A stretch of DNA of 64,000 bases from Octopus vulgaris. Lineage: Eukaryota. The notes under the pieces were generated by a model that was given only the letters and a program-made list of their open reading frames with translations, was not told where the DNA came from and ran no database searches. Numbering within the stretch: the first letter of the stretch is position 1; every line of letters begins with the position of its first letter. Below, piece after piece: positions 1-64,000 of the stretch. The translations under genes were made by a program, and so were the position numbers. The stretch is from assembly GCA_951406725.2 (NCBI GenBank), contig OX597814.1:225432001-225496000 (forward strand), read 5' to 3'.

Positions 1-26
1 GAAGCATGAGTGTCACCACTACTACA

Positions 27-71
27 TGAACCTGAAGATTGCAGAATTTAATGCATGAAAGTACTAGTTCA
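27..71 (+). ncRNA. Type I hammerhead ribozyme motif (PLE-terminus type)
   Basis: tgaac CTGAAGA t-tgca gaatttaa tgca-t GAAA gtac TA gttca: stem I tgaac/gttca, stem II tgca/tgca, palindromic stem III agtact, CUA cleavage triplet. Confidence 0.7.
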
Positions 72-1077
72 ATCAGAATGAACATTTAACATTCTACTAT
101 TTTATTTTATTTTATTATATTATATTATATTATATTATATTATATCATTATAAGATTGTAAATAAAACGTGAAAATCAGACAAGGTTGGAATTCCTTTTA
201 TTAATATATTCTTCTATACACAATCACCCCCCACCCCCCGTATGTATATGCGTGTCTCGTGTCTAACCGACTTATAAGCTGTTCGAAGTATAAATATACT
301 GGAATCGATATAAATCTACAGAACAAACTGTGTGTTTCTACATGCAAGGTGGCCTGAAAATAGTTCAGCGGGAAATGCATTTGAGTGAATAAGTCCATTT
401 ACAAGTCTAAATATTGCTTCTGAAATGTTTATTAATGCGTTGCGGCAGGTGAACTTACCACCTAATACGGATAATTCAAATATCTCTCAAGTTTCACTAA
501 ATTTTAATATCTTTTAACTTGACTGTCACGATTGTATTATATCTGGACAAATTTGGGTCGCCCTCGTCATTTCAGTTTTAGCTGATGACGCGGTTAGTTG
601 ATCATTTTACAGGGCCAAATTTTATGCAGAGAAGTGATACTTGTTACGGTGAAGGATATATTAGTTCCGGTATATTTATAGTTTGAACTATTTTGAAGTA
701 ATTAGACAATATATATTATAGGCATAACACTAAAAAAATATTCTGTTGTGTCTAAGGAGAGTAATTTTATTTTTGTGCCTAATAATGTAACACACTCACC
801 GGTAAAATTTCCACTTTTTTCTTATTTTTATTTTCCGAAAATTTTCGTTGCGTCTTGCTACCTTTTCAATAGTTTTGACACAAAAAAGAAAATGACTCTC
901 CCCAGACACAACAGAACATGCTTCATCACACGAACTCATATAAAGAATCTTGCAAACCAAATCCAAAAACGAAACTAAAAATGTAATAACTTAGTCTTAT
1001 CAAACGGTCACGTAGTTTCCTGCTTCAATATTTAATTTCTAATGTATTTTAACAAATACCTACATATGTGCATTTAT

Positions 1078-1142
1078 GGGACTGAACCCAGAAGCATGTG
1101 GTTGGGAAACAAGCTTCTTACCACACAGCCACGCCTGCGCCC
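1078..1142 (-). mobile_element. tRNA-like head fragment of SINE family A
   Basis: Reverse complement reads ggcgcaggcgtggctgtgtggtaagaagcttg...gggttcagtccc, matching the heads of the full copies at 10452 and 21209. Confidence 0.75.
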
Positions 1143-1165
1143 ATAGCTATGGCTGCGCTTATACA

Positions 1166-1244
<79 letters not shown>

Positions 1245-1245
<1 letters not shown>

Positions 1246-1560
1246 CTTTATATATATAAAACTGAGAATGTGTGTCTGTCTGTCTGTCTATGTGTTTCCC
1301 TAAAACTTGAGAACTACACAACCAATTTCATTCAAATTTTACACATGCCTTACTTAGGGTCCATGTAGTTTCATTGGCAAAAAAATGTTCAGTTTCTTGC
1401 CTAGGGCGAGCCCATAGCAATATCATATCTTCTCCACTATTTCAGTATTACGTGTTAAAAGTGAAACAAAAACATTTCTCTATTTTATGTCAGATACTTT
1501 CACTTTAACAATAAAAATAATAATAACAATCGAATTATATGTAGTAAGTAATAATTAAAA
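1245..1560 (+). mobile_element. Non-autonomous Helitron-like element, 5' part (3' boundary uncertain)
   Basis: Starts A|TC-tttatatatataaaactgagaatg, then (TGTC)n and aaccaatttcattcaaattttacac; same architecture as 28350-29153; no CTAG end found. Confidence 0.5.
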
Positions 1561-1985
1561 TCAAACTAAAGTATAATATAATCGTAACATAACAAAAGTA
1601 AAAATAGCAATTGGTATAAAATTGCATCAATGCCTTGAACTTGAATAAGTGGTTTCACATAAATGGGAATAAATTAAAAATAAAATTAGCGTACAGAAAT
1701 GGAATAGTCCAGATGGATAATAAAAAATTAAATTAAAGAAAAGACTATTGTCTATAAAGTATAAAACGTAGAGAAAAAAGAAGATTTGAACACATGGAGG
1801 AAAGCACCTTCGAAAAGTGTCTTGGTGCGACTATGAAAGATATCTAATCAGAGGCGGTAAATTCGCCACAATAGAAGCAAGGTTCGAGTCAATGGAGTGT
1901 GCAAGGGAGTACTCGACTCGAACGTGCAAAGTAGAAATATTTTATTTTTACCTTTATATCTGGGATGTAGGACGTCTCGGAAAAA

Positions 1986-2024
1986 TGTATGTTATGTATG
2001 TATGTATGTATGTATGTATGTATG

Positions 2025-2055
<31 letters not shown>

Positions 2056-2618
2056 TGTATGTATGTATGTATGTATGTATGTATGTATGTATGTATGTAT
2101 GTATGTATGTATGTATGTACAATATGTATGAATGTATGTATGTATGTATGTATGTATGTATGTATGTATGTATGTATGTATGTATGTATGTATGTATGTA
2201 TGTATGTATGTATGTATGTATGTATGTATGTATGTATGTATGTATGTATGTATGTATGTATGTATGTATGTATGTATGTATGTATGTATGTATGTATGTA
2301 TGTATGTATGTATGTATGTATGTATGTATGTATGTATTTATGTATGTATGTATGTATGTATGTATGTATGTATGTATGTATGTATGTATGTATGTATGTA
2401 TGTATGTATGTATGTATGTATGTATGTATGTATGTATGTATGTATGTATGTATGTATGTATGTATGTATGTATGTATGTATGTATGTATGTATGTATGTA
2501 TGTATGTATGTATGTATGTATGTATGTATGTATGTATGTATGTATGTATGTATGTATGTATGTATGTATGTATGTATGTATGTATGTATGTATGTATGTA
2601 TGTATGTATGTATGTATG

Positions 2619-2652
<34 letters not shown>

Positions 2653-2706
2653 TGTATGTATGTATGTATGTATGTATGTATGTATGTATGTATGTATGTA
2701 TGTATG

Positions 2707-2737
<31 letters not shown>

Positions 2738-4177
2738 TTGTATGTATGTATGTATGTATGTATGTATGTATGTATGTATGTATGTATGTATGTATGTATG
2801 TATGTATGTATGTATGTATGTATGTATGTATGTATGTATGTATGTATGTATGTATGTATGTATGTATGTATGTATGTATGTATGTATGTATGTATGTATG
2901 TATGTATGTATGTATGTATGTATGTATGTATGTATGTATGTATGTATGTATGTATGTATGTATGTATGTATGTATGTATGTATGTATGTATGTATGTATG
3001 TATGTATGTATGTATGTATGTATGTATGTATGTATGTATGTATGTATGTATGTATGTATGTATGTATGTATGTATGTATGTATGTATGTATGTATGTATG
3101 TATGTATGTATGTATGTATGTATGTATGTATGTATGTATGTATGTATGTATGTATGTATGTATGTATGTATGTATGTATGTATGTATGTATGTATGTATG
3201 TATGTATGTATGTATGTATGTATGTATGTATGTATGTATGTATGTATGTATGTATGTATGTATGTATGTATGTATGTATGTATGTATGTATGTATGTATG
3301 TATGTATGTATGTATGTATGTATGTATGTATGTATGTATGTATGTATGTATGTATGTATGTATGTATGTATGTATGTATGTATGTATGTATGTATGTATG
3401 TATGTATGTATGTATGTATGTATGTATGTATGTATGTATGTATGTATGTATGTATGTATGTATGTATGTATGTATGTATGTATGTATGTATGTATGTATG
3501 TATGTATGTATGTATGTATGTATGTATGTATGTATGTATGTATGTATGTATGTATGTATGTATGTATGTATGTATGTATGTATGTATGTATGTATGTATG
3601 TATGTATGTATGTATGTATGTATGTATGTATGTATGTACGTACGTATGTATGTACGTATGTATGTATGTATGTATGTATGTATGTATGTATGTATGTATG
3701 TATGTATGTATGTATGTATGTATGTATGTATGTATGTATGTATGTATGTATGTATGTATGTATGTATGTATGTATGTATGTATGTATGTATGTATGTATG
3801 TATGTATGTATGTATGTATGTATGTATGTATGTATGTATGTATGTATGTATGTATGTATGTATGTATGTATGTATGTATGTATGTATGTATGTATGTATG
3901 TATGTATGTATGTATGTATGTATGTATGTATGTATGTATGTATGTATGTATACGTATGTATGTATGTACGTTGTATGTATAGTATGTATGTATAGTATGT
4001 ATGTATGTATGAGTATGTATGTATGTATGTATGTATGTATGTATGTATGTATGTATGTATGTATGTATGTATGTATTTATGTATGTATGTATGTATGTAT
4101 GTATGTATGTATGTATGTATGTATTTATGTATGTATGTATGTATGTATGTATGTATTTATGTATGTATGTATTTATG

Positions 4178-4209
<32 letters not shown>

Positions 4210-4219
4210 TGTATGTATG

Positions 4220-4253
<34 letters not shown>

Positions 4254-4313
4254 TGTATGTATGTATGTATGTATGTATGTATGTATGTATGTATATGTAT
4301 GTATGTATGTATG

Positions 4314-4345
<32 letters not shown>

Positions 4346-4431
4346 TGTATGTATGTATGTATGTATGTATGTATGTATGTATGTATGTATGTATGTATGT
4401 ATGTATGTATGTATGTATGTATGTTTGTATG

Positions 4432-4465
<34 letters not shown>

Positions 4466-4587
4466 TGTATGTATGTTTGTATGTATGTATGTATGTATGT
4501 ATGTATGTATGTATGTATGTATGTATGTATGTATGTATGTATGTATGTATGTATGTATGTATGTATGTATGTATGTATGTATGTATG

Positions 4588-4619
<32 letters not shown>

Positions 4620-5165
4620 TGTATGTATGTATGTATTTATGTATGTATGTATGTATGTATGTATGTATGTATGTATGTATGTATGTATGTATGTATGTAT
4701 GTATGTATTTATGTATGTATGTATGTATGTATTTATGTATGTATGTATGTATGTATGTATGTATGTATGTATGTATTTATGTATGTATGTATGTATGTAT
4801 GTATGTATGTATGTATGTATTTATGTATGTATGTATGTATGTATGTATGTATGTATGTATGTATGTATGTATGTATGTATGTATTTATGTATGTATGTAT
4901 GTATGTATGTATGTATGTGTGTATGTATGTATGTATGTATTTATGTATGTATGTATGTATGTATGTATGTATGTATGTATGTATGTATGTATGTATGTAT
5001 GTATGTATGTATGTATGTATTTATGTATGTATGTATGTTTGTATGTATTTATGTATGTATGTATGTATGTATGTATGTATGTATGTATGTATGTTTGTAT
5101 GTATGTATGTATTTATGTATGTATGTATGTATGTTTGTATGTATGTATGTATGTATGTATGTATA

Positions 5166-5201
<36 letters not shown>

Positions 5202-5765
5202 TGTATTTATGTATGTATGTATGTATGTATGTATGTATTTATGTATGTATGTATGTTTGTATGTATTTATGTATGTATGTATGTATGTATGTATGTATGT
5301 ATGTATGTATGTATGTATGTATGTATGTATGTATGTATGTTTGTATGTATGTATGTATTTATGTATGTATGTATGTATGTATGTATGTATGTATGTATGT
5401 ATGTATTTATGTATGTATGTATGTATGTATGTATGTATGTATGTATATATTTATGTATGTATGTATGTATGTTTGTATGTATGTATGTATGTATGTATGT
5501 ATTTATGTATGTATGTATGTATGTATGTATGTATGTATGTATGTATGTATTTATGTATGTATGTATGTATGTATGTATGTATGTATGTATGTATGTATGT
5601 ATGTATTTATGTATGTATGTATGTATGTATGTATGTATGTATGTTTGTATGTATGTATGTATGTATGTATGTATGTATGTATGTATGTATGTATGTATGT
5701 ATGTATGTATGTATTTATGTATTATGTATGTATATGTGCAGATTTGTATGTTTTATGTATGTATT
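1986..5765. repeat. Giant (TATG)n tetranucleotide array, about 3.8 kb
   Basis: Seen directly; nearly pure 2130-3950, increasingly interrupted by TATT and TTTG variants after about 4070. Confidence 0.98.
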
Positions 5766-5877
5766 CTCATGCATAGAGTTGCATATCTAAACATACTTAT
5801 GTATGTATGCATTTATGTATGTATGAATGAATGTAAGTATGTATGTGTATATGTGTGTCTGTGTATCTGTGTGTGAA

Positions 5878-7565
5878 GTCCATGCCGGAGCACCACCTTT
5901 TGGTACTTTTGGGTCTCCCTTCTGTACAGTTTTTGATGAAGCAGCGAATTGGACGGAGTTGCTCTTCGTTGTGGCACCTACTCGATGTAGGTTCATCTGA
6001 GATTTCAGACAGAATCCTTTTCAGGCGTTTTCTGAAGGTTTCCATACCGACACCTCACAAATCTCTGAAGTTGTTTGGCAGGTGTTAAACAGTTCTGGTC
6101 CCCTGAAATCCAAGCCGTTACGATACTGGGTTCTTATCCGAGATGAAGACAGTATCTTTGGTATTGCGCAGTGCCGTCCAGTTCGGTGGCTTGTATAGCT
6201 TTTTATTCCAACGTTGGGAGCTAAACCTTCCAGGATCTTCTATATGTCTATCACTGCATACCTTTCTCACCTTGTCTCCAGAAAGTAGTTTCAGTTCTTG
6301 TAGGCCCTCCCTGTAGCTCATCTGTTTCACCGAGTCAATCTTCTTTGTGTAGTAACGTTAGATTACCTCAAGTTCTGCCACCAATTTAACGCCCTGCGGC
6401 GACCACAGTGTTGACATCTTGGTAATATCTATATGGAACGTTGCATCACTATTCCTGTGGATTCCCAGATCATGCACCAATTCTATCTCTGGAATTTCAC
6501 TGCCCCTTGGTCCCATGTATTCCAATTGTTGTCTGTCTGTGGGCCGATAACGGAGTGCTTGAAACTTATCAGCAATGAACTGTATGTTATTTCAATCAGT
6601 CTATTTGTATATTGCATGCAGGTCGTTTTGCAGTTTTTGTATGTCATCAGATTCCTTGGTGAGAGTGGCTGACTGTTCGACAGAGGGAATGTCTGAGAGA
6701 GCCTCTACAAACAGTTGTGGTCCCAGTACAGTTACCTGAGGGACTCCGCTGCTGGACCCCGCTACGTGACTCCGCTGAGGGACTCCTCACCGGATTGATG
6801 ACTTCCCAGAGAGAGCACCATTGGCTGCGACTGCCTGACTTCTGTCTTTTAAAATGTCGTCCAGCTACACTCCCAGTTTTCCAGTGATACCAAAGTAACG
6901 TAGTTTGTGACATATTATCCTATGATCAACTTTGTCAAAGGCCTTGGCAAAGTAGTTGAGCTGCTGTTTCAGTACGCAATCGTAATGTTGTAATAGCTAT
7001 GTAAGGCAGCTCCTCCTTGGGCGGAAACTATATTGTGCTTGTGTTCAGGAATGTGTTCAGTCTCCTTCTGACAATTTGTTCCATGACCTTGCCAACATAT
7101 AAGGTGAGAGGGATTGGCCTGTAATTTTTAGCTTCTTCTCTTCTTCTTCCTTTATGAACAGGGCATATAATCCCCTCTTTTAACAGTTTGGGAAGTTTTC
7201 CACGTGCAAGGAAACTCATACAAAGTATCTGCAGTAGTTTTACGAGAACATTGGTGCATGTTTTTCGGAGAGCAACCGGAAATCCATCCGGGCTCGTTGC
7301 TGAGTTTGAGCTCATCTTATCAATGGCCGATATTGCATCTTCCTCCTTTACGTCGATGTAATCGATAATTGCATTTTTCCCTTTTACGTCTGCACTGTGT
7401 TGAAAAGCTCTTTAGGCTTGTTTACTTGCCTGTTTTCCAGTTGAGAGGTTAAGATGCTCTGGAATTGCTTAATAAGTATTTCACTTACCCTTTTGGGGTC
7501 TGCAGTCAGTTAGCCGTCTTCAAACAGTGGCCCTATCTTGTAATGCACTGAGGCAGACTTTTCGC
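5878..7565 (-). mobile_element. Degraded 5'-truncated APE-RT LINE (CR1/L2-like group), RT region and 3' end
   Basis: Minus-strand translation gives SPDGFP...ICPVHKG...NYRPIPLT, FDKVDHRIICHKLRYFGITGKLG, GVPQVTVLGPQLF and WSPQ, with stops and frameshifts; 3' end ggtggtgctccggcatgg. Confidence 0.85.
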
Positions 7566-7569
7566 GAAT

Positions 7570-7638
<69 letters not shown>

Positions 7639-7698
7639 ATGAGAGAGAGAGAGAGATAGCTAGATATACACTCATGCTCATGTCTACATCTATATGTC

Positions 7699-7770
<72 letters not shown>
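7570..7770. repeat. Compound (AT)n-(AG)n-(GT)n microsatellite
   Basis: Seen directly. Confidence 0.95.
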
Positions 7771-7771
<1 letters not shown>

Positions 7772-10451
7772 TTGTCGTTTTCCCGAACGTAATCTTGCTA
7801 TGGTTTGGTCATAAAAATTACTGAGTGTACTTTACTGAGACTGAGATCAGTGCTGGTATTTGGAGATGTATGCTGAATATAGCCAATGTACTGTATTTTA
7901 TTGATCTATGAGAAATGAAACAAAGTTTTCGGCGAAATTCGATCTCAAAATGGAAGACAGCGAGACGAAATACATTATGACACTTTGTATGGCGCCTTGC
8001 CCTTACTTTTAACTTACTAAACAAATAGTTTTTATTTCATCCAGAGCCTAAAGTATTTACATTTGCGGACATATTTCTCAATGTAATATGCCATGATAGA
8101 ATAACCATTAGTTTCACCATTGATTATTTTATCATGAAAATAGCAGTAGCCAGTCTACACGTAAATAATGGTTATAAACGGCATTTTATATTTTGTGTCA
8201 TTGACAGGAATATAGCCTCATCTGTCGCCTAACTTTGAATTATAATAAGTTTATTAGTTCTTGCTTGAATATACATCCCATCCAGCAGGATCCAATTGCA
8301 AAATTCGAACGAAATATTGAATTATTAAATAGACACGAGAAAAATTAAGGATAGAAGTGGTAACAAAGGCAGTTTGTTGTTTATGATTTACATAAGAGCA
8401 TTAGCTAACATTCTTTATGTATAAAATTCCAGAAATTTTTAAGAGAAAAGTATAATCGAATTAGGTTAAATTGAAAATGGCGCTTGGCAGTTATTTTAAA
8501 GAAACCAGAACAATAAAATGCGAAATTGAGTAAGTAGAGTTTGAACTCAAAAATTCTGATGGGGAAAATATTACTATGAGGCAGTTTGTTCGGAGCTCTA
8601 GTGTTTCTGCCCCTGTACTGACTGAATTCAAACTAGATACTGATCCCGTTACAGAATAAACAAAGAATCTGTACCTCTGGTGGAAGGTAACCGTGAAATA
8701 GTTTTTACTGCTCAAGATCTTATCCCCTACACTACAGAGCTCACTAAGTTTGCTATTTTCTTTTGGCAGGGAACGAGCATGCATTTTCAAGGAGAACAAA
8801 CAAAAATAATTTGGAAGTTGTGTTATTCATTTCTTAGCAGTTTTAATGAAGTGAAAGGTTAAGGGTAGACTTTAAATCTTTATTTCAGATTCTATATGTC
8901 GAAATTTAATTCTGCTTTCGAGTTCAAACAAAATTTTAACTGTTCGTATTTAAGACTGTAAATATGTTAAGAAGCAATATTGTCGATTAAAACTATCATT
9001 AAATGTTAGTGAATATATTCATATATTACTATATTGGTCTCATTGAGATGAAATGAAAAACCATCGTAGACGAGTGTTGGACTGAGAACGAAGGACGACG
9101 AAACTAATTATTCCAGGTTTTCCGATCATCGCCTTATCATTTTTGCCACGCTTTAATCTGAATGGATTAACCAATTTCTAACTAATGCCCTTATTTGTTT
9201 ATATAGGTTCAAATTTGATAGGAGAGCATATAATAAACTGGTATACATATAAACTTTCAATACTTCTTATCCAGCCAAAGAAGAGACCCGTATTTTCGTT
9301 ATCCTTTAAAAAATATAAAATGCCAATAGAGAAACTATAGATTTCTGAGTATTTTTGAATAATTTTGTTTGTTTTTTTGTGTTGTTTTTTTTTTTAAAGT
9401 TTTTTTTTATTGCCGACCTTATGCGTTTTCGTTGTTCGATTTTCATTGTTTTTTCTTGTTTTTTTTTTGTTTCTTTTTTTATTTCTTACTTTACTGCAAG
9501 GAACAGAAAATATTTTGTGCTATGTTCAAAAGTCTCGCACGCCTCATAACTTTCCGTCGGTGAGCTTTACTTTTTATTCAGAATTCAGTTACAACTACAT
9601 ATTTTAATTAAGATAAAATGTTGCTTCAAGAAAAGAGTCTGTGTATCGATTTCAAAAAGCATAAGTGGTTGGAATACCAGCTTCTAAATGTCGTTGAATG
9701 TGTAATGATAGTATAATCATTGTTACAATACCAACGGAGAGATATAATATACACAAGATTAATATCAAATTGTCAACTGAGGGAAAAGAAGCGTGTCTCT
9801 ATGTAGATGAAAACGGTACGTAATGTCTACTGTGTACTCCATTTTAAAATAAATATAGAGAAAGTAATATTAATTGGAAAAGTAACCATAGCCAGACTTT
9901 CAGGTTATATATACTTTTCGATGAAAACCTTCTAAAATACTAATTCAGTATTGATATCATTGTTGTATTGAAATTGTTTCATAGAGACAATGATGTGAAA
10001 GGAAAGAAAAAGTCTGATAAATTGATGTCTGAAATTAGGTTATGGGGAAAATGGATGAAATAGGTTGTTCGAGAGTTTAGATAATTTCGAATGTTGCATG
10101 AAGAGGAGAGTGATGGTTTATAATCAAGTCCCCCCCTCTTTTTCCCCTTTTTCTCTCCCTTTACGAACTGTTAGTCCCGTATTATTTTTGCTGTCGCGTC
10201 CATCCCTTCTTTCACAGGATTCTGTTTTATATGCATTACTTTTGACGAAGTGATGAATTGGTAGAGTGACTACAGTGTTAGAATACTCCGAAGTTTTCTT
10301 TGTGGCTCTTGAACTCTGAGCTCAAATTTTACTGCAGTCAACGTTGTCTTTAATCTTTACGGAGTTGATAAAAATCATCAATCCAGGACAACAAATTAGC
10401 GGAACTGATAAAGGGACAGACAAGATATCTTGTGGCATTCGTTGTAGTTTT

Positions 10452-10850
10452 ACTCTTTTACTTGTTTCAGTCATTTGACTACGGCCATGCTTGAGCGCCG
10501 CCTTTAATCGAGCAAATCGACCCCGGGACTTATTCTTTGGAAGTGCAGTACTTATTCTATCGGTCTCTTTTGCCGAACCGCTAAGTTACGGGAACATAAA
10601 CACACCAGCATCGGATGTCAAGCAATGCTAGGGGGACAAACACAGACACACAAACATACACGCACACACATATACATATACATATATACGACGGGCTTCT
10701 TTCAGTTTCCGTCTACCAAATCCACTCACAAGGCTTTGGTCGGCCCGAGGCTATAGTAGAAGACACTTGCCCAAAGTGCCACGCGGTGGGACTGAACCTG
10801 GAACCATGTGGTTGCTAAGCAAGCTTCTTACCACACAGCCACTCCTGCGC
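10452..10850 (-). mobile_element. Full-length tRNA-derived SINE family A (CORE-like domain)
   Basis: Pol III A/B-box-like head (tggctgtgtggtaag...ggttcagtccc), then ttgggcaagtgtctt core-like segment, internal (GT)n and tail gcatggccg...tgactgaaacaagtaaaagagta; repeated many times in the window. Confidence 0.9.
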
Positions 10851-11614
10851 CTCAATAGTTGTATACCTTCTGACAACAATGCCCTCGATGACACTGATGC
10901 CAAGCTGTGTCGGTTTAAGTCGGTGGCCATTCCCTTCGATAAACATCAGCACCGTGGAGAGAAGTGATTTATATGCATGGATAACAGCCAGTTTTCCTTA
11001 AATTATGTTACTTAGGCCCTGTGCGTACATGTATAGCTGCATGATCCACCTTGACCTATGGAGGTTCTATTTTTGGCTTGAGAAACGGTCAGTTAGTTTT
11101 ATTGAAAATATACAAAAATGATGATGAGAAGTTATAAACGTACGAAATAGAAAGCGAAATAACTAATATATACTTCAAGTTTTATGGATGAGTGTATGTC
11201 GTAAAGTCACATCGAAAACTATATATTATTACGTCACAAACAAGACTTCATCACAATACCATTAATGTATGACGTTATATGATAGATGAAATCCAATATA
11301 TATGTTCTTTCACATGTAAAAGATATATTGCGTTATGCGACTAACAGATTATATATGAAATATCGAGAATATTACAATATATGCATTCGTCTATGTATAT
11401 ATAAAAAATATTTATGAAACTTAAAATGAAAATTTAAAAAAATCAATATTTATGAACAAGATACTGGGTTTCAACACAAATGTTCTCGTCACGTTTCCAG
11501 TCAGAAATTTTCAACGACTTGTACTAACAACTATTTTCAGTTTTTGAAAACAATTACTAACTACCGATCTCCATGTTCCTTGTTGTTTAGATGATTGAAG
11601 AAATAGTAAGTTCT

Positions 11615-12160
11615 GACACAGACACAAGGCCTGCAGTTTGGAGTGAGATAGTAAGTCGATTAAATGAACCTCAGTACTTGAATGGTACGCTATTTTATCG
11701 ACCCTGGAAGTTCACTTAGGCAATATTTGAACATAACTCAGAAAGTCGGTTGAAATATCACGAAGCATCTTCTGCGACGCTATAAAGATTCAACCAGTCC
11801 ACAACCATTAATTTTTCTAACATAGACAGAAGGTCAGAAATTTGCGGGGAAGGGAATAACCCATTATATCTACCCCTTTACTGGTACTTTATTTATTGAT
11901 CTCGAAAGGATGAAAGGCAAAGTTGACCTTAGTGGGATTTGAACGTAGACTGCAAAGAGCCGGACCAAATACCGCAAGGCATTTTTTATTTTTTTGTTCA
12001 TCACTCTAATGATTCTGTGCCGATCTAAATAATGAAATTATTTCATATACACACACTATAAGGCGGACAGAATTGCTTAGCGGCATTTCGTCCGTCTTTA
12101 CGTTCGGGGTTCAGATTCCATCCAGGTTGACTTTGCCTTTCATCCTTTCGGGGTCGATTT
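11615..12160. mobile_element. Cluster of decayed SINE family B copies (Meta-domain-like), both orientations
   Basis: Repeated gcctttcatcctttcggggtcgat...agtaccag motif and its reverse complement. Confidence 0.7.
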
Positions 12161-12170
12161 CCCCTGAAAG

Positions 12171-12301
12171 TTTGGTACAAGGCCAGCAATTTCAGTGGAG
12201 TCGGTAAGTCCATTATATTGGCCCCTGTGCTTAACTATTAAGTACAGGGGCCAATATAATGGACTTACCCACTCCACTGAAATTGCTGGCCTTGTGCCAA
12301 A
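12171..12301. repeat. Near-perfect fold-back palindrome of the SINE B tail (64-bp arms, 3-nt loop)
   Basis: tttggtacaaggccagc...ctgtgcttaa CTA ttaagtacagggg...gctggccttgtgccaaa; three mismatches by eye. Confidence 0.9.
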
Positions 12302-12844
12302 ATTTGAAATCAGTACACACCCAATATGATAATCCTTTCGGTAGAGTGAGAGGCTATTCGACAACAATAACGTATCCAGAAATCCTTGCATACATTACAT
12401 GCAAGACCAGCAGAATTCATTTTAATTTCACGGTTCTTATCATACGCCTTCATATCATTAAAATAAAAAATAATACAACTTTATTTCCCCTTTCATCTAT
12501 CAGTCTGTGCTGAGCATCGTCTATCAAACGTGGCAACCAATGTTGATCCGCTACTTGATGTATGTTCAATAATTCTAAAAGAATATAATGGACTAGAAGC
12601 ACAAGGTCTGAAATTTTGAGGGTGGGCGATAGAATCTTTGTGACATTCCATCATAGTCTGTGTCACCACTAATTGCTCTTTTGTAGAGCCCATATATCTC
12701 CAGCATTCATTGCGAACCTGAACGTAGAGTTCAGCAGATATCTCATAAAAGTTTATTTTTAACACTACACAGAATTAAGTATTTGGAAATAAATGTGCAT
12801 GCTTCTGTAAATATATTCTAATATTGGTTTCAAATTGATTTCAA

Positions 12845-13040
12845 ATCTTGGTACAAGGCCAGACATTCGGGATCGGAGTAAGTCGATTACATTGGCACCA
12901 GTGATCAACTGGTATTTATTTTACCGACCCTGAAAGGATGAAAGGCAAAATCGACCTTGGCGGAATTCGAACTCAGAAAATGAAGTCGGACGAAATGCCG
13001 CTAAGCATTTTGCCTGGCGTGCTAACGATTCTGCCAGCTC
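12845..13040 (-). mobile_element. SINE family B (tRNA head plus Meta-like domain)
   Basis: gaaaggatgaaaggcaaa...cggaattcgaactcag...gctaacgattctgccagctc. Confidence 0.85.
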
Positions 13041-13719
13041 AATATATATTCCAATATTAATGATAACATGGACAAACTTATACACTCACTTGTGTAGAGT
13101 TGCTATATAATTGACACTCTGTTATATTCCAATATTTAAGTGAAGATATCTCTAAATTGCTTGACGTCCTGCAAATCTGGATAAGCAGAGTAAGCCATCC
13201 TTTGGTAAGGGTGATAATGTAAAAATAAAATTATGGAATGATAGAACAAGGAGAAATAAAACATTCATAAAATATTGATTTTTTTCCTCTTTGGCGCAAT
13301 ATTAGAAATTTATAGCCGAAAGAAATTAGATTGCATAACCTTCTGCCCTTCTGCAGGGTATTAGTGATGAGAGTCAAGTAAATTTCTGTCAACATGAAAC
13401 GTTTTAACGGTCGACGCCCTTAGAGACAAATATATTCGATTCTACACACTTTTGGACTACCACACTACTTCGTTACGCAGCAACTAACAATGAAGTTTCT
13501 ATGCAATCGTTCGACTTGCTAGAAATAGCAACCGCATCTTTTGCAAATCATATCATATCGTCTTAGAAAAGAATGACACGTTAGATATTGTGATCCAGGA
13601 TGCAATGTCCCAGAAAATCGAGCGTATAGTCAAGTCTGGAAAAGCTTTAATCATTGGCCTGCTTCATAACAAGCAAAGGAAAACTACTCCATTCTTCAAG
13701 AGTAGATGTTGATCTCAAT

Positions 13720-13900
13720 TTTTGGCACAAGGCCAGCAAGTTTGGGGCAAGGGGTTAAGTCGATTATTTCGACCCGTTTTATCGACCCCGAAAGGATGAA
13801 AGTCAACCACAGCGAAATTTGAATTCAGAATGTAAACACGTGTAAAATGCCGCTAAGCATTTTGCCCGACACGGTAACGATTCTTCCAGCTCGCCTCCTT
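13720..13900 (-). mobile_element. SINE family B
   Basis: Same consensus as 12845-13040. Confidence 0.8.
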
Positions 13901-13985
13901 AAAGTCTACGCATTAATATATTCCATCTACTTTAAGCAGCAAGTTGGCAGAATCGTTAGCACGGCGGACGAAATGATTAACGGTA

Positions 13986-15279
13986 CGAGGAGCGTTCAAT
14001 AAATAATGCCTCTGACCCACTTGCAGTTGTTTGATCTAGCTGAAATTTTGCATGTGCAACTATTTGTATCTCTATAGATTAAGTGGCAGATTACAGCTCT
14101 GAACTAATTGTGGTTTCCGATTTACAGGTGTTTGAACTGAGTCAAGTGTGAAATGGAGCATGTTGAGTGTCGAGCAGTGATCCGGTTTTTGTATTTGAAA
14201 GGACGCACACCACGGGAGACTTTTGATGAAATGAAAGTAACTTATGGTGAGGATGCCCCATCATATGACCTTGTAAAACGCTGGCATCGTGAATTAAAAC
14301 ATGGTCGGAACTCTGTGGAAACAGCTCCCAGATCTGGTCGCCCCCTTCTGCCATTGATGAGGCATCTGTCTGTCAAGTCGAGGCTGCCATTTGGGAAGAT
14401 CGACGCATAGCTATTCGCCAAATAGCCCATGAGGTCAAGATTAGTACCGGGTCTGTGGAAACCAATCATTCATGACCATTTGCATATGCAAAAGGTGTCT
14501 GGCAGATGGATTCCCAGGTTGCTCACACCTTTCCAGAAGCAAGAACGCGTCGATTGCTCGAGGATGAATTTGGAGATGTGCCAAGAAGATGAGTCAAAAT
14601 TTTTCAAAAGACTGATTGCATAGGATGAAACCTGGGTCCATCACTATGATCCAGAGACCAAAGCCCAGTCAATGCAGTGGAAGCACCGTGACTCACCACC
14701 TCCAAAGAAGGCAAGGGTGCAGCCTTCCGCTGGCAAGGTCATGCTTACAGTCTTCTGGGACCAGGACGGAGTAGTGATGACAGATTTCCTGGCAAAGGGG
14801 TACCACAATTACAGGAGCCTATTATGCTTCACTTTTGAGGAAATTAAGAGAAGCTATCAAAATCAAGAGGCGGGGCAAGATCAGCAAAGTCATCCTCCTC
14901 CTGCAGGACAACGCTCCGATCCACAACTCGCGTGTCGCCAGATCAGAAGCACAGGCGTGCGGCTATGAACTCATCCCCCATCCCCCCTACTCTCCTGACC
15001 TTGCACCCTCTGATTTTCACCTCTTCCCAGCCATGAAGTTGTTTTTGAAAGGAAAGCGTTTCCCAGATGATGCAGCCTTGATTTCTGAAGTAACGTCGTG
15101 GTTGGAGGACCAAGCTGGGGTCTTCTACAAAAACGGTCTTCAGAGCTGCATCAAACGATGGGAGAAATGCGTAACTCTGGGTGGTTCCTATGTAGAAAAA
15201 GACTAATAACTGTTCCAAGTTTCGTTGCTCTACTGCTATGGGAAGTAGGTCAGGGGCATTACTTATTGAACGCTCCTCG
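13986..15279 (+). mobile_element. Mariner (DD34D) transposon, full length, inactivated transposase
   Basis: TIRs cgaggagcgttcaataaataatgcc / ggcattacttattgaacgctcctcg; TA duplication at 13984-13985 and 15280-15281; motifs WIPRLL, DETW, LLQDNA, YSPDLAPSDFHLF; frameshifts and one stop. Confidence 0.96.
14153..15206 (+). pseudogene. Mariner transposase pseudogene
   Basis: ORF pieces 14153-14410, 14429-14623, 14672-14968 and 14835-15206 join into one transposase. Confidence 0.93.
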
Positions 15280-15281
15280 TA

Positions 15282-15850
15282 TTTCGTCTGCGTTACGTTC
15301 TGAGTTCTAATTCCGCTGAGGTCGACTTTACCTCTCATCCTTTCGGGGTCGATTAAATAAGTACCAGTTACGCACTGGGGTCGATATAATCGACCTAATC
15401 CGTTTGTCTGTCCTTGTTTGTCCTCTCTGTGTTTAGCCCCTTGTGGGTAGTAAAGAAATAGGTATTCCGTCTGCCGCTACGTTCTGTGTTCAAATTCCGC
15501 CGAGGTTGACTTTGCCTTTCATCCTTTCGGGGTCGATAAATTAAGTACCAGTTACGTACTGGTCTCGATATAATCGACTTAATCCCTTTGTCTGTCTTTG
15601 TTTGTCTCCTCTGTTTAGCCCCTTGTGGGCAATAAAGAAATAAGAATTGTTTGCATGCCGGGCAAAATGCTTAACGGTATTCCGTCTGTCTTCACATTCT
15701 GTATTCAAATTCTGTCGAGGCTGACTTTACATTTCATCTTTTCGAGGTCGATAAAATAAGTACCAGTTGAGTACTGAGGTTGATGCATTCGGTTTACCCC
15801 CCACACACACACACTCCTCGAACTTGCTGGCTTTGTGCCAAAATTTGAAA
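15282..15850 (+). mobile_element. SINE family B body split by the mariner, present as three tandem units
   Basis: Head at about 13935-13983 continues after the mariner; unit ttccgtctg...ttcatcctttcggggtcgat...gtaccagtt repeated at about 15282, 15463 and 15680. Confidence 0.8.
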
Positions 15851-16719
15851 TCAATATATTTCATCTACTTCTTATTAAATAAACTTATTTACACGAGCAT
15901 CTATAACACCTACATAAACAGTAGCATATTTTTTTCTACAGTGCTTAGCCACTCAAAAAGTTTTAAGGAAATTAGAATGTTGATTGCTTTATCAAGCACA
16001 TTAATGATCTAAGCGAAGTGTATTAGCTTTAACGAAGAATTGAAACTTTTTCACAGCTCTATCTTACAGGAAAATTATCTACAGCACTTACCTTTTTCAT
16101 ATTATATCAGAAATATTCTATTTCTGATAAATGAAGAGTCGATTTTCTTCATAAAATAACGATGTTTTTTATTTAGTTTCTTATTTTATTTTTTTTTTCA
16201 GAAAATATAGAACAAGAATTAAAAAAAGGTTAAAAGATCTGCAAAATTAATGGCTTTCCTTTGATTTGGTTTTCTATTTCTTTTTACTGGTTTTTGTTTG
16301 TTGGGGGGTTTTTTGTGAGTGTATGTTGGTTTTTATCCGTTTTCATTTTTTTCCCCTCATATCTGCCAAAAGTCGCTGAAATGTGAAGGAATCTTGTTGT
16401 AAAAGGTGGAGAAGAAAATAGTGCTGTACATATTTTAAAGGAAGATGTGGCAGATATAATCAAGAGTAACGGAAATAGGATGTTATTAAGAAGGAAAAGG
16501 AGGAAAAAGAGGAAAAGGAAATACAGGAGACGAAAACTTTAGAAAGTGTGGGGGTGGGGGTGAAGAGAACAGGGATGAGAAATTACACGAGGAAGATGTT
16601 CTAACATAGGGGAGTAAAAAGAGTAAAAATTGAATTGAATTGATTAGCTACAAGAAAGAAAGAGAAAATCTGCAAACATCTTCTCCATGAATTTGAATAT
16701 CTGATGCTGACGTATGCTT

Positions 16720-16733
16720 GTTGCTATGGCAAC
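16720..16733. promoter_or_regulatory. Candidate RFX X-box
   Basis: GTTGCTATGGCAAC, one mismatch from the palindromic X-box GTTGCCATGGCAAC, in unique sequence beside TGACGT. Confidence 0.35.
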
Positions 16734-18049
16734 AATTTTTTGCTGCAGCAGTGACGAAGGTGTCGATGGCAGTGTGGCAATCATTTATTCATTTATTTGT
16801 TTTCATTTTCTAGTCTTCTTTGTTTTGTTGCTGTTGTAATACCAGTGATGATATTTTTAGGACTCGATGACCATGAAATGATTCAGTAAAAATATAAAAA
16901 ATAAAACAGACACAAAAACAGAGAGAAAAACAAAACGATTCTCTCATAAAAGAATTCTATTGTTTTTATATCAAATTTTCTTTATTTGTATTCAAACGTT
17001 AGATTTGTTTCACTAAGTGTCTTTACAACAGAATTGTTTCTTGTATGCAAGTTGTCTGTTCACTCGCAGAGTATCATATTCTGTGACCACGGGTTCAAAT
17101 CCCAGTGAGACAGACTATAAAAGTGAGGCTTAATTCTATAACAACCGTATCAGCAACAGCAGTAGCATGGTTCTGACAACGATCCTACATTGGTGTAGTG
17201 CCAGACGGAAGGATAACACTTCTACTGTTAATACAGAAACACTCAAATATTGGAATTAAGTAGCTTAATTAGCTAACTTCCACCTGAAGCGTGAAAATAT
17301 TGATTTTCTTAATAAGACCACAAATTCGAAAAATGATGTATAGTTGATTGAATCAAAAATAGTACAGGTCATATACTTGGTTTATCGACCTCGGGAGATT
17401 AAAATCATCATGAAACAAGGCAGGACTTGAATAAACAATTAAAAAGACAAAATCAAATTACAGAAAAGCATCTAGTGGTAGTGCAACACGTGTTTACCAC
17501 TCCAAATATTACACTAGCTTGAATTCTATACTGCTCTTATAGATAAGTACCAAATACTCTACACTTTTACTCTACTAACTACAATTCGTTCCACGACATG
17601 GTGCAATGTTTCAAAGATATCAGACACCAAAATTCCATCTACGTATGTGCATAAAGCTATATATAACAAACTAAAATTTAGGTAGGCGTAATAACAACGA
17701 CATTGGTAGCAGTGACAACAATAAAAACAACGATAGCAGCAAGCACCAACATGAGTCAACAGTACATTAACTGGTTTCAGTCATTGGATTGTGACCGTGC
17801 TGGAGTACCACCGTCTCAGGTTTTAGTCGTCCATATGCACCCCCCCCCAATGAACTCTGTAGACCTGTTGAGTTACAGAGACGTAGGGACTCAGTATAAC
17901 AAGAAAATAGTTTTAGAACCTCTACACATAAACACAGACGCATGTGCACACACACACATGCACTCACACATCCACATACACTCACACATCCACATACACT
18001 CACAGTTTCCATCTGCCAAATTTCATTGGTTTACTTTTCACTTACCTCT

Positions 18050-18372
18050 TCCCAGACCATATCCCGACTTTGTTTTCGGTAGTATTTCACTCAAGGGGAT
18101 CATTCCCAGCACGAATGTCAGTGGGGGGGGACACTGTCCCCCTGGAAGATTCTTCTCTTAATTTTCACCTTTCCTAGTACTTACTTCCCTGTTGTCCATT
18201 TCGTTGTCCAGTATTTTATGCTATTCCATATAAGGCGTGTCCTATTCTCTGCTACTCCGTACATTTCCATTGTCCTTATTATCAAGAAGTGTGGTATCAT
18301 ATCGTATGCTTTGCGACAGTCAGCCCATGCCATGCTCAGATTTGTATGTCTTCTCTTGCAGTTCCTGTGCGA
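18050..18372 (-). mobile_element. R4/Dong-clade non-LTR RT fragment (inverted)
   Basis: RRHTNLSMAWADCRKAYDMIPH...KIKRRIFQGDS on the minus strand. Confidence 0.8.
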
Positions 18373-18394
18373 AAAGTGAAGGCTAGAGAGAGGC

Positions 18395-19000
18395 AAGACG
18401 TGGTATGAGCACAAGCCGCAGAGAGTAGTAGAGTCGGAGACTAGAAAAATCCTCTGGGATTTCCCAATCCAAACAGATCAGTTGATAGAGCATAGAAGAC
18501 CGGACCTAGTGGTGATAGACAAGGTGCACCACATATGACATATAGTTGACGTTGCATGCCACTTTGACTCACGAATAGTCAAGAAGGAAGGTGAAAAGCT
18601 AAATAGATACAACCCCCTTAAGTACGAAATAGCCCGGCTATGGAAAATGAAGAAGGTGAAGAGAGTGCCAATTATTGTTGGGTCCTTGGGAGCAGTTTCA
18701 GAAGACATCAAGAGGAATATAAAGGGAATTGGGATAGAGTGCCCAGTAGAACTATTACAAAAAGTTTGCCTCTTTGGCACGGCCAGAATAATCAGGAAAG
18801 TATTAGCTGAAAAGAACGAATAGCATGGTGTTGTAGGCTGCAGGTAGTTATCCCGTTACGTATGCAAAACTCCAGGAGCACCAACAAAAGCTGTGATAAA
18901 AAGAGAAAGAAGAAGAAGAAGAAGAAGAAGAAGAAGAAGGAGGAGGAGGAGGAGGAGGAGGAGGAGAAGAAGAAGGAGAAGAAGAAGAAGAAGAAGAAGA
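18395..19000 (+). mobile_element. R4/Dong-clade non-LTR 3' end with restriction-like endonuclease domain and (AAG/AGG)n tail
   Basis: WYEHKP...KILWDFPIQTD...RRPDLVVIDK...IVDVA...EKLNRY...LQKVCLFGTARIIRKVL, stop at 18820-18822, short UTR, then trinucleotide tract. Confidence 0.88.
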
Positions 19001-19042
19001 ATTTTTAAGGTTATATATCATGGAATTCCGCCGTCTTATTTT

Positions 19043-19091
<49 letters not shown>

Positions 19092-19131
19092 GAAAGAATG
19101 TAGTTGAACGACGAATTAACAAAATTCCTTT

Positions 19132-19216
19132 ATTTTCGACATATGTTTCGAAGGCTGCATATTCCTAACTTCGAAGGAATAAGGGATGCATCATGCCGCC
19201 TTCTCATCAGGAAAAA
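19132..19216 (-). ncRNA. Type I hammerhead ribozyme, canonical core
   Basis: Reverse complement: ttttc CTGATGA gaaggc...gccttc GAAA catatg TC gaaaa; GUC triplet and all three stems pair. Confidence 0.85.
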
Positions 19217-19605
19217 CAAGGAACTTATGTCAGCATCAAGATGCACAAAATCTTTTAGATGACTGCCCACACGGAGCCCATAGCGATAATGAGTGTTTCT
19301 TTAAAATATTCCGTTATAAGCAGTGACGTCAAAAATGGTTGAATGTAGAAGATTCTAGAAGGTTCAAGGGTTCAAACAAGGTTGGAGGAGGGAGGCCTAA
19401 GAATAGGAAGGTGATAGGGTGCAGGTCATATGAATGGTGATTTTGTTGTTTTCTTTTGTGAATGAGTACCTATGTGTGTGTATGTATATAACTGCATTAA
19501 TTCATTCAACTACTCAAATACTTATATATATATATATATATATAGTTCCTGGATTTTCCTGAAGAGAAGGCTGCAAATACTTATATATATATATATAGTT
19601 CCTGG

Positions 19606-19691
19606 ATTTTCCTGAAGAGAAGGCTGCAAAATGGTCTCCTTATTCAATCCGAATTAGGGACTTTGCAGCCTTTGAAACATATGTAGAAAAT
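19606..19691 (+). ncRNA. Type I hammerhead ribozyme
   Basis: ttttc CTGAAGA gaaggctgcaaa...tttgcagccttt GAAA catatg TA gaaaa; GUA triplet; preceded by a tandem partial duplicate at about 19516-19578. Confidence 0.82.
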
Positions 19692-19742
19692 AATAAAAAG
19701 GAATTTTGTTAAATCTTCGTTCAGCTCCATTTCTTCCTACAC

Positions 19743-19781
<39 letters not shown>

Positions 19782-19786
<5 letters not shown>

Positions 19787-19918
19787 TAATTAAGGGTAGA
19801 AATTGATATTTATCAATTAAGACCAGTGGTCTAGCATATTAAAAAAGAATCCGAAGATTAAAATATACGACCACTGGTCTTAATTGATAAATATCAATTT
19901 CTACCCTTAATTAATTTT
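19782..19918. repeat. Inverted repeat with about 50-bp arms and 37-nt spacer (PLE terminal sequence)
   Basis: aaaattaattaagggtag...gaccagtggtc / gaccactggtc...ctacccttaattaatttt. Confidence 0.9.
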
Positions 19919-20111
19919 ATATAAATAAATGTTCTCTAACCGATAAATTAACTGCTGCTAATTATTAGCTGCAGGCTGGTTTTCTCGGGTCTCAACGCGC
20001 CAAAGTAATGGCATTTGAATGATATATTCAAATGTAATAGGCTGAACTCCATGCACGCGATATTTCGGTATCGTGTTTGCATTTAGTCCAGCAAATTACA
20101 TTTATAACGGA

Positions 20112-20176
20112 CCATGCTGATGATGGCTGCAGTTTTCCTTGCGGAAAATAACAGCTGAAACTAAGTTAGTACATGG
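20112..20176 (+). ncRNA. Type I hammerhead ribozyme
   Basis: ccatg CTGATGA t-ggctg...cagct GAAA ctaagttag TA catgg; stem I ccatg/catgg; GUA triplet. Confidence 0.75.
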
Positions 20177-20327
20177 GTAATTATTTTATTTCGTATATTT
20201 TTCACTTGTTTATTGCTATGGTTTTGTGTTGAGTTTGATCTGAGAACATAATCTTTTGTGGAGAATGACGATTTGACGTCTATATCTAGCATGTTGACTG
20301 TCCACTTTTCGTGTTCAGTCCTTAATT

Positions 20328-20378
<51 letters not shown>

Positions 20379-21208
20379 GCCGGTGAGTGGCTGCGTCTGC
20401 GCAGTAGATTTTGAAAAAATTAGGATGTATAAACAAGAGGCACATAGTTGATCGCCTCGTGTTTTATATATTTAATCTAAAGTGTACCTGTTGAAGAAGA
20501 TTTCACCTAGCGAATATTATTTATTTGCTAAACTAAACTCAGATACCAATTGGTTCAGGAAAGTAGATGGTAAAATGTTTTTATGTTTTCATTTCGTTCC
20601 TGTCGGATTTTATCCCTAATTTTGTGTTATAGAAGCTAGCTGTTCTTTCTAGCGTGTTGAATCCCACGTGTGGATTCCTTATGTGTTTAAATGTACACTG
20701 TATTTTATATATATATAAATATACATATACGTTTTGTTAATTTAACACTCAGAGATGCTACCAGCCTCTATGATATTGTTTACGATTTCTGATAGACAAG
20801 GATGTCGAGTTACAGAAAGTACAAAGGGAAGAAAGGAAAATCTTATTTTCTCTACTTATCTTAAATATATTTTTCTCTGATCTGTAATGCAAGGCCGTTA
20901 GAGAATACTTTGGAGATAACTCAATTTGGCGTTTCATTTTGTATTTTTACTTTTTATATATTTTTGTCTATTGTTTTATTTTATTATGTATTTATGTGCA
21001 ATTATATAGAGTGTTTAGTCCCATAACATATTAAGTTGCTGGATAACCACTGAAAATCTACGTGCATAGTGATATTTGACAGCAATATAAGCTAAAGTGG
21101 TTTCGTGTTGTTTTAACGAAATGATTCGAAGGTTATAAATTAAGTTTTATATCATTGAAATCGTTGTAGACAACGCTAGGTTGTATCTCAAATATAATGC
21201 ATGCATAT

Positions 21209-21626
21209 ACTCTTTTACTCTTTTACTTGTTTCAGTCATTTGACTGCGGCCATGCTGGAGCACCGCCTTTAGTCGAGCAAATCGACCCCGGGACTTATTC
21301 TTTGTAAGCCCAGTACTTATTCTATCGGTCACTTTTGCCGAACCGCTAGGTGACGGGGACGTAAACACACCAGCATCAGTTGTCAAGCAATGCTAAGGGG
21401 ACAAACACAGACACACAAACACACACACACATACATACATATATATATATATATACATATATACGGCAGGCTTCTTTCAGTTTCCGTCTACCAAATCCAC
21501 TCACAAGGCATTGGTCGGCCCGGGGCTATAGCAGAAGACACTTGCCCAAGATGCCACGCAGTGGGACTGAACCCGGAACCATGTGGTTAGTTAGCAAGCT
21601 ACTTACCACACAGCCACTCCTGCGCC
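21209..21626 (-). mobile_element. Full-length SINE family A
   Basis: Near-identical to 10452-10850. Confidence 0.92.
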
Positions 21627-22184
21627 TATATACTTACATATATATATTATTAATAACGCCTAGAAAAATGTGCCTCTTTTCCACCTATCAAAGTGTACTG
21701 AGCTTGGTCAGGAGGACAAAATGTTATCAAACGAAATCCAACGGTAATTGGGTGTTTCGACCTTGAACCGTATCACCATCCCGTTGGTTGGTCAGCAGAG
21801 GTGGTCAAATCACTGGTCGGTTAAACCCCATAGATCCAGTGCAACATTAAACATAAAGGGATATATGGCATAAAATTTATAAAAGTTAATAACCTGTGAA
21901 GGACATGGTGATCACATGATCTCTGTCTTCAGCGGACAAACACTTATAAATCTGGTCACTGACCAGACCAGGGAATCAATAACTTCTGACATCGAAATAT
22001 TTCTGTATAGCGGGGTTCAGCAGTAGTTCAACAGTGGTCCAACAGAGGTCCAACAAGGGCTCAAAAAAAAAAACTCACATTGACGACGATTCCAAAAAGA
22101 ATCGAAACGTACATACAACTGTTCTGTCTTTCCAATCAATGAACATAATGTATAGATGTATTGTTTACAATCGTCAAAACACAC

Positions 22185-22236
22185 TGTGTTGGTTAACCAC
22201 ATGGTTCCCGGTTCAGTCCCGCTGAAAGAAGACCGC

Positions 22237-22310
<74 letters not shown>

Positions 22311-22490
22311 CACCACTTTACAATAAGCGTTGATGTGTTTAAATTCCCGTAACTAAGCGGTTCGACATAAGACTCCGATAGAATGAATACCAGGCTCTAA
22401 AAAGTAAGTACTGGGGTCGATTCATTCGACTAAAATTTCTTTAAGGCGGAGCCCCAGCGTCGTCGCAGTCTAAGGGCTAAAGCAATTTAA
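22185..22490 (+). mobile_element. Decayed SINE family A, followed by a (CATA)n array at 22492-22648
   Basis: accacatggttcccggttcagtccc...cgtaactaagcggttcg...aaggcggagccccagc. Confidence 0.7.
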
Positions 22491-23439
22491 AATACATACA
22501 TACATACATACACACACATACATACATACATACATACATACATACATACACACACACATACATACATAATACATACATACATACATACATACATACATAC
22601 ATACATACATACATACATACATACATACATACATACATACATACATACGTATAAAATTACATCTTCCAAACAATGAAATACAAACGTAATTTCAGCCTAA
22701 TTTGAATTCATATTGGTCTCCATTTTGGGCAAAGCGCGGAGGCTTATTGACAAGAAGAAAATGAAGCGAGTTTATTCATGTCTTTTCCAGTGGCTTTAGC
22801 AGCTTAATTGAAGAGAAGCAATCTCTAGCTTGTACGAGTTTCAGCTTATTACATAGTCTTACCAAATGCACTATAGCGCCTCCTGGTGCTGTTATAATAA
22901 TGATTCACAAAATGGATGCAGATTCACACATTTTGAGGGTAGGGTATAAGAAATTGGATCAATTTCGGTTTTGATTGGTACTTATTCTATCGATCCCCAA
23001 TGGGAAAATGGTAGAGTATATTATGGTGGAATTCGCCTTCAATAATAATTGTTGTTGTTCTTGTTATGGTTATTTTAATTTATCTTGCCAAAATTGACAA
23101 CGAAATAATGTAATTTTACAGAAAACAAAATAGTAATAAATATATGAATAGATAATAACGTTAAATTAGTCGACAAAACCTTCAACAAACTAGGTCATCT
23201 TATGATTAGGAAAACATGTAGTATTAAAATGAATTAACACTGTCTGAAAGTCAAATAACAATTATATAAATAAACCACTAAACAGAGTAATTGAAATTAT
23301 AAGTATAGGTGCAATCTACAGACTCGAGTAAACCAATCAACTAGTAAAATGAAAGAATCGTTGAGAAGAGTAGAAGCATACAACCATTAACAATAACAAG
23401 ACATGCTCACATTGAATGTGTGTATGCTCGGCTCTCTCT

Positions 23440-23745
23440 CGCCCTTTCCAAGCCTAGCCAGGCTCATGGGTCCGGTTTCCGGGTTTCTGTGACGTAAGTG
23501 TTGCTCCCAGCTGGACGGGACGCCAGTCCATCGCAGCGTTACTCAAGAAACAGAAAGAGAGAGTGAAAGAAAGTTGTGGCGAAAGAGTACAACAGGGGTC
23601 GCCACCCCCACCCGCTGCCGGAGCCTCGTGGAGCTTTTAGGTGTTTTCGTTCAATAAACACACACAACGCCCGGTCTGGGAATCGAAACCGCAATCCTCC
23701 GACCGTGAGTCCGCTGCCTTAACCACTGGGCCATTGCGCCTCCAC
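23440..23745 (-). mobile_element. tRNA-derived SINE family C (Deu/Nin-like central domain)
   Basis: Head gtggaggcgcaatggcccagtggttaagg...ggtttcgattccc (A and B boxes); body ctggacgggacgccagtccatcgcag. Confidence 0.78.
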
Positions 23746-24277
23746 GTATTCTCGGCTAGCAAACAGAAAACTGTTTATACAGGCTGACTTAAAATAATCT
23801 GTAGATAACATATTCTAAAAAATATTCTTGTATTTAAAGTATGAATATATACGAATGTTAAAATCCTTTCTTAACCCTGAATTTAGGGTGGTGGATCGGT
23901 AGAGTCGTTAGAGAATTCAAGAAAGTGCCTACTGGTATTTCTTCTGGCTCCTTATGTTCTTGCTTTTAATTCCACCGAGGCCAAATTAGCGCTTCATCTC
24001 TACGGGACTGATGAAATAAAGTACCAGTCAAACACTGGGGTCAATGTAATCTGCTACGCATTTCTCATCAAAACTGCTGGCCTTGTGTCATTATTAGAAA
24101 TAGATTGCCCTCAACTGGGAAATTTTCTTTTTACGACATTATTTGCTACCTGTGTGAAGAATTTTATCCATGGAACATTCTCGCAAATGGATTAGGAATA
24201 GCCAGCCAGGTCATAAGACCCGACGCCCTTTGATTTAGTTTTCTTGTGGATTATACAGAAATCAGTACCTATATATA

Positions 24278-24640
24278 TGCGCAGGATGGCCGTGTGTAAG
24301 AAGTTTGTTTCCCACCCACACGGTTCCAAGTTCAGTTCCACTGCGTGCTGCCTTCGGTAGCAACCTTCCGTTTACTGGTTTGGGCCGCCCAAAGCCAAAT
24401 AAGAGAATTTGGTAAGCAAAGACTGAAATCAACCCAGGGGGACGTAAACAAACCAACACCATGGTGTTGGTTCGTTTATGTCCCCGTGAGTTAGAGCTTC
24501 AGCAAAGGAGACAGGTAGAACAAGTACCAGGCTTTAACAATAAGTACTGGGGTCGATTCGTTCGACTAAAACCTTTCAATAAATGAACTCCAGCACGGCC
24601 GGTGTCCAATGACTGAAACATGTAAAAGATAGAAGATAAA
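24278..24640 (+). mobile_element. Diverged SINE family A
   Basis: gcgcaggatggccgtgtgtaagaagtttg...tgactgaaacatgtaaaaga. Confidence 0.75.
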
Positions 24641-24796
24641 ATGCATCGAAGCAACCCTATCCGCTTGCAATACCAGTACAGTGACTTTTAGGAAGGTTCA
24701 TAATTCATACTCTAAGAAGACAAACGTTTAGAAGTCAAACTTTGCAAACTTGAGCTACTGTTGTAAATACGACCGTTTAAATAATCTTTTCTACTC

Positions 24797-24985
24797 TAGG
24801 CACAAGGCCCGAAATCTTGGGGGAAGGGCCAGTCGAGTAGATCGACCCCAGTGCACAATTGGTACTTAATTTATTGACCCCCGAAAGAATGAAAGGCAAA
24901 GTCGACCTCGGCGGAATTTGAACTCAGAACGTAAAAACAAGTAATACCGTCCGACGTGCTAACATTTCTGCCAGCTCTCCGCCTT
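24797..24985 (-). mobile_element. SINE family B
   Basis: ggcacaaggcc...gaaaggcaaagtcgacctcggcggaatttgaactcagaacg. Confidence 0.82.
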
Positions 24986-25105
24986 CGACCATTTAAATAA
25001 TGAATACAATTTATATTATGACAACATTCTATAAACAAACTTTGGAAGCATCGTATGTGTTTGGTAATTTACAGGCAAGAAAGCAAATTTCCACCATCGC
25101 AGCAT

Positions 25106-25245
25106 AGCTCTGAGAACAGCAGAAAGATTGGATATTTACACTTTAAAGACGGAAGAAAGTTGCCAGCGGGTGGCTACGGGCCTGCTGGCAGCTTTTCTCC
25201 GTCATTTAAGGGTAAATACCCAATCCTTCTGCTGTTTTGACAGCT
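25106..25245 (+). other. Long imperfect hairpin, 140 nt (candidate structured RNA or MITE relic)
   Basis: About 65-nt arms pair end to end with six G-U pairs, three A-C mismatches and small bulges. Confidence 0.8.
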
Positions 25246-25296
25246 TTACTGCATTCAAAATTTACTTACTTGTCTGTAAATTAATATATAATATAA

Positions 25297-25635
25297 CTAG
25301 AAGACGAACCCAGCCTTCCTCGGAATCAAAATAGTTTATTATTGTTTTACTTGTTTCGGTATTATAACCCGGTTTCATTCGGGTCTACGCGGGCCACATT
25401 TTAAAAGAAGAAGAATGTTGCTCTGGAGGCCACGCGTTTCAAATGAGCAAATTCAAAATTGCTATGCAAACTCGCCAGCACTTTTAACACAGGTGTGAAA
25501 ATTTTCAGCTCAATCCGATAACATATGCACACATTATATATATATATACATACGCATTAAATATATATGCACATATATACGCATTATATACATACACACA
25601 TATATATACGCATTATGTAACATATGTATACACAT

Positions 25636-25667
<32 letters not shown>

Positions 25668-25958
25668 TATATATATATCCAAATATCGATATATATATAT
25701 ATATATATAATACACACACACATATATATATATATAAATTAACATAATACATATCTGGTTAATAATATCTGTTCTCATTATTGTGCGGTGGTGGCGGGCG
25801 ATAATAATTCACCGTTGTAAAAGCCCTGTAGCGGGAATATTTAAACTTCGAGAGAGTGAAATATATTTCCGACACAATATAATTATTTACTATTTTATTC
25901 CTCTCCATTAATCACACTTTCGACTGTCAACGCTTTCTCTCTATAGGTACAGAAAGAC

Positions 25959-26020
<62 letters not shown>

Positions 26021-26401
26021 CTAGGGGAGAAAGAGCGACAGAGATACAGCGAATGCAGAGAGGGAAAGAGAGTGAGTAGACGCTATCAAAAGCCGTTGTA
26101 GAGATAAAGAGGATGGAAGGGGGAAAGAGAGAGATGGAAGAAGAAAGGGTGATAACCGTAAGAGAGAAACAACAAACACTTATCAAAGTCAGTTTAAAGA
26201 ACGATGAATTTTCACTCTTTTTTCCATAGCAACCACATCTTTATAGCTTGCGAATTTTAACCATCGCGTGTCTCATCCTCACCACGCATTTAGTATCCCT
26301 GCCAATTTTCAGCTCGATCCTAGCTTCGGTTTGGCCGCCATTAACCGTCAAAGCAAAATGTGCATACAATTTTCGTCCAAGGACTGTTTTATAAATATAG
26401 A
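25297..26401 (-). mobile_element. Non-autonomous Helitron-like element
   Basis: Minus-strand 5' end A|TCtatatttataaaac at 26401 and 3' end ccgaggaaggctggg...CTAG|T at 25297; internal (AT)n and (AG)n. Confidence 0.68.
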
Positions 26402-26436
26402 TAATATACATGGATGGTGGCATAGTGGTTAGGGTG

Positions 26437-26690
26437 TTACATGCGTAACGGGATAACTACCTGCAGCCTACGACACCATGCTATTCGTTCTTTTCAGCTA
26501 ATACTTTCCTGATTATTCTGGCCGTGCCAAAGAGGCAAGCTTTTTGTAATAGTTCTACTGGGCACTCTATCCCAAATCCCTTTATATTCCCCTTGATGCC
26601 TTCTGATACTGTCCCCAAGGACCCAAGAATAATTGGCACCACCTTCACCTTCTCCATTTTCCATAGCCGGGTTATTTCGTACTTAAGTTT
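26437..26690 (-). mobile_element. Second R4/Dong 3' fragment
   Basis: LKYEITRLWKMEKVKVVPIILGSLG...LFGTARIIRKVLAEKNE, nearly identical to 18620-18860. Confidence 0.88.
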
Positions 26691-26884
26691 GCACTGCGAT
26701 CCCTTCAACACATGACGCTTGGTGCACAGCGTTCAAGTAACATCGATTTGTTCAGGCAACATCGATGGAGGGAGCGAGCTAATGTACAGCACGTATATCT
26801 GATCACTATAATCAAATCATTTTGTGCAGGTTGTTCGACAAAAGCTGAACGCTCATCCATCGTCATCGCCGGGAGAGTCCATCA

Positions 26885-26941
<57 letters not shown>

Positions 26942-27173
26942 GGTAATGTATATATAATTATGCTGTAATTGCTTCCGACAGATTGATATCAATTATGATT
27001 TTCATTTGACAGCTGATGAAGGAAATATCACGCAGTTCAAGTCGTTTGAACAATATAATATATTTATATTCCAGTTCAAGCGGGTTATAGAAATTTTGCA
27101 ACGTTAGTCTTTGTCATTTTAGTGTCAGTCAGTCATTCCTCTTCTCCGTGCGTGTGTGTTCGTGTGTGTGTGT

Positions 27174-27208
<35 letters not shown>

Positions 27209-27381
27209 TTTGAACAAACGCACTAATATTGCACTCAACCTATTTATTAGGAGTTGCATATATTTCTTAATGACAGTTTGACTCAGTTCCATAAGACTTG
27301 AAGTCTCTTGGGTGTGTAGAATATGCCCATCTCAACAGATATCGGGGGAAATATCCGTTCCCTTCCGATATCTGATGGAAC

Positions 27382-27778
27382 TGGCGTGGCTGTGTGGTAA
27401 GGAGCTTGATACCCAACTGTATGCTTCCAGGTAGAGTCCCACGACATGTGTCTTCTACTATAGTCTAGGACAGACAAAAGCCTTGTGAGTGAATTTGGTA
27501 GACGGAAACGGAAAGAAGCCCGTCGTATATGTATATGTATATACCTATGTGTCTTCGTGTCTTTGTGTGTCTGTTTGTCTCCCCATCACTGCTTGACAAC
27601 GGGCGTTGGCGTGTTTACGTCCCCGTAACTTAACAGTTCGGCAAAAGATACCAATAGAATAAGTATTAGGCTAAAAAAAATGGCCCTGGAGTCGGTTTGT
27701 TCGACTAAAATTCCTTCAAGGCGGAGCTCCAGCATGGTGGCAATCAAATGAGTGAAACAAATAACAGAATAAAAGAAT
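27382..27778 (+). mobile_element. SINE family A with internal deletion
   Basis: ggcgtggctgtgtggtaag...aaggcggagctccagcatgg...gaaacaaataacagaat. Confidence 0.8.
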
Positions 27779-27780
27779 AT

Positions 27781-27856
<76 letters not shown>

Positions 27857-28280
27857 ATATATATATATATATACATACATACATACATACATATGTATAT
27901 GTATATATATATATATATATATATACACGCACATACATACATACATACATTCACTCCCACGCACGTACACACACACGCACGCACACATACACACGTACAA
28001 ACACACACTAATTCACATACACACCGACACATATACATACACACAACATATACCTACACGCGCACGCACACATACACATACGTACACACGTATGAGCACA
28101 GACGTTAAGCACAGTTACTCGCCACACCCAAACTCCACGCATACACACAAAAAAACGCACACGTACACATTTGCCCATGTCAAATTTATATGTATAGATA
28201 TATATATTATTATAGATATTATATATATATATATTATATGTGTATATATATCATATATTATATATATGTATATATGTATG

Positions 28281-28349
<69 letters not shown>

Positions 28350-28365
<16 letters not shown>

Positions 28366-29152
28366 GGCAGTTTGTCTGTCTGTGTGTCTGTGAGTCTGTC
28401 AGGTTGTACCCTCACCCTGACCACGGCTTTCAACCGATTCTGATGAAACTTGACACACACATAGCCCAATGTCATAATTCAAAACTAACACAGCGAAAAT
28501 TTTGAAAAGTTCCCCCAGTTCTGAAAAAATTGATAAATTCGACATGGGTCGAGAATCTAAGCTTTTTATATGCAACACATTTTCTACAGACCGTCTGGGG
28601 GACGCAACTCGACCTTTTTAACTCTCGGAACACGTGGGGTAAGTATCCCAAAATGTATAAAAATGTACAAAAACGGCAAAAAAGCGGGCAGCAATGTGAG
28701 TGACAACAACGAAAAAGTCAAAAGTGACCAAACTGAACAAACGAATAAAAAAGGTTTTTTGGTGCACACGACAAAAGCGGTTTATAATAAACCAAGAGTT
28801 TGCAAGTAGCGTCCGAGGACCCTTAGGGTACGTCAAAAATTTAAGGTAAAACATTTGGGATGGTAGTTATAAAGAAAGTGTAAACAAAAAAAGTATTCAA
28901 ATAATTTGAGGCTGCAGCACCTATTAGCAGAAGTGCCGGTGTTGGGGGTAAAGTCTCGAATGTAATTTCTTCCTGTTAGGAATTGGTTGGGTTGAATTAT
29001 CGATAGCTGTTTGATAGTTATTTGGGAGTGAAGAGAAGAAATTGCAACCTACACATGCACCTTCGTTCCCTAGAGGGAAAGGACTAGATTGGGATTAGTC
29101 GTTGCCTACTAGGGGCTCTTACATACCCGGGCAACGCCGGGCTATGCTGCTA

Positions 29153-29153
<1 letters not shown>
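28350..29153 (+). mobile_element. Non-autonomous Helitron-like element
   Basis: 5' tatatataaacggcagtttgtctgtc (the TC start is lost in the TA tract); 3' hairpin cccgggcaacgccggg at 29126-29141, then CTAG|T at 29150-29154. Confidence 0.82.
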
Positions 29154-29215
<62 letters not shown>

Positions 29216-29409
29216 CATACCAATTCTACATGCATGAGATGTATGCATAAATATATATATATACATCTATAGATACATATACCATAATATATTTTTAAAG
29301 TATATTTGTAAGCATAGCCGCAACCTAAGGACAAACAAATAAAGGACAGTATATTTAATAAATATATACATATATGTATATATGTGTGTGTGTGCGTGTG
29401 TGCGTGTGC

Positions 29410-29468
<59 letters not shown>

Positions 29469-30299
29469 TCTATGAATACTTTGATTCATACGTTTCAATC
29501 TCATTTAATTCTCAATCGGAAAAAAGGTAAAAATATTTGAGTACTTCAATTAGTGAAAGAAGGATACATTTATTTAAAATATGTGCTTGCAATAACCCTG
29601 CAGATTTAGAAAAGAAAACGTTGAAGAACATTATACACAATTCAATCAACAAATTAATAAACTTGATGAAAAATGTCTTTTGGCGGAAATCATATGTTAT
29701 TCAATAAATATAAATATAAATTTTCTTTTTTAGTTTGTGCGACACGTAGAATTATTCTGTTAAATTTTTATTTCTATAAAAATTGCTCTTATGTTTACTA
29801 TTTATGTTTACAAATCTGTAATTATTCCTCATAACAATTCAGTGCTACCATTATATATTTTTCAACTTTGCTGCTTCGTTCACAATTTGGTTCGTTTCCT
29901 GAAAGACGCCGTAAAGTACGAATTACGAGAGCTAGACTGAAGCTTATGCAAAAAGTGGGCATAACGTTTATGTTAACTTACATAGGTCGTACAAACTGCA
30001 CTTATTGTTTGAGCAACACTTCCTCTGTTACAGGCAAATAATGGGCCCCATTCAGGCGCAACACGCTGTCATTGAGCTTTTTGACGAGAGGAGAGAAAGA
30101 GAAATAGAGAAGAGAGGGAGATACTTACAAAGAGAGACCAGCTTTTCTTTGCAATATGGTTAATCGAAGATACAACTGTGTTTGAATTTAAACTTTTTTA
30201 TTAGATTTTCTGTACTTTCTTATTAGTCCTCTATGATTGCAGAAGAACATTAATGTGCCTATATCCGTTTTGAATTTGGTACCATAACGTTCCTAGATC

Positions 30300-31330
30300 C
30301 GTAACAATTCAAGAGTATCATTGACCTCATTATCTGTCATATTTAGTATTAAATTTGAATATATTAGTTGACAGAAGTACGTTGAGTTGTTTAAAATTTT
30401 GTGCTTTCATGCGAATGAGGAATTCTTTCATTCGGATGTTTTTATGATATATTCTATCTAAAGGTTTGTACTGACATTTTGATACAAGTTGTGTTCTCTT
30501 TTGGCATATTCATCCATTCTATGAATCAAGATGTATTTGAGTAGTGTTTGTGCTTTTACTAGCGTTTGCATCTGTTGTAATTCTATGAATAAATTTGCTA
30601 TTGCGTTATCTATACTTGGTGAGCGAAAAATATTTGAGCATAATTTAACTCTCTATATTTTGTTATTGCTTCTTTCGTAGATAATTTTTTTTAAACAAAT
30701 GTCACAAAGATATTTTATACTTACTATTGGAACACTATCTTCCAACATGTATAAGCTATTGTTAGTATTTGGAGATATACGAAGGTGCTAGATGAGTCGG
30801 TCTTTATTCCTTTCACTGCATTTTTAATTAATTTGCTTTGTATTGTAAATTTGAGGATGGAATTCGTACTAAATATTTCTCTCCGACCGCTCTTCCGTAT
30901 CTGTCACCATGTATACATCATCCACGTAGCTCTTAAACATATGACTTTGTTAAGAATAACTGAATTCCGATGCTAACCATACAAGCCGCTGCAGGTGAGA
31001 GTTCAAGTGATCTCATGCCATCACAATCTCGCCGGATATGAAGATTGCTTTATAGGCCACGAAACGGAACTCCAGTTGTACGGAAAAACATAAAATATTC
31101 TTCGAGATGTTTCTTGGTATTCTACATGGCTTTGCTATAAGATGTTTATATACCTTATCCAATATTAGGCCTAAATATTTTTTTATAAGGACATTGGTAA
31201 AAAGGTTTTCGACAGCCATAGAAATTTTATCTGTTTTATGTGTTTCTAATAAAACTTCTAGGAACTACCTTGTATGTATATATGTGTATACAATATCATT
31301 CTTGTCTGTAATTCTTAAAGATATTATCTA
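30300..31330 (-). mobile_element. Highly decayed Penelope/Poseidon-like RT fragment
   Basis: ORF 31013-31219 AVENLFTNVLIKK...ILDKVY...IPRNI resembles the PLE motif DVESLFTNVP...ILDRVY; boundaries approximate. Confidence 0.5.
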
Positions 31331-33334
31331 GTTATTCTGTTAGTGTGATCGAACTTGGGACTTCAGGATTCCAGAGCAAAGCTTTTAACCATTCACTCTT
31401 ATTGCGTCCTTAGAACTGTGGGCAGCTACCCTGCAGTGAAATCTCAACATTCGCTGCCCATTATGCATCCAAACACCTCACTGCATATGTTACATAATTC
31501 TTCTTCAAAATTATCTATTTTATTCCAACAGGCTCGCTGCCATGTAAATATAACTTCTATAGTGTTATTCTTCTCGACATCAGCAAAACTTCCGACTGTC
31601 TCTGTCATGGGGATCTGCTGGCAAATTTTCCATCTCTAGTATGTCCAATCGGTAGCTGTCTCTCAGATTGTTTTGGTCAATGTTTACTGGATCGGTAGCC
31701 GTTTTCGTCAATGTTTGTTGGATGCAGCTCTATACCACCGACACTGTCAACTCCAGCATTCAGCCTTGTCCTTCGCAACTTTTCTCCTGCACATCAACTA
31801 TCTGGAATTTCTAGCCCAAGTAGGTCGTAAATATCTACACTATCGACAAATCTCATATTCACATCGAATAAAAGACTGGGATTTCGGAATTTCAGAGTAA
31901 AAGTTTTTAACCATTCATTCATGCCTCATCCACAGTACTGTGGGCAGCGACCCCGCAGCAAAGTCCGATCCGAATCTACATGGACGATAAAAACTAAGCT
32001 GTCAAAGAGACAAAACTAATGTTAGTAGAAGTAACAGTAATTAAGTAATAGACAGAGAGTAAAAATAAAGCAGTCAGTGTCACGACAGGCTTCTATACAG
32101 TTTCCATATATTTAATTTCTTTCACAAGGATTTATTCCACATGAGATCGAAACGAAAGGTATTTCCTAAATTTGTCAACCAGTGGAACGAGCTCCAGCCT
32201 TCATCATTGCAAAAGGAACTCCTTAACTACTCTGCTACGCTTTCGCACACAGAAACACACACGCGCGAACACGCACACACACATACACACAAACACATAC
32301 ACACGCACCATTCACAGGCAGCCGCTTGGTAGAATCGTGAAATTGTTGGCCAAAAACCTTGCGTTATTTGTTCTGACTTTCTGCTTTCTAAATTCCAGGA
32401 CCAATCAAATAAAGTACTGTACTCAGTAGATTCCTTTCTCTCGCCTTTATGAATTGCCTAAATCAGTATTTTGCAAAAGAGATTGTAACCTCCCAAACAA
32501 AATTTAGTGGTGGTGGCGAAAATATTACACCTACATTGTTACTTTTTAGTGTAATATAGTGTTGAGAAGTGTTGGTAGTTTTAACAAAATCAAAACAGCT
32601 TGTCTACTGTAGTATAAGACCTAAAGCTTGATATGCACGGCCATATATCCTGACACAAAGACATTCTACTGTGAACCACTTGCCAAGATTAATGAAAAGA
32701 AAAAGCCAATAGATCTCACATTCATAATTTATGCAATATTTCTTTCCCCGTTTTGTGGTTGTACTTACGTCAAAGCACAACTTTCTCAGAAATGAATCGC
32801 TTATATATTTTCTTTAAGAAAATGTCAACTGATATTCTGCTTTTGCATCTAATAAATAATCTTAATGTCCCACCTTTATATTTGTATTTATATTAATACA
32901 TACATTATCTAGCTATATAATACAATGACATCATATCTCAGACTATTATACTTTGCTCTGTATATTCTGTTGATAAAATCTTGATTTATATTTTTTTTCT
33001 CCCAAAGTCGATATAACAGAATTTATTTTATGATATCGCAGGACCTACGAGGTGTCTATATCGATTTTATTTTATTTTTTTATAGTAAGTGCCTTTTTTT
33101 TAAAGAAATATTATGTAAAGTATGATTCAGTGTAAATGCGAGATAATCGAAAGATCTCATCGAGTTGTAAGACAGTGTCGAAACATTTTTTTTAAAGTTT
33201 GAAATACATAAAACTCTCTTTATAGCGTTTCTGTTAAAGATTGTTGCAACAGGAGATAGAATGTGAAGATAAATAACATTCTGTTTTGGTGTATATCCAA
33301 ATGCATTTCAATATTCTTCAAAAATATTATGTGC

Positions 33335-33388
<54 letters not shown>

Positions 33389-33851
33389 TAGCGAGAGAGA
33401 GGGAGAGAGATAAATACACGCATGCATGTACGTATACATAAATGTACTTATATATGTGTGTATGTATATATATATATATATGAACGCAAAAATGCCTGAA
33501 GAAGTATACTTGTCGAATTAATGAGCTTCTATAGGGTCCATGGATATCATAAATAATATTTAATAATATCATATGGATATGGTGAGGTAGTCCCATAAAA
33601 TACATGTCATGCCGAAACATATGTAGGAATGTATTAATAAAAGTATAACATCTCCATCCGTGAAGAATTTCACGTTATTGATATATTTATCCTTCGCTAA
33701 CACGAAGTACCGCATATATAACAACCCCATACAGTTAACTCAGCAGGTTAGGAATAATATACGGTAGCCAGCCACAAGTAGCACAAGATCTTTTATGAGT
33801 GCACTGGTGGACATCTGCCATATACAAAATACAAAGATATACAATATGTGT

Positions 33852-33929
<78 letters not shown>

Positions 33930-33931
<2 letters not shown>

Positions 33932-34700
33932 TTATATTAAATTAGAGATAAAACCACTATTAGGCAAATCATACAATGAAAAACTTCAGCCAATACATAA
34001 GATTAATTAATTTATATTATTTTAAATATATATCAAAATTATTTAAAAAAAATATAATTAGTATAACACTACGATCGTTTCATGGCTGTCCAATTCTTAA
34101 AATTTCGAGTTACAGTCATTCTTCAGGTGATTTAAATATCTAAAATATAATCATAAATATTTAAACAATATTTTTAAGATATAAATAATATATATAATAT
34201 AATAATTTTACTTATAATGAACTCTATTATCAAACTAGGGACATAGAACTTAACAATTATGATTATATCCAAATCGACTATAATGTTAAATATTAATTTT
34301 AATTTATAAGGTAGGAAACCCACCAATAATCTAATATCAATATTAGTCTATATCTAATTACATAAATATTTAAAATGACTAATATATATAAATTATCAAT
34401 GAAAATAGATAAATGTATATAAATATTATAATTAAGATCTAAAATAATCTCTATAAATAATTGTATATGCACATATAATAAAAACCTAATAAATTTAATT
34501 TTTCATATTTAAAGATGAAATAGCTAATTTCAAAATACAAATAAACTAACTTAAACGAACTTTCAGAAATCTTATGTAAAATACTTTTAGAAATAATCAA
34601 TTCGTAGTAATATAGTATCGAATAAATACTATAAGTACTATAAATATAATTATGAATGGGAATAATTATCGAATATAAATTTAAAGAAATAACTAAGTTA
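33930..34700 (-). mobile_element. 3' terminal region of a Naiad-like PLE
   Basis: aattagagataaaaccactatt...gccaatacat and the hammerhead are homologous to 50799-51050 and 56298-56549. Confidence 0.7.
34067..34129 (-). ncRNA. Type I hammerhead ribozyme
   Basis: Reverse complement: cac CTGAAGA atgactgt...acagccat GAAA cgatcg TA gtg. Confidence 0.75.
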
Positions 34701-34772
34701 TGCTATTAAATTAGACATGGCCTGGACCAATCTTTAGTCGAAACATATCTAAGTTTATCAAAGTTTATCTAA
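34701..34772 (+). mobile_element. Isolated 3' tail of the APE-RT LINE family
   Basis: tgctattaaattagacatggcctggaccaat matches 59680-59710, followed by short tandem tail units. Confidence 0.7.
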
Positions 34773-34881
34773 TTTAATTATAAATTTAAAACTACAATTA
34801 ATACTATTAAAACATGTATATACAAAGCCTAACTTAATACACCTTGTATGCTTGCTATCAAATAATAAATCTATCTCTGTA

Positions 34882-35316
<435 letters not shown>

Positions 35317-35594
35317 TTTTAAATATTTAAATATTGAGGGAGATAAATTAATATTAATTTTAATATCAATTTAAAACCAGTAGTCCAGCATTCAAAAAAT
35401 CTGAGGAGTCAGAGAAAATTCAAATATATGTGTATATTGGCAGGGCTGGCCTGCTAGGTAGCCGGCCAAAATGCTAGAAGAAGATCATCAACGATCAAAC
35501 TACAAGGGAAATTCTCTAGAGGAAGAATTCAGCGAACACCAGAACCAACTTTGGCGGGCAGGACATATGAAAAATTAAATAAAAAACAGACTTA

Positions 35595-35670
35595 AATGCA
35601 TACCTCGGTTTCGGTCTTAACAAAAGAATTACTTGCATAATTCAAGTGTCCGTGACTTCATCAGTACATT
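35595..35670 (-). ncRNA. Type I hammerhead ribozyme (left palindrome arm)
   Basis: Reverse complement of 35787-35862. Confidence 0.7.
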
Positions 35671-35786
35671 CGGTCCTCGAGATGCAAACCGCAAGACTAA
35701 CCCCAGCTCTCTGTGTCAAGACAGACACGTGCTTAGTCTTACTGATTACATCGGGGTTAGTCTTGCGGTTTGCATCTCGAGGACCG

Positions 35787-35862
35787 AATGTACTGATGAA
35801 GTCACGGACATTTGAATTATGCAAGTAATTCTTTTGTTAAGACCGAAACCGAGGTATGCATT
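35787..35862 (+). ncRNA. Type I hammerhead ribozyme (right palindrome arm)
   Basis: aatgta CTGATGA a-gtc...gac-c GAAA ccgagg TA tgcatt; stem I aatgta/tgcatt; GUA triplet. Confidence 0.7.
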
Positions 35863-36016
35863 TAAGTCTGTTTTTTATTTAATTTTTCATATGTCCTGCC
35901 CGCCAAAAATGGTTCTGGTGTTCGCTGAATTCTTCCTCTAGAGAATTTCCCTTGTAGTTTGATCGTTGATGATCTTCTTCTAGCATTTTGGCCGGCTACC
36001 TAGCAGGCCAGCCCTG

Positions 36017-36077
<61 letters not shown>

Positions 36078-36173
36078 GGGAAGCTTTATGAAAATAGACA
36101 AAAGACGAAGGCAGGTGGAAAACAAACGAACAATTGTATTAGTATGGCGCTCAGGAAATATAAATTAAACAAG

Positions 36174-36211
36174 TCTTTAACGTTTCGAGCCTACGCTCTT
36201 CAACAGAAAGA
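36174..36211 (-). ncRNA. Minimal hammerhead-like variant (CUGUUGA core)
   Basis: Reverse complement: tcttt CTGTTGA a-gagc gtag gctc GAAA cg TT aaaga. Confidence 0.5.
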
Positions 36212-36380
36212 TACACAGAGAGAAAAAACACAGAAAGAAGGAGAGAAAAAATGCGTGCAGTAGCTAACGAATCAACATGGCGATCTGATTTCGGCCAGAG
36301 GTCAAAGATCAAACATGAGACGCGAGAGCGAAATAAGGGGAGATAATAGGGTTGATAATATGGTTGAAGGACCAGCTAAT

Positions 36381-36681
36381 AGTGCGTAGGAGGGGTCTGG
36401 ACGTGTGTATGTATAGGGTTGGTGTATGTATTAGTATGTATAAGGGTGTGTGTGTGTGTGTGTGTGTATGAGAGAGTATTAGTGCGTAGGATTGGTGTGG
36501 ACGTGCGTATGTATGGGGTTGGTGTATGTATTAGTATGTATTAGTATGTATTAGTACGTATTAGTATGTATAAGTGTGTGTGTGTGTGTGTATGAGAGAG
36601 TATAAGTGCGTATGATGGGTCTGGACGTGTGTATGTATAGGGTTGGTGTATGTATTAGTATGTATTAGTATGTATTAGTAC

Positions 36682-36682
<1 letters not shown>
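36381..36682. repeat. Three copies of a 100-125 bp GT-rich unit
   Basis: agtgcgta(g/t)ga...tggacgtg...gggttggtgtatgtattagtatgta at about 36381, 36481 and 36606. Confidence 0.85.
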
Positions 36683-36758
<76 letters not shown>

Positions 36759-37999
36759 CCTGTTAACTCGTGACCGAAGAAGACCATCATTGACCATTGG
36801 CCGTGCAAAATATCCGTAATGCCCGTACATGAAGTTATTGTGCCAGCAGTCAACTTCACCAGCGCCACCATACTTGACTAGGCATCGGGTAATCGCCTCA
36901 CCGGCGATTGCACAGCCTAAAGCTTTTGGTGCAGCAAGCTTGCACAACTCCTCACAAACCCTTTCCGATCCACTGACATGATCTAAAGAGAAGCCAGGGC
37001 AATATATCCAATGCCAATGTGGGGCGCAGATTCAGGAATGTGGGAGCGCCAAGGTCTCGAGCAAAAAGCAAGGACCACCAAAATGTTCAATGCTATATTC
37101 TGCATATATGGTTATATACCAGAGTAACCTTCTCGTAGAGACATGCTTTAGGGGACCTCACTTCCAGTGGCCATCCAGCAGGCCATACATCAATCCATGC
37201 AATTCCTAGATAGTCGTTGAGCCTAACTACGTTTATCCGTCCTATTGACAGGTCTGACTTTTAGACCTTCTGGGTTTCTAGCAGTCCTCCTCAGAAGGAA
37301 AACCTAGTAGGGGGCGCCAGTTTGGGTGCTGACGTCTCGACCATGCAACAGGTTTTACTGGATTTTATGTCACCAGTAGCACTAATGAGAGCCCATACGA
37401 ATGACCTGGCATTATTTATATATATACATATATTAGGGGTTCAGACCTATTGTGTGGAACCTTAGGCAAGTACTTTCTACTATAGCCGCGTTAACTAGCG
37501 GATCGGCAAAAAGGAACGATACAATTAATACCAGGCATAAAATATAATGTACTGGGGTCGATTCGTTCGAATACAAATTCCTCAAGACGGTGCCCCATCA
37601 TGGCCACAGTCTAATGGCTTAAACAAGTAACAGTTAAAAGATATATAGAGAGATTTCGTTATTTGGCCACGCAGGGTTGAACACAGAGGGAACAATGCAA
37701 TATAGAAAGTTTCTTTTCAAAACCGGTCAATAAGGATCGTAAACGTTTTGGAGTGTGTACACAAATAGATAACGTTTTAACAACGGAAATTCACAAAAGG
37801 GGGAGAAAGTAAAGCACTAACTAGAGTTATTCGTGGAAAGAAAAACCTACGAAAAATCCCTCGGTAACCTCACAAAAAGTAAACATGAGAACAAAGCCCC
37901 TTTCTCTTTTTGCTTTATATGTTCATGCTCAAAGTGGTTTCGTCATTCATGCGTACCATCTTTGCTACATTCACCCACCTTTTGTTAAACTTTTCATTA

Positions 38000-38300
38000 G
38001 ACAATACTTCCATACTATGAAGGGACACTTGCAAGAAGTAGTTTTACAGATTAGTTAGTGTATATGGAAGATCCCTTACTCCATTCCCAGACATGAAGAG
38101 ACTTAGAAAAAGGAAGGCAGTCTGGTTTACTTCGCCATTCAATCTTTAGGTTCCATTAATTTAGTTAAGAGCTTCCAGATGCTAATTAAAAACAAAATTT
38201 CGAATAACCCATAGCTATCATAAACTCTTTTATTTCTATAACATAAAGGCTAGCTACACTTGCCGAGATTATATCGTTTTCAACAGTACCCGCTAAAACA
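38000..38300 (+). mobile_element. Decayed Naiad-like PLE linker fragment
   Basis: Reads RKRKAVWFTSPFNL...NLVKSFQMLI...HSYHKLF...NIKASYTC across frameshifts. Confidence 0.5.
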
Positions 38301-38899
38301 GAATCCATCATACTCATCCATACAGTTTCCGTGCAATATTCCAATCTATGACTATCGAAATTCTATGTTCTGCCAACTGCCGATTAGAAAGATCCTGCTT
38401 CTCAACGGATGTGGACTATACAGCCATTTTCTTACAATTTGATGGCTCGATGCGGTACTAAACGGGTACTACAGCCAATGTCTTTAGAGGAGATACACGT
38501 AACACATGTACTTTTCCAGGAGTGGTGCCTGGAAACACTCCACCTCTTTGTCCTACATAATCTGGAAACTCCGAAGCCATCTAAATGACCCCTGCAACAC
38601 CATATGAGCGAACTTGATAGGGCTCTGCCTCACTCAGCTGGAACTAGTAATTCTCCCTTTGTGAGAAACTGCACATACATCACGAATGTGTCCATCAGCA
38701 GGAAAAAATGTTGCCCTGAGGTACACCCTCTCACTGAACTTCAACTTATCCTAGCATTGCTATATGTATGTAAAACGTGAACGACATATAGAAAACATCT
38801 TTAAAACAGTACGTTTTGAGAACAGTGATTATGTCGGGTCTCTTCGACGTCCCCTGCGCCAGATTCAGAAATGCTACTGCGTGTTCACATACCAAATGA

Positions 38900-39180
38900 T
38901 AATGAAATAACAACTAAAAAGGGATGGTCATACATTACGCTTCAAGGATAGTCAATTGCCAAAACAAGTAATTTATGATGAATGTTTAACTGAAGTAAGA
39001 AAGATTCCTGTAACCTAAGCTAAGAAAATGGTATAATGATTGCCTGGAAGATGTGCTGAAGAGACGTAGCAATGAAATCAACGCATGAGGTCAAGTATCA
39101 AAAGAAAGTTTACATGTTAATGGCATTAAACTGGTTGAGACCAAACGCTTAGCAAATGCCCAGTTGAAACGTGTTGCTGC
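38900..39180 (+). mobile_element. Decayed RTE-type LINE 3' fragment
   Basis: GHTLRFKDSQLPKQVIYDE...RKWYNDCLEDVLK resembles the RTE C-terminal motif. Confidence 0.5.
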
Positions 39181-39628
39181 TGCCACACCACTTTCTGATA
39201 GTAGCTGTAGAACCGCTTTCAGAAAAGCGGTCAAGAATTAAAAGTCCATAATCACGTGTATCTTTCCAATATGGGTTTAAATAGTCGTGAAAGGCGTCAA
39301 TCTATTCATCAAGATGAACACCAATATAATATCCAGAGTGATTTTTAATATTGGATTTGCAACAAAGTATATTGCTCTTGTGCAGAAGGGTTAAATGACA
39401 ATATCATAGCACGGCATCAGAATAAGCAAATTCCTGCTGAGGCTGAAATCTTCCCTGGTTGTATAGGTTTACAAATAACAGGCTGGGATGAGAAGTTATC
39501 TAATATGTCAGCAATGCGAAGAATCGACGTCAGTGTCTAGGAGGTTATCATATTCCGACAACGATTGACTTCTACCCTATAAAGGAGACAGGTTTTCATT
39601 CAAATTTTGCTATAATGGTTTCAAGTTT

Positions 39629-39830
39629 TTGGCACAAGGCCAGCAGGTTTGGGGAAGAGCCTAAAATGATTGAATCGACCCCAGGGTTCAACTGGTACAT
39701 ATTTTATCAACCCTGAACGGATGAAAGGCAAAGATGACCTTGATAGAATCTAAACTCAGAACATAAAGACAGACGAAATGCCGCTAAGCATTTTGCCCGG
39801 TGCGCTAACGATTCTGCCAGCTCGCCGCCT
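39629..39830 (-). mobile_element. SINE family B, full length
   Basis: ttggcacaaggccagc...gctaacgattctgccagctcgccgcct. Confidence 0.85.
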
Positions 39831-40100
39831 AACTATTTTGAAGACACCTCTGTCTTTGAGTGTAATATTTTCGTTGGTGATTTTTCAAATCTCTAGAGAG
39901 AGAGAGAGACAAACTGACAGACAGCCAGACAGATAAGAAGAAGGAAAGGACAGAAAGTGAAAGAGACAATGAAACCGAAACGGTTGTAAATGAAAATACG
40001 ATGAGGACAGAGAAAATGAAAGAGAAAATCAGGGCTACATACATACATACATACATACATACATACATACATACATACATACATACATACATACATACAC

Positions 40101-41190
40101 TAGGGTAATCACTTTTTGAAATTTTTCTGAAATTCAACATGGCCAGGGTGACTTGCTACGAGAAATGATGAGAAAACAGTGACTAGCAGTTCCTTTTTCA
40201 AACATTTCAAAAACCTCCACCACCAACTAATATTTCTATTTTCAAATGCGTCACGCTTGCATTGCTTTAGTCAAACTCACATTGCGTTCGGCATTAGTGC
40301 TTCTTACTATTTTATTTGATTTAAAGGAGTTTATGATTGAAGTTACTTCCTGGCGAAATGCAAATAATGATATATACAATAGTAAAAGTTGTTTCACATC
40401 TTGAGGAGTATTATTTGTTGTTGAGATGATCCATGAATGCAGTATTCTTTCTGTTACAGATATTAAAATATATTGCTTTAATCAGTGAAATAAAAGCATC
40501 AATCATGTCATTTAAGCAGTCAAGTCAAGCGGTTGCAGGAAACAAGAAAAAGTGGCAAAAAATATAACTAACTTTGAAAAGTCTATTAAAAAGCAAAGAA
40601 TAATACCGAATGCGGAACATGAGTTGACTGAACTAACAAGAATCCCCAGAAATTCCAGCATCATCAGAAGGTATAATGCATTAGCAAAAGTTTTTAAAAA
40701 TCCAAACATGCAAGAAATCAGCTCATTGCTCAGGAACTAGAGAATCTATATATAAAAAAAAATTTGATTTTCTGCATATAATATTAAAGTACGTTGTAAG
40801 AAAAGTAAATACTCTGTTGAAACGTCCGAAACCAAGTCCAAATTTTGAAGATCTGTTTGACATTACTAATCAACATGTCAGCTGGTTATCTAAAGAAGAC
40901 AAAGACTTTTACAGTTCAGAAATTCAAAGTGGCGGTATAACCAGCTACACCACATCCCGGTTAGCTATGGTTCATCCTTCAAAGCGAACATCTTCCTCGT
41001 CAAGAGTGTCAGCTTCAACTTCCCAAGCGTTTCTTCCATATGCTGAAGCAGGTAAAATAACGAGCCTAACAAATTCTCAAATATTACACAAATTTTTTTG
41101 TACACATTGATGTCACTAATATGTACCCATCTTATTGCAGATACATCATAATTAGAAGCCCCTACTTCTGATTCTGCAAATAAAGTCGCA
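40101..41190 (+). mobile_element. Probable decayed hAT (hATm-like) transposon 5' part
   Basis: Begins tagggtaatcactttttg; ORF 40817-41110 has LFDI...LSKEDKDFY, reminiscent of hATm N-termini. Confidence 0.4.
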
Positions 41191-41268
41191 TACATGTATG
41201 TATGTATGTATGTATGTATGTATGTATGTATGTATGTATGTATGTATGTATGTATGTATGTATGCATG

Positions 41269-41304
<36 letters not shown>

Positions 41305-41508
41305 TGTATGTATGTATGTATGTATGTATGAATGTATGTGTGTGTATGTATGTATGTATGTATGTATATGTATGCATGTATGTGTGCATGTATGTATGTA
41401 TGTATTAATGTATGTATGTGTGTATGTATGTATGTATGTATGTATATATATGTATGCATGTATGTGTGCATGTATGTATGTATGTATGTATGTACGTATG
41501 TATGTATG

Positions 41509-41542
<34 letters not shown>

Positions 41543-41694
41543 TATGTGTATGCATGTATGTGTGTATGTATGTATTTATGTGTGTATGTATGTATGTATG
41601 CATGCATGTATATATATATGTATGTATGTATATATGTATGTATGTATGTATGTGTGTATGTATGCATGTATGTATGTATATATATGTATGTATG

Positions 41695-41728
<34 letters not shown>

Positions 41729-41734
41729 TGTATG

Positions 41735-41768
<34 letters not shown>

Positions 41769-41948
41769 TGTATATATGTATGTATGTATGTACGTATGTA
41801 TGTATGTATGTATGTATGTATGTATGTATGTATGTATGTGTGTATGTATGTATGTATGTATGTATGTATGTATGTATGTATGTATGTATGTATGTGTGTA
41901 TGTATGTATGTATGTATGTATGTATGTATGTATATATATGTATGTATG

Positions 41949-41982
<34 letters not shown>

Positions 41983-42345
41983 TGTATGTATGTATGTATG
42001 TATGTATGTATGTGTGTATGTATGTATGTATGTATGTATGTATGTATGTATGTATGTATGTATGTATGTGTGTATGTATGTATGTATGTATGTATGTATG
42101 TATATATATGTATGTATGTATATATGTATGTATGTACGTATGTATGTATGTATGTATGTATATATATATATGTATGTATGTATATATGTATGTATGTATG
42201 TACGTATGTATGTATGGTATGTATGTATGAATGTATGTATGTGTGTACGTATGTATGTACGTATGTATGTATGTATATATGTATGTATGTATATATATGT
42301 ATGCATGTATGTGTGTATGTATGTATGTATGTATGTATGTGTGTG
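41190..42345. repeat. Degenerate (TATG)n array, about 1.15 kb
   Basis: Seen directly. Confidence 0.97.
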
Positions 42346-42359
42346 GAATCCCTAGTTTG

Positions 42360-43790
42360 ACTAAGCTTATTTATTGCGCACGTGTGTATTAAATCGGTTT
42401 TAATTAGCGGTGAGTTTCAGTCACCGGCGGTGTAAGTGAAAGAGGATAACTCTAACTTAAGGTGAAAAGGGAGCTAACTCAAACCGGATTATTTACACTA
42501 GGGTGGGTGGTTTAAAATTATATTATGGCTAAAGTTTAGGCAGTTCATAGTGATAAAAGGGGGTCCTATGTAGTTGTAAAGTAAATTATTATGGAATGTG
42601 GAGGGCGAGTAGGATTGGGTCGTGACTGTTTATGTGTAAGTGGTTAAAGCTGTTCCCAGCTAATTAGACTTATATAGATGAATATGGTAGTGTGGGATTT
42701 GTACAGGGTCCTACTATTTTACAGATACTTCGCAAAGACACAGAGGACTACATGAAGACAAAAAATGTTGTTCTCAAATTTCCTATTGAAGAGGGTTTGT
42801 TTAGCCCTTAGGCTAGCTAGGTATTCTGATAAACAGAGATTACATCGTCTATTGGCGGTGAGGTTGTTTTTGCGAGTATACGTCAGTTTAAGCTGCAATC
42901 TATTTTTTTATCTTTAAGTTCCCAAATATATCTACTGAGCCCAGTAGAATTAGCCTTACTCCTATTTCTGAATCTAGATTGGTGTGCGTTATATCTAAGA
43001 ATCATTTGGTTTTTAGTGGTGCCTATATATGATTTTATCAGACTATTTGTGTGCACGTCACATTGGCAAAATACGTTATTTGTCTTACATCAATTTGAGA
43101 AATGGCACTTTGTTCTGTCCCTGCAGCCACATAAATTATTACGTATATCTGTGTTCGTGTTATGTCGTGTATGTGTGTGTGGGGGGGGGGCTATCACTGT
43201 TCAGGTCTATATCCAAGTTAGTAGGAGGCGCTACATTAGTTCTATTATATGGTTGGTTATTATTTTTATTGTTCAGAATTTTTTTAGTTTCATAGAATTT
43301 CTCTAGTTTTTTTATTATTTATTGAGGCTATGATTGCAGCTAAGTTATTAGTCGGGCTGTGGCCTACTCTAATTTTATGCCAAAATAATTCTGCGTATTT
43401 ATTATTAACGTTTAGGTGTTTATCTATGATTTTCATTAATGAGCGAACTATGTGTGATTTGAGGTGCATGGTGTAGGGGATTACGAGCCAGATTTTTATC
43501 ACTAGTTTGTTTATTTTTTATTGTTTTTTTTCTAGTATAGAAGCTAGCCTCCTTGTTTGTGAGTCGCGTGAAGTTACGGTAATGGCTATCTTGCTTATTT
43601 CCATAGAAGGGTTTCACTTTCTTGTTACTTTTGTCTGTTCTATTTGTGTTGTTTGTGTAGGGTTTATGTGAACTAGATGGCATGGTTTTCTTGCTATTAA
43701 CAGGATTCATATTGATTCTTTGAGGCGCTTTAGCTTTATTCATACCGATGTGTAGGTTTATATTATTCCCTAAACCATGCTCGTAATCTC
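42360..43790 (-). mobile_element. Degraded Naiad-like PLE 3' part (linker plus GIY-YIG)
   Basis: KIWLVIPY...IASINNKK, CGCRDRTKC, SYIGTT, STGLSRYIWELK, RCNLCLSE...FCLH; homologous to 52600-53300. Confidence 0.8.
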
Positions 43791-43804
43791 CTACACCACC
43801 TGGA

Positions 43805-44171
43805 AGAATTTTAGTGGAACATATCGACCCTAGAACATTTTGTCATTTTTTGAAGCCTAGCACTCGTTCTATCAGCCTCTTTTGCCGAACTGTTAAGTTA
43901 CTGGGGCGTAAACAGACCGTCACCGGTTAACAAGCGCTGGTGGGGAACAAAAACAAACACAGATATACACATACATAGATATACACATACACACATATAT
44001 ATATAAATACGATGGGCTTCTTTCAGTTTCCGTCAACCAAATCCATTCGCAAGTCTTTGGTCGGCCTGAGGCTATGATAGAAGACACTTGCCCAAGGTAC
44101 CACGCAATGGTACTGAACCTGGAACCATGTGGTTGGGAAGCAAGCTTCTTACCACATACCCACTCCTGCGC
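43805..44171 (-). mobile_element. SINE family A
   Basis: Matches 10452-10850. Confidence 0.85.
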
Positions 44172-44489
44172 ATTGTAACGTTGTGGAGAGGTGGTTAGTT
44201 GATTGCATCGAGACAGTACCAGACTGGTACCGAAACTCACACGCACATACACACACAAACACTCGCACACATATACACAAGAAGAGAGAGAGAGAGCTTT
44301 GTGTGTTAGCAATCTAATTGTCAACGTACGAAACTCTAGAACCTTGAGTCACTCTGTTGCCTCTATTGAATATTGATAAAAATATACATATACTCATATT
44401 TTGAGGTGTACTTTTCCTGTTTGTTCCACTATATATGTATGTTTATATGTATCATTATGTGCTTGTGTGTGTGTGTCTGTCTGTCTGTC

Positions 44490-44535
<46 letters not shown>

Positions 44536-44540
<5 letters not shown>

Positions 44541-44935
44541 CGGTGTGTGGAAAGAAGCTTGCTTCCCAACCACATGGTTCTGAGTTCAGTTCCACTGCGT
44601 GACACATTGCGCAAGTGTCTTCTGCTATAGACTCGGGCCAACCAGAGCCTTGTACATGGATTTGGTAGACGGAAAATAAATTGAACTTGTCGTGTATATA
44701 TGTGTGTGTGAGTGTGTGTGCATATTTATATGTGTATGTGTCTTTGTGTCTGTCTTTGCACACCCACCATCACTTGACAACAGATGTTGGTGCTCTTACG
44801 TCACCGTGACTTAGCGGTTCGGCAAAAGACTTGTTGAATGAAATCTGGGGTCGATTTATTCGGTTAAAATCCTTTCAAAGTGGTGTTCCAGCATGGCCGC
44901 AGTTAAATGATTAAAACAAATGAGAACAAAAAGAA
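44536..44935 (+). mobile_element. SINE family A
   Basis: gaagcttgcttcccaaccacatggttctgagttcagttcc...gcatggccgcagttaaatga. Confidence 0.82.
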
Positions 44936-45103
44936 TATAGTCAAACGCAGGTAAGCGCACGTGCTCGCAACTCTGTTTTCCATTACTTGCGTCAACGCCA
45001 TTCATGTATTTTGTCAGGTAACGAGGATATATAGAGAGACTATGATATACATGCATGCATACATACAAAAAAAAACTCATACAGACATACATACATGTAC
45101 GTA

Positions 45104-46380
45104 CGAGGGGCGTTCAATAAGTAATGCCTCTGACCCACTTGCCGTTGTTTGATCTAGCTGAAATTTTGCATGTGCAATTATTTATATCTCTATAGATTAA
45201 GTGGCAGATTACAGCTCTGAACTAATTGTGGTTTCTGATTTACAGGTGTTTGAACTGAGTCAAGTGGGAAATGGAGCCTGTTGAGTGTCGAGCAGTGATC
45301 CGGTTTTTGTATTTGAAAGGATGCACACCACGGGAGACTTTTGATGAAATGAAAGTAACTTATGGTGATGATGCCCCATCATATGACCTTGTAAAACGCT
45401 GGCATCGTAAATTCAAACATGGTCGGAACTCTGTGGAAACTGCTCCCAGATCTGGTCGCACCCCTTCTGCCATTGATGAGGTATCTGTCTGTCAAGTTGA
45501 GGCTGCCATTTTGGAAGATCGACGCATAGCTATTCGCCAAATAGCCCATGAGGTCAAGATTAGTACCGGGTCTGTGGAAGCTATCATTCATGACTATTTG
45601 CATATGCAAAAGGTGTCTGCCAGATGGATTCCCAGGTTGCTCACACTTTTCCAGAAGCAAGAACCCGTCGAGTGCTCGAGGATGAATTTAGGGATGTGCC
45701 AAGAAGATGAGTCAAAAGTTTTCAAAAGACTGATTACACAGGATGAGACCTGGGTCCATCACAAAGCCCAGTCAGTGCAGTGGAAGCACCATGACTCACC
45801 TCCTCCAAAGAAGGCAAAGGTGCAGCCCTCCGCTGGCAAGGTCATGCTCACAGTCTTCTGGGACCAGGACAGAGTAGTGATGACAGATTTCCTGGCAAAG
45901 GGTACCATAATTACAGGTGCCTATCATGCTTCACTTTTGAGGAAATTAAGAGAAGCTATCAAAACCAAGAGGCGGGGCAAGATCAGCAAAGGCATCCTCC
46001 TCCTGCAGGACAACACTCCGGTCCACAACTCGCGTCTCGCCAGATCAGAAGCACAGGCGTGCGGCTATGAACTCTTCCCCCATCCCCCTACTCTTCTGAC
46101 CTTGCACCCTCTGATTTTCACCTTTTGCCAGCCATGAAGTTGTTTTTAAAAGGAAAGCGTTTCCCAGATGATGCAGCCTTGATTTCTGAAGTCACGTCGC
46201 GGTTGGAGGACCAAGCTGGGGTCTTCTACGAAAACGGTCTCCAGAGCTGCATCAAACGATGGGAGAAATGCGTAACTCTGAGTTGTTCCTATGCTGAAAA
46301 AGACTAATACCTGTGCCAAGTTTCGTTGCTCTACTGCTATGGGAAGTGGGTCAGGGGCATTACTTATTGAACGCCCCTCG
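45104..46380 (+). mobile_element. Mariner transposon, second full-length copy
   Basis: TIRs cgaggggcgttcaataagtaatgcc / ggcattacttattgaacgcccctcg with TA on both sides; same family as 13986-15279. Confidence 0.96.
45271..46307 (+). pseudogene. Mariner transposase pseudogene (15-bp in-frame deletion, one frameshift near HPPY)
   Basis: 288-aa ORF with WIPRLL, QDETW and LLQDN, plus C-terminal ORF 46125-46307. Confidence 0.93.
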
Positions 46381-46428
46381 TATATATATGTGTATCCACA
46401 CATTTTTCTACAATATATATGTATATAG

Positions 46429-46482
<54 letters not shown>

Positions 46483-46489
46483 ATCTATC

Positions 46490-46530
<41 letters not shown>

Positions 46531-46641
46531 ATATCTATATATCTATATACATATATATCTATATATCTATATACATATATATTGTAGAAAAATGTGTGGA
46601 TACACATATATACGACGGGTGTTCAATAAGTAATGCCCCTG
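46352..46641. repeat. Fold-back duplication of the mariner right TIR and its flank
   Basis: caggggcattacttattgaac...gtatccacacatttttctacaat (AT-rich centre) attgtagaaaaatgtgtggatac...gttcaataagtaatgcccctg. Confidence 0.9.
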
Positions 46642-47159
46642 GTTTTCCAGTCACTCTAACACCCCTCCCCCACCGACAAGAACCATCAAGAACCTCCCAT
46701 ACACAAGGAATTATCCCCCCTCAATGCTCCCCTCTCTCACGCTAATAACAAACAAGGCATCCTACCCACACCGATACATATAATACCCACCTAACGAACC
46801 CCTTATAGTCCACCCATCCAACAACCACATTCCTACCACATTTCCTACAGATCTCCAAACCCTCACATCCCACACGAACCCAATCACCACAACTACATAC
46901 CCCCCTATATCCCCCCATACAATCTACCAGTCACACACTCACAAACCCATCGCATTTCTCACAAAACCTTACACCATCGCATCCCATACCAACATAAATA
47001 CTACAACTACCTACCCCCCTCCAACCTCCCCACCCAAAAACACTCCTACACATACAACCAGAACTTTAACAAACAATACACCCCTTACCTCAACAACCAT
47101 TTTTTAGACAGAGGGGAAAAATACAAACACCACCGCTAACACAGACCCAAAATAAGAAA

Positions 47160-49396
47160 ACAAAAATTATAAACCTCTCCAGCAAAACACTGACACCAAC
47201 CCAAATCAACATCCTAGCAAGAGGTTTGAAATTCACACCCCAAGAACACCCAAGGATGACGTTTCTGAATTCTGCAGAAAACTTCGTCTAACAGAAGCTT
47301 TGACAGATATCAACAATGGGGACGATTCATTGATCAGAAATAAAAGCAACTTCCTACCATCAAAAGGGAGAAATAAAACACTGGACGATTTTTGCAAACA
47401 CATCCAGAGTCTCCCCTTTACCCCAAGCAAAACCAAGGTAAAATCCAATTTCAGTAAGGAAGAATGGAAAAACCTACGTGACATACAACTGGATAAAAAC
47501 CTTACCATCAAAGAAGCGGACAAAGGGAGTGCTGTGGTCCTTATGGACACGGAATTTTATAAACACCTAGTGTTTTCCATGCTTAACAATAACATTTTCT
47601 ATGAGGTTATTAACAACTATAAACAGCAAAAAACAATCAGAAACCTCACCACACTCATACGCCAACACGGTCAGGGACTCACAGAAAAAGAAAGGGATTA
47701 TATCACCATTTTCAAATGCAAGCCCAGCCTTTTTTATGGCCTTCCTAACATCCATAAAAACAAATACATCACCGAAGCCTGCAAACTCTCCTCTGACATC
47801 CACATCAACATCAAAGCACCGGAGGACCTAAAACTAAGGCCCATCGTGGCTGGTACCTCCTGTAAAACACACCGCCTGAGTAATTTCCTAGACATCCTTT
47901 TGAAACCTTTCCTTACCCACATCAAAAGTTTCATTAGGGATGATCTGGACATGCTCAAACATCTCCCGAAAACAGTTAACGAGGAGGCGCTCCTGGTATC
48001 CTTTGATGTCATCAACCTCTACACCAACATCCCACATGAATATGGTATAGAGGCAATTGACTTCTGGCTAGAAAAACACCCAGAGACATTCCCTGACCGC
48101 ATTAACAAGACTTTTATTACAGAATCTCTCAAGTTCATTCTGACAAACAATTTTTTCTCTTCGACGACACACACTACCGTCAAAAATGTGGTATTGCGAT
48201 GGGTACCAAGGCTGCACCAGTCCTTGCGAACCTCATAATGGGTTTCTTCGAACTATCACTCTATGAAATATCAAGCCAGAAATTTGGACATGTTTTCCAC
48301 ACCTACCTAATGGAAAACTGGAAAAGGTATTTGGATGATTGTTTCATCATATGGAAAGAACCTTATCAAAAACTCCTGGAATTCAAAACCACACTAAACA
48401 ACATACATCCCAACATCCAATTCACTATGGAATTAAGCAAACATCATCTCCCATTCCTTGATCTCCTAATTATAAAAACACCTAAGAACCAAATCATAAC
48501 AGACATCTACCACAAACCTACAGACTCACAACAATACCTCCTCTTTAGTTCATGCCACCCAAAACACACCAAGACAAATATCCCTTTCAATTTAGCTAAA
48601 AGGGTATGCACCATTGTCTCGGATCCAAAAACACGAGAAATACGCCTTCAAGACCTCAAAAAAACACTATTACAACGTCAATATCCCTCCACCCTTATAG
48701 AGTATGGAATAAAACGCGCCAAAGAACTAGATAACACTACACTGAAAACCACCCAACCTAACACCACACACAACCTCAAAATACTTCCATACATTTCCAC
48801 CCACAACCCCCAAAATATCGAAGCATACACAACAATCATACAAAACCTCAGTCTACTGTCAACAGACCCAAAAATGAAAAACATTATAAATACACACAAA
48901 ATCCTCAAATGTAAAAGGCAACACAAATCTTTAAAAAAACTCTTGACAAATGCCAAACTTCACACACCACATCCACCCCCAGCAGTAAACAAAATGTGCA
49001 CGTCCAAACTGTGGCACCTGCCCCTTCCTACTTGAAGGCTCTGAATTTACCTTCAAACAAGGTATGAAGTTTAAAATCAAGACTAACTTCTGTTCCTCCG
49101 AGAACCTTATCTACGTTCTCACATGCGCTGGTTGCCAACATAATTATGTTGGACAAACAAGTCTCCCGTTACATAAACGAGTAGCGGTGCATAAAGAACA
49201 AATAAATCTCCCGGAATACCGACAAATTCCACTGAGTGACCACTTAGACTCATGTGCTAAAGACTTAAACCCCAAATTCTATATATTCCCCTTCTACCAA
49301 TGTAAAGACGGGATCACCACACAGGAGAGAATTAACAAGGAGAATCTCTTTATTGAACAATTCCAAACACAACTTAATATGCAAACTCCTCGTTGA
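47160..49396 (+). pseudogene. PLE reverse transcriptase plus GIY-YIG endonuclease, frameshifted
   Basis: ORFs 47300-48238, 48199-49035 and 49064-49396 are consecutive pieces of one protein. Confidence 0.9.
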
Positions 49397-49996
49397 TCAA
49401 ACTTCCTTTTTCTACCTCATTCTTCATGGATGGACTAACACAAATATATAAGGATACCATGCATTCATCACTTCAAGCTAAAACTTATATTCTTTAAATA
49501 TCATTTTTACTATTGTTGTTATTACTATCATTTTTATTATATATGATATAACAATCTGAAATGCAATTGTCTATGCAAATTTATATAATTAGAAAATAAT
49601 ATAAATAAAGTGTTAAAATCTGAAAGTTAAGTTAACAAACAATTATATAAAAAAGATAATGCAAATGAAGCTAAAATGATAATTTTATAATTTGGGGTTT
49701 ATTAACAGCCTTTATTGAAGAACTCAAAGAGTTGTCTCCCTTATTCACAACACAGGAACTGAAGAACCACAATTACTACTACTTCCTGTTTTGCCAACAT
49801 CCTTAATTAAACCAAACAACACATGCTCTTAATCCCATTGGATCCCAATACCTCAAGGTAATTTCTTCGTGAACAATCATTAAACTCAAGATACACAACG
49901 AACTCACAATGTATCGGAGTACTTATTTTTTAAATTTTGTACATATGCAATTTTCATTTTCCCCTTTCTAATTTTTAAAAAACTTTTTAACCTAAA

Positions 49997-50038
49997 TATT
50001 CTTGACAAGTCACACAATGACGAAAACCGGTTTGAATA
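49997..50038 (+). ncRNA. Decayed hammerhead motif in the PLE 3' end
   Basis: tattc TTGACAA gtca cacaa tgac GAAA accggt TT gaata; stems intact, two core substitutions. Confidence 0.5.
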
Positions 50039-50172
50039 AATATATATTTATATATTTTATCAATTTCTCATTTCATTAAAATTTTCTTTCATTTGAGCAT
50101 TCTGCATTTTTACAATTCTTCCTTGCTTATCATTTCTCCACGTGCTGTCAACACAACCCCACCATTTATTGA

Positions 50173-50796
<624 letters not shown>

Positions 50797-50896
50797 ACAT
50801 TAATTAGAGAAAAAACCACTATTATGCAAATCAAACAAAGAAAGACTTAATCCAATACATAAAAAAATTTATATAAATTAAATATAATTAAGATAT

Positions 50897-50942
50897 CCAC
50901 TACGATCGTTTCTTGTCACTTCTATGGACATTCATCAGGTGG
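50897..50942 (-). ncRNA. Type I hammerhead ribozyme (inverted pLTR)
   Basis: Reverse complement: ccac CTGATGA a-tgtc catagaagt gaca-a GAAA cgatcg TA gtgg. Confidence 0.78.
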
Positions 50943-51054
50943 TTTCAAGACCTAAAATATAATCAATATTTTTAAGATATAAATTTGAAATGACTAATAT
51001 ATATAAAATATAAAATTATCAATGAAAATATATATAATCAAGAACTAAAAAGGA

Positions 51055-53305
51055 ACCTCCATTTAATAAAGACTTACAATTACTAGAAGATAATATATGG
51101 AAGGTGGTAAAAAATATTAAATTCCATAAATACCCAAATAGAAATAATTAATATTTAAGAAATTTAGCAATTAGAATTAAAGATATGAGAAATATGGATG
51201 GTATTATAGTACAATCTGATAAAACTAGGAATCTATATAAATTGGATGTTAAATTATATGATAAACTTTTAGAGAAAGAAATAATTAAAAAATATAAAAT
51301 TGTTCCAGATAGTAAACTTTATAATATTAATAAGGCCTCTAAATTAGTAATGATAAACTATGAATTGGATAATAAAACTGAACCTTATGTACCTTTGCAC
51401 CCCAGAATTACTCTGAAAGACCATAAAGATAATTTTTATTCAGACCCTAAAGTTAGATTAATTTGTCCATGTAAATCTGACCTAGGTAAATTAAGTAAAT
51501 TTATTTTAGATAAATATATTAATAAATTAAATAAACTTAATTATTTAAAATTATGGTTTAGTAATAACAATAATTTGAAATGGTTTAATAATATTAAAGA
51601 TAAAAATCGTTATAAATTTATTCAAATAGATATAGATAATTATTATTCTTCTATTAATGAAATTGTGTTTAATAAGGCCCTTATTTTCGCAATGAATAAA
51701 GTGGGAATGACATTTGAAGAAGTTAATGTAATTAAAATGGCTAGGAAATCGCTCATTAAATATAAAAATAAATTATGGGCTAAGAAAGATACTAGGGATT
51801 GTTTTGATATACCTATGGGAGCACCTGATTCTGCACAAGCTGCAGGTTTAGTAGGTATTTATCTTTTATCTGAACTCCGATTAGAAAATCTAAAGATAGA
51901 GGGTGGTTTATATGGGGATGACCTTCTACTAATTACAAAGAATTGTACTAATAAGAATCTAGAAGTATATAAGAAAAAACTTTATAGTTTCTTTAAAAGA
52001 TATGGTTTAAGTATCACAATATATAAGGAGAATTCTAATGTTAATTATTTAGATGTTAATTTTAATCTAATTACAGGTAAAACACAACCATATAAAATTA
52101 ATGAAAACCTTAGATATATAAATGTTAATAGTAATCACCCACATTCTATTAAAAAATCGTTGATTAATAATATAAGTAAACGTATTTCATTACTCTCTTA
52201 TGATATAGAGATTTTTAATAAACATGCTCCTTATTATAATGAGGCCCTTAGAGAGGCAGGTTATAATAGGAATATTAAATTTTATAATAAAATTAATGAT
52301 AAAGATATAACTAATAATTTTAGAGATAATTTTATTAATAATAATTATAATTTTGTTAGTATTAGTGGTAAAAATATTAGAAATTATAAAAATAAAAATA
52401 ATAAAAATAAAAAATAAGAATAAGAATAATAATAATAATAATAATAATAATATTAATAAAATTAATAACATTAATAATTCTTTAAATGTTGTACATAGAT
52501 ATAAATCTGATAATAGTAATAATTTTAATATGATAAAGAAATATAAATACAATAATAATAATGACAGTTATAATAATAATAAGGTAAATATGAATAAAAT
52601 TTGGTTAATAGTTCCTTATGGTGATCATGTTAAAACGAATATTATTAAAGAGATTTTAGATATTATCGAACTCTTTATTCGAGATAATCGTAAATATAAA
52701 AACATTTTCTCTAGTAATAATTTTGGAGTAGGTTATTCCACCACTAATAATGTAGGTAACATTATTTCTTCATTTAACAAATTTAAACTGAATAATTTTT
52801 ATAAAAATAAATTATTTAATAATACTAATAATAAAGATAAGACATATATTAACTGTTCTTGTAGAGATAAATCTAAATGTAAATTAAATACTAAATGCGA
52901 TATTAATGATGTAGTGTATAAATGTATAGTTACATTACATGATAATAATTTTAAGAATAATAATTACCCAAAAGCGATTTATATAGGGTCTACTTCCTCT
53001 AAAATAAAATTAAGAATCGCACAACATCTGAATTCTTTTAAAAATAAAAACTTAATCAACTCCACTGGACTTAGCAAGTACATTTGGAGACTTAAATCAC
53101 AAAATATTAATTATAATTTATCTTCAGAAATAATTTGTAAAACTAAATCATATACTATAGGAGCGAATTTTTGTTATTTGTGCTCTAATGAGTTTAAGGA
53201 AATTTTATTTATAGGTATGATAATTTACTGAATACAGGTGAAGAGCGCAAAATAAAATGCAGACACAGGTTACTTTACTTATATAATAAGTTTCATGATA
53301 AATAA
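51055..53305 (+). pseudogene. Naiad-like PLE RT plus C-terminal GIY-YIG endonuclease, frameshifted
   Basis: ITLKDHK, PKVRLICPCKSDLGKLSK, DIDNYYSSI, FDIPMGAPDSA, LYGDD, YLDV, SNHP; CSCRDKSKC...VVYKC...IYIGST...CYLC and, after a frameshift, LLN...CRH. Confidence 0.9.
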
Positions 53306-53681
53306 TAATTATTTATTAATATTAAATAGCTCCCTATTATAGGTTTTGTTCTAGTATTATAAATTTTAAATGTTTAGAGTACTTTTTATTTTTATAATAA
53401 TTTATTTTAGTTATGTAGTTTAGGTTTTAATTATAGTTAGATTATAGATGGTTTTTCATTGTATTAATTAATTTCTTATTAATGTATATTAAATATAACT
53501 GTTTATTGAATATTGAGTCTGGTAAGTTAGAATTTTATTTATTTTAGATTTATTTTAGATTTATTTTATTTATTTTATTTTATTATTTACCTCTATTATG
53601 TATTGTAGTATATAGACATTTATATATATTTATTTATAATTTATGTGAATGTGTGTGTTTGTATATATGAGTATTTGTTGA

Positions 53682-53726
<45 letters not shown>

Positions 53727-56405
53727 TTATTTATTTGGATGGTGTGGGCGTGTATATATTGGTGTATATATCGAGTATTGTATGTATGTATAAGTATGTA
53801 TGAGTATGTATATGTGTGTGGTGTAGGTGTGTGTACATATGTGTGTGTATATATGTATATGAAAGTATGTGAGTATATATGTGTATATGTGTATGTATAT
53901 GTATATGTATGTAGATGTGTGTGTGTGTATATACGTATTTGTGCATGTGTATGTGTATATATGTATATATGTATATGTGCATGCGTGAGTTTGGTATTTT
54001 ATTATATTGTGTATGCGTGTGTGTGGTTGTACTATAAATGTTTTGTGTAGTATATGGGTTTGTTATGAATATTAGTCTTAGGTTGGGATGTGTGGGTGTG
54101 GGAAATAGTTTATAGTGTGGGGGTATTGCTATATAGATTTGTATTGTGTATTTAATAATTGTTGGTTTTAGTCATTTAATTTTTTATGTGCGTTTCATTA
54201 TCATGGTTATTTTTAATGAATATTATATCTGTGTCTATATGTATATGTGTATGCATAGATATATATATATATATGTATGTGGATGTGTACGTATTTAGAT
54301 AAGTTTATTTACATTCATATATTATACTATAATATTAATTTATGGCTGATATGGGTATAACCTGATACGGGTTGAATTGGATGAATGGGAGCCACATGTT
54401 GTTGAATGCATAGGGGTGCATTTGGATGGTTGTCCCCTATATATTGTGAATGTTTCCAATCCCCTTGTATTATAGTTTGGGAATGGTGATCATGGCAGAT
54501 TTATTTATGCTGGGTGAGATTGTGATGTAGCCATATATACGTATATATAGATGTATGGGAGGGTGTCCGTGAATATGCATGTGCATGTGCGTGTGTGCAC
54601 GTGTGCGCGTGTACTAGTGTATGTGTAGATGCGGGTGTGCATGCGTGCACATGTACATGCGTGTGCTTGTGTATGCACATGTATACATGCATGCTTGCAT
54701 GTGCGCGCGTTTGCACTCGTATGAGTGTACACACTCATACTTATTTTTTTGTGAATGTGTGTGTTTTTATATATATGAGTATTTGATGTGTGTGTATATA
54801 TATATATATATATTTATGGATGTATATGTATTTATTTATTTATTTGTATGAGTGTGGGTGTGAATATATTGGTGTATATATCGTGTATTGTACGTATGTA
54901 TATGTATATGTGAGTGTGTATATGTATATGGGTGTGGGTGGGTGTAAATATGTGAGTGTATATGTGTGTGAATGTATAGATGGGGGGATTGCAATATAGG
55001 CTTGTTCTTGTGTATCTGTTAATGGGTGGTTTTGATCATTATATTTGTTTTGTTTGGGTTTGTTTATCATGCTTGTTTTATTAAAGAATATTTTAGTAAA
55101 TTCATTCTATTTACGATGATAAACATATTATTCCATTCATAATCTTTAAAATAACGTTGGTTCATCACGCGCAAAGAATTTATAAAAAATTTATTCTATT
55201 TCTGTTGATAACGTAATTTCTTAAACGCTGTAAGACGTTTGTCATTCAAATTTACTTCATAGTTCAAAATTGCATAGAAGGTACGTACTTTTTTTTAAGA
55301 TCTCCAAATTGTAATTTTTAATATGTATAAGCCTTTGAATAATAATATTCTCCTTATGTTAATCTTGTTGTTTATGTAGTGATCTATTTATCGTATTTTT
55401 CTTTGTTATTAGTTATTAAATAATTTAGACAAACTTTGATAAATAGATAGGTTTCGATTTAAAATGGTTTAGGCTATGTTTAATAATAGAATAATTTTAT
55501 ATACGATAATATTTCCATTCATAAATTTGTTTATAGTAATGATAGTATTTTTTAATAATATATTACTAAGTAAGGATTATTCCTATAAGTATGTAGCTGA
55601 GTATCTGTGTCTACTGGATTTGTTTCTCCTCTGTGTTAGAGTATTGCAGTGTGAATACGGTTATGTATGAATGATTGTATGTGTGTGTGTGAGTATGCAT
55701 TATTAATGTGTAGAAATATTGTCTTTATGTATTTGTGTATGTATAAATATATACGTGTGTGTGTGTTTGTTTACGTATTTATATATGGTTATTACATGCA
55801 TATAGTATATAGAATATATATGTGTGTGTGTTTGTCTACGTATTTATATATGGTTATTACATATATATAGTATATAGTATTTAATAATATTTTACTAAGA
55901 ATGAAATGTTTCTATAAGTTTGTGGTTGAGTATCTGCGGCTACTGGATGTTATATTTCCTCTGTGTTAGTATCATGTTGAGAGAATATGTTTATGAATGA
56001 GTGATTGTATGTGTGTGTGTGGGAGTATGAATAAGTAATGTGTAGAAGTATACGGCTACATTATAAATTTATCTTTGTCTATATGTTTATGTGTATGTAT
56101 AGATATATATATGTGTGTGTGAGTTTGTGTATGTATTTAGATATGTTTATATAAATACATGGATATATGTGCATGATCATGTGTGTATATATATTTTTTA
56201 TTTTTTTGTTTTTTGTTTCTTGAAATTAGCTATTTCATCTTTAAATATGAGAATTTAAATACTAGGTTTCATTATATACAATCGTTTATAGAGGTTATTT
56301 TAGTTTTTGATTATATATATTTTCATTGATAATTTTATATTTTATATATATTAGTCATTTCAAATTTATATCTTAAAAATATTGATTATATTTTAGGTCT
56401 TGAAA

Positions 56406-56451
56406 CCACCTGATGAATGTCCATAGAAGTGACAAGAAACGATCGTAGTGG
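56406..56451 (+). ncRNA. Type I hammerhead ribozyme (sense 3' pLTR)
   Basis: ccac CTGATGA a-tgtc...gaca-a GAAA cgatcg TA gtgg. Confidence 0.78.
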
Positions 56452-56637
56452 ATATCTTAATTATATTTAATTTATATAAAGATTTTTGTGTATTGGATTA
56501 AGTCTTTCTTTGTTTGATTTGCATAATAGTGGTTTTGTCTCTAATTAATATTATATTATATTTTACTATAAAATTGAATTCAATCCTAAATCTGATTTTT
56601 CCCTGTAAATTTGGTTTTTTCCCTAATATTTATTATA

Positions 56638-56676
<39 letters not shown>

Positions 56677-56681
<5 letters not shown>

Positions 56682-59600
56682 CACCAAAACAATTAAAACC
56701 ATCCACTCTCGCCTCAACATTTCTGCTTAATGCCCAAGGCATCAGCCCTTCCACCAATACACAAAAATAGAAGATAAGATTCCTGGAGGACTGGGTCGAG
56801 GCCCATCCAAACCACATCCCTTTCTTCGTCCTCACTGAAACCCATCTTAGTGACCTCCACTTGGAAGCCGAGGTGAAAGTTAAAAATTTCAAAACCATTC
56901 GTGCTGATCGTGCTGGCAGAAGAAAGGGTGGGACTGCCATTTATGTCCATGATTCATTCTCAACAGAAGCCATGAACATACTTTTCAATGGATACCGCGA
57001 AGCAGTCGCTGTATTCAGTCAAACCAACAACTTAACAGTAGTTGGGCTCTATAGACCACCCCAAACGCCCCTACCATGCTTCAAGGAATGCCTCAACAGC
57101 ATAAAGTGTTTCATTCAGCAGTGTCAACCTGACAACATTTTAATGATGGGAGACTTCAACCTTCCCGGGGTTGACTGGTCTACAAACAGTCTGCCGCCAG
57201 GTTCTTCTCTCTCAACCCCTGACAGGGAGGCAGTGGAATCGCCTCTTGACTTCATGGATGATTTCTTCCTGTCCCAACTGGTACTCGAACCAACGAGATG
57301 TCATAAATACGTCTTAATTTTCAGCAATCACACTGATACTATCCACAATATTGCAGTGGAGAAAACCCTACTCTCCGACCATGACATGGTTCTCTGTGAT
57401 CTGAGATTTCACTGGCCAAAATGCAAAACAAATGTCATCCCTCCTGTTCATCCATTTGACACTATGGATTTCCACAATGCAAACTGGGAAGCGATCAATA
57501 ATGATCTTGCACAAGTCGATTGGTCCTTCACGCACACATACACACCCACTAACATCAAAAAGTCCTGGCAGTCACTTGTAGACACCATCACGAACATATG
57601 TGCAAGACACACCCCATTAAGATCTGCAAACAAATCTAAGTGTCGACTCCCTAGAAATAGAAAATCTCTCATAAGGAAAATTAAAAGAATTAACAAAAAG
57701 ATCAACATGCTGAAATACTGTCAACAGCAACACACCAACCTGACTGCCATCTCGTCGCTAGAGATTAAAAAACATAAACTCCAAAACAACATGATGTCTA
57801 TCATCAATAGTCAGCGAAGAGCTGAAGAGGCCTGGGCCATTGAGAAGATCAAACTCAATCCCAAAGTGTTCTTTTCATTTGCAAAAAAACACAGAGTCAC
57901 TGGTTCTACTGTTGGCCCTCTGATTGATGAAAATGGTACTCTTCAAGACAATGCCAAAACCATGGGAGAGATATTGCAGAAACAATATTGCTCTGTTTTC
58001 AGCAATCCTGATATGACTGATCTGGGCTGTATCAGTGATGTTACTCCCCAATACACTTTATCGGACATAACCTTTGGCGCTCCTGATGTCTTAGCAGCAA
58101 TAAAGGAAATGAAGCATAATTCAGCAGTATGTCCCGATAGGTTCCCTGCTTGTGTCTTGAAGACGTGTCAAAACCAACTTGCACCCCTTCTAGCCAATCT
58201 GTGGCGGAACTCACTGGATGCTGGATATATACCAGAAGACCTTCTATCCCAGTCTGTTGTCCCAGTTTTCAAAAAAGGAAACAAATCGCTTGCCGTGAAT
58301 TACCGTCCAATCTCACTCACCTCTCATATCATCAAGGTATTTGAGAGGGTGCTGAGATCGCGTATGACTCACTTCCTTGAGAGTCATAATATGCTGAACC
58401 CCAACCAGCATGGATTCCGTAATGGGAGAGATTGCCTGACGCAGCTACTGCATCATTTTGATGACATTTTGAGAGCCTTGGAGAAGGTTCCAACACTGAT
58501 GTCATCTACCTTGATTTCAGCAAGGCCTTTGACAGGGTTGATCATAAGATCCTTCTGAGAAAGCTGTCCAATATTGGTGTCACTGGAAAGCTGCTGCAGT
58601 GGATCAAGTGCTTCCTGTCTAACAGAACCCAACATGTAGTCGAAGGAGTCAAATCCAGCCCAGCCAAAGTCAGCAGTGGTGTCCCACAAGGCACTGTGTT
58701 GGGACCACTTCTCTTCATCATCTACATAAATGATATTACTGACACCATCAAACACAGCAACATCAGAACCTTCGCTGATGATTCCAAGCTCCAGAAGGTC
58801 ATCAATGGCGTGGATGACCGAATAAACCTTCAGTCAGACCTACTGGCTGTTGTCCAATGGGCGGAAAAGAATAACATGTTGCTACATGAAGACAAATTCG
58901 AACTGATCCACTTTGGAAGGGAGGACGCTCTGAAACTCCCATACTCTCTTCCTTCTGGAGAAATTCTCATGGCATCCAACAACATCAAGACTTGGGAGTA
59001 ACAGTGGACAACAACATAAGCTGGGCTACACATATAAGCAGCAAAGTTGACATGGCCCGCAGAATGTGTTCCTGGATTCTCAGAACCTTCCAGTCGAGAG
59101 ATTCCCACACTATTATCCTTCTCTTCTCCCTTTTGCCCAACCCCACCTTGAATACTGCTGTCCACTGTGGTCTCCCTACACAAAACAAAATATTATGAGA
59201 ATTGAAGCTCCCCAAAGGTCAATCACAAAAAAGATAGATGGCATGTCAGACCTTGACTACTGGGGTAGACTAGAGAAGCTGAAATTGTATTCACTCCAAC
59301 GACGCCGTGAACGCTACATTATCTGTATGATGTGGAAAAATATTCCATCAGTACTGTCCGAATGATGTTGGCATCACCTTCAAAATACATCCAAGGCTTG
59401 GACCACGTGCCACCCGTCCACAACGAAAATCTAAATCGCATCACATAACGACAATACGGCACAACTATTTCACCTCAATTGGACCCGCTCTCTTCAACAT
59501 TACACCAGGACACGTCAAAAAAGAAACTGACCACACAAAATTCAAGAAGTCTTTGGACAAATTCCTTCAAACAGTACCGGACAAACCACCCACACCCGGA

Positions 59601-59744
59601 TATGTCTCCGCAAACAATAACTCTCTGCTCGAATGGGCCTTGGTGCCCAAATCCTGAACTGAAAGACTTCGCCAGGTGGTGCTATTAAGTTAGACATGGC
59701 CTGGGCCAATACTGGCCAAAACCTTTCTAGGTTATTCTAAGTTA
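56677..59744 (+). mobile_element. APE-RT LINE (CR1/L2-like group) with near-complete ORF2, frameshifted
   Basis: APE motifs NAQG, LTETHL, GGTAIYV, LYRPP, MGDFN, SDH; RT motifs [28 protein letters not shown]; 3' tail of (TTCTA(A/G)GTTA) units. Confidence 0.93.
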
Positions 59745-59752
59745 TATGTATA

Positions 59753-59794
59753 TACTTTGATACTTTGATACTTTGATAGGTTTCGGTCATTATT
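59753..59794 (-). mobile_element. Very short LINE-like 3' tail with (TATCAAAG)3
   Basis: Reverse complement aataatgaccgaaacctatcaaagtatcaaagtatcaaagta parallels the family's tail structure. Confidence 0.5.
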
Positions 59795-61595
<1,801 letters not shown>

Positions 61596-61602
61596 TATAT
61601 AC

Positions 61603-61675
<73 letters not shown>

Positions 61676-61677
<2 letters not shown>

Positions 61678-64000
61678 ACTTAGAATAACTTAGAAAGGTT
61701 TTTGGCCAGTATTGGCCCAGGCCATGTCTAACTTAATAGCACCACCTGGCGAAGTCTTTCAGTTCAGGATTTGGGCACCAAGGCCCATTCGAGCAGAGAG
61801 TTATTGTTTGCGGAGACATATCCGGGTGTGGGTGGTTTGTCCGGTACTGTTTGAAGGAATTTGTCCAAAGACTTCTTGAATTTTGTGTGGTCAGTTTCTT
61901 TTTTGACGTGTCCTGGTGTAATGTTGAAGAGAGCGGGTCCAATTGAGGTGAAATAGTTGTGCCGTATTGTCGTTATGTGATGCGATTTAGATTTTTGTTG
62001 TGGACGGATGGCACGTGGTCCAAGCCTTGGATGCATTTTGAAGGTGATGCCAACATCATTCGGACAGTGCTGATGGAATATTTTCCACATCATACAGATA
62101 ATGTAGCGTTCACGGCGTCGTTGGAGTGAATACAATTTCAGCTTCTCTAGTCTACCCCAGTAGTCAAGGTCTGACATGCCATCTATCTTTTTTGTGATTG
62201 ACCTTTGGGAAGCTTCAATTCTCATAATATTTTGTTTTGTGTAGGGAGACCACAGTGGACAGCAGTATTCAAGGTGGGGTCGGGCAAAAGTGGAGAAGAG
62301 AAGGATAATAGCGTGGGAATCTCTCGACTGGAAGGTTCTGAGAATCCAGGAACACATTCTGCGGGCCATGTCAACTTTGCTGCTTATATGTGTAGCCCAG
62401 CTTATGTTGTTGTCCACTGTTACTCCTAAGTCTCTGATGTTGTTGGATGCCATGAGAATTTCTCCAGAAGGAAGAGAGTATGGGAGTTTCAGAGCGTCCT
62501 CCCTTCCAAAGTGGATCAGTTCGAATTTGTCTTCATTTAGCAACATGTTATTCTTTTCCGCCCATTGGACAACAGCCAGTAGGTCTGACTGAAGGTTTAT
62601 TCGGTCATCCACGCCATTGATGACCTTCTGGAGCTTGGAATCATCAGCGAAGGTTCTGATGTTGCTGTGTTTGATGGTGTCAGTAATATCATTTATGTAG
62701 ATGATGAAGAGAAGTGGGCCCAACACAGTGCCTTGTGGGACACCACTGCTGACTTTGGCTGGGCTGGATTTGACTCCCTCGACTACAACATGTTAGGTTC
62801 TGTTAGAGAGGAAGCACTTGATCCATTGCAGCAGCTTTCCAGTGACACCAATATTGGACAGCTTTCTCAGAAGGATCTTATGATCAACCCTGTCAAAGGC
62901 CTTGCTGAAATTAAGGTAGATGACATCAGTGTTGGAACCCTCTCCCAAGGCTCTCAAAATGTCATCAAAATGATGCAGTAGCTGCGTCAGGCAATCTCTC
63001 CCATTACGGAATCCATGCTGGTTGGGGTTCAGCATATTATGACTCTCAAGGAAGTGAGTCATACGCGATCTCAGCACCCTCTCAAATACCTTGATGATAT
63101 GAGAGGTGAGTGAGATTGGACGGTAATTCACGGCAAGCGATTTGTTTCCTTTTTTGAAAACTGGGACAACAGACTGGGATAGAAGGTCTTCTGGTATATA
63201 TCCAGCATCCAGTGAGTTCCGCCACAGATTGGCTAGAGGGGGTGCAAGTTGGTTTTGACACATCTTCAAGACACAAGCAGGGAACCTATCGGGACATACT
63301 GCTGAATTATGCTTCATTTCCTTTATTGCTGCTAAGACATCAGGAGCGCCAAAGGTTATGTCCGATAAAGTGTATTGGGGAGTAACATCACTGATACAGC
63401 CCAGATCAGTCATATCAGGATTGCTGAAAACAGAGCAATATTGTTTCTGCAATATTTCTCCCATGGTTTTGGCATTGTCTTGAAGAGTACCATTTTCATC
63501 AATCAGAGGGCCAACAGTAGAACCAGTGACTCTGTGTTTTTTTGCAAATGAAAAGAACACTTTGGGATTGAGTTTGATCTTCTCAATGGCCCAGGCCTCT
63601 TCAGCTCTTCGCTGACTATTGATGATAGACATCATGTTGTTTTGGAGTTTATGTTTTTTAATCTCTAGCGACGAGATGGCAGTCAGGTTGGTGTGTTGCT
63701 GTTGACAGTATTTCAGCATGTTGATCTTTTTGTTGATTCTTTTAATTTTCCTTATGAGAGATTTTCTATTTCTAGGGATTCGACACTTAGATTTGTTTGC
63801 AGATCTTAATGGGGTGTGTCTTGCACATATGTTCGTGATGGTGTCTACAAGTGAATGCCAGGACTTTTTGATGTTAGTGGGTGTGTATGTGTGCGTGAAG
63901 GACCAATCGACTTGTGCAAGATCATTATTGATCGCTTCCCAGTTTGCATTGTGGAAATCCATAGTGTCAAATGGATGAACAGGAGGGATGACATTTGTTT
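61676..64000 (-). mobile_element. LINE copy nearly identical to 56677-59744, continuing past the window end
   Basis: ORFs 62793-63962 and 61764-62726 are separated by a single in-frame stop (CAA to TAA); same 3' tail. Confidence 0.94.

Follow-up and report, generated by a model that had tools for sequence, protein, structure and literature searches.

A 64,000-nucleotide stretch of Octopus vulgaris DNA, called the window below, contains a near-perfect 592-bp palindrome that places a hammerhead on each strand, which raises the question of whether this palindrome is an element in its own right or a by-product of some other kind of insertion. Sequence comparison across the genome indicates that the locus belongs, as one truncated copy, to a young, noncoding family of tandem hammerhead repeats with a 546-nt monomer. 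The palindrome itself is probably a 5'-truncated, two-armed insertion of this repeat into a (TA)n tract, made in trans by a Penelope-type enzyme, and a dead end.

Structure of the two-armed insertion

The arms of the inverted repeat span 35433-35704 and 35753-36024, each 272 bp, with three mismatches between them (35548, 35549 and 35646) and a 48-nt centre at 35705-35752, so that the geometry given in the original prediction was reproduced in full. The palindrome was also said to lack an open reading frame, which is borne out by many stops in all six frames; the three frames of 64-81 aa that it does contain had no match to Pfam profiles. The boundaries required correction. TA-rich sequence had been placed on both sides, and this is correct on the right, but the 115 bp at 35318-35432 on the left are more of the element, and the insertion measures about 707 bp rather than 592 bp. 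Nor do the 48 nt form a separate spacer, since they are ordinary monomer sequence and a property of the left arm. The features are listed in Table 1, in which monomer position 1 is the first base past the predicted cleavage site. Compared by BLAST with the reference monomer, a natural one from an array at locus L027, the left arm is 99% and the right arm 97% identical, and at all three arm differences it is the right arm that deviates from the family majority. The short arm is nested wholly inside the long arm.

Table 1. Features of the insertion in window coordinates
Feature	Coordinates	Strand	Basis
(TA)n target tract, left	35172..35311	.	sequence
Six AT-rich bases between tract and element, unmatched to the monomer	35312..35317	.	
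Long arm, 438 bp, monomer 392-546 then 1-283, ending at site B	35318..35755	-	BLAST
One-sided tail, 115 bp, monomer 169-283, between end sites A and B	35318..35432	-	
Former "spacer", the stretch of the long arm (monomer 395-442) that the short arm does not mirror, within a natural monomer hairpin	35705..35752	-	
Inversion junction, GGG common to both arms, unique in the genome	35753..35755	.	
Short arm, 272 bp, monomer 443-546 then 1-168, ending at site A	35753..36024	+	
(TA)n target tract, right	36025..36077	.	sequence
Type I hammerhead	35787..35862	+	motif by eye, constrained folding, covariation
Type I hammerhead, minus copy, predicted cut between 35601 and 35600	35595..35670	-	

Each strand does carry a hammerhead, and both are of type I. 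In the plus-strand copy, stem I pairs 35787-92 with 35857-62 (6 bp), the core consists of CUGAUGA (35793-99) and GAAA (35845-48), stem II is long and comprises an A·C closing pair and a 45-nt branched extension, stem III has 2 bp and a self-complementary loop, and cleavage is predicted after GUA at 35856. Of the canonical type I elements, CUGANGA, GAAA, UH, a 6-bp helix I and a short helix III with a palindromic loop are present. Rfam searches at the gathering threshold and at E ≤ 10 returned no hammerhead family, the matches being hairpin and TA noise only. Among 40 copies (31 distinct rows), 94.5% of the cells in the proposed helices are paired, versus 31-41% in slid controls, where the cells count sequences rather than events, many sequences representing few events. 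Compensatory changes at two pairs (A-U/U-A/C-G in stem I and C-G/U-A in stem II, in the 31 distinct rows) support the type I fold. A type III reading made by eye, with a GUU cut and a 5-bp stem I upstream, was dropped because the compensatory changes sit in the type I stem I. The sole polymorphic column of the core is N7 (57 T, 61 A).

Both window copies have A·C at the pair 10.1-11.1, as do 25 of the 31 distinct rows, and 6 of the 31 have G-C; because of this A·C, hammerhead cleavage in the family may be weak. For the isolated motif, free energy does not favour the hammerhead fold (z -0.8 and -0.2), and in the older copies with G-C at this pair stem II forms (z -2.6). The stem III loop is predicted to form a self-duplex of -6.6 kcal/mol, and hammerheads with a short helix III are described as needing a nearby second copy (PMC4209133).

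The 546-nt family and the ends of its insertions

The genome search gave 1233 candidates, with many matches at a spacing of 546 bp, and exact matches numbered 332 for the core 24-mer and 167 for its older-subfamily variant. The monomers are noncoding, low in GC (39%) and arranged in tandem, with up to about four per arm, and each holds a type I hammerhead by core motif and covariation. At least half of the family words are present in 16 public runs with five organism codes; run X11, guessed to be RNA, contains a 375-nt contig of plain monomer, which we do not take as transcription. Of 1320 candidates, the 40 best were examined; only three of them contain three full monomers, and none is a long master array.

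Loci L001-L099 collapse to 80 unique complete insertions, comprising 53 head-to-head, 27 one-armed and no tail-to-tail copies. At least two hammerheads on one strand were found in 14 of the 80, and the source RNA likely comes from this minority of loci, whose transcripts would cleave as dimers. The 5' ends of the arms are scattered along the monomer, and there are two fixed, AT-rich 3'-end sites, A (monomer ~165-177) and B (~266-289), which lie ~110 nt apart. The 53 two-armed copies end at A and B in 37 cases, at B and another site in 13, at A and another site in one and at two other sites in two, and no copy has A or B at both ends. Random pairing would give 18.4 same-site pairs where none is observed, and none of 200,000 permutations lacked such pairs. 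The same rule is seen in the older subfamilies (L100-L131 without L129, a flank duplicate of L128), where 13 of 31 loci are two-armed (10 A+B, two B+other, one A+other), so that in both samples together none of the 66 two-armed copies ends twice at one site. Both samples were selected by core patterns and are biased to core-holding copies; for the same reason the crossing of the cleavage site by 103 of the 133 arms was not used as evidence, as the sampling patterns span that site. Loci L069 and L070, 325 kb apart on C2, have one junction in common yet were counted as two. This pair, and likewise L128 and L129, which share a flank, are likely duplications at the DNA level.

The insertions have the layout of Penelope-type insertions in being inverted, 5'-truncated and head-to-head (53 of 80 and 13 of 31 loci, with no tail-to-tail copy in either set), in having a tail at one end (the 115 bp on the left arm of the window copy) and in targeting (TA)n or AT-rich sequence: 126 of the 133 3' ends adjoin at least four TA units, which are very common in this genome. 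The two arms overlap by 1-7 nt at 32 of the 53 junctions. One arm is nested in the other at 35 of the 53 two-armed loci, and at the other 18 neither arm is contained in its partner, so that snap-back of DNA alone cannot have produced them and two primings on RNA are needed. A full core on each strand is held by 14 of the 53 two-armed copies, and hairpin rods are thus a common by-product.

Copies within an insertion resemble one another more closely than copies from different insertions. Arm divergence is 1.6% within a locus versus 3.3% between loci (42 loci), and over 11 haplotype columns the copy pairs within loci agree in 717 of 721 comparisons; with columns 455 and 457 added, agreement within loci is 802 of 831, and 44% of pairs between loci differ at the 13 columns. 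Near-private variants are found in every copy at 21 of the 80 loci, and at L087 four of them occur in both arms and in five monomers. Given this likeness within loci, the shared private variants and the lack of a long master array among the 40 best candidates, the multimers seem to have been rebuilt from one monomer, via rolling circle or end-to-end jumps, and gene conversion could explain the similarity of the arms in part.

The exception is a linked change at monomer positions 455 and 457, which was found at 13 loci on seven haplotype backgrounds and which in eight loci is confined to some monomers of its own array, often to a single one. It makes positions 455-459 complementary to 482-486, in stem I and the core, and agrees with the sequence of the older subfamilies. 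The carriers include L013, L027, L032, L050, L084, L089, L098 and L099. A quasi-palindrome template switch could make such a change anew each time, and a template switch while copying is the likely explanation; the rival account is that the mixture within loci reflects mixed templates. As a separate observation, private changes in the 80 young insertions are uneven when read in the ribozyme sense, with T>C at 38 versus A>G at 14 (p=0.025, uncorrected) and a strand skew of C>A at 25 versus G>T at 9.

Origin of the palindrome

We propose that a Penelope-type protein with RT and GIY-YIG functions, acting in trans, would nick both strands of the TA tract, with one nicked strand priming at B and its partner at A, both on a single RNA template. 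Each cDNA would halt at a variable position, here 392 and 443, and the two cDNA 3' ends would then join via GGG. Arms of several monomers would likely arise by copying round a circular monomer, or else by end-to-end jumps on a cleaved one. The Penelope-type inverted origin that was first suggested for the palindrome is retained here; its derivation directly from the pLTR pair of a coding element is not, the apparent parent being the 546-nt tandem retrozyme. In L1 twin priming, both target strands likewise prime on one RNA and microhomology joins the inversion, with the second primer at variable internal sites and with two pieces that do not overlap, whereas the 546-nt family has two fixed sites and its arms often copy one stretch. 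Purified Penelope protein, as described in PMC11167929, cuts and extends both strands, has been modelled as a dimer and initiates reverse transcription at two internal sites, one at each end of the tail, and hammerhead cleavage is dispensable for its insertion in vitro.

A more specific version, offered tentatively and in our judgement rather doubtful, has a circular 546-nt RNA copied in rolling fashion, from both nicked strands of a TA tract, by a dimeric Penelope enzyme whose two subunits would start at A and at B, and a recurrent quasi-palindrome switch that would turn the three bases at 455-457 into a complement of the core and so toggle a hairpin masking the hammerhead. If it were true, the genomic copies would be a direct record of how inverted and tandem Penelope insertions are made. 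A dimeric enzyme holding the two sites on a linear multimer would, however, also yield the A/B rule, so that a circle is not required, and the 455/457 differences between the monomers of one array in eight loci would not be given by one circle unless they had arisen anew in copying.

Snap-back provides another route to the same dead-end insertion, which we regard as unlikely. The B-primed cDNA would fold at GGG/CCC in the 392-469 hairpin and copy to A, and the copied end at A would join the second target end. Self-priming has been proposed for inverted junctions of Penelope (PMC3846280), and the nesting of the short arm, seen at 35 of the 53 loci including this one, is as this route would have it. 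So is the position of the junctions, which for the window copy, L041 and L046 lie in one natural hairpin and for L084 at the tip of a second one. It does not account for the 18 of 53 loci that are not nested, and at the window locus the junction is out of register, as the natural hairpin would return near 470 and not at 443. In addition, 8 of the 133 arms start at 441-445, some of them in one-armed copies, which suggests that 443 is an ordinary stop. Priming of both strands on one RNA is preferred to snap-back.

The original prediction envisaged a fold-back RNA element, mobile or with a function, that could take up either the ribozyme fold or a dsRNA rod; this now appears very improbable. A near-perfect rod is indeed predicted (-539 kcal/mol), and the two cores of this copy have their counterpart in the 14 two-armed copies mentioned above. 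Recurrence as a unit was expected of such an element, but the junction 21-mer has a single match in the 2.8-Gb genome and the 53 two-armed copies have scattered junctions; the locus thus corresponds to the one-off truncated insertion that had been named as the opposing case. Fold-back elements or MITEs would have identical ends and a recurring centre, and here the ends differ. The boundaries were off by 115 bp, and a longer inverted pair, of 2.3 kb at 98.6% identity, lies in the same window. The proposed choice between ribozyme and rod also finds no support in the predicted folds. The antisense arm is transcribed first, and for transcripts that read through the locus on either strand a rod of about -540 kcal/mol is predicted in which the core is paired (P(unpaired) ≤0.001); forcing the ribozyme fold costs 121-124 kcal/mol in the full palindrome versus 8 in the right arm alone. 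Feeding of ADAR or Dicer had been proposed as well; an ADAR footprint is not reflected in the copies, as the private changes of the 80 copies show no A>G excess on the sense strand (14 A>G versus 38 T>C).

If transcribed, the window copy is accordingly predicted by these folding models to have both hammerheads locked in a rod of ~270 bp. A 2026 preprint calls a copy active when it has at least two consecutive hammerheads, and the window copy has one per strand; with this single hammerhead no monomer would be released from it. Modelling thus points to an inactive, dead-end insertion.

An artefact, in which a fold-back read or the assembly made a one-armed copy palindromic, is extremely unlikely. 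Contigs listed from four public runs (X1, X2, X3 and X11) never bridge the junction, but these runs may be from other individuals and such contigs can show the presence of a junction and not its absence. A fold-back read would mirror the flanks too, and the flanks here are unmirrored; each arm has its own family-specific end, and there are three differences between the arms, which makes such a read implausible, and 65 further two-armed loci obey the same end rule as this one. The long inverted repeats and the TA at both ends of the 592-bp interval would also suit a DNA transposon, such as a MITE, that has long terminal inverted repeats and duplicates a TA target. This reading has practically no chance of being correct and is refuted by the copy structures, as the A and B ends differ in sequence and the copies are tandem and truncated at the 5' end, come in all lengths and are one-armed in 27 of 80 cases.

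Neighbouring and known elements

The search for an autonomous partner covered the window and the fetched loci. When the five Penelope frames found in the window were run by tblastn against every fetched locus, matches lay only in unrelated flanks, and none of the longest frames of L101-L131 is joined to a monomer. Neither the element nor the fetched loci contain an ORF with RT and GIY-YIG, and pLTR homology of the monomer to an autonomous element was found neither in the window nor in the 131 loci. A further search, with stem III unchanged and stem II shorter, returned family members only. At monomer positions 510-516, 544-549 and 90-100 there are what we take, by eye, to be splice-donor-like motifs in or beside the hammerhead and a downstream acceptor-like tract, possibly, on our assumption, a relic of a Penelope pLTR intron.

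Several other repeats were observed in the window. A frameshifted Penelope-like ORF at 47156-49396 (+) has weak RVT_1 and GIY-YIG matches and a cysteine-rich linker, and its DNA is not similar to the retrozyme. A second Penelope-like element (50681-56677) has its ORF pieces (51152-53231) between inverted repeats of 394 bp (87%), each with a hammerhead-like motif, at 50938 (-) and 56410 (+). A decayed relative of the end of this element lies at 33924-34780, with a hammerhead-like core at 34126 (-), and adjoins the TA tracts on the left, which suggests a nest of Penelope-type insertions in this region. Another abundant repeat, at 36078-36300 (-), abuts the same (TA)n tracts, is also found beside L025 and L101, and has a small hammerhead-like motif at about 36170-36205. 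A 16-bp inverted repeat (34873-34888 and 35151-35166) faces two (TA)n tracts, with a 170-bp insert between. The 2.3-kb inverted pair is LINE-like RT sequence (57426-59754 and 61666-64000, 98.6% identical) that reaches the window edge and would give a longer potential dsRNA than the 592-bp palindrome. Mariner-type transposase remnants lie at 14141-15206 and 45259-46484, with an HTH_48 match at 14141-14407. Of the candidate frames at 8-47 kb, the 91 of 140 scanned against Pfam gave three matches, to a mariner HTH, weakly to an RT and, below threshold, to an acetyltransferase.

Non-LTR retrozymes are described as tandem repeats with a type I hammerhead that are expressed as circles (PMC7229834, Cervera and de la Pena 2020), and they have been linked to Penelope pLTRs (Li, Clavereau and Pollet 2026, 10.64898/2026.07.22.740005); in the latter account, eight of nine predicted elements failed to cleave. 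As in the metazoan non-LTR retrozymes so described, the monomers of the 546-nt family are noncoding, tandem and low in GC with one type I hammerhead each, the short helix III points to dimeric cleavage, and young copies are dispersed; the proposal that such retrozymes ride on Penelope-like elements parallels what we infer for this family. The monomer is longer than the 170-400 nt given in PMC7229834 and falls within the 51-972 bp given in 10.64898/2026.07.22.740005. Two thirds of the sampled copies are head-to-head, whereas the word "inverted" is absent from the main text of PMC7229834. The family also differs from retrozymes in the A·C at 10.1-11.1, and is known here from DNA rather than as circles or cleavage. 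With the minimal metazoan type I hammerheads of PMC4209133 it shares the 6-bp helix I, the 2-bp helix III with its small self-complementary loop and the CUGANGA/GAAA/GUA core. It departs from canonical hammerheads, as that source presents them, in the replacement of the conserved G10.1-C11.1 by A·C and in the 45-nt branched stem II, and it has no Rfam match.

Penelope insertions are described as often having an inverted 5'-truncated copy and a tail of 30-40 bp at one end, with (TA)n favoured as target (PMC8557442, PMC3846280). Endonuclease-positive Penelope insertions with inverted pLTRs resemble the present family, according to these descriptions, in the inverted 5'-truncated copy at the 5' end, the one-end tail and the (TA)n or AT-rich targets, and Penelope-like elements also share junction microhomology or palindromes, a hammerhead in the repeat and two RT start sites. 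Unlike them, the 546-nt family lacks an RT or GIY-YIG frame, and its tail is about 100-115 nt rather than 30-40. The tail is called "optional" or "often at one end" in those papers, whereas in the 546-nt family the same site is used twice in 0 of 66 copies. The locus thus belongs to a new family in a known layout; the layout is the published Penelope one, and the family is likely a new non-LTR retrozyme. In searches of the openly accessible literature, we did not find the 546-nt family, the long tail or a count for the strict end rule.

Taken alone, the window locus is ordinary, of little weight and likely a dead copy. The 546-nt family, on the other hand, is a clean natural data set on the formation of tandem and inverted structures by Penelope-type priming, which PMC8557442 states as an open question. 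Its strict rule of one site per arm, the 110-nt tail and the shared private variants tie a retrozyme mechanistically to Penelope enzymes, and it offers the existing in vitro system a short RNA on which two start sites are predicted. Two thirds of its copies are inverted repeats, from which dsRNA would form if they were read through.
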